Shown: one piece after another, positions 1 to 64,000 of the stretch
How the letters are laid out: each line of letters begins with the position of its first letter
Position numbering within the stretch: the stretch's first letter is position 1
Assembly (NCBI RefSeq): GCF_006345805.1
Contig: NC_043003.1
Location: 55,428,001-55,492,000 of the forward strand
Direction: 5' to 3'
Length of the DNA stretch: 64,000 bases
DNA from: Octopus sinensis
Taxonomy: Eukaryota
Notes under the pieces: generated by a model
Databases searched by the model: none
Told to the model about the DNA's origin: nothing
The model's input: only the letters and a program-made list of their open reading frames with translations
Position numbers and translations under genes: made by a program

Positions 1-31
1 TACACATATATATTTATATATAGACACACAG

Positions 32-82
<51 letters not shown>

Positions 83-899
83 GAGAGAGAGATATGCAAA
101 TATACGTAAACACAAATGTGTATGCATAGAGATAGAAGTATTGATAGATAAATGCATAGACAAACAGATAGATACATAGTTAGATAGAATGATAGACATA
201 TAGATAGAAAGAAAGAGTGAGGGGGTATAGTACATAGTTAAAAATCTTCAATTGAAGAGAAAATGCTGCTTCTTCCTTCGATAAGTATAAATTTTAGCGA
301 GAGATATATGGCGTAACTTTTTGAAATTTAGAACGATGTGAATGTTACAGCAAGAAACCCTTGAACTCCTTAAAACAAATATGGTTAAAATCTATATCGT
401 CAGACAGTGTTTGTATTTTACTCAGATGTTGGCGCAAATAGATTACAGTAGCAAAATTTCCTTCTTTTTATGGATATGTGCTCTCCATTTACTTATTGGA
501 GAGCTGCCTTTGATTTGTAGAAGATTAGATTGTTCTTTCTCGCATGATATTGTTTCTCACATGACTCTGTAACATAGTGGCCCTCCTGCTAGCTGGCTCG
601 TTTACAGCTCTGAGCTTGGTTGAAACAACTACCACTTTTGCTAGCAATCTTTTACTGATGATAATTGTCATAGATCTTATGCAAAAATTCCTGATGTATT
701 TTATAACATGGAGACATATTCCTCTATTTTACTATTTTAGTATACCTAGCGTACTATATGTTCATTGACTTACAGATTAACGTTGTTTATATAACCTCAT
801 GCACCAGAGCATCCCCGTATTTCATGGCGAAATTTCATGATAAATCTACTGGCTGTAACTTCGTTTATCACAACCTCTATTATTCCATAGACCGCATAA

Positions 900-1634
900 G
901 CTGCGAAGATAATGAAGACATTTCAAAAGCTGTAAAAAGGGTGGTGGAAAATAGACAAGAACAACACATTTAAGCTATCCCTTATTATGCTAGTCATATC
1001 TATGCCAGGCACGAAAGCAATCTATATTTCAGTATTTCTGTTAAGAAGATGCATACACCCGTACGAGTTTGTCATAAAAAATAGAATTGTATTGTTAATT
1101 TGAAGTTCGGATTTTCCTCGAATGGAAACGCTGGTCAGTCTAGCCCATTGGGGTGGAAAAAATTCTCAATGAACCTTACGTGCAGAGTAAATTAAAGTGG
1201 CATTTTACTACTAAACTTTCGCAAATGCAGGATAATTACTTTCAAAGATTCTGAGAACAAAGATCGATGCATCGTAATACGTTTGAAAGAATATTGACCT
1301 GAGTCTCAAACGGCTCAAATGGTTTTAATGAAATAGCTGTCATGATAGGCACAAAATCCAGGTTTCATACCGGAAATGGGTCCACTATCTCGCCAGCTTG
1401 TAAAACTATGGTGGAAATCATGGAGGAAAAAGCTAAAGAAACTATTAACAAAAATTTCAAATGATACAGCACACACAAACACTTAGATCTAAGAAATGAT
1501 CCCTATTTTAGCTAATCAGCTGAAAACACTGGAAGAAAACGTTGACTGCTATTTCCCTAATTGAGCAAAGAAAATTGCAACTGGGGTCAAAAAGACTTCA
1601 TAAATAATCCATTCCAATGGTCGCAAGTTTACAA
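900..1634 (+). pseudogene. Degraded hAT (Buster/ZBED8/FAM200-like) transposase relic, cut by assembly gap
   Basis: Frameshifted translation gives NIDLSLK (~1290), KIQVSYRK (~1353) and ILANQLKTLEENVDCYFP...NW....NNPF (1505-1615). These resemble the Buster-type C-terminal motifs LNLSLQG, DKI.AF..KL and L...F..YFP...W..NPF. Many stops; left boundary uncertain. Confidence 0.4.
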
Positions 1635-1734
1635 NNNNNNNNNNNNNNNNNNNNNNNNNNNNNNNNNNNNNNNNNNNNNNNNNNNNNNNNNNNNNNNNNN
1701 NNNNNNNNNNNNNNNNNNNNNNNNNNNNNNNNNN
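1635..1734. other. Assembly gap (100 N)
   Basis: Run of exactly 100 N; flanks are unrelated (hAT relic left, SINE right). Confidence 0.98.
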
Positions 1735-1860
1735 CTTTCAGTTTACGTCTACCAAATACACTTAAAAGTCTTTGGTCGAGGCTAGAGCGGAAGACACCTT
1801 CCCAAGGTGCCGCGAAGTAGGACTGAACTCGAAACCATGTGGTTGGGAAGCAAGCTTCTT
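1735..1860 (-). mobile_element. CORE-type tRNA-derived SINE, 5' head fragment
   Basis: Minus strand AAGAAGCTTGCTTCCCAACCACATGGTTTCGAGTTCAGTCC...GCACCTTGGGAAGG matches the family heads at 5609 and 32311. Confidence 0.85.
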
Positions 1861-2079
1861 TATTTTATCAAATTAACCATAAAGGCTTTACATAGATGGA
1901 ATCAAATTCTGGATGGACAATAACACAAATGAAATAAATAATGAGTAAAATAGTGATACTGATGAGGGAAGGAGACTACGCTTCATCAATTTGTTTCTCT
2001 TTTATAAAAACAAATTCAGATTATATTTGAACACTATATATATTTGAACAAATTCAGATTATACACCTCTTACTATAGT

Positions 2080-3165
2080 TCAATGAGACACAAGGTCCTT
2101 ACAAATGAGGCCTCTTACTTTTATCCCCCGCCGGCGCCCAGACAGGTCCAATGCTTCATTCAAATACGCTGATTCCGCCATGTCGGGATGCTTCAGCCGG
2201 GAGTGGAATGCGTTTTCGCGGAAGGAGTTCATTACCATGAGCAAATCTGTCTCCGACATGACCTTAGCAGCCACTTGTGGAGGTCATGCAAAGTTCTCAA
2301 TACAGGCTAGAACCCTCCCCTCCGACCCTCTAGGGTAAAGACTTTCATAAATTCTTTAATTGCCCCTCCATTGTTGAAGAAGATTACAAATTCCTGCTTC
2401 ACCCAGTTTTGCTTCTTTTTTTCTTTTGCCATGTGAGGGTGGAATTCTTCCGTTTTGCCCGGAAGATTTTCCTCCTCCAGCCTTAGGATCCCTCGGTGGG
2501 CAACCATTGCCACCCAACTACTTCCCATTTCGGCCCTTTTTCGCTGAGGAGGACTACACCTCCTCGACCATCTCCTTCTCTCCATCCGATCTAGGATTGG
2601 AGGGGGCCTTCCTCAACTAACACCTCTAGGACCCTACTCTGATCCTGGGGACAGTTCTTTTTTATATGGCCTGGGTCTAGGCGGAGGTGACACTTGTAGG
2701 TGGGGGAGACGCGGCCCTCAAGTATCACTGGATACCCGTTACCAGCCATAGTCAGAAAATCCTGGAAGACCAGATTCTTAGCTTTGACCCAACCCCATCA
2801 GCCACCGGCAACATTTTTACATTAAGCATCTTGGATCCGCTGCCACCCAGACCCCAGCGGATAGTATATTCTATCCACTCGGGTTAGATTACAGGTGGCA
2901 ACCCGCAGACCCAAACTCTTGTCAACTTCTTCCCACAATATGTAAGAAGAAGCAGGATCTCCTGGCCTTCCAAGGGTTGGCTCGTAAATTTGCGAGACTC
3001 CTCAGAAGTGTCAAATAGCAACCTCACCGTTACATACTTGGTACCCTTGGAAATAATTTTATATTTGTCAGATTATCAGCCAACGTCTTCTCAATCCCTA
3101 TGTTTTTGAAGACGGCGATGGTGTCGAGCGACTTTGAATAAGTCCTCAACACCACCGTCTCTCTC
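2080..3165 (-). pseudogene. Tx1/L1-clade LINE ORF1 relic (no ORF2)
   Basis: Frameshifted minus translation RTVVLRTY...KGTKYVTVRLLF...TYCGKKLTRVWVCGLPP...PEW...PVILEGRVSPTYKCHLRLDPGHIKKNCP is colinear with ORF1 of the 54.8-60.2 kb LINE (KTIIFKTY...YYMGMRTSRIKITRVPP...VFVEGRKPRCFLCGQLGHIRRNC). Zinc knuckle has Cys2 replaced by Arg (CGC). Confidence 0.75.
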
Positions 3166-3994
3166 TTATTTCACCTCACTCTCTCTCTCTGTATATACAT
3201 GCATAATATCTACTAAGATATCTATCTTGCGTGGACTCATCTTGAAATATTTACATAATACTGCCTATATGAAAAAAGAAGACTAAGGTACATTTTATTC
3301 CTCTCTATGAATTATGAGTATTGCAGCAAACATCTTAACTGGGTAAGATATATTGGTTCAAGACAAATACATCTCAGCTGAAACTCGCCCACTAAAGAGT
3401 TTGGTGTAAAAGATATACTGTCCTCATAATATATTTTATCACCTACATAAATGAATATGTAAATATGGCCTTCAATATACATAGAATTGAGTACATGTCG
3501 GTTCCTTCATTATTTCGAATGTTTTTCTCCGGTTATCTTAAACTTGAAATGATCCATGTCTACTTTTGTTTTCATTGTGGAGATTGTTGCTTTGCCTCCA
3601 GATCAACATTTACTGGGTACACATATTGCCTATAAATAACCAAAAATCAATAGCTTCTTATTTAATATTTTAGTATTTCATTTTAGGTGATCTCATATGG
3701 ATATTTATATTTAAATTTTAGGATGGCGGGTTGTGATTTGAAGAAAATTTGTTATTAGTAAGTGGAGAGACCACTTACAGAGAATAATGCTCTCTGGACT
3801 GTGTGTTGATATAATTGTTGATCGTAAGCATGTAAGAAATGACTATCTCGTTTTATTTGGTCAGAGAAAGAATTGCCCTGCTTTGAGTTTTCGCATCGTA
3901 ATGGAGTGATGGAGACGCTGTCACGAGATGCACTTTTTCAAACATCGCCAAAACTACCTCTCTCCATATCTGATTTATATGATTTCTACCCGTG

Positions 3995-4083
3995 AGAAGA
4001 AGAAGAAGAAGAAGAAGAAGAAGAAGAAGAAGAAGAAGAAGAAGAAGAAGAAGAAGAAGAAGCTGAAGAAGAAGAAGAAGAAG
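3995..4083 (+). repeat. (GAA)n microsatellite
   Basis: Near-perfect GAA run with one interruption. Confidence 0.97.
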
Positions 4084-5448
4084 TCTTCTTTATATATCTA
4101 CTCCAAAAAGGATAAAAGGTAGAGTTGGCCTAAGCAAGATTTGAACGCAGTAGGTAGAGGGTTAAAGCAAGTAATATAAAGCATTCTGCCTGCTTGCCTA
4201 ATGACTGTCAATTAGCTGTCTATGAAAGCGGGAACACATTGTGTGCCATGTATCCTTCCATTTTATTTTAAAACTGTAGGGTGTCAAGTAAAGGAGATAG
4301 ATTATTTATGTGTGGAATCATTCAAATTACGTAGAAATTGGTTTAGAAATGCGGTGAAATATTTGCACGCCTGTTATTGCAGACTTGGGATTTGTCCATT
4401 TGTCCATTTCATGATTAATTTCATCAATGATTCAATATTAGATGTTAACTGTTAGAAATCCATTCTAATATACTCATTTACAGCCAGGATATTGCTACTA
4501 AAGTGACGAGATATTTATTAATTTTCCTTTCCATCATATTATATAATGGAACAGAAAAAGTTTCTAATTGAATTTTGAAAATTATTGTTGTTGTTTCTGC
4601 TCCAGTTGTTGCTTGTTGTCGTTGTTTTGTTTAGTCACAGGTCAGCCCTGATGAAGCAGGCCTAAGTCGAAACGATTTCTAACCTTGAAGGTACCTCATT
4701 TTTAGAAGAATTTAAGGCTACATTTATTTAGCGTTGCTTCCTACATATTTAAGAGTGAAAGTGCAGCAATTTGAGACGCATGCATTTATCTGTTAATTTT
4801 AAGAAGTTGTGCACCGTTTAAGGGCTTAAATGTGAAATAGATATTGAAGTGCAATATTGAGAAACAATTGAATTTTACATCACAGGCCGGTCAATATTTA
4901 AGTGCGCCGATGCTCAACACAGACTGGGCGACAATATCTGGGTTTTCAATGCATCAAACTTTCCATCTCGGCATTGTTGGTGGGGTCAGAAAGAATGCAC
5001 AACACTACGTTTGTTATTTATATGCTTGCAGGATTTATTGGAAGATTGTTGGGTAGGACACTGGATTACTTTGAGGGGTAACTTGAGGATTTACTATAAG
5101 GTTAACAGATTGCGTTCTTGTTAAATGGTGGTGAGGTTATTTAAGAACCTATAACTCTGGACATATGCAATAAGGTTCTTTATCATACCTGAAATAGTGA
5201 CTGAAGTCGCAATTCACTAATTACATAACTTTCAGGACAATATTGTACTTGTCACATTATACTGTATGTTGATATCAGGTAGGTTCGCCGTGGTCCAGAC
5301 TTAATTCATAGAGCATGCAAAAGATCAAAGACATTTAAATAAAGATAATGTGTTTTGCTTTTTCTGCAAATTTAATATTCTGAGTTTTAAAGGAAAAATG
5401 GGTGCTATGTGTAAAAGTTCATTTGAATATTAGCATGAATATTTCGCT

Positions 5449-5543
<95 letters not shown>

Positions 5544-5608
5544 TATATATACATATATACTTGTGTGAGTATGTGTGTGTAATTGGGTGTATGTGTGAGT
5601 GTGTGTGT

Positions 5609-5781
5609 AGGCTCCGCGTGGCAATGTGGTAAGAAGCTTGCTTCCCAACGATATGGTTCCGGGTACAGCTACACTGCATAGCACCTTGGGCAAGTGTCTT
5701 CTACTTGAACCTCGGGCCAACCAAAGACTTGTGATTGGATTTGGTAGAGGTAAACTGAAAGAAGCCCGTCATTTATATATA

Positions 5782-5823
<42 letters not shown>

Positions 5824-6035
5824 TATATATTTGCGTGTGTCTATGTTTGTCTCCCTACCATTACTTAACAACCGATGTTGGTGTGTTAACGTCCCTGTAA
5901 CTAAGCGGGTTGTTTCGGCAAAAGAACCGATAGAATAGTACTAGGCTAACAAAGAATAAGTACTGGGGTCGATTTGTTCGACTAAAGTCGGTGCTCCAGC
6001 ATGGCTGCACTCAAATTACTGACAGAAGTAAATAA
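5609..6035 (+). mobile_element. CORE-type SINE, full length, with internal (TA)n
   Basis: tRNA-like head, CORE-like GCACCTTGGGCAAGTGTCTT, (TA)n at ~5771-5830, then 3' module ACAACCGATG...GGTGCTCCAGCATGGC. Confidence 0.9.
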
Positions 6036-6061
6036 ATATATGTAAATATATATATATAGTC

Positions 6062-6800
6062 GATGATCCAAATACCAGAAACTCAGGACTTATAGAACTC
6101 AAATGATTTCTGCTCAAGAAAAATTACCCTCTCCTACTTATAGAAAGTAGCATACAACGAGCAAAAGAGATACGTATAGAACACCTTAGGGCAACACGAA
6201 AAAGACGAACCCATCAAAGGAACACGATACCATTTCTAGTAACACACAATCCCCATCAGCAAAATACTTTTAACGTCATCAAAACAAATTTGCCAATCGT
6301 AAAACAAAGTGAAAAATACATAACTAATCAAACACTTGTCTTAAGCAAAAGACAACCACATAACCTGAAATATCTATTGACAAATGCAAAATTCAGCATC
6401 AACAAATGAGATAACACATTCACAGTATCCAAGTGTAATGATAACAGATGTGGAAGCTGGCAACGCATGCATACGGGTAGATCCATTAGAACAAAAAAAT
6501 GAACAGATTTTCGCAACTGGAGATATGAATTGCAAAAGCAAAAATTTGATCTACAGCCTGAATTGTGAAGAATTATATGTAGGTGAGACAGGGAATGCGT
6601 TATCGGAACGCTCACGAGTCAACAGACAACGATCCGAAAACCAATGTTCTCCAAAACTCATTGAGGGAACATGTAGAATCATAGTGTCAGAAAATGTTTC
6701 TATTTTATCCTTTCAACAGACTATATGACACAAGTGAGGTTGGGAGAAAGCTAAAAGGAAAACAGCAATAATATACCAAACAGTTAAAGATGTGGATTAA
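6062..6800 (+). pseudogene. Penelope-like element relic (RT thumb/linker plus GIY-YIG endonuclease)
   Basis: YPLLLIESSIQRAKEI...IPFLVTHNP...SKRQPHNLKYLLTNAKF, then (ORF 6384-6728) CKSKNLIYSLNCEELYVGETGNALSER, which is the PLE GIY-YIG signature IY...YVGET. Confidence 0.85.
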
Positions 6801-7207
6801 TAAATACAAACAACTTACAGAATATCGGTACGTCTGGCAAAACGTGATGTTTAAGAGCATGATGTTTGGTCTAAAATGTATTCTAAAACTTCAGCTTGCT
6901 GGACCTTTCTAAGCGATACTAAAGTTGTGAAAGCGCTAATTTTCTTAAAATACCATATCGTTATTCAACTTGATATATATATATATATATATATATCTTG
7001 TGCAACCTAATAAACACATCCATCTTTTCTCCCCATTCTTTTTATTTATACGGCACATTCTAACTGTTTGTCTGATCTCGTGTTACCTTCTCCCACTGTA
7101 CCCGTCTCCATTATTCTAAACACACATAATCCATATACTAACCATTTCCCGGATCATTCCTCTCCAGTACGTATCTTTTCCGGAATTTTCTCCACGCCTA
7201 TAGTTTT

Positions 7208-7315
7208 CTTTCCTGGAGCATGCTGTTCTTTCGTTTCCGCCATCGCAAAAAATAGACGAACAGGAGAGAAGCACTGTGAAAGAAAGACAAACCACTTGGC
7301 AATACGACCAATACT
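7208..7315 (-). mobile_element. Mariner 5'-end fragment (same family as 9240-10135)
   Basis: ~105 bp near-identical to 9920-10022, including the MAETKEQHA start. Confidence 0.75.
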
Positions 7316-8155
7316 TAAGATGAATATCTGCCATGTTAAAGTAATCTCTGAGTGTGTATGGCTGATGCAAAGGGAAAAACTCCTGTGGTCTTTAGTCTCA
7401 GCACAGATCAAGTTTACTTGTAATCAAATGTGCTTCAGCTATAACCGTCATCTCGATCTTTATGGGACGGATTATGATCAACAGCTTTCCGGACGGTGAG
7501 TTTGAACTTCAGCGCGTCATTTTCCTATGTACAAAAACCCAAACACTTAATTTTAATATATCCATATTTTAATATGGTATCAAAATTTTATGCCTTGTCC
7601 CTAAATCAGGAATAATTTTTATTATTCTCTTAGCATCCGTTCACTTCAGTACGAACGCAGTTCTACCTAATTTGGGTACGTACTTTGTGTAATTTTCAGC
7701 TTCATGGCGTTGTATTCTGCTAGTATTTCTGCAGTATCTGGCAGAGCTATATTCTGTTTGTTGAGTATATATGTATGTTATTGTTATTTGGTTATGTATT
7801 TATCACGGTATCTTCCTTCGGTATCAATAAAATAAATAACAGTGATGTCTCTCGTATTATTTATCTCGGCGTGCCCAACCTCACTGACAAATATGAAATA
7901 AAGTGCGCCTTTGTTGCTATCTCAGAAATCCTCATTATTCCCGTTAATATTTTTAAGTAGACTTTATCTTATTACATACTTGTTTCTATATAAGCGAATC
8001 TATGTGTGTCATTGGCAAATAAACAGTGCTTTATTCCGTTTGGTTTTGTTGTTCTGTTTTCGTACATGCTATTATTTCCAATAATTTATATATTATTGCT
8101 TTATGTTACATGGTGTGTGCGTGTATACACACATCCATCCATCCATATATATGTG

Positions 8156-8248
<93 letters not shown>

Positions 8249-9239
8249 TTGGACTATCTGAAACTATCATTTGTTCGCATGTTTCCTCTGTATTTTCACG
8301 AAATTCTGTTATGCATGTATCCTTGTATAATATATTTTTCCTTTATATCCTGTAGTGAGAGGCGATTATTTCTTCTATACTAACATGCTTGGAACACCAA
8401 TTATTATGAGAATTGTTTCTGTTTTCAATTCCCATAGTATAAACGAATATATTTCCAGCTCTTTATATTTATCTAATTTCCTGAGTTCGCCTAGATAGCT
8501 GTTATCGTCTATTGCGATTACAATATATATCAGGAGACGCTTTTTTTAATGTTTTTTTTTCTTTTCGCTTTGTCTCTAAGAATAATATCCAATCGATTAT
8601 TCTTACATTCTTTCTATTACTATGAATGGATAATTCTCTGAGTATGGTCACTTTTTAAGGTGTATTCTTATCTTTGTGAAGGTTTCACAATATCATTACT
8701 TCTTATTGTTTTTTATTTCTACACGCTTCTTACTATTATGGATATTTACAGAACATTGCTTTATACTAATCATACAGGAATGTCATAACTGATTGTGTTG
8801 TTACGAAGTCAGATTGCAGCAAATCTACTCTATAAAATACACACAAGCTAAGTAATCTCGCGTCACATTAAAGAGATATAACTGTTACCATTGAAACATA
8901 TTGGTATACGAAGAGTAGTGCTTTCATACCTGAACATATCATTCATGTTAAGTTGGAAACCTGTTCGCTTTAACTGGTCCTAGTTCGCTGGTGCGACTGA
9001 GATGGTTGGCTCTCGGCCTGGATATCAATCGTTCTACATCGGCCAGAGATACTTGATTCAATTTCATACCACATTCGATGGAGTGAGAAATATGACAGAC
9101 GTCACAGTTCTAGCCAATAGACATATACTGGGCCATAAAACTGATACATAGGCTTTCGACAAGAACTTTCAACATTTGATTATTAATATATGGATGAAGT
9201 TTATATTCCAGCAATTAATATCCGGGAACGCTACACATA

Positions 9240-10135
9240 CGAGGGGTTACCCAAAATAAACTGGGATTTTGTAATATTATTTTCTTCAAAAAGTTTTACA
9301 TGTTTACACTTTTATCGCCTTCAAAGTATCCTACATTTGTAGCAATGTATCGATCTAGCCGCATTTTCCTCAGTTCGAAGCAGTCCTATAACTTTTGCAA
9401 AATGATGCCTTTTAACGCTTCCGTCGTTTTCTTCTTGACCTCTTCCACATCTGTAAATTCCGCAGCACCAGCTTTCGTCGCCAGTGATGAACTTCGAAAA
9501 AAGGTCCAGATCAAATTCCAGCTGTATTTTTCAGTTCCCGACTCGCATTCAGTCGTGATTGCTTTTGATCTGCCGTGAACAAGCGGGGCACACATTTTGC
9601 TGTAACTCTTTTCATTCACAATTCCTCGCTAAAAATTCATTGACAGGAGCTCTAGGACACACCAGTCATATCAACAACTTTGTCAATAAATGTTTCGGTG
9701 ATGTTCTTTCAAGAACAGTTCATGAATTTTCATGAAGTTTTCTTTCGTTCGGATGGTTAACGTTCGCCCTGAACGAGGTTGGTTTTCAAGTGATAAGTAA
9801 ATATTTCTAAAGATTGAAAATCACTCGTAAACTTGTGTTTTGCTCATGACAGCGTTCTTGTAAGCTACTAGAAGCATGACAGCTGTTTCGTTTACCGTTT
9901 TCGCAGAAGAAAATAGAATTTCCTGGAGCATGCTGTTCTTTCGTTTCCGCCATCGCAAAAAAATAGACGAACAGGAGAGAAGCACTGTGAAAGAAAGACA
10001 CACCACTTGGCAGTACGACCACACTGAACGAAGCCTGTCAGCAGATGATGCCTGAGGTCGGCATCAAGTGGCTTCTAGCAGTTGAACAGGATTGTCCCAC
10101 AAAGAACGTTTCTTGTTACTTTTGGATATCCCACG
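9240..10135 (-). mobile_element. Internally deleted mariner (Mos1/SETMAR-like) with both TIRs and TA TSD
   Basis: TA(9238-39)+CGAGGGGTTACCCAAAATAAAC on the left; GTTACTTTTGGATATCCCACG+TA(10136-37) on the right. Minus translation MAETKEQ..KTVNET..TQVYE..PRSGR..VPRLFT..ITGDESWC joins directly to FTDVEEVKKKTTEALK..GYFEG, so most of the catalytic domain is deleted. Confidence 0.9.
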
Positions 10136-10384
10136 TATTGGAGTGTAGCCAAAATTTCAAAAACCAAATACGCAATGAGTTACTTCTTGTCACGTTTCTT
10201 TCTAGCAAATCAGTTCAACTATTGTTAGATCAATCATTCAACCTAATTATAGATTTCGGTTTATTACAATTCTGCTTGCTGTTATGGACTTTATTTTCAG
10301 ATTCCTTCTGCTTCTGATGTTAATATTAGCTTCACTTTCTGTCACAAGAATAGCAATTTCAGGGAAGATGAGAAGTTAATTACG

Positions 10385-10537
10385 TCGACTTCAGTGCTCC
10401 AATGGTACTTATTTTATGAACCCCGAAAGGAGGAAAGGCAAAATAAACCTCGGGGTAATTTGTAATCTAAACGTAAAGACGGACGATATCTCGCTGAGCA
10501 TTTTGACCGGCATGTTAACAATTCTTCTAGCTCGCCT
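10385..10537 (-). mobile_element. Nin/Deu-type SINE, degraded
   Basis: Reverse complement of head and the CCTTTCCTCCTTTCGGGGTTCATAAAATAAGTACCA core. Confidence 0.75.
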
Positions 10538-11250
10538 CCCTGTTGATATTAATTTTATTAAACATAATTCAATTAAGAGGATTCAAGCCATAACTCCCAA
10601 GAATTCCAATGTGTTATATCATTTCTATTTTTGAGATGGTAGACTGTAATTTGATGCAGTTTATTTGTTACTTTTGACCGTTCAAGCGACATTACTAGCT
10701 AAATAAATTAACTTTCGTTTCAAAAATTTCAATGAACTCTTTTTCTCTCTTTCCGTATATGATAACGTTATGAATTCGTAATTTTTTACAAGTTTCAATG
10801 GTATATTTTCTCAGCAACCACCGCCTACAAAATCTCAAGAATGGTAATATTTTAACAGGAATTGAGCTGAAAAAATAACATGAAAGATATTTAATTTTAT
10901 GTAAGTGAATAGGGAATTCCAAAATATTTGAAGACTTTTAGATGTAGTACCAGATTGTAATACATAAAAAAATATAAAGATTGGTTTATTTGTTGGATAC
11001 AATATAACTACGATACAAGTATACTCTGCGTTGTATTGTTTGTATCTAAAACGACATCCTATTCGTTTTACTCTTTAGTCGTCCGTATCATAATTATGAA
11101 CATAATTCCTCCGATTACGATAAGGCTTTGTGTACATAAATGTTTGATTAAAGTTATTGAAATATGTACCCACATATACGAGAAAATTCTGCAATCACTG
11201 TTAAAAGAGGATATATCGTCAAGCATAAATTTGTGCAAGTCCATGTATAT

Positions 11251-13346
11251 TAGAGTGGCCCTTAGCAATAGGTAATTTTTTGAAGGTTACAATTTTGCTG
11301 CTCCCACCCATTAATCTTGTTCCAATAAACAAAATAACGAGGTGTGCAAAATTTCATCTTACTCCAACTATTAGGCGGGCTCAAACGCCTTGAGGTTGGA
11401 ACATAGTATACGCAAGGATTAATTCTTTTCATAAGCGGTCTACGGACCCCTTCTCCACCATTTTCTTTTTTCTTCTTAAAGAAATTTACGTAGACACATC
11501 CAGGCAACCCCAACAGATGTTTAAAAGTTTTCTGAACCAAATTTACCAAAAGGTGATTTTAAAAATTCCTGAAATAAGATGAAAAACTTAAGAAATATTA
11601 GGTTTTTATTAATAAAGCGCACAATTTCTATAAAAGAAACGTATTTTTATTTACGACAATACTTTCTGTTGAATCAAAAACAAGGATTTAGTGGCGGCTG
11701 GGTAAGTTTTACTGTTTTCGGTAACGATCTGTAAAACAAATTGTTTATCACTTTCATCTTTTGTGAGGATGTTATTGTAATCATGAACGAATTTGACACC
11801 TCTTTCTGCAACATCATTCGCAACAACTGTCTTCTCAACTTTTTTAAGTCCACTTTTGTAACTACGATCATACTTCCATGTTGAAGAAAATCTCGTGAAG
11901 AAAGTTTTTGTACCAGGATTTACAAAAGATGAAAACTCGATGTTTGTAAAGGAAGAAAAGACATTTCAATCTCATCAATTGATTTTTTCTCCTTCATCTC
12001 TTTGCTCTCCTTCACCTTTGTCTGCTTCCAACATAACTTAAGTAATATTTGCCATCACCTGTGTTGGAGCAGATATTCTTCTTAAGTAGTCCTTCTCCTC
12101 AGGAGATAACTGAATTTGAAATTGAAACAGGTATATCTTGAATGCGTGAATTGCGTTTGAAATCTACCCAGCATGACATTCAGCTCCTAGTGTATGAAAT
12201 GAGATTCCGTTCATCCAAATGCCATCAAGAAAGATCATCGTTAACTCCAACAATATTCGGTAACCATTTCTCTGTTGTTTCTGCGTAGAAAGGTGATATT
12301 CAAGAAATCCACGAATAGTAGACCAGACATCATCAGGCACTTCATTGCTATTAGTTATGTAAACATTCTGCTTCACTCGACCTGTGTTGCTTGCTGTTGT
12401 AACATAGCAACGTGCCTTAATTTTGTCGGTTATACCCCACTTCTCCACAGCTTGGTAAACAGCCATGGCTGGCTGTTCTCCTGAAGATATTGGAATTTCA
12501 TGAACTCCCAACAATTACTCTTTGCCTTGAAAAATTACTATTATTGCCAGTCTATCAACCTTTTCAACGCCTGTCAGTACTTGGAGCAGTTTTCTATCCC
12601 AGTGCAACTGTAATTCTTGACACTCATTTAGGTTTAATTTGTGCTGTATTTCTGTGAATCTCACTTCTCTAAATTTTCTTCTAAGGCATTGATAATATGT
12701 ATACAAAACAGAAAACATTATAAAAACGGAGATTTTATAAAAGTGGTATTACAAATTTGTCAGGGCTACCAACACAACAGGGGAAATTGTATATCAATAT
12801 GCGCCAGAACAAAATAAATGAGTATTACAAATAAATTAACAAATAAATTACAAATAAATTAACATATATTTAAAAACACGGACAAGTCATATTAGTTCAC
12901 TGTTTATCACTAACGTATATTTCTTAATATTATATTTCTCAACACTACGGGTCCTTACAATGTACGAACGCAACTGACAAACTTACTTGCTCGCGTCTGG
13001 CCGCCAACTTGATGACGGCGAAAAATACGTGTTTGTCCTATACCTACGCACTGTCTCCAGCTTTGTAAGTTGTTTTCCCCATTATATTTATCGTCACTTA
13101 TCCTTCTACTAGCAAGAATAAATCTGAATAAGTTTCTAATTTAAGACCAATTAAATAGTAGAAAAACTTTTTATCTGAAAAGATGGCTGACCTGGCGAAA
13201 ACTTCAAAATTTCATCGTCGATGAGTGTCGCCTTGCAGGTGTTTGATTGAGCTAAAATTTTGCATAGATAGCTTTCTATTAATAGGAACAAGATAGTGAG
13301 GGTGAGAGCTAAACTTTTAGAAAGTTGAATTATAAGGGCCACCCTA
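11251..13346 (-). mobile_element. hATm-like DNA transposon, internally deleted, with TIRs and 8-bp TSD
   Basis: TIRs TAGAGTGGCCCTTA (11251-11264) and TAAGGGCCACCCTA (13333-13346), 13/14 match. Flanks ATGTATAT (11243-50) and ATGTGTAT (13347-54), 7/8 match. Minus translation has LHWDRKLL..VDRL..LLGVHEI..TTASNTG, YRILLELTMIFL..LGAECHA and VANDVAERGVKFVHDYNNILTKDE. The hATm label is recalled, not database-checked. Confidence 0.85.
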
Positions 13347-13416
13347 ATGTGTATATATATATGCGCGTGTGTGTGTGTGTGTGTGTATACATATTCCTAT
13401 GTATGTATATATATAT

Positions 13417-13577
13417 AGGTCTAGGCGTGGGTCTATGGTAAGAAGATTGCTTCCCAACCACATACTCCAAGGTTCAGTCCATTTGCGCGGCTGCTTGGGC
13501 AAATGTTTTCTACTATGGCCTTCGCCCGGTCAAATCTTTGTGAGTGGATATGAGACGGAAATTGAAAAGCCCGTCGT
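13417..13577 (+). mobile_element. CORE-type SINE 5' half followed by (CA)n(TA)n
   Basis: GGTAAGAAGATTGCTTCCCAACCAC...GCTTGGGCAAATG...GAAAAGCCCGTCG. Confidence 0.85.
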
Positions 13578-13624
13578 ACACATACAAACACATACAATCA
13601 CACAGACACACACACAGACACACA

Positions 13625-13695
<71 letters not shown>

Positions 13696-13773
13696 TTGCG
13701 TCAGTGTATGCCTCTGTTTTTCCTATCATGTCACTATATAGTTTGTAAATAGTAAAACAGTTTCATATAATCC

Positions 13774-13878
13774 AGACCTGAAGAATGGCAGTGTAGTCGG
13801 ATCGATAAAGTATTGAATTTCGAGACCTTCTAACATAGCAATATCGATAAATTTATTGTCATGAAACGCGCGTAGTCT
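13774..13878 (+). ncRNA. Type I hammerhead ribozyme motif (PLE-like) with long stem II
   Basis: Stem I AGAC(13774-77)/GTCT(13875-78); core CTGAAGA(13778-84); stem II ATGGCAGT(13785-92)/ATTGTCAT(13855-62); GAAAC(13863-67); palindromic helix III ACGCGCGT; cleavage triplet GTA (A13874). Confidence 0.75.
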
Positions 13879-14066
13879 ATCTAATGTATATGAATCAGAT
13901 TTGTAATTGTAGGTATTAAGTTGATAATATTTAATATTATATAACTCTATCATAGATAACGTCGTTCAATGTTGATTGAGTTGCTTGAAGGTGGTTCTGT
14001 CTCTTAAACCAATCTATCTATCTATCTATATACATATACATATATATATATACATACATATATATA

Positions 14067-14106
<40 letters not shown>

Positions 14107-14181
14107 TGGGAAATTCGTTATAGTAACACTAAATCGAATTGCTCTCCCCTGTGGACTCGGAAATAAATTCCCTAATATTAA

Positions 14182-14255
<74 letters not shown>

Positions 14256-14277
14256 TGTGTGTGTGTGTGTGTGCCTA

Positions 14278-15358
14278 CAGGGTGCGTAAAATATTTGAGG
14301 ACAACCTTTTGGGGTCATTGATGCATTTCTTGCTAACTCTGAATAATCTTTGTTTCAGAAAATAATACTGATACGTCCTCAGCTTACTTAAGAAATAGAG
14401 GGGTATGCTGTTATTGCGTTTATAAACGCTGAGCAGAGCGATTTAGAAGCATCTCGGGTTTAAAAGTTGCCAGATCGAAAGATACTAAGTTTGTAAGGAG
14501 CTAGAGTCTGAAGATGGAAACATATCAATACTATCAAAGCATAAAAAGCATCCGAAGCACCCTGAAATAATCAGAACACCTGAATTTATCCATCAAGTTT
14601 AACAGAGCATTGGTTACAATCTCAGAAAATCTAGGAGATCAGTTGCAAATGATCTCCATCTGCCGAAAGGAACAGTCACAAATGTTTTCCTCGAAGACAT
14701 GAGATATAAGTTTAATATGATGAAGAAAGGTCAATTTATCAGAAAAAGCAAAAGAAATCACTACGTCAGATCTAAAAGGCTCTCAAACAAACTCAAACTT
14801 TCAGCAGAAGAAAATTTGATTTGAACTTTCGCAATCGGGAAAAACTTCGAACAAGATCAAAACGTTAACACAAGAAATGACAGAAGGTTTTGCGCAGACC
14901 CTTTTGAAGTTTCAAGTGTTATACATACAAAATTTGCTGCAACTGTCATGGTTTTAGGGGTTGTCAACTATGAATAACATGTGATGGTCTCCTAACTTAT
15001 TTTCACAAAGCCTTAGAGTTAAATCTACCGTCAATAATTGTTAAACCATGGATATACAGTGTATTCAATGAAAGGCCATGGCTCTAATAACTGGAATAGA
15101 TGGCTGAAAATTTCATGAAAATATAACCCCTAACATTTGGCCACTCACTTCACCAGATGTCAATCCCTTGGACTGTTACATGTGGAGCGTTGTTGAGAGA
15201 GAGGTCAATGAACACCCCCATAACACCAAAGATTCTTGAAAGCTGCCATGGTCAGAGTAATGAGCAGAATGAACCAGAACCACTTGATTCGAACATGTAG
15301 ATTATTTCGATCTCATATAGAAGCAGTTGTTGAAGCTGAAAGTGGCTTTATTGAATAA
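14278..15358 (+). pseudogene. Tc1/mariner-superfamily maT (DD37D-like) transposase relic
   Basis: Begins TA+CAGGGTG. Translation has FEQDQNVNTRNDRR..HTKFAATVMVLGVV..VKPWI..WPLTSPDVNPLDCYMWSVVE..FRSHIEAVVEAESGFIE*. Right TIR not seen. Confidence 0.85.
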
Positions 15359-17449
15359 CATTTTGAAAAAGATTATATATATATATATGAAGAGAGAGAC
15401 AGAGTAATCAACAAGACAGCGCAGAGATGGGTATTTGATATATGAGGTTAACATATATTTCAACAGCTGCATAACAGTCAATGCCTGCTATTAAAACTAT
15501 CAAAATAATTCAAAATGATTCAAAATCTCTTCAAGCTGTTTGAATTCAAAAATCTGTATAACTCGCTAAATTGTGCACCTGCTTCACATAACATGAGATT
15601 TGATTTGAGCACAAAAGAATGCTGTCACTATTTCCGTTTCTGTTATGAGAAAAATTATGTAAAGCGGTATTGCATTTTCATCTTAACATCAATTTTGGCA
15701 ACGTGTTGATGACTTGTGCAGGAATTCAAAATTAGTTAATTCCAGTGACATTTCAATCTGTTAAAATACAATTAAAGATATTTTCAAAGATACAGGTGAA
15801 GTATCAGAGATAAATGTTAAAGATGGAGTATTACTCAAACTGTGGAAACACAGATTACGCTCAAATATGTAGAGAAATAAATGTGAGAAAGAAAGAAATG
15901 ACTTTGGTATTTCCCATTGAGGAAAGGTCAAATACCAGAGACGACCATCTAGGAATCTTCTAGAAGGAAGCACTGGGTAGATATGATGTCTTTGCACCCT
16001 CTGCCCTGGGCAGTGAATTAGCCCTTAGAAATTAAAAGATGGCCCAAAATTTATTCTAACTGACTTAGAATTTGTGTGTGTAGACATATGTAGATTATAG
16101 CGTATGAACATGGGTGCATCTGTGTGTTTGTGTCACTGTGCGTGCGCATGCGCATGTGTGTGCGTGTGGTTACGAATATATAAATGAAAATGAGATTGCA
16201 TAAATTTCCTCTGAGACACTGTATATGGATCCTCCGAAAATGTCTTTATAAGTTAATGTGCTCCTTGGTTTCAAGAGTCTGTAAAAAAAATCCTGTTACT
16301 TTCATTTACATCCAGTACTATAACTAATGATTATAATTTCGTTCCCTCCTTATTCTCGGTTATTATTGATTATCAATTTCTTAGCATTCGTGTATAAACA
16401 CAAACAAACACAAACACCCATAATTATATTGTATAATATTATATTCGTCTCCTGATAGCCAAATTTAGCAAATGGATTCATGCTATAAATAGGGAAATCG
16501 AATCCTGAAATTATCAGAAATATTTATATATATATACGTATTTATGTATGTATTTATATATATATATATATCAACGCCTTGTGTGGGGTTCAATCTTATA
16601 GTCATTCCTCACTTCCTGCAGAGGTTAGACATTGATGTTCCTAAATGTACTAGATTTAATAACAGCTATTCATTCAATACCCAAGAGAGACGCAATGTTG
16701 TTACTTTGTCGAAACATTAGGATATCGAGCGATATCTAGTAGAGGGTGCTAGAAATCTGCAGTTGACGGACATGCAGGCTTTGCTTCATAAGAAAATTAT
16801 TATATTGAAGAATGTCTCTCTCTCCGCTTCATCTGTCATACTGAAAGAAAGTTTTTCTTCTGCTGCCCTCCTGAATGTAGATACACATAAGAGAACTTCT
16901 TGGCTCTAATATTACGATTAAACATTGGTTATTTTGCCATCGTTTCATTTTTTCAGGATCGATACATCAAGAACGCTTGAGGACTGGAGTAAGCAATCGA
17001 ACAGCCCATTCTTATAAAATTTTAGGATTCTTGCTTATAGTAGGAAGTATTATAAACTTTTCATTACCAACAGCGACTATGGCACTGCATTCGTTTACAG
17101 TTTTAAACCTTTAAATCAGCTCAAGGTTTACTTCTGAAATATTTTGTGTTGGTTATGTTTTGAAAAGGTTTTTTTCTATTTGATCGTTAGTTAGTACCTG
17201 TTTCTTTTTATGAATATAATATAACTATATTACTATAAACCCAGATGGCTCTCCTAGCTACCTATATATGCACACTTAAACAGAAACAGTATACATATGC
17301 TCACCCACGACATACACACATGCACAAACATGCGTACTCACATATGTTTATAGAGATATATGTATGTGTCCGCGTGCGTGTGTGTGTGTACGTATGTATG
17401 CATGTTTATGTATATTTGGAAGGAGTGCGTGACGGAACCCATCAGAACT

Positions 17450-19555
17450 AAAAAGAAGATCTGTTCAAACAAGAGCAACTGAAAATTTCTCTTGTCCCTC
17501 ACCTCAACAAATTAAGACCACAACGGTGGATCAAGCAGAGTAAGTTGGATCTCCGAACCCAACAGTTGAACCTAGCGGAACAGAGCAATTCCAGACGGAC
17601 TTGCTAGAAAGGTAAAACTCTAATGACATTGGCGCTAGCGGCATTGTGTGGCAGCCTGCCTTCCGGACCTCGCATGTAAATCGAGGCAGTGCCGCGGCAG
17701 AAAGATTTTAGAAGATAGCGCATCGGGACTTCCTTGGCAAGATCTCGACCCTAAACAAACTCCCGCAATTGGCTGGTTTGTTTTTGATCTACCCCCTATT
17801 TTAATAAAAGCCCATCGGCGATGGGATAAGGAAGGTGGGAGAAGGTTTTGGTGAAACTAGAAGTTTCTAATCCGGGCCTTCGCGTTGCCGGTAGATGCAA
17901 GATGATCGCTTTCCTGGGGCCTGGTGACAACCTAAGGACACTCTCCTACATCTGCGACTGGTAAGTCCTATTTGGGAAGACGCTGCTCACCATGAATGGG
18001 GAAGGTCCTAGAAAAGGTGGGCTAAATATCGGATATCACCACAGAATTTTGGTTGGTAAGCCACGTCCAGCAGGACACCTATCTAAGCGGTCGAATAACA
18101 ACAGAAGCTAAATTAAATAAACGCTCTTTGATCCTCAAAGCACAGAGAGACCAGAACGTAGAACAGCTTCTGTCTCCAAATAACTAGCGAGATTTAACAT
18201 CGATATAGCTGTCCTCAATGAAACACGTCTATCCGGGGAAGAAAAGCCGAAAAAGATAGCTTCGGGTTATATACCTTCTTCTGAAAAGGGAAAGAAGCAG
18301 GAGAGGGAAAAGTTTACGGAGTCGTTTTTGCAGTAAAATCCAAGCTTGTGGAGGAACACCATTTGAAACCTTCTGCCAGCAATGAACGGGTTATGACTCT
18401 CCGAATACCGATCTCTGCCACCACCTTTATGACACTGATATTTGCTTATGTACATACACTTGATGCCGATGATAACAGGAAAATACCTTCTATCAGCAGC
18501 CGAGTGACCTGATACTCAATGAATCACCAAATGAAAAGATCTTTCTCCCTCAGGATTTCAATTCAAGAGTCGGGAGGGACAACATACTACGGGAGAATGC
18601 TATTAACAAAGAAGGAGTCGGAAATTGCATTGAAAATGGACCTTTGCTCCTTGTGCTGTGCGCTGAACACGCTCCCTTCATCATCAACACCTAATTTCAA
18701 CTCACAAATCGCTTAAAGACCACTTGTAAGTAACCCAGATCTAAACACTGGTCCCCTCCTGGACTGGAGAAAGTTAACCACTTTTCATACTTAGGAAGTT
18801 TGCTTTCTGATAAATGTGCATCGGAAAAGGATGTGGTGAGCCGATTAAGAACGGCTCATACCGCGTTTGGTGGACTTGAGAAAAGGGTTTTTAAGAACAA
18901 AGATCTGAACCACAAAACAAAATTATGTGTCTACCGAGTAGTCGTGATCTCCACTATCCTCTACGATTGTGAAATCTTGACTCTTTCCAGAGGTGACGTC
19001 CATAGACTAGAGCGATTTCACCAACGGAAGCTCCGCTCTGTTATGAATGCTAAATGGGACGACCGTGTGACCGATTTCTCCGTTTTGGAGAGAACGAAAA
19101 GCAGCAACACCGAGTCCACCATCCTGAAACATCGACTGAGATAGGCTGGCCACGTAGCAAGAGTGAAAGAAACCAGGCTGCCGGGTCAAATTTTATATGG
19201 TGAGCCTTCCATTAGAAGAAGACTCCATGGCCAGCCCCGCCTTCGATATAAAGATCAGCTGAAGCAGGGTCTAAAACTGACAGGGCCTGCTCGCATCTTT
19301 CCATCTCCAGTGTGACAGATTATTTTGAAGCTGAACGATAGAAGAAAGACGAAGAGAAATAAGAAAGAAAAGGGAGGCTGCATCAACCAAAGTCCCCCCC
19401 CCCCAGAGATCCCTTGTGAACTTTGCAACAGAAACTTCCATACAAGTATCAGACTCATTAGTCATCAGAGGCGCAAACACGGTCAGAGGGGAAGAAATGA
19501 TCAAGAAGAAACCAAATAAATAATCAGACACACTACAAAACGCCGCCGCCGACAC
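17450..19555 (+). mobile_element. RTE (BovB-like) LINE with 5' UTR, APE and C-terminus but RT core deleted
   Basis: APE motifs LARFNIDIAVLNETRL..GYTFF..DFNSRVG..PRSKHW, joined at ~18764 to LEKVNHFSYLGS..KTKLCVYRVVVISTILY..LERFHQRKLR..AGHVAR, then C2H2 finger CELCNRNFHTSIRLISHQRRKH (19325-19519). Confidence 0.9.
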
Positions 19556-20439
19556 ATATATATGTGTGCGTGCGTATGTCTGCGTGTGTATATGTGTGTG
19601 TGTGTGTGTGCATCTTTATGTGTATTTCGATATATGCAAATCTACCCACACATACGCATTATGCACATATGATTCATATATTTATACATAAAATATGTGT
19701 AGATATGTATATCCTCTGTGTACGTCTCTATGTGTATGTGTTTGTGTGTGCTTGTGTGTACTTGAGTATGCTTGTGTGTATGTGTGTGTGTGTGTGTACT
19801 TGAGTATGCTTGTGTGTGTGTGTGTACTTGAGTATGCTTGTGTGTGTGTGTGTGTGTGGTTTGTGTGTGTGAGAGTGAGCGAACGATAGACAGACGAAGA
19901 GAGTGAATGAAAAATTCCATACGCTCTTGGGAGAGAATGTGTTTTATTCGTCTTTGAATAAGGGATTGTGAGCCAAGAGTGACTGTGTGTGAGTCTGTAT
20001 GTGTATGTGTCTTTCCCTATAAGTATCGAAGATTTGTAAACGCATTCTCCATAGCCGCATTTTATATCATTTTAGCAAAAATCCCACACGTCTATTCTGA
20101 GTAAATACTACAGACCACCTGAGATATCACCTATGTTGAGAATATTACCTATGTTGCAACTTTTCATGGTTTCTTTATAAACATCCTAAACTAAGCCTAG
20201 ATCTGACGTGTCTGGGCACAAACACATGCAAATACACACATATGACTTAACGTCTAGATAAAGAAATTGTTTATGCATACGGTTCCTCTATCTGCCTTCA
20301 TCAGTGCTTGGAATTATACGTAAAATCAAAATTATTCTGAAGCATGCTTAAACATATATAAGCTACTGTTCTTCGAACACCTACATAAAAAAAAAAATCA
20401 TATATAAGAATATATATTCTGTTATTCTTTTATAACTGC

Positions 20440-20670
20440 TGGTGCAGTGCTTCTTAGTCGGTGAAATTGACCCCTGGACTTATTCTAAACCTGGTACTTA
20501 TTCTACAAGTGTCTTCTGCAGAACCACTAAGTTACAGCGACCTAAACACGCCAACACCGGTCGTGAAGCGATGGCAGTGGTGGTGGTGATGATGCGGGAC
20601 AAACACAGACGCACAAACATAGACATACGTATACAAATATACGACGGGCTTCTTTCAATTTCCGTTTCAA
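20440..20670 (-). mobile_element. CORE-type SINE, partial
   Basis: Reverse complement of the 3' module plus the junction ACGACGGGCTTCTTTCA. Confidence 0.75.
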
Positions 20671-20697
20671 TATATAATACATATATAGGTATATATG

Positions 20698-20751
<54 letters not shown>

Positions 20752-20872
20752 ATGTGTGTGTGATATGTGTGTATATTATTTTATTTGTTTCAAACACGGA
20801 CGCACAAACATGTCTATGGGTGTGTCGTACCGAAGAGACGCCCATAGTATATATACATACATACATAAACAC

Positions 20873-20903
<31 letters not shown>

Positions 20904-20915
20904 CATATATATATT

Positions 20916-21070
20916 TAGCACCACATTTAGTCGAATTACTCTTTGTTTTTTTATACTTTGTTAGACTAGTACTTATTCTATCGTATTCTTTTGCCGGAGC
21001 GCTAAATTATGGGGACGTAAGCACACACCATCAGTTCGCAAGCGATGATGGGTAGATAAATATAGTCACA
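20916..21070 (-). mobile_element. CORE-type SINE 3' module
   Basis: TAGTACTTATTCTATCG..TTTTGCCG..GGGGACGTAA..CACACC, the reverse complement of the family 3' module. Confidence 0.75.
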
Positions 21071-21159
21071 CAAGCATATATGTATATATGTAGGTATATA
21101 TATATATGTATGTATATATATATATGTATAATATATATATGTATATATGCGTGTGTTTT

Positions 21160-21365
21160 GTGTGTCTGTGTTTGTCCCCTAGCATTGCTTGACAACCGAT
21201 GCTGGTGTGTTTATGTCCCCGTCACTTAGCGGTTCGGCAGAAGAGACCGATAGAATAAGTACTGGGCTTACAAAAGAATAAGTCCCGGGGTCGAGTTGCT
21301 TGATTAAAGGCGGTGCTCCGGCATGGCCGCAGTCAAATGACTGAAACAAAAGAGTAAAAGAGTAA
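21160..21365 (+). mobile_element. CORE-type SINE 3' module with (AAAGAGT)n-like tail
   Basis: CTTGACAACCGATGCTGGTGTG..GGCGGTGCTCCGGCATGGCCGCAGTCAAATGACTGAAAC..AAAAGAGTAAAAGAGTA. Confidence 0.9.
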
Positions 21366-21459
21366 ATACATACATAGAGAGATAGATAAATAGATAGAAA
21401 TACACACAAGTGTGTGCGTGTATTTATATATGTACTTATGTATGTACATTTATTATATA

Positions 21460-21522
<63 letters not shown>

Positions 21523-21538
21523 AGATAGATACACACAC

Positions 21539-21571
<33 letters not shown>

Positions 21572-22411
21572 ATGAATTTGTGTGTGTATATATATAGAGA
21601 GATAGATAGATAGGTAGATAGATAGATAGATAGTCGTATATGAGCTTTCACACAAGGTGCCTGTATATGTATGTGTGCGCCTCAGCCCTGATCGTGTGTG
21701 CGTATACGTGTATTTCTTGTAGTTCCCTTCGCCGAAATGGTATTATTCTGTTAATGCCATTTATTTGTTTTGGCATGAAAGTAGAAATACAAAACCACAA
21801 TTTGTTTACATTTTTTAGTTTGTTTTTATATTTTATGATATTATTATTTTTATTTTTATCTTCCAATTTTATTATTATTATTTGCATTAATGCTCCTCTC
21901 TACGTTTGTTGATATTACTAGCATTATCCATGTTATTATAGTTGTTGCTGTTGCTGGAGTGTTTTGCAGTATGTTAGGTGTGACATAGCCGTATGAATGC
22001 AATAAGTATTCTCTGCTATTCCAGACCGTTCTGATGTGTTAGTCAATTGTTTTGGATGTCTTTACACAACAGTGCAATTCACTGGAATTGAAAGAATAAC
22101 AACAGGAACGGCAACGCTATCAAACATAATAGGAACAACGAAGGGAAAATCTGAGGATGCGGGAGAAAAGCTTTTGATTACAAAGCATATAATCCTCATT
22201 GTAGATATTATGCTCGCACGCATGCGCATACATACACAGAGAGACACACACATACATACACACACACGTACACACATACTCTCTCTGAATCATTCAACAA
22301 CACGCAGAATCATGTGATTTTTAGTATTTTACAGTTACATAGAAACGTAAATGCATATTATATATATATATGTGTGTGTGTGTGTATGTGTGTGTGTGTG
22401 TGCGCGTATAT

Positions 22412-22445
<34 letters not shown>

Positions 22446-22559
22446 GATAGATAGATAGATTGATCGATAGATAGATAGATACATAGATACAGAGTTAGAT
22501 ACAGAGATAGTAAGTTAGGAAGGAAGATCGATCGATAAGTAGATAGATAGGTACGTAGG

Positions 22560-22679
<120 letters not shown>

Positions 22680-23194
22680 AATCAATTACTTAATATCGTG
22701 CATGCAATACATATTTATGTATATATACATCGTGTGTTTGTATTCGTTTATGTATGTGTATGAGTATATATCGATACATGAATTGTGAGATATTAAATGC
22801 GTTCATACTTATCCCTGTTTATATGTGTAAGTTCGTGTCAACATGCATGGAAATTAGGTTTTATATTTAGAAATTTTAATCAGTAGAGGAACACATCTCC
22901 AACATTCTACACAGGTACTTAGAAGTTAAATGATATAAAATTTAACTTTATTAATAGTTCACGAAGCTATATTATTTATTAACAGATTCCGCTGATTCGT
23001 CACGCGCATACATATATCTGTATAAACCAATGTGAGTACGTACGTGCATATAATAAAAACGAGGTGTCTCATGACATCATTATTAGAGGGAGAAATAATA
23101 TTTGTGATGCATTCTATTCTGCCACTCATTTCTACATCAACGTAAGCATGTACATCATACATACATACACGCACAGAAACACTTATAACATTCA

Positions 23195-23330
23195 TGTGTA
23201 TGAACAACAACATGTGTATTAGTTTGACGCTCGAGAAGGAGAAAAAAGTATTTTATGTTTCAAGCCTACGCCCTTGAACAGAAAAGAATAAGAGAAAATA
23301 AAAGAGGAAGAAAAAAATAAACTGGTAGAT
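23195..23330 (-). mobile_element. PLE-terminus-like repeat with degenerate hammerhead (family of 60866-61070)
   Basis: TTTTATGTTTCAAGCCTACGCCCTTGAACAGAAAAG (23251-86) aligns to 60963-61000; upstream GTATTAGTTTGACGCTC aligns to GTATTAGTATGGTGCTC. Confidence 0.65.
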
Positions 23331-23565
23331 TTGCTACCAAGCATGGCGACTAATTACAAACAAAAGTTTGATCGAAGAGGTTGAAATGAGGGGAGATAAT
23401 AAAGTATTAGTGATCCCAAAATGAAAATGCACGTGCGTTTGTGTGTATGCGAGAATGTGTAAGTCCAGGTGGAGAGGGTGCCAGTGATTTTGACGTGTCT
23501 GGGTGTGTGCGTATGTAAGTGTGTGTGCATGTGTGTGCGTATGTGTGTAAGTATATATATATATA

Positions 23566-23645
<80 letters not shown>

Positions 23646-23658
23646 TATATATACATAT

Positions 23659-23879
23659 AAGGCGAGCTGGCAGAAACGTTAGCACGCCGGGCGAAATACG
23701 TAGCCGTATTTCGTCTGTCGTTACGTTGTGAGTTCAAATTCTGCCGAGGTAGACTTTGCCTTTCATCCTTTCGGGGTCGATAAATAAAGTACCAGTTACG
23801 CACTCGGGTCGATGTAATCGACTTAATCCGTTTGTCTGTCCCCTTCTATGTTTAACCTCTTCTGTGCAATAAAGAAATA
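23659..23879 (+). mobile_element. Nin/Deu-type SINE, full length, LINE-like tail
   Basis: GGCGAGCTGGCAGAAACG (A-box-like), GAGTTCAAATTC (B-box-like), CCTTTCATCCTTTCGGGGTCGATAAA core, tail ..GCAATAAAGAAATA. Confidence 0.92.
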
Positions 23880-23936
23880 CATATATATATATGTATGTAC
23901 CTTTCTATATACATATACATACATATATAGATACCT

Positions 23937-23974
<38 letters not shown>

Positions 23975-24794
23975 GTGTGTAAGTATGTATGTATGTATAT
24001 ATATACATATATACACACAGGTATACTTAGTGTAATAATGATAACACCATCCATCGCAGAAATCATAAGCTAGCTGGTCCAACTCCGAGCAGCAGACGAA
24101 AGGCTCGTGTAGCCTAGAGTGTAGCATTCACCCCCAGCCGTCCAAGTCATAGTTGGGATACTGTCAATTCCTCCCGTCTTTCCACCTTTCATTTACTGTT
24201 GGCTTAAGTTGTCTCTGCGAGGGAATGAACTTAGTCTTAATCTGACTTCAAGGTTTGTTGCGGGATACGCAGCAACATTGAGTCTTCGACACAATGTCTG
24301 TATGCGTGTACATTTGTGTACGAATAAGGGATGGGTTTACAGAGTCTATATGTATGAAATTTATTTATACCTTATTAGTTATTTCTAGACTACTGCACAA
24401 AACAGTGATGTTGAATACAGATTGTTGTTGTTGTGTAGCCAACCTTTTAACCATCCAGCAAATATTACTTTTATGATCGGGTAGCTTTGTGTAAAAAATA
24501 TCAGCTTCAACAAATAACATTTCCTTTATACTGGAACGAGACAACAGAATATCCCCTATCTTCTCACTCAGACTGTTAAAAATTGCAGTGATGTCGTCCT
24601 AACAGCATCTTTTGCCTTCTCTACTTGAGTCACATTAGATAATGTAATTCTAGATAATCTAATATATAAGGTGGCCCCAATGCAACACCTTAAGTAATTG
24701 ATCTGCTCAAAAGGTAGACGGGTTCGACGATCATCCATCAAATCAAATGTAGTACCGCAAAATATTATTTCTAAATTCACCATCTCAATACAAT

Positions 24795-24955
24795 ATTGAT
24801 TTCAAATTTGGGCTCAAGACCAGCAATTATCGAGGAGGAGAGGGACTAAATTGATTACATCGATCCAAGTGCTCAGCTAGTCCTTATTAGGATGAGGGTT
24901 AAGGTCGATCTCGGCAACATTTTAACTGATGACGTAAAGACGGATGAAATTTCTC
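24795..24955 (-). mobile_element. Nin/Deu-type SINE, older tail variant, degraded
   Basis: TTTCAAATTTGGGCTCAAGACCAGCAA..GATTACATCGATCC..GGATGAGGG..AGGTCGATCTCGGC. Confidence 0.65.
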
Positions 24956-26781
24956 TTCCATTTTCTCTGATGTGCTATTAGTATCAGAAAGCAAAATATG
25001 AGGGTGCAAAATACACTCATGTGTTTGGCTAAGTCTATTTTTAATCTCTGGTCAAATGCTGTTGATGTCAAGCCAGCAATTTGTCATTCTGGGATAATAT
25101 AGTAACAGTGGAGAACTTGGCTTTTCTCCATTGACCATATCCACGCCCAGTTTATGAAGTCTTGTGCTTTATGTGGTTTATTCGACGGTTGGTGGAATAA
25201 CTGCACCCCACCCAATCAATATTTCCCATAAATCAATATTTATGGGACGAGAACACGATGAGAGGCGGAAGTAGTGAAACACCAGAAATAATACCTAGTG
25301 TAATTTATTTGCTCCTGGTTCCGTTAATACTCTACCAAGATCGACAATATTTTAAAACTATTCCCGTGATCGTTCAAGGTTTAGCTTAAGTACCTCAGTT
25401 GGGTTAATTAATTTGAACACTTCTGCAATAAATGTTAACGGTTTCATTGTAATCATTCAATATCTACAAGAGGAAATAATGATTGATGATAGAATCAGAA
25501 GTAAACCTGGCGGAATTTTGTTACATCAATTTTCGATCTAATTGCAATTCCTGCTGACGTCGACTTTGCCTTATAATATCCCACCGGGGTCCATACAATA
25601 AACATAATTCAAATACTGGAATCAATAATTTATCACAACTGAATACTTCCTTGAATATTTCTCCCCAACTTTGTCGATGTAATTAAATCAATATTGATTT
25701 TAAATATCATAAATGTAGAGGCCTCACAATTAACAGGCCTTTGGGTTCAATTTCGATATACAGCAGCAAAGTAACATGACCAAAGGCCTTCTATCATAGT
25801 CTCGGGTTGGTCAGAGCCCTGTAAGTGGAATTTGTAGACAGAAGGGCTCGGTGGATTCGGTGTGACACTTTCAGTTCTAGATTCGTAGACTTATCCTGTT
25901 GTCTGTGTTAATACTCAGCTTATCCCAAGTCTAACTTTATCAGATCATACTACTTACAGAACTCGGATCAACATTCCACTATGTAGAAACAATACCTTCC
26001 TCTCCCTACCTATGCCCAGCATCATATAAACGATTATGAACTTTAATCTTGCTGTGACGAAAACGATCTGGCTGTGACCAAAACGAAGCAAATATATACC
26101 TGGTTTGAGGTTTGATACATCATTTCTTTCCTTTTGCTGTATAGACAAATTGGGTGTCAGACGATCCGAAAACAGAGGCCATTAAAAGAGGCCCAACATT
26201 TAACAAAGACTAGTTGAATGTCCCTCAGATCCCAAGTGTACTTCCCGAAGAAGAGTACAATACATTGGATAATGCATACCCAGGTATCCTGAAGAGACAA
26301 GACACTTCGACATAACGGCTTTGACTATCAAACTTCTTAATCACAATTCACACGGGTTGGATAATTACAACAATAACGTCTACGGTCACAACTGAAACAA
26401 GAAGACTTGGCATAGTCAAGCGTCATATTAAATATAGCCACCAGTTCTCTCTTAAACTGTGTCTTATTGTATGTAGACGTGGTTGTCAGTGCTATGCTTT
26501 CACATCAAACCATCTCGATCTGAGGTAACTTAGGACTAAACAGCAATAGAGGTAAACTATAAGGAATGAATTAAAGACCGATTCAACCATCACCACCACC
26601 AATATTTGGATGAAAATTCCAGGCCTTTAGCACAAATCATCAATTGATATTTCTGTAAAAAGAACAAATTATCACGATTTGCAATTCCTCATAAATGAAA
26701 CGTTTTATGTTGACGGCAGCAAGCCAATACATTTTTTAAACCAAAATTTACATTTGATATATTTGTTATTGATTTCAAATA

Positions 26782-27021
26782 TAACTCTTTTACTCTTACT
26801 CTTTTACTTATTTCAATCATTTGACTGCGGCCATGCTAGAGCACCGCCTTTAGTCGAGCAAATCGACACCAGGACTTATTCTTTTTAAGCCTAGTAATTA
26901 TTCTATCGGTCAATTTTGCTGTCTAAGTTACGGTGACGTAAACACACCAACATCGGTTGTTAAGCGACGTTGGGGGGGGGAACACACACAGACATGCACA
27001 CACACACACACACACACACAT

Positions 27022-27056
<35 letters not shown>

Positions 27057-27240
27057 GGTATATATATATGTATATATATATGCATATATACGATAGACTT
27101 CGTTCAGTTTCCGTCTACCAAATCCACTCTCAAGGCTTTGGTCAGCCCGAGGATATAGTAGAGTGCCACGCAGTGGGACTGAACCCAGAACCATGTGGTT
27201 GGTAAGCAAGCTATTTACCACACAGCAACTACTGCGCCTA
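26782..27240 (-). mobile_element. CORE-type SINE, full length, with internal (TA)n(TG)n
   Basis: Complete head, internal microsatellite ~26990-27090, 3' module and tail repeat, all on minus. Confidence 0.92.
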
Positions 27241-27252
27241 CAACAGATATTT

Positions 27253-27324
27253 AGGTTCTACTGAGATATGAACTCGGATCAGGGGATTCAGAGTCCAGAG
27301 TGCTAACCATTACACCATAGAACC
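27253..27324 (-). tRNA. tRNA-Gln(CTG)-like sequence, probable pseudogene
   Basis: GGTTCTATGGTGTAATGGTTAGCACTCTGGACTCTGAATCCCCTGATCCGAGTTCATATCTCAGTAGAACCT (72 nt). Acceptor stem and D arm intact; two mispairs in the anticodon stem, one in the T stem; no oligo-T terminator. Confidence 0.85.
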
Positions 27325-27734
27325 AGGGCAACCTTGCAGATGTAAGTGCAAGATTACAAATTTCTAGGGAGCGTTGAGCCGATGATGTCGACTTCAGTAA
27401 CTGACTCGTACTTTATGTTATTAACCCAGAAAGAATGAAAAGAAAAACTGACTTTGTCAGATTTTGAACTTAGTACATAAGAGTCGGAGAAGGCATTTAG
27501 TCCGATGGATCTACGAATCGACATATCAACCAACCTTATATGTGTGATTCTGTTCATTATTATGATTATATTTTCTTTTCTTGTGAGTAAGAAATTTTGT
27601 TTGACCAATGGTTCGTATTTGTTATTCGTCACTACCAATTTTGTTATAACGGATTATGTTTGGCGTTGTTTCGGAAGAACTGCGGCTGGGATTGAAAAAT
27701 TGAAAAAGAAAAGCAAATTAACAATATTGAAAAG

Positions 27735-27886
27735 TTTAGCGATTTGGTATCGCTTTGCAACAAGGTGATTTCAGGTTCAATCTCACTGCGCGGCACTTTG
27801 GACAAGTACCTTGTACCGGATTCAGGAGCCGACCAATGCGTTGTAAATAAGTGAGTTTGATAAACAGAAATTTGCTGTAAGCTAAT

Positions 27887-27919
<33 letters not shown>

Positions 27920-28110
27920 CCTTGTGTCTGTGTTTGTCCACCATGGAAAGTTGTACTAGTTCCTTCTGCTCAGCGTCATTTAGCGGTTTTGCAAAAAGAG
28001 ACCAAAGCCACCCATAGAATAAGTGACATGCTTGAAACGAAAAGAAGTTCTGGGGTTGATTACTTCGACTAAAACCCTTCAAGATGTTCGTCCAGCATGA
28101 CCGAAGTTCA
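27735..28110 (+). mobile_element. CORE-type SINE, old and degraded, internal (TG)n
   Basis: GGTTCAATCTCACTGCGCGGCACTTTGGACAAGT, (TG)n, then TTTAGCGGTTTTGCAAAAAGAGACC..TCCAGCATGACC. Confidence 0.7.
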
Positions 28111-29600
28111 GTGTGTAAAACAATTAAAATATATAATATATAACGTTAGTTTCCAACCATATAATTTGTGATGTTAATATAAGCCTCTTTACGTCTTCAG
28201 TTGAAATCCTCTCAACATTCACTTTGCCTTTCGTCTTTCGTAAGAGTCTTTGAAATATATAAAGAGTAAGGTATCTGCTCGATATAATAAGGTATCACCC
28301 TCTTTCTGAAGACATTATAACTATGTTAGAAAGTGTTATTTATTGCAATTACTGTATTATTATTTGCTATTGTTATTAATGATGTTTCCATTATTCATCG
28401 AAGCAAATAAGCGTTAGTTTTGTGCTTCGTATTTTTGTTCTGTAGCATCTGTCCTTGAGGCGAATGAAAGGAATCCTTATTAAATATTGAAAACATTCAT
28501 CTTGTATTGTTTTGCTCTGTTTTCTGTTTCTCCTATCACATCGCTTTCTCTATCTCTATTTTAGAGTTTCTCTTTCTTTTGCTTTCTCATTCCATTTTCA
28601 TGGACGTAGGTGCTCGAAATTTTCATTGTTGTTTTAATCGCCATTGTAATTGTTATCGTCGTAAATTAAGAGCTCACTGCACATGCCCCACTCATACCGG
28701 AAGTGCTTGATTCAATAATATTTTGCGGTATAGGAGACAAAGAAAAACAAAACAAAATCGGAGGGACATTGTGGAAATGAATGTAACGGCAGTTGTGATA
28801 ATATTGCTCAAAGTATTGGTGGCTGTGATAAATAAATTAATAGAAGCAGATGTATTGTTCGTTGAAGTGGTGATGATGATGGTTATGGTGTTGGCGACGG
28901 CAGTGGTAATAGCAATACGGTAATCTGAAAGGGGTGAAATAAGGTCACAAATTCTTAAATTCAAAACCCAGAATTACTTATAGAGAAGACGTGACTGGAT
29001 GTGGTACTTCTAGTAAATTAAAATTAGGAATACAATAGAAAAAAATAATAAACGCTGAATATTTGACACAGACAAACAATATAACAGGAAGTTGACATAA
29101 AGCGAAATGGCGGCAAGTTAACACAAACTTGAACGACACTAATGTGAAACGGCGACATATTTAATTACGGCATATGTAGAGCATAACACATGTGCGCAAA
29201 TGTAACTACTAGAGTGTGAGTTCAATGCTGATGGAGCTTCCGTGCATTTGACTACTCAACCGTTTTCCCTTGTATTTATGAAGGCTTAGAATTATGTGCA
29301 TACATTTGTACATTAATATTTGTATTTATGTGTATGAGCATGTCTGCTTGAATGTGTGTGCATTTATGTGGAAATATATATAAAGTCGTATATATGCTTA
29401 CAAACAGAGGCGTATTTGCGCTTTTGGTTATATGGGGGTATTCGTGAGTAAAGAATGTATGAATGTAAGTCTGTGGTTAAATGCTATTGGATTACTGGTG
29501 TGTATACTTTTAATAACCAAATTGTGTGTGGGCGCGCGCAAGTGTGTAGAAGGGGTGTATATAGAAACACGTGCACATATGTATGCACATATATGTCTAG

Positions 29601-29644
<44 letters not shown>

Positions 29645-29672
29645 TATGTGTGTGTGTGTGTGTTTGTGTGTG

Positions 29673-29711
<39 letters not shown>

Positions 29712-29863
29712 GGATAAGTGTATACGGTATACACACACAAATATATTAGGAAGCTAAAAGTTACGACCGATCATAGAGTGACCATTGGTCTCGCACTTAT
29801 AAAGCACTGACCAGTAGAGACGACTCGTCACATACATACATACATATACATGTGTATATTATA

Positions 29864-29918
<55 letters not shown>

Positions 29919-29936
29919 ATATTATATATATATATA

Positions 29937-30160
29937 TTACTTAGATTACTTAGATAAGTTTCAGTCGAAGTTGAATCAGGTCTTGTCTAATGTAATAGCA
30001 CCCCCTAGAAGAGATACACAGTTAGTTCTTGGGTGCCATACCCCATTCGAGCAGAGAGTTATTATTTTTAGAGTGATATCCGGGTGAGGGTGGTTTGTCT
30101 GGTATTTGTTGGAGGTATTCCTCTAGAGAGCGTTTGAATACTGTGAAATCACTTTAATCC
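29937..30160 (-). mobile_element. CR1-type LINE 3' end fragment
   Basis: CCCATTCGAGCAGAGAGTTATT..ATATCCGGGTG aligns to 39345-39400; ends in a TCTAAGTAA repeat abutting (TA)n. Confidence 0.75.
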
Positions 30161-30787
30161 TTTATGTGGACTGGCACGATGTATATATGAAGTATAATGA
30201 AAGGAAAAAAACGTAGGTGTATACGATCTTTAATTCATAATCCAGGTTGGTTTAGAACCAATATAAATTCTACAATTTTTTTCGGAGTCTCATTGATTCC
30301 AAAGACAAAAACGAAAAACACTTCTTGAAATAAAAATTTGATTGTTCGTCAGGTCATATATCTTGATCAGTAACATGCTGCTTATTGTTGAACCCCATGC
30401 TTTAAAACCAGCTCTAATGGTTCGAACCTATCATGAACAGTGCGCCACACATCACCAGTAATATTTCCTTATTCCTTCTGTATACGGTTATATATATATA
30501 GATGTACTCGCATGGCAAGTGATTTGATCTGAGATCGTGTGCTGAAATGCATCGTATCTGAGATGCATCGTGTGTCTGAGATGCAGCACGGATTTTTGTC
30601 AGTGAACAGGTCACGGATTTTAGCGACGAAAATATTTTGACAAATTAAACTTAAATGTTGAAGTGAATCGAACGGCTTTTGTGTGTTTCTTAAATGGCTT
30701 ACAAACACCTTCCACGCTGCAATTGTTGATATATATATATATATATATAAATATATGTGTATATATATACATATAAATATATATATC

Positions 30788-30825
<38 letters not shown>

Positions 30826-31879
30826 CCATGATGGTGTTCTAGCACGACTGCAGTCACATGGCTGAAACGTATAAATGCGTTAAAAAAATATATTTCTAAA
30901 TTTTCCAATGTCTCCTTTCTATTTTTTTTACATTTCAGTTTTGTCCACTTTGGCTACGAAGACGAGCCGCCATGTAGAGTTGGCCTTGTAGGCTCGGCTT
31001 ACACACACAATTAACCCCTGTAACGTTTGTGGTCAGAAGGTCAATTAACATAACAAAATTTCATCAATCCTTTTAATTTGTCATTCTATCGATCGTGTTA
31101 CTATCGCGCCATTAAATACGATTTGACATTTATATAGTTTTTGATTTCTAGTTAAAGGAAAATGAAGTGAAAAGAGTGTTTGATATTCGTAGCTTTCTGA
31201 AGAGCATTAGGGCTGTAATTAAAGTTGATTTCGGTTTTATTTTAGTTTACTTTTATTATCATACATAATGTAGAAGTGAAAGAAAATTAATCAAACGTAA
31301 ACCAACTACAAAAAAAACATTTAAGCAGTCTCTCTACTTTCTAGAAATAAGAAACAACTCACCCTCATATGACACTCTAAAGTTTTAAAACCTAGAACGG
31401 CACAACGGTTAAAGTAGTCTCTTATATACACTATATCTATTGATGATCATGAGTGGACTGCTCCTGTGCATGCTACCCGATGAGAGCTCTGTTTAGGGGA
31501 TAGTAGCTAATGCAGCACTCTGGTAGAGGACTTACTTGCGCAAGACACCGAGCAAGTGGTTCATAAAACAAACCTACGAAACATGGTAGCAACACCGTCT
31601 ATTATCAGTTTTCAAGCATTCAAAGCTCAACATTTTAGAAGTATATATGACTGTATTATGTTTCCATGCGTTTTATGTAGATGGCAGTTTGTAATTTGAT
31701 TAGCTGTTCTAAAGCTTCTTCGTTATTTGGAATATACTTCCTGTTCTCTTTAGTATTTAACCCCTGCTCTATCCCCTTTGAGAAGACCTATCAGTACAAG
31801 CACAAAAATATGACAATCCCGTCCACTTTATAGGCTCTTATACATAGAAAGTCTATATTAGCCGATGTATTTTTCATTC

Positions 31880-32180
31880 TTTAAAACGATATGTGATTTG
31901 GTGGATATATGGCTGCAGTTTTTAGCAGATCGAGAACAACGAAACAGATTCTATTGGCTCGTCATGTAGACCTTGGCGTTGTAGTTTAATCCCAAATATT
32001 CTTCCATTGAAGACTTGTATCCAAAGCCATTCCAGGCGTAACCATCCCTTCATATCACCCTAAAAAATCTTAAATTACATTGTACTAAATGACCATCTTC
32101 TCTTAAAAAACTACAAACTCATTTAGGTGTCAATTAGTGGAAGCTTGGCTGCTATTTCTAGGCGATCAAATAAGTGCCCA
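31880..32180 (+). repeat. Unclassified interspersed repeat with TTGGCTGCTATTTCTAGC(AGGTC) motif
   Basis: Motif at ~31910 and 32145; reverse-complement matches at 44825, 52560 and 62262. Confidence 0.55.
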
Positions 32181-32310
32181 ATGGCTGTCACTTTAAAATG
32201 TACAGTCTACCTATAACTCCTCAAAACACCAAAATTAACTTGTTTATCATTATAATTATTTAACCCATGGATGACCGGAGTAAGCAGTCAGGTTGAGAAA
32301 GCTATCAAAA

Positions 32311-32722
32311 TGGAGTGGATGTATGGCAAGTAGCTTGCTTACGATCCACACGGTTCCGGGTTCAGTACCACTGCGTGGCAACTTGGGCAACTGTCTTCTA
32401 CTATAGCCTCGGACTGACCAAAGTTTTGTGAGTGGATTTGGTAGACAGAAACTGAAAGAAGCCCGTCGTATATATATGTATATATATATATGTATGTTTG
32501 TGTACATGTTTGTGTATCTGTGTTTGTCTGCCAATATCGCTTGACAACCGATGCTGCTGTGTTTACGTCCCCGTAACTTAGCGGTTCAGCTAAATGGAAC
32601 CGATAGAATAGGTACTAGGCTTACAAAGTATAAGTCCTGGGGTCGAAATGCTCGACTAAAGGCGGTGCTCCAGCATGGCCACAGTAAAAAATGACTGAAA
32701 CACGTAAAAGAGTAAAAGAGTA
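32311..32722 (+). mobile_element. CORE-type SINE, full length
   Basis: Head, GCAACTTGGGCAACTGTCTT, short internal (TA)/(TG), 3' module, GTAAAAGAGTAAAAGAGTA tail. Confidence 0.93.
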
Positions 32723-33161
32723 ACCCTTTTCCCCTCAAATATAGGAATGTGGCGAAATTTTCAAAGCTTCGGAAAAACGACCTTGTGGTATATGGAAACG
32801 GTTTTTTCCCTTTTCAGTTGGAATCAGGTAAAAGCCAACTGTAGCTTCTCTCCTGACTTCATAGATAATCCCTAGTCGCAGTCGAGTACTTTGGTAAATT
32901 TGTATTCGTCCTAAAAAAGACTAAATCTACTTTTTTACCAGATGTTTAGCATCTTGCAAACAAATAAATACAATGAGAATGTTTTATTATATATATTTAA
33001 AAAATGCGAAAATTTTAAAGACCTGCTGCTTTTTCTAGCATAGCGTACGTCCACATGTGTTTCATTTGATTCATGATTAGTAAGATATGAAACAAAACAG
33101 AGAAAGAGAGAGAGATAGAGAGAGGAGGGAAAAGAAGAGAGAAGATACTATATGCACACAC

Positions 33162-33237
<76 letters not shown>

Positions 33238-33599
33238 ACGTAAGTTCATATATGTGAGTTTATGTGTGATTGCATGTAAGTTCCCCTGTATGTGTGTGTG
33301 CGTGTGTATGTGAGTTGTGTATATATATATATTTATACGGAGACATAGCGGAGAGGAAAGAGAGGGAGAGAGATGTCAAGATTCCTGTTTATTTAGTCAT
33401 AAATCTCTTGCAAAGATGAAAGACGTCCAAAAAAGAAAAAAAAGAAAAACAACCCAAAAAATACAAAAAGTGAAGAGTATAAAACAATAAAACAAATAAT
33501 AAAATGATAAAATGGAAGCAAACAAAACCAAATATTGCAAACATTCAATATTGATAAATGAATAAAATGAAGAGAAATTACTCTAGTTATATAACTAAT

Positions 33600-33995
33600 A
33601 GAGATGGTGTTGTGATTGGTGGTGGTGGTGGTGGTGGTGGTGGTATTGGTGTTGGTGTTGCTGTTTGGGTTAGTGCCGCTGCTTTTGTATATGATGTTGG
33701 TGGTGATGGTGTTGAGAGTAGCACTGTTGTTGTTGTTGTTGTCGTTGTTTGCGATGGTGGTGTTACTGGCGGTGATGTGGGTGGTGGTGGTAGCGTGCTG
33801 TGTTGTTTAGAGAGGGGTAATACGGTTGTTGGTGCTTTTATTGGGGAGGACGGTGATGGTGTGTGTGTTAGTTTTGAAAGAAATAATACGGTTATCGTGG
33901 GTGTTGGCGGTGGTGTTGGTAGTGGTGGTGGTGGTGGGAATGGTGGTTGTGAAGGTTGGTGGGCGGCATTGTTGTTGTTGTTGTTGTGTTGATGT
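33600..33995 (+). repeat. Degenerate (GGT)/(GTT) trinucleotide block
   Basis: GGT/GTT/GAT runs produce the poly-V/G ORFs. Confidence 0.85.
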
Positions 33996-34027
33996 TGTTG
34001 ATGGTAATTATATTAGTTTTCCGAATA

Positions 34028-34255
34028 AGGCGGCGAGTTGGCTGAAACGTTAGCACACCGGGGAAAATTCTTAGCGGCATTTCGCCTGCTTTTACGTCCT
34101 GAGTTCAAATACCACCGAAGAATACTTTGTCATTCATCCCTTCTGTGGTCGATGAAATGAGTACCAGTTGAGTGTTAGCGTCGTTAAAATCGACTACTCT
34201 CCGCACCACCAAACAATTAATAAAATGGCCAGGCCTTGTGTCACTAATGGAAACG
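34028..34255 (+). mobile_element. Nin/Deu-type SINE, older tail variant
   Basis: AGGCGGCGAGTTGGCTGAAACGTTAGC..GAGTTCAAATACC..GGCCAGGCCTTGTG. Confidence 0.8.
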
Positions 34256-34322
34256 ATTAACTAGCTTGCAGAGCAGTTCGGTTTGTTGTTGCTGGTGATG
34301 GTGGCGACGATATGATTAAGAC

Positions 34323-34555
34323 GGTGACCTGGCAGAAACGTTAACACGCCGGTCCAAATGCCTAGCGGTATTTCATCTGCCGTTACGTTGTGAGTTCAAA
34401 TTCCGTCGAGGTCGACTTTGCCTTTCATCCTTTCGGGGTCGATAAATTAAGTACCAGTTACGCACTGGAGTCGATGTAATCGACTTAATACCTATGTCTG
34501 TCCTTGTTTGTCCTCTCTGTGTTTAGCCCCTTGTGAGTAATAAAGAAATAGGTAT
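34323..34555 (+). mobile_element. Nin/Deu-type SINE, LINE-like tail followed by GGTAT
   Basis: Full head and core; tail TGTTTAGCCCCTTGTGAGTAATAAAGAAATA ends at 34550, then GGTAT. Confidence 0.92.
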
Positions 34556-35004
34556 GATTTGGAAAAGTAGCTTTATTTTCGTTGTTAGTGATGGTGATGG
34601 TGGTAGTAGCGAGTGTCTTAGCTTTCACTGTTGCTGTTGGTGGTAGTGACGACGTTGATGGCAATGGCATTGGTGATGATGATGTTGTTCTTGCTCGGAG
34701 AGGAAGCACGGTTTTGGTTATCGTTTTTGTTGTTAATGTTGTTGGTGTTGCTGTTGTTGTTGTTAAGCAATAAGACAGGTAAGGGGGATTAGGTGATGAT
34801 CTAGTGCTTCGGAGCGGGAGACCCCAGATTTTGGAGAAAAAAACAACCTCTGGTCGTCTTATTGTAGTCGAGGGCTCTTCGTTGTCGCTCGACACCACTG
34901 GGAGATGGCCCTCGAAATTGCTGGAAATGGAGATCTCTAGGTCCAAATACTTGAACGGCTGTTGTTGGTTTTGATGTTAGTGGTGGTAGCGGTGGTGGTA
35001 GAGG

Positions 35005-35751
35005 TGTTTACAGCAGTGCCTCGAGGTAAAGTGTGTACTTTGTGATCGTCGCCTTGACCATGACAGAGAAAGTTGTCATGGTGATACCTGTTCAGAGACC
35101 AACACAAATCTGCAGAAAGTGTATGGTGAGGAGTGTATGAGATGCACACAAGTGTACGAGTGGTTCAGACGTTTCCAAGACGGCCGAAAAAATGTCGACA
35201 GTGACGAGCGTTCTGGGAGACCTGCAACCAGCAGAACTGAGAAAAAACATTGCAGATGTGCGTGCTGCTTGAGGGGAAATCCTCGAATCCCCATCCGTCA
35301 GTTATCAGAGGATGTGCACGGTTAATTCCAGTCCACTATCATTGAAGATTTGGGTAGGAGACGCGTGTCTACCAAGTTTGTCCCCAAACTGCTTTCACCT
35401 CACCAAAATCACACTCGGGTTTCAGTTGAACAAAATCTCCTTTATTGTGTCCAGAACAATTAAAACTCTTTGAAAACTTTGCGTAGGCCCCTGAACAGGT
35501 ATCGCCAAGCATTTGGGAAAACATGATGCTGATACTCTGCTCAACTTTCTTTTCCACGGTCAATGCGACGAACACACGCTACACACGTTACTTCCAAGCA
35601 ATGTTGTAAACAGCGATGGTGAGATAAAACTTTAGAACTTGGTGCGCATGCACAACAGAGTTCAAGGTCAATCTGTACCAATCTGCTTTACTCCGCGTAA
35701 TTTAGCTTCATTACTATAGCAACAGTCCGGATATTAATTGATCAGACTACG
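35005..35751. mobile_element. Mariner relic made of two convergent left ends
   Basis: Plus strand: MTEKV..GDTCSET..VYGEECMRCTQVYEWFRRFQDGR..RSGRP..KFVPKLL (35060-35470). Minus strand: TIR CGTAGTCTGATCAATTAATATCCGGAC (ends 35751, TA 35752-53) leading into EKKVEQSISIMFSQMLGDTCS. Confidence 0.8.
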
Positions 35752-35832
35752 TATATACTGGTAGTGGTGGAGATGGTGGTGGTGGTAGTGGTTGTGGAGT
35801 GGTGTTGTTGGTGGTAGTGATGATAAAAATGG

Positions 35833-36246
<414 letters not shown>

Positions 36247-36299
36247 CATTAATGACATTGCTGGTAGAGAGACGGTGAGAAAAAGTGACGAAAAGACGA

Positions 36300-36965
36300 G
36301 AGAGTTGTGTCAGAGAGTTGTTTCTTGCTGATGTTAATGAAGGAGCTGGGAATGTGGCGACGATGATGGCCGGGGTGGATGTTGCTGACGGGACTACCAG
36401 TAGTTTGTTATGGTGATGGTGACTGTATTATCGCTGATAGTTACCCAAGCTGGGGTTGATAAGTCGATGATGGTAAACGTAGCGGTTAGTGGAACTAGTT
36501 GAAACGATAGCAAATGGAGTTGATGCTGATGTGGCGAGTGGAGAAGTGGTATGATGGATGGTGGAATTGATATTTAATTTGGTGATGATGATGGAAATTG
36601 AAGCTGATAAAAGATAGAGGTAAGATTGTGTTGAGTAATAATGAATGAATCTGTTGATAGGAACGGTTGTATTGGTACTGGTGGTTGTAGTTGGTAGATA
36701 AAATGGTGTTGATGGTTGTGTATTAAGATAAAAGCAACTATAGAGTTGAAAGTGTTCTTCTTGATGATGGTAATGGTGGTTGGTCATGATGAAGCTGGCA
36801 ACAAAAATACGCATCATCATCATCATCACCATCGTCAAAAACATCATCATCGTCACTCTCGGCGGCGATGGAGGTGCTATCATCATCATCATCATCATCA
36901 TCATCTCTATCACCATCACCATTATCGTCGTCGTCATCATCATCATCCTCACTACCAGCAGCAGC

Positions 36966-36996
<31 letters not shown>

Positions 36997-37578
36997 CCAC
37001 CAACCCCTCACCACAACCATCCTCATCAGCATCGCCATCGTCGTCGTCGCTATCTTCATACACTACATCATCATTGTCATCACCACTACCACCCACCGGA
37101 AGAAAATTCTAAGGTTATTCTGTTGCAATTGTTCTTATTGATGATGATGATGAGAATGATGACGACGACGAGAACGACTACGATGATGATGATGATGGTG
37201 ATTAGAATCATGATGATGGTGATGACGACGATGTTGTTGTAGCCTCGGTTGTTGTGGAGGTGACTGCGGTGGTGAGGTATTGGTTTTGACGATGGATGTT
37301 GTGGTGATGATTGCAATCCGCCATGATAATAATAGTGGTGATAGCGGTTATTTTCATGGAAGATGATGAAGATGATGAAGATGATGATGATGATGATGAT
37401 AATGATGACGACGATGAAAATGATGATGATGATGACGATGTCGATGATGACATTGAAGATAGTGATGATGATGATGATGATGATGACGATGTCGATGACG
37501 ATGATGATTATGATTATGATGATGATGATGATGATGTCGAGGACTACGATGAAGATAATGATGATGAAAATGATGAAA

Positions 37579-37609
<31 letters not shown>

Positions 37610-38034
37610 CGACGACGACGACGATGATAATAATGACGATGATCGTGGTGTTACCTGTTTGAAGTGATGGCATTCATGGTGGTAGTCGTGGTAAATGCAG
37701 CGTCCTCGGTGGCGGCAACGGCAGCGCAAGTGAGGGGATGATTGTGGTGGGGCGATGGTTGTTCCTTGCATGGCAGCAATTGTATCACTGCTATGAACGA
37801 ATGGAGAAGACATCTGATGTTGCTAAGCACTTTGCAAAAGTCAAAACGTTGTTTAAAGCTTTCTAAGTAAAATAAATATCGTTTGTTATTTGTTTGCATT
37901 GGTTTTTATGCAGCTATTTTCTTGTTGCTCTTTTTGAAGTAGCGTTTCTAATTCCTTTCTAATATTATTATTATTATTATTATTATTGTTATTGTTGTTG
38001 TTGTTGTTTTTATTATTATTATTATTATCGTTGC

Positions 38035-38066
<32 letters not shown>

Positions 38067-38140
38067 GTAGTAGTAGTAGTAGTAGGAGGAGGAGGAGGAG
38101 GAGGATGTAGTAGTAGTCGGAGTAGGAGTAGTATATTTCT
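36300..38140. repeat. Compound trinucleotide low-complexity domain with strand flips
   Basis: GAT/GGT-rich to ~36800, CAT/CAC-rich 36800-37095, GAT/GAC-rich 37138-37680, TAT/TAG/GGA 37960-38110. Confidence 0.9.
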
Positions 38141-38600
38141 TGGTGGAGGTGGATATTTATTGGTGTAACATCCCGCTGTATAAGCATATGCGTGCGTTCA
38201 TACACATATACACCTATGTATATACATACATATATATATATATGTGTATGTATATGTATACATATATATGGGTATATATACACACACACACACATATACA
38301 TATACATATATATGCGTATGTATGAGTGAATGTGTGTGTAAGTGCGTGTGTGTTCGTGTGTGTGTATGTAGTATTTATTCTTCAATAATTGTTTTATGTT
38401 TACATGTCTGCTTTTGATTTCTCATTTTCACACTTTCATTATTTACAATCACACACACACACACACACATACACACACACTTACACAAATACACACGCAT
38501 ACACACTTGCACACACTCACATATTCAAATGCACAACACACACGTAAGCACACACATATATATGTATATATGGCGTCCTGTACTCATATATGCATATATA

Positions 38601-38651
<51 letters not shown>

Positions 38652-39098
38652 ATGCGTGTGTATTCTGTGTGGGTGTATACACATAATTGCCCACGTATAC
38701 ACATGTGTGTGTGTGTGTGTATTTGAATGCGTGAATGCATATGTGTACGTAGCACGAAATACAATTTTAGATGTTCTGTTTCAAAACAGAACAATATAAT
38801 CTCCTACAGACAAAAACTCTCCTATATGAACACTAAAATATATTTCCCCTCAAAGTATTTTGATACACAGCCAGATAAATATACATACATGCATGCATAC
38901 ACTCACGCACACTCACACATATATTTACATATCTATTCACGTGTATATTGGTGGATATTTGGATAATGTATATATACAGATGGTATACATGTCCGTATGT
39001 AGCCGTGTTCGCGTGTATGTATTTATATATTTATATATATATATATATATGTTACTATATAGTCATATATATATATACATGTGCATATGTGTATGTAT

Positions 39099-39140
<42 letters not shown>

Positions 39141-39155
39141 TATGTATATATATAT

Positions 39156-39186
<31 letters not shown>

Positions 39187-39240
39187 TATAGATAGATAGA
39201 TAGATAGATAGATACGCACACATGCATATATATATATATA

Positions 39241-40689
39241 TAACTTAGAATAACTTAGAAAGGTTTTTGGCCAGTATTGGCCCAGGCCATGTCTAACTTA
39301 ATAGCACCACCTGGCGAAGTCTTTCAGTTCAGGATTTGGGCACCAAGGCCCATTCGAGCAGAGAGTTATTGTTTGCGGAGACATATCCGGGTGTGGGTGG
39401 TTGTCCGGTACTGTTTGAAGGAATTTGTCCAAAGACTTCTTGAATTTTGTGTGGTCAGTTTCTTTTTTGACGTGTCCTGGTGTAATGTTGAAGAGAGCGG
39501 GTCCAATTGAGGTGAAATAGTTGTGCCGTATTGTCGTTATGTGATGCGATTTAGTTTGTTGTGGACGGATGGCACGTGGTCCAAGCCTTGGATGCATTTT
39601 GAAGGTGATGCCAACATCATTCGGACAGTGCTGATGGAATATTTTCCACATCATACAGATAATGTAGCGTTCACGGCGTCGTTGGAGTGAATACAATTTC
39701 AGCTTCTCTAGTTACCCCAGAGTAGTCAAGGTCTGACATGCCATCTATCTTTTTTGTGATTGACCTTTGGGGAGCTTCAATTCTCATAATATTTTGTTGT
39801 GTAGGGAGGACCACAGTGGACAGCAGTATTCAAGGTGGGGTCGGGCAAAGTGGAGAAGAGAAGGATAATAGCGTGGGAATCTCTCGACTGGAAGGTTCTG
39901 AGAATCCAGGAACACATTTCGCGGGCCATGTCAACTTTGCTGCTTATATGTGTAGCCCAGCTTATGTTGTTGTCCACTGTTACTCCCAGGTCTCTGATGT
40001 GTTGGATGCCATGAGAATTTCTCCAGAAGGAAGAGAGTATGGGAGTTTCAGAGCGTCCTCCCTTCCAAAGTGGATCAGTTCGAATTTGTCTTCATTTAGC
40101 AACATGTTATTCTTTTCCGCCCATTGGACAACAGCCAGTAGGTCTGACTGAAGTTTTATTCGGTCATCCACGCCATTGATGACCTTCTGGAGCTTGGAAT
40201 CATCAGCGAAGGTTCTGATGTTGCTGTGTTTGATGGTGTGTCCAGTAATATCATTTATGTAGATGATGAAGAGAAGTGGGCCCACACAGTGCGTGGATGC
40301 TGGGCCACTGCTGACTTTGGCTGGGCTGGATTTGACTCCTCGACTACAACATGTTGGGTTCTGTTAGAGAGGAAGCACTCGATCCATTGCAGCAGCTTTC
40401 CAGTGACACCAATATTGGACAGCTTTCTCAGAAGGATCTTATGATCAACCCTGTCAAAGGCCTTGCTGAAATCAAGGTAGATGACATCAGTGTTGGAACC
40501 CTCTCCCAAGGCTCTCAAAATGTCATCAAAATGATGCAGTAGCTGCGTCAGGCAATCTCTCCCATTACGGAATCCATGCTGGTTGGGGTTCAGCATATTA
40601 TGACTCTCAAGGAAGTGAGTCATACGCGATCTCAGCACCCTCTCAAATACCTTGATGATATGAGAGGTGAGTGAGATTGGACGGTAATT

Positions 40690-40690
<1 letters not shown>
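39241..40690 (-). mobile_element. 5'-truncated CR1-clade LINE (RT plus 3' end)
   Basis: NYRPISLTSHIIKVFER..QHGFRNGRDCLTQL..YLDFSKAFDRVDH..LGPLLFIIYINDI..FADDSKL..YSLQRRRERY, frameshifted. Ends in a TTCTAAGTTA repeat; both ends abut (TA)n. Confidence 0.93.
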
Positions 40691-40722
<32 letters not shown>

Positions 40723-41016
40723 CACACACATATATATGCGTATGCGTGTGTGTTTGTACTTCATCTAACTAAGAACACATTCTACACGTATCAGGTTTTG
40801 TCTACGTATGCCTTTTTAATTAAATCCAAACAGAGAATCCTCACAGAAATGTATATACATTAGACGAAAGTTTTATTTTAGAAAAAAAAGATGTCTAGGC
40901 TTATAAAATTCATGCTATAAATGCTAGTGTTTCTATATGAATAGGAAAGCACACAGGGACACAAACTCTATCTCTCTCTCTCACTCACACACACTCATAC
41001 ACATATACGTATACTC

Positions 41017-41062
<46 letters not shown>

Positions 41063-41111
41063 TATACATATTTATATATTCACACCACATATATGTATGT
41101 GTGCATATGCT

Positions 41112-41145
<34 letters not shown>

Positions 41146-41428
41146 TGAAATGTGGATTAGATTCCTCTTCGGTTTTCGAATTTGTGCTTTGTGCTTTATA
41201 TTTCATATTAAAGAAAATAATTTTTGATATATATGTTTGTAAATGGGCGCCTTACATGACCATGTATGTAATAATTCTGTTTCAGATAAACTTGGCTCCC
41301 TTCGACCCACTGCGTAACGCTTCGCGTAAGCAACATACTCTTATCACAACATCTGATTTCCGAATGTATTTTGAAGAAATTTTACTTGAGGTGTATATGT
41401 TATTCCATCGTTCACACTCGCACGCACG

Positions 41429-41623
<195 letters not shown>

Positions 41624-41959
41624 ACACACTCATATGCTCACAGACAGACATAAGCTCTGAAACATTCGCTCACTTAATTACAGTCTCTTCCAAACAGGAT
41701 TTTAATGTGACAGTGGAAATATTGGTTTCTAATCTTGTCAAAACCAACAATTTCGTAGGAGGGGTCATATCGATTATATCGCCCTCACTGAACCACGCTC
41801 TCTTCCTTTATCGACCCAGAGAAGATGAAAAGTAAAGACAACCATAGCTTCATTTGAACTCCGAATGTAAAAACGAACGAAATAGCGCAAAGCTTTTTCT
41901 CTGGTGAGCTGACGTTTCTGCCAGCTCATCACCTTCAGGGTATTATTATTATTGCCATG

Positions 41960-42170
41960 ATATGTTAAGCACCAGTTGCATGCTGGGGTCGATCTAATCG
42001 ACTGGCCCCCTCACCCAAAATTTCCAGCTCTGTGCTTAGATTAGAAAGGGATAGTGCTGCGTTCTGTCGGAGTCGATAAATTAAGTACCAATTGCGTACG
42101 GGAGTAGATCTAATCGACTGACCCTCACTCCTAAAAAATTTCGGGCCTTGTGCCTAGAGTAGAAAGGAAT
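41960..42170 (+). mobile_element. Two tandem Nin/Deu-type SINE 3' fragments (older tail)
   Basis: Two copies of GATCTAATCGACTG..AAAATTT..TGTGC(C/T)TAGA.TAGAAAGG. Confidence 0.75.
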
Positions 42171-42464
42171 ATTATTGTTACGTTGTCGTGAGAGTTATGG
42201 TTTTGGTGTGGAAGTTTTGCAATGAAGGAGGTCGTTTTCGGTACAATTCTTGCAATGTTATTGTGCTGAGGTGACCTGTATGCATGCAATCTGTGGCGAT
42301 GGCGATATCAACCAACATATTGAAAAACTTTGTAGGAGAAACCCAACAGTCGAGTGTGTGTCGTTGGGTCATATGGTTCATATCATTTAGTAACTATAAT
42401 TCGCAATGTTGGCCCGGTGGACTCTACAAGTTTTTTTCATTCTCTCTCTGTTTATTTTCCCTTA

Positions 42465-42567
42465 TTCCCCTCTGTTACAGAGCGTGAGCTCGAAATGTAA
42501 AACTAATATACTTGCTTGTCCTTTATACAGCTGTCTTCGTCTTTAGTCTTTCTATAAGTTTCAACTG

Positions 42568-42575
<8 letters not shown>
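42465..42575 (+). mobile_element. PLE-terminus-like repeat with degenerate hammerhead (family of 60866-61070)
   Basis: CTGTTACAGAGCGTGAGCTCGAAATGTAAAAC..CTGTCTTCGTCTTT aligns to the reverse complement of 60890-61000. Confidence 0.65.
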
Positions 42576-42599
<24 letters not shown>

Positions 42600-42602
<3 letters not shown>

Positions 42603-42890
42603 TAACATTTACATGTTTCAGACATTAGACTGACGCCATGCCGTAGCATCGCCTTGAATAACTTTTGGATTGAATGAAGACACCAGTTCTTTTATTTTAT
42701 TATTATTATTATTTTTTTATTTTTTTTTGTAAATCTGGTATTTCTTCTATTGGTGTCTTTAGCCGAACCGCTAAACACACCAACACCAATTGTCAAGCGG
42801 TAGCGGGGGCAAACACAGACAAAGTCCCACACACACATGTGTATGCGACAGGATTCTTTCAGTTTCTTTCAACCAAATCCAGATGAAATC
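42600..42890 (-). mobile_element. CORE-type SINE, degraded
   Basis: CCGAACCGCTAA..CACACCAACACC..TTGTCAAGCG..TTCTTTCAGTTTC..ACCAAATCCA. Confidence 0.7.
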
Positions 42891-45800
42891 CTGTTCCGTT
42901 GTTCAAATTTGACCTCTCCTATTTTAATGGACTGTCAACATGTACGTTGTACTAAAATATGCTTTCCATTGCTTTTTTTCCTTTCTTTCAGAGACATATG
43001 TAATTTGAGGTCACACAGCTGACGAATCTGGTAAGTCGGGTCACTACATTCAACGCCTTCCTGCCTTAGACAACTAACATGTGTTTGTTGCTGTTTATTC
43101 TTAGACTGGCAATTGACCGGTCACTAGTTGACGTATTTAAAATGTCTTGAGTATCAGTCAAATTTGGGCGAAATAAATATTACAAGACAGGCCGTTAGAA
43201 AGCATTGGTTGTAAAGCTTTAATTTGTTTCCCCTATTTACGTACACATATGCATCTGCATACACACATACATACAGACATACATAAATACATACCTACAC
43301 ACACACATATATATCTATGTTTACACGCGTATATACACACGCTTATATACGCATACTTACGCACACACACACAGGCGCGGAATCGTCTTTATATGTCTAT
43401 ATGTTTTTTAACACGATATTTACACACTATCATATATTGCTTCATCTATTTCGAATTCCACTTTTGAAAACGATTTATATATTTATGTATGTATTTACGA
43501 CGGAATCCTTTCACACAATTCCAGTTTATCATATTATCACATTCCATTCAAAGTGCATTGGTCTATCGGTAAATATGTAAGAAGTGCTTTGGTCGTTCCT
43601 TGATTTTATTGATTATAGAAGGATGACAAGCTAAGTCAATCTGGTTACGATTTGATCTCGGTCTGTAAAAGGGACTTAATATAATATGGTTAAGTTATCT
43701 TGTCTGCTGCTCTTAATATTCTGCCAACCAATTAATCCATCATCACTGACAACAAGAGAACCACCATCTCAACAAGAACAACAACGATGGCAAAAACAAT
43801 AGCGGCAACAACAATATCAGCTACAAGACTAGGGAGAGACATTAGTAAGAGTAACATTGAATGTTAAAACGAAAACTAGAACAGCAAAATAAACTTAAAA
43901 GCAGTGGCACGAAGACGAACAATGTGTTCTCGAAGAACAATAGCAATACAAGTTAATGAATACCAAATACAATAGGCATGGCTAAGGAGTGGTGAAGGGT
44001 TGGTTAGTAGAGTTAGGACGGTGGGAAACATCACACTAGCAACAGCCAAAAAATATAATGATAAAAAATCAATAAAAAAAATCTACCAAAATTAGCAAGT
44101 TTTAACAATTACTACCGCGAATGGGCGAGGAGATCAGTTATACATTATATTACAAAATCTATCAATAGAAATAAAATCAAACAACAACTACTATTGGTAC
44201 AATGTGAAGAGTAACATATATAACTGCATCAACAAGATATAATACAATAGCATTGTCACCTACAATGCTGCTATATGAAACGGGTGGTGGTGGTGGTGTG
44301 GGGAATCTCGATGATCCATTCCTAACCCCAATCTCTCATACACCAGTCCAACCATTCATATAGTTCTCTGTATTCAATGTTATTATCAATCTATAACAAG
44401 AGTTCAAAAACTAAGCCAAAAGGACTCGAGCGATATTCATTTTAATTTAGTATTTATTTATTTATGTGGGGTTTTTTCCCCCGTACACATAAACCCAAAC
44501 ATATGGTGCTCGGGAATGAATAGCGGATATAGTAGAGCGAATGATGCATACAATGCATGGACATACACGTAAACATTCCTTGCACACACTCACACACACA
44601 CACATAAACACACAAACACACACTTACACACACGCACAAATATACACACACAGGTATACACATACGCACACATACACCCACGATACACACGTGCACATGC
44701 ACGCAAGCGCACACCTTTGATCATAAGTCTCTGATCAGTTCTGATTGGGGCGAGGAAGGCGCTAAAACTATTATCTTTAACAAACCGACGATCGAGCATG
44801 GAATATCTACGTAGCTAAACCACATGCTAGAAATAACAGCCAAATATCTTCAAATTGTACCATCGTGCCATCTTGAAAATAGAGAAATATAAGAAATTCA
44901 TTAAATAATGTAGTTGTGAAAATAGGATCGTGTTGTTCTTAGCACTAAGGATGATTCGTTCGATTAAAATCCCTTTAAGGTGTCACCCCAGCATGGCCGT
45001 AGCCTAAAGACTGAAACAAGTAAAAGGTAAAAGATAGTAACAGATAATTACTCTGTGGAAAAATGACGTGCTAGAATTAGCATTTAAATTTTTCTCTCGT
45101 CACATCAGACAGTGTAAACTGTGTAAATGATACATTCACTAATCTATTCGTTTATCTCTGTGTCTGAATAAAAGTTTACTGGAGCATCTATGATCATGAG
45201 ATTATTTAATCAGCGCTGACTAGAATCGGCAGCAAATAATTATCATATTTCATCTTAACGTATCTTAGAAAAGACAGAATTAAGCATCGAATAATTACTC
45301 ATTCAGAAATGACTGTATAGCAACAACTGGAATGTTTGGGGGAATGATTCCTCACACGAAGTCGTACTTAGTGTACAAATCCACAATAACAATATCAGAG
45401 TGTTGTGTGTGCTCGTTCAAGGTTGAGCGTTTTTTAATCATTCTTCTGCCATTAATGACCATGGTTAAGGTTCCTAGTTGTCTGCCCTATGAAATAGCTT
45501 TATCTGTTGCTGAACAACCCCATGCGAAAATGGCAATCTATGCCAGACAGGCTGGTCTTGTGGGTTTTACCGATACTCTTTCAGTTGGAAGATTCTATCT
45601 CTCTAACACAGGGTGTTCTGTAAGATCCATTCCTGGACGGTATGAAATATGGCTCTCATATCCCCGTCACTGACGTATCGGAAGAACAGCACGGTTGTTA
45701 CAATTTGGCACCAGTGTCTTCGTACAAATTGCTACAACGAGGTTGTAAACAATATGGAACTACCTCAGAGGATTCCACTCCGGTTTTCTTCTCAGTGTTA

Positions 45801-46017
45801 ATTCCTGCTGTTATAGCCATGAATGGATCGCAAGGCAACGTATGTTTAGGAGCAAAGTTCTCTTTAAAGTCAATATATGAACATTTGGTTATTAACACAA
45901 ACATTTTTCCTACATAAAGCTCAGTAATTCCTTAATTAGGGAGTGATAATTTAAGTATATATTTTATACAGTATGATAAGAGAATTTGCAGTGTGTTTAG
46001 TTGTTATATGTCTACCG

Positions 46018-46114
46018 AACTGTATATCTATCTATCTGTCTATCTATCTATCTGTCTATCTATATATATGTCTATCTATCTATCTGTCTATCTATTTATC
46101 TATCTATCCGTGTA

Positions 46115-46149
<35 letters not shown>

Positions 46150-46285
46150 ATCTATCTGTCTGTTTGTCTATTTATCCATCCATCTATCTATCTATCTATC
46201 CCTCTCTCTCTCTATCTATCTAGTTGTATGTCTGTCTGTCTCTCTCTCTCTCTCTATTTATTATCTATCTATCTATCTATCTATT
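46018..46285 (+). repeat. Compound (TATC)n/(TC)n microsatellite
   Basis: Visible directly. Confidence 0.93.
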
Positions 46286-47519
46286 GACAGACATATCTTG
46301 TCAAGAGCAAAATGCATTCGCAATTTATCAGCTACACAGTAGATTCGGGTTCGACCCAAATGTGAAACATTTTTGGCATGAATGAACTTCTACTTTAGTC
46401 TTGATTCGAGCAATATATTCTGAATGAAATTGGGCAGACAAAAACAGAGATGTCGAAGAAACATGTTTGTCAAGTTGAAGTTTGTCTATGACAAACTCAA
46501 TGTTTCGTGCAATTTTACGCCAAATCCTAAACTCTGGACACATTTTGGAGGTTCTTTTCTGTTGCAAGAATTCTGGTTTGAAATTAGTCCCCCCCCCTGG
46601 CCATTCACAGAAGAGTCATTGACTGCTGTCGTTTATCCATGTGTTAAAACTTCACAAAAATGAATAAAGAAATAACGATATAAATAAAAATAGAATTTTT
46701 TTTAAAGGGAAATCTGTTGAGGCTTGTTCTTTCCTTATCTTCCCACTGAGCTCTGGTTGAGTGAGGAAAATAAAATCCCTTGCAATTCCGTAATATTCCC
46801 TGCACAGCTATATATATATTAAAAGCCGTGAAAGTAAAAATCCGTTTATAAAAAGGAGTTGAGAATCCTTTTGCTTGGTCCAGGTTTATTCTTCATTGAA
46901 AAGAACGCAGTCTGCACATGCACTGTATATGACCAGCCTTATTAACTTTAAAATACGACTTTTCCAGATGTACTGTATCTTGTTTCATACAAATCACTCC
47001 CCGTCTTAGCATGTCACGGAACCTTTAATACTATCAGCAACCTCCTTGTTTTTCTTTCTTTCATCGGAACACATTGGCTGGTGGCCCTATAGAAATTCCC
47101 CTCACTGCCAACAAAGTAGTTGCCTTTAGAAGATTCAAATCAGAAGATTCGTGATGCATATCTTGTTGAACTATGACATTCAAAATGGAACTGTCCCAGC
47201 CATCACCAATCATTATGAACCAAAACTGATCATGCTTTGTGCAAAATACAGATAATTGAACTAAAGAGTTTCAAGAACAATAGGTACCTTTGAAGCTGAT
47301 ATCTAGCACTTTCTTTATGATTAGAATGAATTTTATCTTTAAGCAAAGTTTTGTCCCCATCGACAACTATGCAGAAGTGATCAACATGTGAGGAGAGTGT
47401 GTAACTCGCTGATTTTGTTATATATTTGTTGCAAAAAACGTGTTAACTTCCCTTGAAAGGGCTGCAATAAAAGACGGTGTGTTTCATAGTGAAACAATAA
47501 TAATGATAATTCCATTTAC

Positions 47520-47722
47520 TAAAGGTACGAGGCCCGAAATTTCTAAAGAGGGGACTAGTCAAGTACATCGACCATAGTGTTTCACTGGTACTTAATTTAT
47601 CGACACCGAAAGGATGAAAGGCAAAATCCTACTCGGTGGAATTTCGACTCAGAACGTAGAGACGGACGAAACACTGCGAAGCGTTTCTCCCGGCTAGATA
47701 ACGGTACTGCCTTCTCGCTGCC

Positions 47723-47724
<2 letters not shown>
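47520..47724 (-). mobile_element. Nin/Deu-type SINE, older tail, next to (TAA)n at 47723-47786
   Basis: CTGGTACTTAATTTATCGACACCGAAAGGATGAAAGGC..CTCAGAACGTAGAGACGGACGAAA. Confidence 0.85.
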
Positions 47725-47770
<46 letters not shown>

Positions 47771-50397
47771 TAATAATAATAATAAGATGGGCGTGCATGA
47801 GGTGTTTTTACCATCACCGTAAAGGAAATGATGTGGTGTCGGAGCAATATAATTCTTAGATAAGTATCGATGTTTATTTGGAGCTTAGAAAACAGGCCTA
47901 AAATTCTCTCCTGCTGGGAGAATTACAAAACACCAATAGAGAAATTAACGATAACATCTAATGTTGCCTCAGTTCTCGAAATTATATACGCCTCTTTTAT
48001 TGTTCACTATATTCTGCTGACTCAGTAATCTTGTTCGTTTGATAGGCACAAAATACAGATTTAATATAGCTGTTTTATAATTCTTTGAATATGGGACAAT
48101 GATGACTGACTTTTTGGTTAAGGAATACGTCTTGTAATTATGTGATTCTGATCCAGCATGTGGCACGACAGTACCTAAGGGTCTTCTAACATATCCTCCC
48201 TTCAACCAATACCTTCTAAATACAAATTTTGGATAGGAAGCGCGTGGAAACCTACTAGATAGATGGATAGTAAATTTAAACGAAGTCACGTTTGAATAAT
48301 TAGACTGAACGCTCTTGCAGCTATTTGAGCGAGGTTTATGTTAGGAAAACTTACCCGCTCATCAACAGTCTCGTGGAAAATGGAAAATATCACCAATTGG
48401 CACCCTTCCTCTTCAGACCAAGCAATAAAAATTATATCAAATATAAAAGTCGACAGATATATTACAGGGTTATGTGAATAATCAAAGCAAATGTTTTACT
48501 GACAGAGCTTGAATGATAAAAACACAAAGATGAGATTTATTAAACACATTTATTACTGGCTGGCATTTTGTCAGACTCTCTACTGCTTGTTCCAATTTAC
48601 CACCCACTACAAACACCCAAATCAATATTTGTTTCATTGCTAACCAGACAAAAAACAAATAATGCTTCATGTTTTATAGAAATTCACTAAAACATCAAAA
48701 TTCTGTCCCTTGCCTTCATTTTAAATATTGTTATTGTTGTTGTTGTCTTAAGCTTGTACTCAAACTCGATTGCCGAGAACTGTCGCCAAATGCGTTCGAG
48801 TAATGACTATACTGTCTAGTGTTGCGACATATTGTATCTGTTCCTAAATTTTCCCGTCAATCTACTCGTACTCTATGATACCTGTAGCGTATGGTTTGTG
48901 AGAGATTTCGCTACTATTTCAAGAAAACTATTCATCAGGTAGGAAGGAAGGTGTCGGATAGACGTATCAAAAAGAAGTTCCAACCATGCTCTCCTTGATA
49001 TACACGCGTATATAAAATGTATATAATAAGGACAACTTTCATGTTTGAAAAATAATATATCCATTCTAACCGCGAACATAACAGTTGTTTTCCGCACATT
49101 GTATCGTATCCAGTATCATCCAAATAATTTACTTTTCCTTTCGTAAATCTTTAATGTGTGATTGCAGTGAGACACGTGTTTATTTACGAATGGAATTTCT
49201 CGTGTAGTTTCACTTAAATCAAAGAAAGTAGTAGTTAACTACCTGTGAAGTAATGGTATCGACAGGTCATTTAATTCATACATCTCATAGCTGTTGTCGC
49301 ATCAATCTGATCGGTCTATATCCTTGATATTACACTCAAACGATATATCATCTTAAAAAGGGAGACTAATAGTGACGGACTCTATTAGTCTCAGCGATGA
49401 ACAGCGGTCTAATCTCTAACTTATAAAGTATATGGCTGGGTTTTACACAAAGATTTGTACACTTAGCCTAATTTTCAGCCTGAATCAGTGAGACACGATA
49501 TGTGTTAAGATCGAACATTTAATTTACAAGTACCATCCGTGTAATAGACTTTCAAATAGTCTCCCAAGAGATTCAACATAAATGAATGCAAAAATCAGAA
49601 CCTCACACCTGCGAGGCGAATGTCTGAACGTAATGATCATACCACTTCTCTACGTCGTTCAGAAATAGGTACGCATTAAGCAAGGTTGTTCTTATAGACC
49701 ATTAAAATGTGAATCGATCAGTAAAGTCACCGTCACATAATAATCTTCAGTTGTAGGGAACATACTTCTTTATCTCCTTCACCATTGGAATCATATCAAA
49801 CAAATGATATACCGTTTTTTTTTTAATATAGCAAAAGCATAGATAGGCTTAGATATGGCTGTTTTATACTCTTTTCCCTGTCACGTCCAGACCCACTTCG
49901 CAGCAACTTCTACTACAGTCCTGGGCCTATCAATGCCTTGTGAGGGAAATTTATTGCTGGAAACTGTGTGGATGCTTATATGTGTGTATATGTATGTGAG
50001 TGCGTGTGTATATCTGTGTACATGTACGTGTATATTTGTCATCCTCACCGTTACGCGAACGATTAGTTTCTTTAGTTCTCCATGCAGCAAAAAAAAAAAA
50101 CCAGAATATGTATGGGACTTTAAAAAAGAACTGTAGTTGATTTACTCAACTAAACACTGCAAGGCGGTGCCCCAACATTGCCTCAATCCTATGGTTGAAA
50201 CGAGTAGAAGATTAAAAATAGTTTTATGTTATCTCAGACTTTACTAGTTCATTATCTCCAAATATAATGAAGCTGTAGTAATGTGCATAATACAATATAT
50301 TATCTAACATGGAAAATTAATTTAAGGATACATTATAGAACATAAATCTAGTCAATATAAACAGTGCCAATATTTATCAACATTGGCACTGTTTAAA

Positions 50398-50570
50398 AGG
50401 CAGCCAGCTGGCAGGATCGTTAGCACGCTGGACAGAATACTTCCGCCAAGATAAACTTTGTCTTTCATCCTTTCGGGGTCGATAAAATAGGTACGGGTTG
50501 TCACTGTAATCGACAAGCCACCTTACGCGAAATTGTTGTCCTTGAGCCAAATTTGAAGCCAAAAATGATA
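50398..50570 (+). mobile_element. Nin/Deu-type SINE with internal deletion
   Basis: AGCTGGCAGGATCGTTAGCACG joined to TTCCGCC..CTTTCATCCTTTCGGGGTCGATAAAA. Confidence 0.75.
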
Positions 50571-50807
50571 AATGTGCTTTTTTCAATGTAAAATAAATAT
50601 CTTTTCTGTCTGGAACATGATATTTTTTACAGCAAAGAAGCATTTCGCACGAGGAAAGTATTGCCTAGCTATATATCTAAAATAGAGTGTATTCACTCAC
50701 TATACAATGAATGGTGCCTGTGCTTCCATGCTCGAACTACAGGAAATAACAACCAAATTTTCTTCAAATCACCGTTTGCCTTCTAATAAATTATGGTATT
50801 AAAAAGT

Positions 50808-51322
50808 GATTTCAGATTTTGGCACAAGGCCAGCAATTTCGGAGGTGGGGATAACTCGATCACTCGTCAATCGCATTATTCAACTGGTACTTATTTCATA
50901 AGCCTCCGAAAGGATGAAATGTAAAGTCGACCATGGCGAAATTTTAACTCAGAGCGTAAAGACGGACGAGATGGCGCTAAGCCCGGTGTGCCAGGCCGCT
51001 CAGCTTATTGTCTGTTGTGTCAGGCAGCTCAGCTTTATGCCCGGCGTGACACACCACTCAGCTTTTTGCCCGGCGTGCCAGGTCGCTCAGCTTTTTGCCC
51101 GCCGTGCCAGTCCGATCAGCTTATTGATCGGCATGCCAGACCACTCAGGTTTATGCCCGGCACGCCAGGCCGCTAAGCTTTTTGTCTGTCGTTCTAGGCC
51201 ACTTAGGTTTATACCCGGCGTGCAAAACCACTCAGCTTATTGCCTGGCACTCCAGGTCTATCAGCATATTGCCCGGAGTGCCAGTTCGCTCAGCATTTAA
51301 CCCGGCGTGCCAGCTCGCCGCC
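50808..51322 (-). mobile_element. Nin/Deu-type SINE whose head contains a 29-bp minisatellite
   Basis: Tail and core at 50808-50975; head start CAGCTCGCCGCC ends at 51322; array lies between them. Confidence 0.85.
50998..51316 (+). repeat. 29-bp minisatellite, 11 units, consensus ~GCTCAGCTTTTTGCCCGGCGTGCCAGGCC
   Basis: Counted 11 consecutive 29-bp units (319 bp) plus a partial unit from ~50976; no spacers. Confidence 0.92.
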
Positions 51323-51929
51323 TTAATTACGTTATCTAATATGAAAGTGTGTAATATAATTATAAAACAAAATACACGTTAGTTAAACAAGCAACCCGTT
51401 CAAAAAATATAACCAGATGGAGTATCATGACTGGGGCACTTTTCAGCATTGTCTACTATAAAAATAGTAGCCTGTGTATCATAAGTAGCAAAATCGTATC
51501 CAGTCATAACCTACTCCCTCCTTCCCGCAACATCTCTCTTCCATAACACTCACTGCACCCTGATAATATTGTATTTAGTCAATCCATCCTCACTCATATC
51601 TAAACCTTTCGCTGATAAAACTTATTATTCTAAGAACCCAGCATCATATTCAGTAGTGTCTCCACTCCTCCGCTAACAGTTTCATCATTAATGTCTACAA
51701 CCACCGTTGTCCACAATCTACGCAACAATAAAACCAAATATCCGCCCACGCCCCACACCCATACACACATACACCCGACACTCCGTCTGCTTTTCCTTTA
51801 TGGAATTTATTGTAATTAATAGCGCCGCCCACCTCCCATCCATTAACAAATGTCGGGAATATGATTGGTTAAGTGCCCTACACTTGTTAGGAACAATTTT
51901 TGAGAAAACAATGCATGTCGTCAGTGGCA

Positions 51930-52380
51930 TCGGCGACAGCAATAAATGTATCATCATCATCACCAGCAGCAGCAGCAGCAACAGCGTCATCACCATTGTT
52001 GTCATCGTCGTCATCATCATCATCATCGACATCATCGTCTTCCTATTCATCATCATTGTCTTCATCATCTTCATCATCTTCATCATTATCATCGTCATCG
52101 TCATCAGCAGTCATCGTTGTCATCAGTATTGCTGTGATTGTCATCATCATCATCATTGTCGTCGTCGTCGTATTCATCGTCATCGTCATCATCGTCATCA
52201 TCATCATTATCATCGGCATCATCATCATCATTATCAAGTCATCATCATCGTAACCATAATCATGTCGTCATCATCGTCATCATCATCATTGTCGTTGTCA
52301 TCATCATCGTCATCATTACCATTGTCGTCATCGTCATCGTCGTCATCAACATCATCATCATCAACATTGTTACCATCAAC
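51930..52380 (+). repeat. Degenerate (CAT)/(CGT) trinucleotide block
   Basis: Source of the poly-H/S/I ORFs. Confidence 0.9.
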
Positions 52381-52818
52381 CTTTGCAAAGGTAACTATTT
52401 CGCTCCTCTAATAACAGCATAATTCCTGCCAACACTAAACCGAGATCAAATTCACAGACAGTCCTACCGTAACCACCACCACAATCAGCACGGATCAAAT
52501 CAACCACACGAACAAGACAAATAATACTAACACAAGGGAAGGATCTTCTATGTGGCCACTTGACCTGTCAGAAATATTGACCAAATACTCTCAAAGTATG
52601 CTTCACTGTTTTGGGGACAAAATGCGTTGGGTACTGTGTTTTGAGGTTCCGGGAACATAGGAATTTTCGGTAGGGTCACGACTGGGTCAACTGTGAACAT
52701 AAGGGTACTAGTCTAAGTATAACTTGGAGCTGAACAGCGAAAAGGACGACTGGAATAATAATTCTTGCTAGGTTTATTTACGCTACATTGCCTCCTATGT
52801 TAATATCACCCCGAGGTT

Positions 52819-53530
52819 AGGCGGCAAGCTGGCGGAATCGTTAGCACCCGGGAGAAATGCTTAAAGGTATTTCGTCTGCTGTTACGTTCTGAGTTCAAAT
52901 TCCGCCGATGTCGACTTTGCCTTTCATGCTTTTGGGGTCGATAAATTAAGTTCCAGTTACACACTGGGGTAGATGTAATTTACTTAATCCGTTTGTCTGT
53001 CCTTGTTTATCCTCTCCGTGTTTAGCCCCTTGTGGGTAGTAAAGAAATAGATATTTCGACTGTCTTTATGTTCTGAGTTCAAATTCCGCCGAAGCCGTCT
53101 TTGATGTGTGGGCGTTAAGGCGGCGAGCTCTCAGAAATGTCAGCAGGGCGGGCGAAATTCTTAAGGGTATTTCGTCTGCTGTTACGTTCTGAGTTCAAAT
53201 TCCGCTGAGGTCGACTTTGCCTTTCATACTCTGGGGATCGATAAGTTAAGTAACAGTTACACACTGGGGTCGATGTAATCGACTTAATCCGTTTGTCTGT
53301 ACTTGTTTGTCCCCTCTGGGTGTAGCTCCTAGTGAGCAGTAAAGAAATAAGAACCGTTAGCATGCCGGGCGAAATGCTGAGCACTATTTAGTCTGTCTTT
53401 ATGTTCTGAGTTCAGATTCCGCCGAGATCGGCTTTGCCTTCATCCTTTCGGGGTCGATGAATTAAGTACCAATTTCATACTGGGGTAGATCTAATCAACT
53501 GGCCCCCTCCCCCAAAATTTCGGGTCTCGT
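52819..53530 (+). mobile_element. Nested/tandem cluster of Nin/Deu-type SINEs
   Basis: LINE-tail copy 52819-53049 followed by GATATTTCGACTGTC...; LINE-tail copy 53118-53349 followed by AGAACCGTTAGC... of an older-tail copy. Confidence 0.9.
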
Positions 53531-53832
53531 GCCAAGACTCGAACAGAGTATCACCCCGAGATGACTCACATGATTCCAGTATTAGAATAATACTCCCAAC
53601 TGATATCGCCTTTAATTTGTAGAAGTGACATGAGTACCGGTAATATACTAGATGTATTATCTCAATGCCATAGAAACTGTATAAGAACTGCTTACCTTAT
53701 AACCCATTTTGATGTAAAGATACGTACATACATAGATACGCAGTTAAAATCCAACGTAGACGTGCATACTCACATACACACACACAAGCACACATATACG
53801 CACATGTATATTGCAATAGCTATGTTGAAATG

Positions 53833-54250
53833 TAGCGAGCCAACAGATTCGTTAGCGCGCCGGGCAAAATGCTTACAGGCATTTCGTCCGTATTTACGGT
53901 CTGGGTTCAGGTGCCACCAAGGTCACCTTTATCGCTCATTCTTTCGGAATTGATAAATTAAATAACAGTCAATTATTGGAGTCGGTATAATCGGGCTAGT
54001 CCCTTGCTCCCAAATTTCAGGTTGTGTGCACTTGGTAGAAAAGATTATGTAAACTGGTTTAAAGGTGGCGGGTTAGCAAGATCGTCAGCGCTCCATATTG
54101 TATGCTTAGCTGCATTTCATCCAATTTTATATCCTGAGTTCAAGTCCCACTTGTCTTTCATTCTTTCGGGATTGATGAAATAAAAGTATCAACCACGTAC
54201 CGCAGAAGATCGATATAATCGGATAGAGACCCGCCTCTAAATTTGCTGCT
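53833..54250 (+). mobile_element. Two degraded older-tail Nin/Deu-type SINEs
   Basis: Heads at ~53833 and ~54062, each with core TTCATTCTTTCGG.ATTGAT.AAAT. Confidence 0.7.
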
Positions 54251-54254
54251 TTCT

Positions 54255-54804
54255 TATTTCTTTATTGCCCACAAGGGGCTAAATATAGAGGGGACAAACA
54301 AGGACAGGCAATGGGATGAAGTCGATTACAGCGACTCCAGTGCGTAACTGGTACTTATTTTATCGACCTCGAAAAGATGAAAGGCAAAGTCAACCTCGGC
54401 GGAATTTGAACTCACAACGTAACGGCAGACGAAATATCTATTTCTTTACTACCCACAAAAGGCTAAACACAGAGAAGGCAAACAAGGACAGACAAACGGA
54501 TGAAGTCGATTATATCGACCCCAGTGCGTAGCTGGTACTTATTTAACCGACCCCGAAAGGATGAAAAGCAAAGTCGACCTCGGCGGAATTTGAACTCAGA
54601 ACGTAACGGCAGACTAAATACCTATTTCTTTATTACCCACAAGGGGCTAAACACAGAGGGACAAACAAGGACAGACATAGGTATTAAGTCGATTATATCG
54701 ACCCCAGTGCGTAACTGGTACTTAATTTATCGACCCCGAAAGGATGAAAGGCAAAGTCGACCTCGGCGGAATTTGAACTCACAACGTAACGCAGACTAAA
54801 TACC
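54255..54804 (-). mobile_element. Three tandem headless SINE units, each starting at the target motif G(G/A)TATTT(A/C)GTCTGC
   Basis: Units 54804-54623, 54622-54439 and 54438-54255 (~182-184 bp each), every one ending in A(A/G)TAAAGAAATA. Confidence 0.92.
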
Positions 54805-55059
54805 AATCTTTATTGCCCACCGGGGGCCAAACATAGATATGGACAGTACAACTGATGGGATCAGTGAATCGATATGATTTTACATAAATGTGACATCAAA
54901 AATAAAATACAATACATAAAAATCGAATGGAATACACAGTACAAAAACAATACAAATGAAGCGATGATCAAGTTACGCTCCGATCCCACAAGCCCCGATC
55001 TACCGCTGATACCTTTTTATTTTTCCTTTTTTTTTTTTTTTTTTTTTTTCCTCGTCTAT

Positions 55060-58000
55060 TCACACGGTTCCTTGCACGCACAACACTCGTGCAACATACT
55101 TCCATCTCTTTTGGAACGTACACTCTGACAGACACCTCTTCTCCAGCCACAGTTTCCTTTTCAAATGAAAAGAAAAAAAGGATCGTAAATTGTCACCAGA
55201 GATAAAGTTGCCTGTCTTAATTCCTTTTATCCTAGTATTCCATACAGCCTCTTTTGCTATTGCTACAACCGTGAGAAAACAATTCTTACCTTCGTTCGTT
55301 AGAACTCCCGGTGGGTCAATTTTTATAATTGACTCAGTCGACAGCCGTACTCTTCCTTCGCCGGACAACAGATGTTCAGCATAAGCCCACATTTCAGTTA
55401 TCTCCGAACACTGAACAATAGCGTGAGGGACAGTTTCCCTGTCCCCACCGCATCTTGGACAGGTCGGCGACTGATGTTTACCATGTCTTGCGAGCTTATC
55501 CCAAACGGGCAAGGCACCTCTGTAGCATTGCCAGGTTAAGGACTTTTGGAAGTTGTCCAACGTTCTCAACCCGAATGTACGATGAAACAAGCTGTCCAGT
55601 TGAATAAATCCGAGACCTAGAGTCGACCCCAGGCCATCGTCGCATTCAGACTCTACCAACCCACTATATAAAATCCGTGTGGAACCCCCACCGCTGGCGT
55701 TGCCCGAGCGCCGGAACAGCAAGAGGGCCTTACGGCACTCTTTATGCCACTCACTCGACCTCGGTCTACGAGAACACCAGGCTTCCTGTTCGCAAAAACT
55801 CTTGAACTCAGGGAACATTTGTCTGGCCAGCGGAGACCACACCCGTTCACTATCCAGGAGAATCCAGAGGTGCCTCAAACTCAACGCATGTCTGCGCATC
55901 ATTAACCAAGGCATCCCTAAACCTCCATTTAAAGGCTTTTGACAGCAGACAGAGCGTTTCACAAGTGGCGACCTGCCCTTCCACAAAAAGCGAAAGAGCT
56001 GTCTCTCCAACCTGATCAACCACGAATCCGGACAGGGCACGACAGTCAGGCGGTAGGTAATGACCGATGCGATAAACACATTGGCCACTTCCGCCCTCCC
56101 TTTCAAGGATAGCCACCGCCAAGACCAAGTCTTGACTACTGCAGCCACCCTGCTCAATACCTCCGTCCAGTTCTTCTCTATCTGGAGGCCTGGTCCAAAC
56201 CAGACTCCCAGCAACTTAACCGGTCCCTCCGTCCAGCGCCTAACAACACTGTCTGAAGGCATCGACTTGCCAACCCAGGTGCCGAGCTGCAAGCCGACCG
56301 ACTTTTCCCGGTTAATCTTTGCTCCTGCTACCTCCTCGTAAGCCTCAATAGTCTTACCTACTTCACGTAGGCGTACCACTGTGGTTACACTGATAGTGAT
56401 ATCATCCGCGAAAGCCGTAACAAACTCCTCTAGTCCTGGTTCTCTCGGGATGTCACTCAACCTTTGCAGTAATGGCTCGAGAGCCATCACATACAAAAGT
56501 GGTGAAAGCGGACATCCTTGACGAACCGAGCGTCTGATGCAGAACGGCTTCGAAAGGAAACCGTTCACCCGAACTATCGAGTCAATGTTGTGGTACAAAG
56601 CGATAAACCACCTGAGGAAGCCAAGGCCCAGGCCAAACCGCGCAAGTACAGTCGCTAGGTATCGATGGTCAACCCTATCAAAAGCTTTAGACTGGTCCAA
56701 ATGCACCAATGCCCCACCTTTGCCAGATTTATTACCAAGCCTCTCTATGGTATATAGCGAATAAGATGGAGGGTATCCTGAATGGTTCTGCCTGGGATGG
56801 CACATGTCTGTGCCTCCCCGACTATACCATTCGCGACACGCGCCAACCTTTTTGCTAGAACCTTGGCCAAAATCTTCACTTCTGCGTTTAACAGAGTGAT
56901 GGGCCTGAAATTCTCTAGAACGTCCCCCTTGTCCGGGTCCTTTCTGACCAACGTCACTACTCCCCGGCGCACAGATCTGGGGATAAACCCATTCTGTTTC
57001 CAGTTCGCGTACACGTCAGTCAGTAGTTGCCCGAACAAGTCTGGCATACATTTATACAGCTCGTACGGAAGACCATCAAGTCCCGGTGACTTACCCGCTT
57101 TACAATCGGCCAAAGCCTCCATCACCTCCTCAAGTGTGATTGGCCCTTCGCAAGACTCCGCATCCGACCCCGAGAGGCACGGCAGCCCGGTAAGAAAGTC
57201 CTCGAGGGCTCTCCCACCACCAGGACCGCCGTCACCCCCGAACAGCTGGGCGAAGTACTCCCGAAAGACCTCACACATTTTCTCGGGTTCGTTTATCAAG
57301 ACACCATTTTGATTCGTCAAAGACCGAATAGAGGAACTATTTCCTTGCCGAGCTTCCACCACTCGGGCCCATCCAGCGGCTTTGATTCCTTCACTTCCCA
57401 TTGCACGTAACTTAGCTCTGGTAATACTTCCCATGTGGTGGGCTTCAAGATGCTGGTTTAACTCCAGTCTTTTCACCCTCGCTTGGTCTGTATTACCAGT
57501 CCTCCAGGCTTCTTCTAGTTCCTTAACTAGACCATCTCCTATTTTACGTCCCTTCTTAGCTAAACTTATGCTAAACCTAATAGACTCATATTTGATGGCT
57601 CTTTTTAGGGCGTACCACCATTTGTTATTAATGATGGTACCTGTTAATGCCCTCTGTATTAACATCTTGATCCGCTTTCTGTACTCCTCAATCGCCAAAA
57701 GGGACGTATTGAGTTTCCAGTAGCCAGATCCCTGTCTATGCAACTTATCTACCGTCAGTTTACAGGAACCATCTTGTGGTCACTGTAGCTGACTAGAAAA
57801 AACTGTGGACACTCAACTATGGACTTATCTTTTTCTCTAATTAAAATCCTATCTAGATATGTTCTGGTAGACCCGTCACTATTTGACCACGTCCACTGTG
57901 GAGTGTTCGGGTGCTCCAACCTATATGGATCTGCTAGCTGAAATTGACTTAGCAGATCCCGAAAGCCTGTGTTACATTTTCTGTTCATGTTCGAGTTTGA

Positions 58001-58459
58001 GCCAACACAATCTGTGTGTGCTGCACATATTGTATTAGAGTCTCCTAACACTACTAGTGAATGCGACGTGGCTAGGAACTTTCCTAGGCCACGAAAATAT
58101 TCAGTTTGCGGGCCAATAATGTTTGGTGCATAAATAGCGACCAGCCTGATTGTCTTGCCACAACTGAATGTCAAGTCGAGAACGACCAGCCTGCCTTCTG
58201 GGTCAAAAAACCAACTTTTTCTCGGCTACCCGGTTTCTTTTTAGTAGGACCAACACCCCACCCCCACCTCCCGCCCGACTCGGAAACAGAAACGTTTCTC
58301 GTAGCCGTTCAGGAGGGGGAGCAGATCTCTTGGCCCCTTCCGGGTTTCCGTTGCAACAATTACATCCAAATTTCTCGACCTGATGTCATTCAGAAAGCGT
58401 CCTTGCTTCCAGCTTGACAACAGGCCATGAACATTTAAACAACCAATGTGAATAGCCAT
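55060..58459 (-). pseudogene. LINE ORF2: APE endonuclease, reverse transcriptase, C-terminal CCHC (frameshifted as assembled)
   Basis: MAIHIGCLNVHGL..DVIVATET, IYAPN..LGDSN..TW..YLDR..SDH, GYWKLN, KSPGLDGLP, NFRPITLLN, LDQSKAFDRVDH, VRQGCPLSPLLY, FADD and CPRCGGDRETVPHAIVQC, spread over ORFs 58241-58462, 57755-58174, 56745-57743 and 55060-56805. Confidence 0.95.
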
Positions 58460-59990
58460 CACTTACCTGTTTAATTAGGATTGTCCGGTGGAGGGGGACC
58501 CTCCACCTTTTTTTATCCAGGGTCGGAGGTGGACGGTCTTGGGAAATAGATTTGTCAAAATCCCGTCTCACCACCGACACAGAATTATCAGGTGGAGGGG
58601 GAATCTCCACCTTTTCCTTTTCTCGCGGGATCGGAGCTGGTAATCCATGAAATATCGACTTGTTAAAATCTAATCTCAATGAAGATACAGTCTTTCTGTA
58701 CTTATTTTGTAGAATTCTATAAGTCTTATTTGAGACTTCATATATGTCGTAATTGATAAATTCCTCTGAAAGGTTATCAATTTTTTTACAGTCTTTATGA
58801 GTTGAATGTCTCTCATGAGCTCAGTATCTTTAGTGTATACGGCTATTATGCCTTTTTCTTCTTTTTCTCTTCTGGCAGTCTTTTTGGTCGTTGTTCTGTA
58901 GTAGTCGCCGCTCTCGGCTGGGTTGCTGGTTGTATTTTTCTTTTGTTTGTTGTTTTTTCTCATCTGTTTCTTCTTTATCTTCTTCCTCTTTGTCTTTTTT
59001 CTCCTCTTCCTCCTTCATTTCCTTGCAGTTCCTTCGAATGTGGCCTAATTGACCACATAAAAAAACATCGAGGTTTTCGGCCCTCAACAAACACCACGAG
59101 GTTCTCCTCCCCTACCTCAATTGTCTCAGGAATTGTTTGAATTATTTTAGGGTCCGCTTGAATGAGAAGATTAATTGTTTTACCATCCCAGCGTGGGTTT
59201 TCCGTAGCGGTAGCCTGGAGGAGAGTAATTTTTCTACCTCTTTGATTAGGACTGCCGCCAACAACCACATAGGTTCGACCTCTGGCGGGACCCTTGTAAT
59301 TTTTATTCGCGACGTCCTCATCCCCATATAATAGGGTATTAACTCCACGTCGTTCGTTTTCAACGTTTCCACTGAGTTCTTGTGTGCTATTTCTTTATTG
59401 GTGAACCTTACTTCCACCGTTCCGAATTTTTTTCCTCTTCTCAGAAATACTACGTCGCCCAATATTGGCTTTAAGTACTTTTCTATTTTCTCTTCTGACA
59501 TTCTTTCAATTTTTCTATTTTGTAGACAATATGTTTTGAAAATTATTGTTTTTTGCTTTTCTTCCTGTAATAACTTTTGCGGAGGTTCAATTTTCACACT
59601 GTTGTCATTTATTTCCATCATTTTGCTGTATTTCATAATTTCGCTTTTATTCGTCGACAGTATCTGGGTTCCACCCCCAGCAGCCAACGCAAAACTTTTT
59701 TTTCCATTTTTTGGTTCTATCTGGATGCTAGGCACATCAATTATTCTCTTCGACACAATGCCTTTGTTCTCTGGCAAAGTCGGGAACTCTTCTGGTGAAA
59801 GTTCTGACGAGCTCTCAGACACATCTCCAAAAATATCAAATATATTATCCTCTCTGCTATTCCTTCTTGTAGCGGGGGAAACCCCTATTTCCTTGTCTGT
59901 AGTTGGCTCCTCGCCGGACATGTATTTCCTCCTCTCAACAGGAGAAACAAGTATTTCTGCTCCAACGGTAGGCTCCATGCTAGACGACAT
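58440..59990 (-). pseudogene. LINE ORF1: gag-like nucleic-acid-binding protein with CCHC zinc knuckle (frameshifted as assembled)
   Basis: ATG at 59990 (MSSSMEP); ORFs 59142-60035, 58975-59268, 58830-59090 and 58676-58963; knuckle CFLCGQLGHIRRNC. 3' end uncertain. Confidence 0.85.
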
Positions 59991-60154
59991 TCTTCCCCCA
60001 AAGGGGGAATGAACAACGCGTGCTACCACAAGCACTAAGTGTTTTCAATTGAAAACTCCAACAGTTAAGTTATTCAACAGTTTAACAAGAACAACAGTTG
60101 TTAACAATATTAACACCACGAAACAGCAATTCTTACTTCACGAACACATGTGCG

Positions 60155-60197
60155 GCAGACTAAATACCGCTAAGCATTTCGTCTGCCAGCTTGCCGC
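60155..60197 (-). mobile_element. 5' part of the host SINE head
   Basis: GCGGCAAGCTGGCAGA-CGAAATGCTTAGCGGTATTTAGTCTGC, i.e. the family head with an internal ~17-bp deletion. Confidence 0.88.
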
Positions 60198-60865
60198 GTT
60201 GACAAATATATATAACTGTTAGACCGATCCAAAATCCTAGAAAATGGGGGGGGGGGTTTGTAAAATTTAATACATGAAAGTTTATAAATAAATGTGTGTG
60301 TGTGTGTGTGCGTGTGTGTGTTTGTTTGTGTAAAACCGACAAGAAGAAAATGTTAACAATGCAGACAACTGTCGAATGTGACAAAGAAAATATAGCACTA
60401 ATACAAAATTATCATGAAGTCATAAAAATGCTATATTGTTATTCCATTATGAAATAAATGTAAAATGATATACTGGATGTATTCTTTTATATTCGACTAA
60501 AGAAAAAAAAATGCATTTTTATTGTATTTATTTTGTTTATTCATTTTAAAATTGGACCTATTATGGGGACATTTGATCGCTCATTCTTTTTATTGTGTTG
60601 CTTTTCCTCCATTCGGGTCGATAAAATAAAGTATCTGTCAAGTACTGGGATCCTTGGTGTGGTACTTATTTATCTAAAATTTTCTGTTCTTGTACTTTAA
60701 TTAAAAGCAACAGCCTTTCAAAATTACTGCTTGTTATAACTTTAATATTTAATTGCATTTGATTTTTTATTTACTTGTCTTAATTGTTGAAGTGCGGCCT
60801 TGAAGGCAGAGCGATTCGACACCAGTAATTAAATCTATCTATCTCTCTCTCTCTATATATATATA

Positions 60866-61070
60866 ACGGGAAGCTTTATGAAAATAAACAAAAGACGAAG
60901 GCAGGTGGAATACAAACAAACAATTGTATTAGTATGGTGCTCAGGAATATAAATAAAACAAGTCTTTTACGTTTCGAGCCTACGCTCTTCAACAGAAAGA
61001 TACACAGAAAAGAAACACGGAGAGAAACAAGGAGAGAAAAAAAATGCGTGCAGAAGCTAGCGAATCAAAA
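60866..61070 (-). mobile_element. PLE-terminus-like repeat carrying a minimal hammerhead-like motif (60963-61000)
   Basis: Minus strand TCTTT-CTGTTGA-A-GAGC-GTAG-GCTC-GAAAC-GT-A-AAAGA: stems I and II pair perfectly, but core A6 is U. Confidence 0.65.
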
Positions 61071-61094
61071 AAAAAAAATATATATATATATATA

Positions 61095-61268
61095 TATACA
61101 GACACACGCGACAAATTCCTTTCAGTTTCCGTCTTTCAAACCCACTTACAAGGCTTGGCCTGGACCGTAGTTTATGGCATCTGTGCAAAGAGCCACGCAG
61201 TGAGACAGAACCAGCGACGTGAGGTTTGAAAACAAGCTTCGTACCACGCTGCCACACCAACGCCTATG
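61095..61268 (-). mobile_element. CORE-type SINE 5' half, degraded
   Basis: CTTTCAGTTTCCGTC..CCACTTACAAGGCTT..GCCACGCAGTGAGAC..CAAGCTT. Confidence 0.75.
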
Positions 61269-61717
61269 TGCATAAATTTTCTAATTACTTTTAATATTAT
61301 TTCAAATCCTTTTAAAACTTCTGAAATATACATTATATTTTTTGCTTGCATCCTATTTTATTTAATATATTAAGCTATTATATATTATACAAATACATTC
61401 GAATTTTGTTCCTCTTTGAACGCCATATCATGGAAAACAGTTAATTTAATACAAACAGAAGCCTGCAAGGTTGAATTTATATTTTGTCTTTTCGTCAAGA
61501 TGGAAGGTGTGCTCATAACATTTTTACAAGTTCACCAAAACAAATAGGTAGGAGGGGATATATCAAGAAACGAGAGACCCGACTCAAACTCTTTTAACAG
61601 AGTGCTTCGAAAAGCACCGAGGTTGCCTGTTAGTGGTGGGAAACAGGGCGAGAGAGCAGGTCTACTGTATTTGTGTGAGTGTGTCTCTATGCTCATGTAC
61701 GCATATGTATATCTACA

Positions 61718-61930
61718 CTGGTTTCAAATTTTGACACAAGAACAGTATTTGGGGGGGGGGGAATAAATCGATTACATCGATCAGCCCCCCTGCCCCGGTG
61801 CTCAACTGTTACTTACTTTATCGATCCGGAGAGGGATGAAAGGCAAAGTCGACCTCGACGGAATTTGAATTCGGAACATAAAGACGGACGAAATGACGCA
61901 TTTTGTTCACGGTTCTAACAGCTCGCCGCT
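61718..61930 (-). mobile_element. Nin/Deu-type SINE, older tail variant
   Basis: GGATGAAAGGCAAAGTCGACCTCGACGGAATTTGAA..AGCTCGCCGC. Confidence 0.85.
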
Positions 61931-62714
61931 GTATCTATACCTACATTAATCGATCAACGTGAATCTTCAGTCCTGGAAAGAAACTAGTTGCGTGGTACTC
62001 GAGAAGTCGCTCCACCTTCCACGAAGTTTTTTATGGGGACGGCCATTGTATAAATCTGGGATGCGAGATTGGGGTGGAAACTCAAGAGATACTTTGGACG
62101 ACGCACATCCTAGCGTTGCCACTTACTGGCAGACTACGAGCAAAGAAAGCGTCACTTGTTCTTTAGTGTGGCATCGGATTTGATTCTTAGACCAAATCAG
62201 AGTTTTAAACGGTTTAGACACCACAAAAGAGCTACCAAAGTAATGTACCTTCATAAACTCGGTTGACCTGTTAGAAATAGCAGATAGAAATTTAACCAAG
62301 TCACTCCATAATGTTACGAATGTGTAATTTATATATTACACCAGTACTTTACAAATTGTTTGACTATGTGGTGCAACGTCAAACAATTGGAGATCAAAGA
62401 AAAATTTACTGATGCAATGCGTATTTTAGGATGAAAAAAGAAAAATTAGGTAAGTGTAAAAAATGTTGCTTACCTTGTATTAATCATAGTTCTATGTAAT
62501 AAGACTTTGGATAACAGGTTTTTTGGAGACACAGATGTATAAGTGCAGTAAAACTAATTAGCATAGAGAAACTAATGCTTTAGCATATATTTTGTTAAGC
62601 CTCAAAATATATTTATTAAAATATGCGGCTCACGTTATCTATAAGCAAGAACCAGTATCTGTCTTGTGTTTGTGTACTTGTGTGTATGTATGTCAGTGTA
62701 TATGATGTGTGTGT

Positions 62715-62754
<40 letters not shown>

Positions 62755-62849
62755 TGTGTGTGTATGTCTGTGTGTGTGGTTTTGCAATCGTCAGTACGTA
62801 TAAGCATATAGGTAGAAATAGAGATAGCTAGAATAATATACATATAGTT

Positions 62850-63050
62850 AAGGTGGGAAGATAGAAGAATCGTTAATACGCCGGGCAAAATGCTGAGCGG
62901 CATTTCGAGACGTCTTGGTGTTCTGTATTAAATGTCGGCGATGTCGAATATGCCTTTAAATTTCTTTCGGAGTTGAGAAAATAAGTACTCGTAACGGACT
63001 TCACGCTTTCACAGCAATCGTTAGCCTTGTGCTAAAATTTGAAACCAATG
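62850..63050 (+). mobile_element. Nin/Deu-type SINE, degraded
   Basis: ATCGTTAATACGCCGGGCAAAATGCTGAGCGGCATTTCG..GCCTTGTGCTAAAATTTGAAACC. Confidence 0.7.
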
Positions 63051-63218
63051 TTGATATAGATATGCATACAGGCACATAGAGACACAGCTACAAACACACA
63101 CACACCATATATATATATAAATAAATTAAAAAATGGAGTCGAACGAAGATGTTAACACTGTGGTCACCATGTAGGCAATCATCAAAATTTTTTGTTCGTC
63201 TTGTGGCTGAGGGAGGCT

Positions 63219-63312
63219 CCTTATCTTTCCTGATGAGAAGATTGCATAATGCACCCTTTATTCCTTCGGAATAAAAGTATGCTGTCTTCGAAACATGTGT
63301 CGAGAGTAAAGG
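63219..63312 (+). ncRNA. Type I hammerhead ribozyme motif, GUC cleavage site
   Basis: Stem I CTTTC(63225-29)/GAGAG(63302-06), extendable; CTGATGA(63230-36); stem II GAAGA/TCTTC extended by GCATA/TATGC and TTTATTCC/GGAATAAA; GAAAC(63290-94); helix III AC-ATGT-GT; C63301. Confidence 0.8.
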
Positions 63313-63506
63313 AATTTTGTTAACATCTTCGTCCGACTCCATTCTTTCATTTATTCATATAAAAAACACACAAATTTCCACACAAGAACCCGGAGTTTCT
63401 ACCCTTGACAGGTCGCTTCAACCGTGTTTTCTGACATGAATTTGCTACTCAGGTATCGGTTAAACGAATTTTCCATGCTAGGATAATTCATTCACCTACT
63501 TATATA

Positions 63507-63553
<47 letters not shown>

Positions 63554-63559
<6 letters not shown>

Positions 63560-63802
63560 CGAAACAAGCAACAAGAATAACTTTGGTTTCGCACTACATC
63601 ATTTTATTAAATGTTGTAAGCATTACAACAGTTTTAAAATGCTGAGCACTCATCAGGTATTAATGGAAAACCTCTATTAATAGCTGATGAGTGTTCAGCA
63701 TTTTAAAACTGTTGTAATGCTTACAACATTTAATAAAATGATGTAGTGCGAAACGATCGTACCAAATTACCAAAGTTATTCTTGTTGCTTATTTTGATTA
63801 TA
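63554..63802. repeat. ~250-bp near-perfect palindrome containing a hammerhead core in the right arm
   Basis: 63587-63656 vs 63684-63753 pair at 69/70; outer 34-bp arms have 2 mismatches; the right arm has an extra GATCGTACCAAATT-type segment; left end abuts (TA)n. Confidence 0.93.
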
Positions 63803-63896
63803 ATCACCCCATGGATTTATATTGACAACACCATTCAAAATTCTGGTGCATCTAACTTAAGTACCATATTCATTTGAATCTAAATTTTGATGAACT

Positions 63897-64000
<104 letters not shown>

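What the first reader, a model, noticed from the sequence alone, without database searches (positions are those of the whole stretch)
54791..60197. Full-length Tx1-clade LINE targets a tRNA-derived SINE
Seen: the LINE splits a Nin-type SINE between its A- and B-box regions, with an exact 14-bp TSD (GGTATTTAGTCTGC, minus; 60168-60155 and 54804-54791). Both copies share the A variant where most family copies have C. Known: Tx1-clade APE elements are often sequence-specific (Tx1L into Tx1D, Keno into U2 snRNA genes, Dewa into tRNA-gene spacers). I do not recall a Tx1 family targeting a SINE in octopus. Inference: a SINE-specific LINE using a very abundant, dispensable target.
Basis: partly seen in the sequence, partly recalled or inferred. 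Interest (0 to 1): 0.9.

Follow-up and report, generated by a model that had tools for sequence, protein, structure and literature searches.

The report
Dead Tx1-like LINE nested in its partner SINE
A broken but structurally complete L1/Tx1-type jumping gene sits inside a short octopus repeat (SINE) that borrows the same 3' tail, at a spot where three other tail-bearing copies also landed. This hints at a preferred landing site, but one window cannot prove it.

Summary
A 5,350-bp non-LTR retrotransposon (60154-54805, minus strand) splits a SINE and is flanked by an exact 14-bp duplication, GGTATTTAGTCTGC. Joining the two flanks restores one continuous SINE.

The element has ORF1 (a weak CCHC knuckle) and ORF2 (APE endonuclease, RT, zf-RVT). 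Both are broken by at least two frameshifts and two in-frame stops, so it is complete in structure but dead. Its best solved relative is human L1 ORF2p. The Tx1 label is inferred from the literature and was not tested by phylogeny.

Two findings are new:
- The last 40-60 nt of the LINE match the SINE's 3' tail, and related cephalopod LINEs end in the same motif. This LINE lineage is therefore the likely driver of the SINE.
- Three further SINE tails abut the same motif in the same orientation. Two of them build the 184-bp head-less SINE array just downstream, whose units look like independent copies.

This points to a preferred landing site, as described for crocodilian Tx1-Mar/SINEU. Strict SINE specificity is unproven:
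- No other copy of this LINE family could be retrieved.
- 6 of 10 same-tail elements lie elsewhere.
- 6 related LINE ends lie outside SINEs.
- All supporting junctions lie within about 1.8 kb.

The parts
60169..60197 (-). 5' part (head) of the interrupted SINE, with a 17-nt internal deletion relative to other copies
   Evidence: aligns to SINE positions ~1-40; continuous with 54790-54623 once the LINE and one TSD copy are removed
60155..60168 (-). Upstream copy of the 14-bp target-site duplication GGTATTTAGTCTGC (site 'T' of the SINE)
   Evidence: exact match to 54804-54791
54805..60154 (-). L1-superfamily (Tx1-like) non-LTR retrotransposon, 5,350 bp, structurally complete but coding-dead
58700..59990 (-). 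ORF1 remnants: ATG at 59990, 297-aa piece to 59142, then frameshifted pieces including a CCHC knuckle (FLCGQLGHIRRNC) in 58830-59090
   Evidence: (zf-CCHC 20.1 bits, just under the 20.8 cut-off)
55060..58459 (-). ORF2: APE endonuclease ~58459-57755, RT ~56927-56200, zf-RVT 55545-55387, stop at 55062-55060. Frameshifts near 57755 and 56751; two in-frame stops (or two more frameshifts) near 58243 and 58228
   Evidence: human L1 ORF2p is the best PDB match, E 2e-49
54805..55059 (-). LINE 3' UTR. It is homologous to the 3' UTRs of related cephalopod LINEs. The last ~40-60 nt (about 54805-54860) are homologous to the SINE 3' tail. A-run at 55014-55049
   Evidence: (the TRF array runs into the LINE to 54837)
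54791..54804 (-). Downstream copy of the 14-bp TSD
54623..54790 (-). 3' part of the interrupted SINE (B-box-like segment, body, tail) = array unit 1
54439..54622 (-). Array unit 2: head-less SINE starting at GGTATTTAGTCTGCC directly after the tail of unit 1
54255..54438 (-). Array unit 3: head-less SINE starting at GATATTTCGTCTGCC directly after the tail of unit 2; its own tail is followed by non-SINE DNA
52816..53548 (+). Separate composite SINE cluster bracketed by the 12-bp direct repeat TATCACCCCGAG (52804-52815 and 53549-53560). It contains a fourth tail-to-T junction at 53049|53050, where the T belongs to a different SINE subfamily

Best explanation
SHOWN. A structurally complete but mutationally dead L1-superfamily (Tx1-like) LINE integrated by target-primed reverse transcription. 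It landed in a 14-bp site (T, GGTATTT[C/A]GTCTGC) between the A-box-like and B-box-like parts of an octopus SINE, and it duplicated that site. The LINE lineage carries the same conserved 3' tail (...TATGTTT.GCCC..GTGGG.AATAAAGA..) as the SINE.

INFERRED. This lineage is the SINE's autonomous partner, through stringent-type recognition of the 3' end. T is a preferred but not exclusive landing site for RNAs carrying this tail:
1. The element-encoded APE endonuclease nicks the antisense strand at or within 2 nt of ...TTAGC|GGTATTT, and nicks the sense strand about 14 nt downstream.
2. A LINE RNA gives a full insertion with a clean TSD.
3. A SINE RNA landing in a SINE has its cDNA annealed to the upstream T by homology. 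Only a 'T-body-tail' unit is then added.
4. Repeated hits build the 184-bp head-less array seen downstream of the LINE, and each hit makes another T.
For: - TSD and empty-site reconstruction.
- Domain content and L1 affinity.
- Shared tail: the TRF array extends 33 bp into the LINE. BLAST matches LINE nt 5318-5348 to a SINE tail. The alignment of the LINE 3' end with seven SINE tails and three related LINE ends is. 3' UTR homology holds across related LINEs that all end ...AATAAAGA(A)TT.
- Recurrent junction: of the 8 tails in the window, 4 abut T, all in the sense orientation.
- None of about 69 GRTATTT sites outside SINEs is occupied. P is about 9e-4 that all four occupied sites fall in the SINE class. 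Three or more exact hits out of 10 insertions by position alone has P of about 3e-11.
- Array units are 86-92% identical, no closer to each other than to dispersed copies. Unit 1 carries the subfamily variant AATACCTATG, shared with the SINE at 34322, which units 2 and 3 lack. They are therefore independent copies, not a local duplication.
- The rare A variant is shared by T1, T2 and T3, as expected if T is copied as a TSD each time.
- Precedent: Tx1-Mar LINEs and SINEU share a preference for a Mariner transposon, with tandem SINE insertions sandwiching a TSD (PMC4494074). Only the Tx1 and R1 clades of APE LINEs contain site-specific members (PMC13295347).
Against: - Only one copy of this LINE family is available.
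- All four junctions lie within about 1.8 kb of one window (53049-54805), so a local process cannot be excluded.
- 6 of 10 same-tail elements are elsewhere, with unrelated TSDs. These are the window elements at 23879, 34550, 53349 and 54255, plus L014 at 40618 and L015.
- No occupied T site was found among about 7 in 62 kb of O. bimaculoides.
- Six 3' junctions of related LINEs (L001 x2, L003, L006, L012, L016) are not in SINEs.
- Two junctions read GATATTT rather than GGTATTT, so the exact nick position is uncertain by 2 nt.
- The SINE is dispersed genome-wide (about 11.6% of O. vulgaris, PMC13282606), which strict self-targeting could not produce.
Confidence: 0.5

Rival explanations
1. Chance nesting. 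The LINE has no meaningful site preference and happened to land in a SINE in a SINE-dense genome. The neighbouring head-less array arose by another route. One such route is repeated 5' truncation of SINE cDNA at a strong RT stop in the tRNA-like head, combined with re-use of an old insertion site next to an existing tail. Another is local recombination.
For: - SINEs make up about 11.6% of an octopus genome, so roughly 1 in 10 random insertions nests in a SINE.
- Head-to-tail SINE runs with spacers of 0-13 bp occur in O. bimaculoides and Argonauta without involving T.
- Most same-tail elements and all related LINE ends lie elsewhere.
- All the evidence for a hotspot comes from one 1.8-kb neighbourhood.
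Against: - The LINE's 3' junction coincides to the base, and in orientation, with three SINE junctions.
- No solitary SINE copy starting at T without a preceding tail was seen in the window or L014.
- The shared rare A variant in T1-T3 fits TSD copying better than independent RNAs.
- The junction sits at the exact 3' end of each tail, which slippage or unequal crossing-over would not produce.
Confidence: 0.28
2. One reading: this Tx1 family is strictly SINE-specific, like Tx1L in Tx1D or Keno in U2 genes, with nearly all copies in this SINE at this base.
For: - Exact 14-bp TSD at a site re-used by other tail-bearing elements.
- Tx1 families are often target-specific, including for other transposons.
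Against: - No second copy could be examined.
- The tail-sharing SINE, presumably moved by the same machinery, is dispersed, with varied TSDs: CATATA in (TA)n, GRTATGATT, and ATAAGGCCT.
- Related LINEs end in unique DNA or in (ATT)n.
Confidence: 0.12
3. RNA-level chimeras. The tail-to-T junctions arise when the reverse transcriptase reaches the 5' end of SINE RNAs cleaved at T and jumps to the 3' end of another tail-bearing RNA. Each cluster would then be a single retrotransposition event, not repeated DNA targeting.
For: - The + strand cluster (four SINE pieces) is bracketed by a single 12-bp direct repeat, TATCACCCCGAG, as expected for one chimeric insertion.
- Template switching by L1-type RTs is documented (cited in PMC4494074).
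Against: - It cannot explain the SINE head plus T lying upstream of the LINE 5' end, that is, a true TSD.
- No TSD of 7 bp or more brackets the whole head-LINE-array composite.
- T1-T3 share a rare variant although the units belong to different subfamilies.
Confidence: 0.1

Closest known systems
Tx1-Mar LINEs and SINEU SINEs of crocodilians (Kojima 2015, PMC4494074)
   Same: - An APE-type L1/Tx1 LINE that lands preferentially in another abundant transposon.
- A dependent SINE shares the landing site.
- Tandem SINE insertions sandwich a TSD of about 16 bp.
   Different: - The target here would be the dependent SINE itself, not a DNA transposon.
- The partnership here is shown by a shared, non-poly(A) 3' tail, whereas SINEU ends in poly(A).
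- The evidence here is 4 junctions in one window, against hundreds of copies in the crocodilian work.
Classic target-specific Tx1-clade families (Tx1L in Tx1D; Keno in U2 snRNA genes; Kibi and Koshi in microsatellites)
   Same: - ORF1 plus an ORF2 with APE, RT and a C-terminal zinc motif.
- A defined TSD at a defined site in a multicopy sequence.
   Different: Strict specificity is documented for those families from many copies. Here it is untested, and the dispersed distribution of the partner SINE argues against it.
Stringent-type LINE/SINE pairs that share a 3' tail (e.g. eel UnaL2/UnaSINE1; the plant L1 lineage with a conserved 3' end, PMC3472496, PMC3747384)
   Same: The SINE's 3' ~40-60 nt are homologous to the LINE 3' end, and the motif is conserved across related LINEs in several cephalopods.
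   Different: Those pairs insert without known site preference. Mobilisation has been shown experimentally for the eel pair but not here.
L1-Tx1 families annotated in Octopus vulgaris and other molluscs (PMC13282606, PMC8967140, PMC10294476)
   Same: The same host group and the same superfamily label. Thirteen recently active L1-Tx1 families are reported in O. vulgaris.
   Different: The parts of those papers I searched by keyword mention neither target sites nor a SINE partnership. The best protein match to this element in the databases searched is only 55-65% identical.

Membership tests
L1 superfamily non-LTR retrotransposon | ORF2 with an N-terminal APE endonuclease followed by RT | tested here: met
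   Exo_endo_phos (21.2 bits, below the 24.5 cut-off, on a fragment) and RVT_1 at 8.6e-21. tblastn of homologues carrying PF03372 and PF00078 covers LINE nt 1693-5089 in three frames.
L1 superfamily non-LTR retrotransposon | Closest solved RT is L1 ORF2p, and a C-terminal Cys/His motif is present | tested here: met
   Human L1 ORF2p at E 2e-49 against R2 at E 1e-20. zf-RVT at 9e-08, with the motif CPRCGGDRETVPHAIVQC.
Tx1 clade | RT-domain phylogeny places the element inside the Tx1 clade and not in L1 proper | not testable with these tools
The only support is indirect: RT phylogeny of mollusc LINEs finds Tx1 but not L1 proper (PMC10294476), and octopus L1-like repeats are annotated L1-Tx1.
Tx1 clade | ORF1 with CCHC zinc knuckle(s) rather than the vertebrate L1 Transposase_22 type | tested here: inconclusive
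   zf-CCHC scores 20.1 bits against a 20.8 cut-off on a frameshifted piece. The 297-aa ORF1 piece hits no Pfam family and no Transposase_22.
Target-specific non-LTR retrotransposon (Kojima criterion: more than 20% of copies flanked by the same sequence) | Many independent copies of the LINE family inserted at the same site | not testable with these tools
   Only one copy is available. The best protein relatives are 55-65% identical. DNA scans for the LINE 3' UTR and the SINE found nothing.
Target-specific non-LTR retrotransposon (Kojima criterion: more than 20% of copies flanked by the same sequence) | Elements using the same machinery (same 3' tail) share the site | tested here: inconclusive
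   4 of 10 tail-bearing elements abut T in the sense orientation, but all lie within 1.8 kb of one window. None of about 7 T sites in O. bimaculoides L014 is occupied.
LINE/SINE partnership through a shared 3' tail | Sequence homology of the 3' ends, conserved in related LINEs | tested here: met
LINE/SINE partnership through a shared 3' tail | The LINE proteins mobilise the SINE RNA | not testable with these tools
   This needs a retrotransposition assay.
tRNA-derived (SINE2) / Nin-DC SINE | Head recognisable as a tRNA; internal A and B boxes | tested here: inconclusive
   ARAGORN found 0 genes. Rfam at E<=10 found 0 hits over two full heads. A B-box-like GAGTTCAAATTCC is visible by eye. The literature labels octopus SINEs tRNA-Core or tRNA-Deu.
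tRNA-derived (SINE2) / Nin-DC SINE | Central Nin-DC domain | not tested

The most novel reading that the evidence does not exclude
A Tx1-type LINE lineage and the hugely abundant octopus SINE that copies its 3' tail both home to a 14-bp site inside that same SINE. The SINE would then be both passenger and landing pad. Self-nesting with homology-assisted 5' joining would generate head-less tandem SINE arrays. This would also identify the long-unnamed autonomous partner of the octopus SINE expansion.
Probability: 0.35. Interest if true: 0.65.

Novelty: new member of a known kind. Interest (0 to 1): 0.48.

Why it matters
SINEs make up about a tenth or more of octopus genomes, and their expansion is specific to the octopus lineage. 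I found no paper naming the LINE that drives them.

A conserved 3' tail shared between this SINE and an L1/Tx1-like LINE lineage gives a concrete candidate driver that can be tested. It would also be an animal example of an L1-superfamily element with stringent, non-poly(A) 3'-end recognition.

If the landing-site preference holds genome-wide, it would extend the Tx1 habit of targeting other transposons to a SINE that targets itself. It would also explain how SINE-derived tandem arrays (proto-satellites) can arise by retrotransposition rather than by unequal crossing-over.

If it does not hold, this is an ordinary dead LINE nested in a common repeat.

Tried and rejected
- **Other copies of the LINE.** A protein search with the 581-aa C-terminal ORF gave a best hit of 61% identity. 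The last 160 aa gave only 5 hits at 56-65%. An exact scan of JGI metagenome contigs for the 3' UTR found nothing. Scans for the SINE B-box region in viral, metagenome and GTDB genome contigs found nothing.
- **More octopus DNA.** A search with a spurious antisense SINE ORF yielded one O. bimaculoides locus, L014 (76 kb, of which 14 kb is N), and one 543-bp contig. L014 has no copy of the LINE and no genuine tail-to-T junction. The apparent junction at L014 40782 is an N-gap artefact.
- **Clade naming.** Cluster-member names returned nothing. Pfam cannot separate Tx1 from L1.
- **tRNA origin.** ARAGORN and Rfam were both negative.
- **LINE ending at the A-run.** I considered that the LINE ends at the A-run after ORF2 (55014-55049) and that the last 209 bp are a separate element. 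Rejected, because related LINEs have a homologous 3' UTR through to the same tail.
- **GGTAT microhomology.** I considered 5-nt microhomology between the RNA 3' end and T as the cause of site choice. Rejected for the LINE, whose tail ends ...AAAGATT, like its relative L016 (...AAAGAATT). It stays open for the SINE.
- **A generic 7-mer preference.** Rejected, because none of about 69 GRTATTT sites outside SINEs is occupied.
- **Tandem duplication of the array.** Disfavoured by the subfamily differences between units.
- **A TSD around the whole composite.** None of 7 bp or more was found.
Full report
**1. The observation**

On the minus strand the sequence reads as follows:
- SINE head, 60197-60169
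- GGTATTTAGTCTGC, 60168-60155
- 5,350 bp of LINE, 60154-54805
- GGTATTTAGTCTGC, 54804-54791
- SINE body and tail, 54790-54623

The two 14-mers are identical. Removing the LINE and one 14-mer leaves a continuous SINE. It is 91% identical to an unlinked copy at 34322-34550 and differs mainly by a 17-nt deletion in the head.

The motif's A variant is present in both TSD copies and in the next array unit. Intact SINE heads in this window and in an O. bimaculoides locus read GGTATTTC.

**2. The LINE**

Pfam finds the following:
- RVT_1 (8.6e-21) and zf-RVT (9e-08) in the 581-aa C-terminal ORF
- the start of RVT_1 in the 332-aa ORF
- a partial Exo_endo_phos match in the 139-aa ORF
- a near-threshold CCHC knuckle in an ORF1 fragment

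Homologues that carry APE and RT map onto the element in three successive frames: LINE nt 1693-2400, 2397-3404 and 3401-5092. Translation shows two in-frame stops, or two compensating frameshifts, in the APE part. ORF1 is also split.

The copy is therefore structurally complete but dead. It runs from a 5' UTR of about 165 nt through ORF1 and ORF2 to a 255-nt 3' UTR.

The best solved relative is human L1 ORF2p at E 2e-49, far ahead of the R2 proteins. The Tx1 label could not be tested by phylogeny, because no named references were reachable. It is plausible for two reasons. RT phylogenies of mollusc LINEs recover Tx1 but not L1 proper (PMC10294476). Octopus L1-like repeats are annotated L1-Tx1, with 13 recently active families in O. 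vulgaris (PMC13282606).

**3. The LINE and the SINE share a 3' tail**

- Tandem Repeats Finder extends the downstream 184-bp SINE array 33 bp into the LINE, to 54837.
- BLAST matches LINE nt 5318-5348 to a SINE tail.
- In an alignment of the LINE 3' end with seven SINE tails...CTGTCC..TCTATGTTT.GCCCC..GTGGG.AATAAAGA is common to both.
- Related LINEs end in the same module after a homologous 3' UTR. They are 55-65% identical in protein and come from Argonauta hians (L001), a JGI metagenome contig (L003) and Logan contigs (L006, L012, L016). Their ends read ...AATAAAGAATT...AATAAAAGAAAATT and ...AATAAAGAAATC.

The tail therefore belongs to the LINE lineage, and the SINE has borrowed it. That is the signature of a stringent-type LINE/SINE partnership.

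**4. The same site is used again**

| Junction | Tail ends at | Followed by |
|---|---|---|
| LINE | 54805 | GGTATTTAG... |
| Array unit 1 tail | 54623 | GGTATTTAGTCTGCC |
| Array unit 2 tail | 54439 | GATATTTCGTCTGCC |
| + strand SINE tail | 53049 | GATATTTCGACTGTC (a different SINE subfamily) |

Of the eight tails of this type in the window, these four are followed directly by the T motif of a SINE in the same orientation.

The three array units are 86-92% identical, no closer to one another than to dispersed copies. Unit 1 carries a subfamily variant (AATACCTATG), shared with the copy at 34322, that units 2 and 3 lack. They look like independent retrocopies, not products of local duplication. 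Each junction also sits at the exact 3' end of a tail, which slippage would not give.

A generic 7-mer preference does not explain the pattern. Of 85 GRTATTT sites in the window plus L014, the four occupied ones all lie in the 16 with SINE context (P about 9e-4).

The rare A variant shared by the first three T copies is what repeated TSD copying of one site predicts.

**5. Mechanism proposed**

The LINE-encoded APE endonuclease prefers the site ...TTAGC|GGTATTT.GTCTGC|C. A LINE RNA gives a full insertion flanked by T. A SINE RNA landing in a SINE is resolved at its 5' side by annealing of the cDNA to the upstream T. Only a 'T-body-tail' unit is then added, and a further T is created. Arrays grow in this way.

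The insertion, the TSD, the shared tail and the recurrent junction are shown. The endonuclease preference and the homology-assisted 5' joining are inferred.

A close precedent exists. Crocodilian Tx1-Mar LINEs and SINEU SINEs share a preference for a Mariner transposon, and tandem SINEU-3 copies sandwich a TSD (PMC4494074).

**6. Limits**

- I could not examine a second copy of this LINE family. Protein searches top out at 61-65% identity, and DNA scans of three collections found neither the LINE nor the SINE.
- All four supporting junctions lie within about 1.8 kb.
- Six of ten same-tail elements are elsewhere, with unrelated TSDs: CATATA in a (TA)n tract, GRTATGATT, ATAAGGCCT, a SINE head at position ~10, and two with unique flanks.
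- None of about 7 T sites in 62 kb of O. bimaculoides is occupied.
- Six related LINE ends lie in unique DNA or next to (ATT)n.
- The SINE is dispersed genome-wide, so the machinery cannot be strictly SINE-specific.
- The + strand cluster is bracketed by one 12-bp direct repeat (52804-52815 and 53549-53560). It might be a single chimeric event made by template switching. That model cannot explain the true TSD around the LINE, and no TSD brackets the whole LINE-plus-array composite.
- ARAGORN and Rfam do not recognise the SINE head as a tRNA.

**7. Verdict**

This is a dead L1/Tx1-like LINE nested in its own partner SINE, at a site that looks like a local hotspot.

| Explanation | Probability |
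|---|---|
| Preferred, non-exclusive landing site | 0.5 |
| Chance nesting | 0.28 |
| RNA-level chimeras | 0.1 |

The kind of system is known. A SINE serving as the landing pad for its own driver, and the naming of a driver for the octopus SINE expansion, would be moderately interesting if a genome-wide census confirms them.

Noticed in passing
window 52804-53560 (+): A cluster of four SINE pieces from at least two families is bracketed by a single 12-bp direct repeat, TATCACCCCGAG. It is either one chimeric retrotransposition made by template switching, or nested insertions inside one founder SINE.
   Followed up: partly
window 53050 and 54438; compare the intact heads listed: The GATATTT form of the motif occurs only at tail-to-T junctions. 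More than 12 intact SINE heads all read GGTATTT. The nick may therefore lie 2 nt further in, or SINE tails may end ...AAATAG(A/G).
   Followed up: partly
window 58477-58678 (-) and 55014-55049: The LINE carries an imperfect ~98-bp tandem duplication (71% identity) between ORF1 and ORF2. It also has a 36-nt A-run right after the ORF2 stop, which is only CCAAAAAAGG in a related LINE (L012).
   Followed up: partly
window ~47500-47725 (-); L003 2018-2105: A SINE of another family sits in an (ATT)n microsatellite. A related LINE (59% aa identity, JGI metagenome contig) also ends directly against (ATT)n. This could be microsatellite targeting, as in the Tx1 families Kibi and Koshi, or a 3' terminal repeat.
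   Followed up: no
L014 65990-66640 (O. bimaculoides); L001 14830-15313 (Argonauta hians): There are head-to-tail runs of full-length SINEs with spacers of 0-13 bp. In Argonauta the second SINE has a 10-bp TSD that starts exactly at the end of the first SINE, which suggests re-use of an old nick site.
   Followed up: partly
L001, L003, L006, L012, L014, L016 and window SINE tails: A GGCC(C)TTGTG(G/C)...AATA.AGAAAT-type 3' module is shared by several octopod SINE families and by L1/Tx1-like LINEs of different cephalopods. It appears to be an old, conserved 3' recognition element.
   Followed up: partly
P0005: A 466-aa protein 53% identical to this LINE's C-terminus is deposited as a 'Herbaspirillum sp.' MAG protein on a 1.8-kb contig. 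This is almost certainly animal-host contamination of a bacterial bin.
   Followed up: no
window 1635-1734; L014 40783-40792: There are assembly gaps (runs of N). The gap in L014 creates a false tandem duplication of the SINE T region.
   Followed up: yes
window 36428-37673 (-), 41097-41660 (+): ORFs of 187-222 aa with no Pfam match. Their nature is unknown.
   Followed up: partly

What the first reader, a model, noticed from the sequence alone, without database searches (positions are those of the whole stretch)
54805..54855. LINE 3' end matches the SINE 3' tail: a partner pair with a feedback loop
Seen: LINE end TGTCCATATCTATGTTTGGCCCCCGGTGGGCAATAAAGA vs SINE tail TGTCC-TCTCTGTGTTTAGCCCCTTGTGGGTAATAAAGA, about 32/39 by hand alignment, with no SINE body upstream in the LINE. 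Older-type SINE copies have a different tail (GGCCTTGTGCC). The LINE's A-run at ~55020-55050 is internal, not terminal. Known: stringent LINE/SINE pairs share 3' tails (e.g. eel UnaL2/UnaSINE1). Inference: one SINE subfamily captured this Tx1 tail, so the LINE mobilises the SINE that also supplies its target.
Basis: partly seen in the sequence, partly recalled or inferred. Interest (0 to 1): 0.85.

Follow-up and report, generated by a model that had tools for sequence, protein, structure and literature searches.

The report
Octopod LINE and SINE share tail
A decayed L1/Tx1-type LINE in this octopus-like genome ends in the same roughly 45-base hairpin tail as the abundant local SINEs, and related LINEs in other octopods do too, so this LINE family is probably what copies those SINEs: a new example of a well-known LINE/SINE partnership.

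Summary
The minus-strand LINE (60152→54805) ends in TGTCCATATCTATGTTTGGCCCCCGGTGGGCAATAAAGA. This matches the tail of the younger SINE subfamily at 32/39, and the similarity extends over 44-66 nt, above every shuffle.

The tail belongs to the LINE. A 15/16-nt target-site duplication (GGTATTTAGTCTGCCG) brackets the whole element, with no SINE body inside it. LINE relatives at 54-61% protein identity carry the same tail at the end of their 3' UTRs. The Argonauta hians relative has its own 17-nt duplication, and Argonauta SINE tails match its tail at 38/42.

A 4-bp stem with a 5-nt loop is kept through compensatory changes.

- The older SINE tail is not unrelated. It matches the 3' end of a sister LINE lineage.
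- This LINE copy has a variant loop (CCGGT, not CTTGT) and is decayed, so the partnership holds at family level.

The "feedback loop" is only partly supported. The LINE and three SINE units sit at one site inside SINEs, but the sample is small and relatives landed in AT-rich non-SINE DNA.

This is a new member of a known kind.

The parts
54805..60152 (-). Near full-length but decayed L1/Tx1-type LINE, 5348 bp: 5' UTR, ORF1, ORF2 (endonuclease, reverse transcriptase, zf-RVT), 3' UTR and tail
   Evidence: Pfam hits: RVT_1 8.6e-21, zf-RVT 9e-08, Exo_endo_phos 2.7e-4. tblastn maps ORF2 in three frames. The read-through has 2 frameshifts and 2 stop codons. The element is bounded by the target-site duplication.
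54805..54849 (-). LINE 3' tail shared with SINEs (the finding): TTGTACTGTCCATATCTATGTTTGGCCCCCGGTGGGCAATAAAGA+TT
   Evidence: Local alignments to seven SINE copies all end at the LINE terminus. Score 26 for U3, against shuffles of 10.6 +/- 1.7 with maximum 20. 32/39 identities.
54815..54827 (-). Predicted tail hairpin: stem GCCC/GGGC, loop CCGGT
   Evidence: Present in the minimum-free-energy fold. Compensatory changes occur across LINE and SINE lineages.
60153..60168 (-). 5' copy of the target-site duplication, GGTATTTAGTCTGCCG, which is about position 50 of the disrupted SINE
54790..54804 (-). 3' copy of the target-site duplication, GGTATTTAGTCTGC-G (15 of 16)
   Evidence: Joining the two flanks restores a continuous SINE.
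60153..60200 (-). Head (promoter part) of the SINE that the LINE split, carrying a 17-nt internal deletion
   Evidence: compared with intact heads.
54255..54804 (-). Three head-less SINE body+tail units of 184 bp each: U1 54621-54804, U2 54438-54622, U3 54255-54436. Each begins at the same position-50 motif.
   Evidence: Tandem Repeats Finder reports 3.2 copies at 87% matches. Identity to dispersed copy 34318-34552: U1 95.7%, U2 88.6%, U3 90.7%. U1 is 89.6% identical to a 201-nt query centred on U2 and overlapping its neighbours.
55014..55049 (-). Internal A-run in the LINE 3' UTR, starting 10 nt after the ORF2 stop codon
   Evidence: Relatives have a purine-rich stretch at the same place.
55060..58462 (-). 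ORF2, broken by frameshifts near 57758 and 56751-56760 and by two stop codons in the endonuclease domain
58830..60035 (-). ORF1 region, frameshifted; a CCHC zinc knuckle lies in ORF 58830-59090
   Evidence: zf-CCHC E = 6.5e-4 at 20.1 bits, just under the 20.8 cut-off.
34318..34552 (+). Intact dispersed younger-type SINE with tail ...TGTTTAGCCCCTTGTGAGTAATAAAGAAATAGG, flanked by a 7-nt duplication TATGATT
52819..53103 (+). Younger-type SINE followed directly by a partial SINE unit that starts at the same position-50 motif: an independent tail-to-motif junction at 53050/53051
53117..53540 (+). Younger-type SINE (53117-53349) joined directly to an older-type SINE that starts at about its position 17
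23661..23879 (+). Younger-type SINE lying in a (TA)n microsatellite
34028..34262 (+). Example of the older-type SINE, tail ...GGCCAGGCCTTGTGTCACTAATGGAAACGATTA

Best explanation
This is a LINE/SINE partner pair of the stringent, tail-recognising kind.

**What is there.** An L1/Tx1-type LINE family of octopods ends in a specific terminal module of about 45-70 nt rather than in poly(A). The module is a T/G-rich run, then a 4-bp G+C stem with a 5-nt loop (usually CTTGT), then AATAAAGAAAT. The abundant tRNA-type SINEs of the same genomes carry this module at their 3' ends.

**How it most likely works (inferred, not shown).** The LINE's ORF2 protein recognises the module on the RNA and starts target-primed reverse transcription there. 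It can therefore copy SINE RNA as well as its own.

**Scope.** The window's copy is an old, broken member. It has 2 frameshifts and 2 stop codons in ORF2, and a variant loop. The pairing therefore holds for the family and not necessarily for this copy. The older SINE subfamily carries the tail of a sister LINE lineage, so SINE subfamilies have changed partners within one LINE clade.

**Secondary, weaker inference (my estimate about 0.35).** The machinery prefers a TATTT-containing site at about position 50 of the SINE. SINE cDNA that enters there is joined at its 5' side through homology with the target. That would produce the head-less 184-bp tandem units.
For: **Shown**
- The tail match is real: score 26 against shuffles of 10.6 +/- 1.7 with maximum 20, and 32/39 identities.
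- The tail lies inside the LINE insert. A 16-nt duplication brackets 60152-54805, and the joined flanks give a continuous SINE.
- The LINE contains no SINE body.
- Relatives at 54-61% protein identity end their 3' UTRs with the same module. These are Argonauta hians L001 in two UTR copies, L003 and L006. The UTRs align from the stop codon to the tail.
- The Argonauta element is 5765 bp. A 17-nt duplication, TATTTTTAAAATTTGTA, places the tail at its exact 3' terminus.
- Argonauta SINE tails match the Argonauta LINE tail at 36-38/42, with about 70 nt of homology. The score is 36-39. Shuffles, run for the copy scoring 36, gave 12.8 +/- 2.1 with maximum 28.
- The second stem pair is C-G in the window LINE and SINE, and G-C in the Argonauta LINE and SINE and in L003.
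- Hairpin on in-register tails: 98% of cells paired against 66 +/- 5 shuffled (0/500), and 17-46% when slid. RNAalifold predicts the same 4 pairs, 3 of them with compensatory changes.
- The older SINE tail matches the L011 LINE 3' end at 27/31: score 22 against 9.5 +/- 1.4.
- The elements do not end in A-runs.

**For the target site**
- Of 10 position-50 motif copies in the window, 4 are preceded by an element tail and 1 is followed by the LINE 5' end.
- SINEs cover only 5.8% of the window.
- U1 is closer to a copy 20 kb away (95.7%) than to the query centred on its neighbour U2 (89.6%).
Against: - No second copy of this exact LINE family could be obtained. There is none in the window, and no relative above 61% identity in the protein collection.
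- The window LINE's loop is CCGGT, not CTTGT. Its tail is no closer to the local SINE tail (32/39) than the Argonauta LINE tail is (32/40).
- The stem is only 4 bp. The tails are not more stable than shuffled sequences in 4 of 5 cases (z = +0.39, -0.75, -1.32, -2.32, +0.13).
- RNAalifold found no structure on the raw 17-tail alignment. The unselected count is modest: 87.5% against 79.5 +/- 3.2, with 5/500 shuffles reaching it.
- In alignment A3, I chose by eye the frames of the distant LINEs and three of the older SINE copies.
- Trans-mobilisation was not tested.
- For the target site: the Argonauta LINE and L003 have clear tails that abut non-SINE DNA, AT-rich sequence and (ATT)n respectively. 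L006's weaker tail match is followed by a CA-rich stretch. The four window junctions come from only two loci.
Confidence: 0.8

Rival explanations
1. Leftover SINE tail. The LINE really ends upstream, for instance at the A-run. The 39 nt would then be a fragment of the neighbouring SINE array, or of a SINE the LINE landed beside.
For: The tail sits directly against a SINE tandem array, and Tandem Repeats Finder extends the array to 54837. Only one copy of this LINE is available. The A-run looks like a poly(A) end.
Against: The 16-nt duplication brackets the LINE together with the tail, and no motif copy lies between the A-run and the tail. There is no SINE body upstream. Four other LINE 3' UTRs from three lineages end with the same module and have no SINE nearby. 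One of them is fixed by a 17-nt duplication.
Confidence: 0.04
2. Capture in the reverse direction. The module arose in SINEs and the LINE picked it up by recombination or template switching, so it says nothing about how the LINE recognises RNA.
For: Template switching between LINE and SINE RNAs is known in principle. The window LINE's 3' UTR is unlike its relatives' UTRs apart from the tail.
Against: The hairpin and A/T-rich terminus occur at the 3' ends of LINE lineages down to 35-39% protein identity (L007, L009, L010, L011). No SINE of the window's type was found in any of those loci. A conserved terminus across such divergence points to a LINE function.
Confidence: 0.06
3. True partner pair, but no target feedback. 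The tandem SINE units arose by unequal crossing-over or replication slippage, and the LINE landed in a SINE by chance at an ordinary TATTT site.
For: SINE-derived tandem arrays are common. The window has 496 TATTT sites, so AT-rich targets are everywhere. LINE relatives landed in non-SINE AT-rich or microsatellite DNA. Only two loci support the site preference.
Against: The LINE junction coincides to the nucleotide with the unit junctions. Position-50 motifs are only about 2% of TATTT sites. An independent junction of the same kind lies at 53050/53051. U1 resembles a distant copy (95.7%) more than the query centred on its neighbour (89.6%). The unit junctions carry the SINE-type end GAAATAG, not the LINE-type GATT, so they were not made by crossing-over at the LINE tail.
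Confidence: 0.5

Closest known systems
Stringent LINE/SINE pairs with a common 3' tail, e.g. eel UnaL2/UnaSINE1 (Kajikawa and Okada 2002, as cited in PMC4494074); 58 such pairs surveyed in PMC3747384
   Same: The SINE 3' end is homologous to the LINE 3' end at the very terminus. There is a short stem-loop with a conserved loop and variable, compensated stems. The elements have no poly(A) end.
   Different: UnaL2 belongs to the L2 clade, whereas this LINE is L1/Tx1-type. Mobilisation of the eel pair was shown by experiment; here it is inferred from sequence alone.
Stringent monocot L1 lineage with maize and sorghum SINE partners (Ohshima 2012, PMC3472496; review PMC3747384, section 4.3)
   Same: It is an L1-superfamily LINE that, unlike mammalian L1, keeps a specific 3' hairpin shared with SINEs, supported by compensatory stem changes.
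   Different: The host is a plant and the hairpin sequence differs (loop UCU, flank CGAG). No insertion into the partner SINE was reported.
Crocodilian Tx1-Mar LINEs and SINEU (Kojima 2015, PMC4494074)
   Same: A Tx1-type LINE is inferred to mobilise SINEs. The LINE and the SINE land in the same repeat, and copies are often flanked by other SINE or LINE copies.
   Different: There the link rests on a shared target (a Mariner transposon) and shared snRNA-derived heads. Here it rests on a shared 3' tail, and the suspected target is the SINE itself.
Octopus tRNA-derived SINEs OK, OR1 and OR2 (Ohshima and Okada 1994, as cited in PMC4758252 and PMC4824008); octopus tRNA-Core and tRNA-Deu SINEs (PMC8967140)
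   Same: The window's SINEs are probably of this kind: abundant, octopod, with a tRNA-type head and a conserved central part.
   Different: I had no reference sequences, so identity with OR1 or OR2 was not tested. The papers I could search name no partner LINE for them.

Membership tests
Stringent-type LINE/SINE partner pair (shared 3' tail) | The SINE 3' end is homologous to the LINE 3' end, above chance | tested here: met
   Window: score 26 against shuffles of 10.6 +/- 1.7 with maximum 20. Argonauta: 36-39 against 12.8 +/- 2.1 with maximum 28.
Stringent-type LINE/SINE partner pair (shared 3' tail) | The homology lies at the true 3' terminus of both elements | tested here: met
   16-nt duplication around the window LINE. 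17-nt duplication around the Argonauta LINE. 7-nt duplication around SINE 34318-34552.
Stringent-type LINE/SINE partner pair (shared 3' tail) | The tail is present in LINE copies generally, not in one copy only | tested here: met
   Found in L001 (two UTR copies), L003 and L006, which are relatives at 54-61% identity. Not testable for the window's own subfamily, because no second copy was found.
Stringent-type LINE/SINE partner pair (shared 3' tail) | A conserved stem-loop supported by compensatory changes | tested here: inconclusive
   In-register set: 98% paired against 66 +/- 5, with 3 of 4 pairs showing double changes. The unselected alignment gives only 87.5% against 79.5. RNAalifold finds nothing on it. 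Fold energies are not unusual. The stem is 4 bp.
Stringent-type LINE/SINE partner pair (shared 3' tail) | LINE and SINE tails change together between host lineages | tested here: met
   Argonauta SINE against Argonauta LINE: 36-38/42. Against the window LINE: 29-30/38. The second stem pair is C-G in the window pair and G-C in the Argonauta pair. For the window species the preference is marginal: 32/39 against 32/40.
Stringent-type LINE/SINE partner pair (shared 3' tail) | The LINE protein mobilises the SINE RNA through the tail | not testable with these tools
   This needs a retrotransposition assay.
Tx1 clade of the L1 superfamily | ORF2 with an apurinic-type endonuclease, a reverse transcriptase and a C-terminal zinc-binding domain | tested here: met
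   Exo_endo_phos, RVT_1 and zf-RVT hits. The best solved structure is human LINE-1 ORF2p at 1.3e-64.
Tx1 clade of the L1 superfamily | The reverse transcriptase groups with Tx1 reference elements and not with other L1 lineages | not tested
   No reference set was on hand. The only lead is that one of the few named homologues (P0198) is called 'transposon TX1 uncharacterized 149 kDa protein [Danio rerio]', at 29% identity and E = 2.9e-80.
Tx1 clade of the L1 superfamily | ORF1 with a CCHC zinc knuckle | tested here: inconclusive
   zf-CCHC E = 6.5e-4 at 20.1 bits, under the 20.8 cut-off, in a shifted frame. The main ORF1 has no Pfam hit.
Tx1 clade of the L1 superfamily | Insertion into a specific repeated target | tested here: inconclusive
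   The window LINE is at SINE position 50, where SINE units also sit. The Argonauta relative is in AT-rich unique DNA, L003 abuts (ATT)n, and L006's weaker tail match abuts a CA-rich stretch.
tRNA-derived CORE-type SINE (octopus OR-like) | A tRNA-related head with Pol III A and B boxes | tested here: inconclusive
   A B-box-like GAGTTCAAATTCC is visible. ARAGORN calls no tRNA in any SINE head, and Rfam gives no match in 52000-61000.
tRNA-derived CORE-type SINE (octopus OR-like) | A CORE central domain | not tested
   No SINE library was available. The literature says tRNA-Core and tRNA-Deu SINEs dominate in octopus (PMC8967140).

The most novel reading that the evidence does not exclude
The octopod L1/Tx1-type LINE uses its own partner SINE as a preferred landing site, at the TATTT motif near SINE position 50. 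SINE cDNA that enters there is joined through homology with the target, so each hit adds a head-less SINE unit and a fresh copy of the target. This would be a self-reinforcing process. It builds SINE tandem arrays and could help explain why SINEs make up about a tenth of octopus genomes.
Probability: 0.3. Interest if true: 0.7.

Novelty: new member of a known kind. Interest (0 to 1): 0.48.

Why it matters
SINEs make up about 11-12% of the Octopus vulgaris genome, and L1-Tx1 is among its recently active LINE groups (PMC13282606). None of the papers I could search names the LINE that moves octopus SINEs.

A shared, co-varying 3' tail with a small hairpin gives a concrete candidate partner. It also gives a directly testable recognition element: tail and hairpin mutants, with compensatory rescue.

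It adds an animal example of a tail-specific ("stringent") member of the L1 superfamily, whose mammalian members recognise only poly(A).

If the SINE site preference holds genome-wide, it would also explain the SINE tandem arrays in octopus genomes.

Tried and rejected
**Searches for more copies of the window's own LINE family**
- BLAST of the LINE against the window returned only the LINE itself.
- Two protein searches found no relative above 61% identity.
- A protein-pattern scan and an exact 22-mer scan of the LINE tail of metagenome contigs found nothing.
- A protein-pattern scan of bacterial and archaeal genome contigs found nothing.
- P0005 is not on record.
- The L002 and L005 contigs stop before the tail. 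L004 ends 6 nt after its gene, so it cannot hold one.
- The source species could not be identified. It is inferred to be an octopod only from the Argonauta hit and the SINE type.

**Structure tests that gave little**
- RNAalifold on the raw 17-tail alignment gave no structure. This alignment mixes decayed copies and has a misplaced gap inside the stem.
- Fold energies of single tails are not better than shuffles, except for one Argonauta SINE.

**Other negatives**
- Rfam and ARAGORN recognise nothing in the SINEs or the tail.
- A fuzzy-regex scan timed out.
- Literature searches found no description of an octopus SINE/LINE partner. The Albertin 2015 genome paper is not held.

**Explanations rejected**
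- The tail as a SINE leftover: the duplications and the relatives exclude it.
- The array made by crossing-over between the LINE tail and a SINE tail: the unit junctions carry the SINE-type end GAAATAG, not the LINE-type GATT.

Full report
**What is at the coordinates.** The window is AT-rich animal DNA (33-50% G+C in 2-kb windows, mostly 33-45%). It is full of short tRNA-type SINEs.

On the minus strand, 60152→54805 is a 5.3-kb LINE:
- ORF1 lies at 59142-60035, with a CCHC knuckle in a shifted frame.
- ORF2 lies at 58462-55060 and has endonuclease, reverse-transcriptase and zf-RVT domains.
- Mapping with relatives shows two frameshifts and two stop codons in ORF2. The copy is therefore old and dead.
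- The best solved-structure match is human LINE-1 ORF2p at 1.3e-64.
- One of the few named homologues is a zebrafish protein called 'transposon TX1 149 kDa protein', at 29% identity.

I call the element L1/Tx1-type. Strict Tx1 membership was not tested.

The quoted LINE end is at 54845-54807 on the minus strand. Local alignments of the last 300 nt of the LINE against seven SINE copies all end at the LINE terminus. They cover its last 44-66 nt and score 14-26. For the top-scoring copy (26), 1000 shuffles gave 10.6 +/- 1.7 with a maximum of 20. No SINE body lies upstream within the LINE.

**The tail belongs to the LINE.**
- Upstream of the LINE 5' end is a SINE head ending in GGTATTTAGTCTGCCG (60168-60153).
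- Directly after the tail (plus TT) the same 16-mer recurs with one base missing (54804-54790). The rest of the SINE then continues.
- Joining the flanks restores a continuous SINE.
- The LINE, including the tail, is therefore one insert bracketed by a target-site duplication.
- The A-run at 55014-55049 is internal. It lies 10 nt after the stop codon, with no duplication copy next to it.

**Other LINE lineages have the same tail.** No second copy of this family could be found. Relatives at 54-61% protein identity were found:
- **Argonauta hians (L001):** ends in ...TCTGTGTCGGCCCTTGTGGCTAATAAAGAAATC. A 17-nt duplication, TATTTTTAAAATTTGTA, brackets a 5765-bp element and fixes that tail as the true terminus.
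- **L003:** ends in ...GGGCCCTTGTGGCCAATAAAAGAAATC, followed by (ATT)n.
- **L006:** ends in ...CTCTTGTGGCCAAT.
- Their 3' UTRs align from the stop codon to the tail.
- **L007, L009, L010 and L011 (35-39% identity):** carry a similar 4-bp hairpin with a 5-nt loop near their 3' ends.

**LINE and SINE tails change together.** SINEs in the Argonauta locus end in TCTGTGTTCGGCCCTTGTGGCTAATAGAGAAATCTAT. This matches the Argonauta LINE tail at 36-38/42, with about 70 nt of homology. The score is 36-39. Shuffles, run for the copy scoring 36, gave 12.8 +/- 2.1. The second stem pair is G-C in the Argonauta LINE and SINE, and C-G in the window LINE and SINE.

**The hairpin.**
- On in-register tails, the 4-bp stem is paired in 98% of cells, against 66 +/- 5 in shuffles (0/500) and 17-46% when slid. 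Three pairs show double changes.
- RNAalifold predicts the same stem.
- Caveat: I picked by eye the frames of the distant LINEs and three older SINE copies.
- On the unselected alignment the signal is modest: 87.5% against 79.5 +/- 3.2.
- RNAalifold finds nothing on that alignment.
- Fold energies are ordinary.
- I therefore treat the hairpin as probable, not proven.

**The older SINE subfamily.** Its tail has the consensus CCCCTCCCCCAAAATTTCGGGCCTTGTGCCAAAATTTGAAA. It carries the same hairpin core. It matches the 3' end of the L011 LINE at 27/31, with score 22 against 9.5 +/- 1.4 and a maximum of 14. Both SINE subfamilies thus carry tails from one LINE clade. The difference between them is a switch of partner lineage.

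**Limits on this particular copy.** The window LINE has loop CCGGT, where the SINEs and other LINE lineages have CTTGT. Its tail is no closer to the local SINE tail (32/39) than the Argonauta LINE tail is (32/40). The true driver of the local SINEs is probably a sister subfamily.

**The "feedback loop".**

*In favour:*
- The three 184-bp units after the LINE each begin at the same position-50 motif.
- An independent junction of the same kind lies at 53050/53051.
- Of 10 motif copies in the window, 4 are preceded by an element tail and 1 is followed by the LINE 5' end.
- SINEs cover only 5.8% of the window, and these motifs are about 2% of the 496 TATTT sites.
- U1 is 95.7% identical to a copy 20 kb away but 89.6% to the query centred on its neighbour U2. 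This argues for separate insertions.
- The three motif copies around the LINE and U1 share a minority A variant, as expected from target duplication.
- The head-less units fit target-primed reverse transcription of SINE RNA into a SINE, with the 5' junction resolved by homology. This step is inferred.

*Against:*
- There are only two loci.
- The relatives landed in AT-rich or microsatellite DNA.
- A general preference for TATTT-like sites may be the whole story.

I put the real SINE-site preference at about 0.3-0.4.

**Comparison and novelty.** Shared LINE/SINE tails with small compensated hairpins are a textbook mechanism (PMC3747384; PMC4176376). A stringent L1 lineage with SINE partners is known in monocots (PMC3472496), and Tx1 LINEs are thought to move crocodilian SINEU (PMC4494074).

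Octopus papers list abundant SINEs and active L1-Tx1 families but name no partner (PMC13282606, PMC8967140, PMC9115989).

This is a new member of a known kind. It is useful for octopus genome biology and moderately interesting in general.

Noticed in passing
window 50981-51313 (minus strand), inside the SINE at about 50826-51320: An older-type SINE has part of its head (CTGGCACGCCGGGCAAAAAGCTGAGCGGC) expanded into a 29-bp minisatellite of about 11.5 copies. The rest of the SINE follows normally.
   Followed up: partly
window 27253-27324 (minus strand): The only tRNA gene that ARAGORN calls in the window is a tRNA-Gln (CTG). It lies directly after a truncated older-type SINE fragment (about 27374-27480).
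   Followed up: no
L007 / L008 (ENA ERZ25071366 ctg14421c): A distant LINE relative (38% identity) occurs as head-to-tail tandem full-length copies with a 6484-bp period (ORF2 starts at 5001 and 11485). This suggests the element inserts into itself or into an array.
   Followed up: no
L001 8011-8660 (Argonauta hians): The Argonauta LINE carries two 3' UTR copies, each ending in a tail-like module (8256-8290 degenerate; 8612-8650). They are about 135 nt apart, and both lie inside one 17-nt target-site duplication.
   Followed up: partly
L001 9618-11314 (Argonauta hians): Argonauta SINEs also sit head-to-tail (10830-11062, then 11063-11312). The second SINE's tail is followed by a sequence resembling a SINE start (ATCAGCAC...), and a separate tail-bearing fragment ending near 9890 lies about 20 nt upstream of a SINE start. 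This hints that SINE-next-to-SINE insertion is general in octopods.
   Followed up: no
window 54063-54254 (+) next to 54255-54436 (-): The last unit of the SINE array abuts, tail to tail, the 3' end of an older-type SINE on the opposite strand.
   Followed up: no
window 53117-53540: A younger-type SINE is joined directly to an older-type SINE that starts at about its position 17. This fits insertion into a SINE head with a homology-resolved 5' junction.
   Followed up: partly
window 40384-40683 (minus strand): A weak reverse-transcriptase-like fragment (31% identity to LINE ORF2 residues 520-618, E = 1e-7) marks another, unrelated retroelement remnant.
   Followed up: no
window 51950-52367: A long (ATC)n microsatellite of about 138 copies lies between two SINE clusters.
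   Followed up: no
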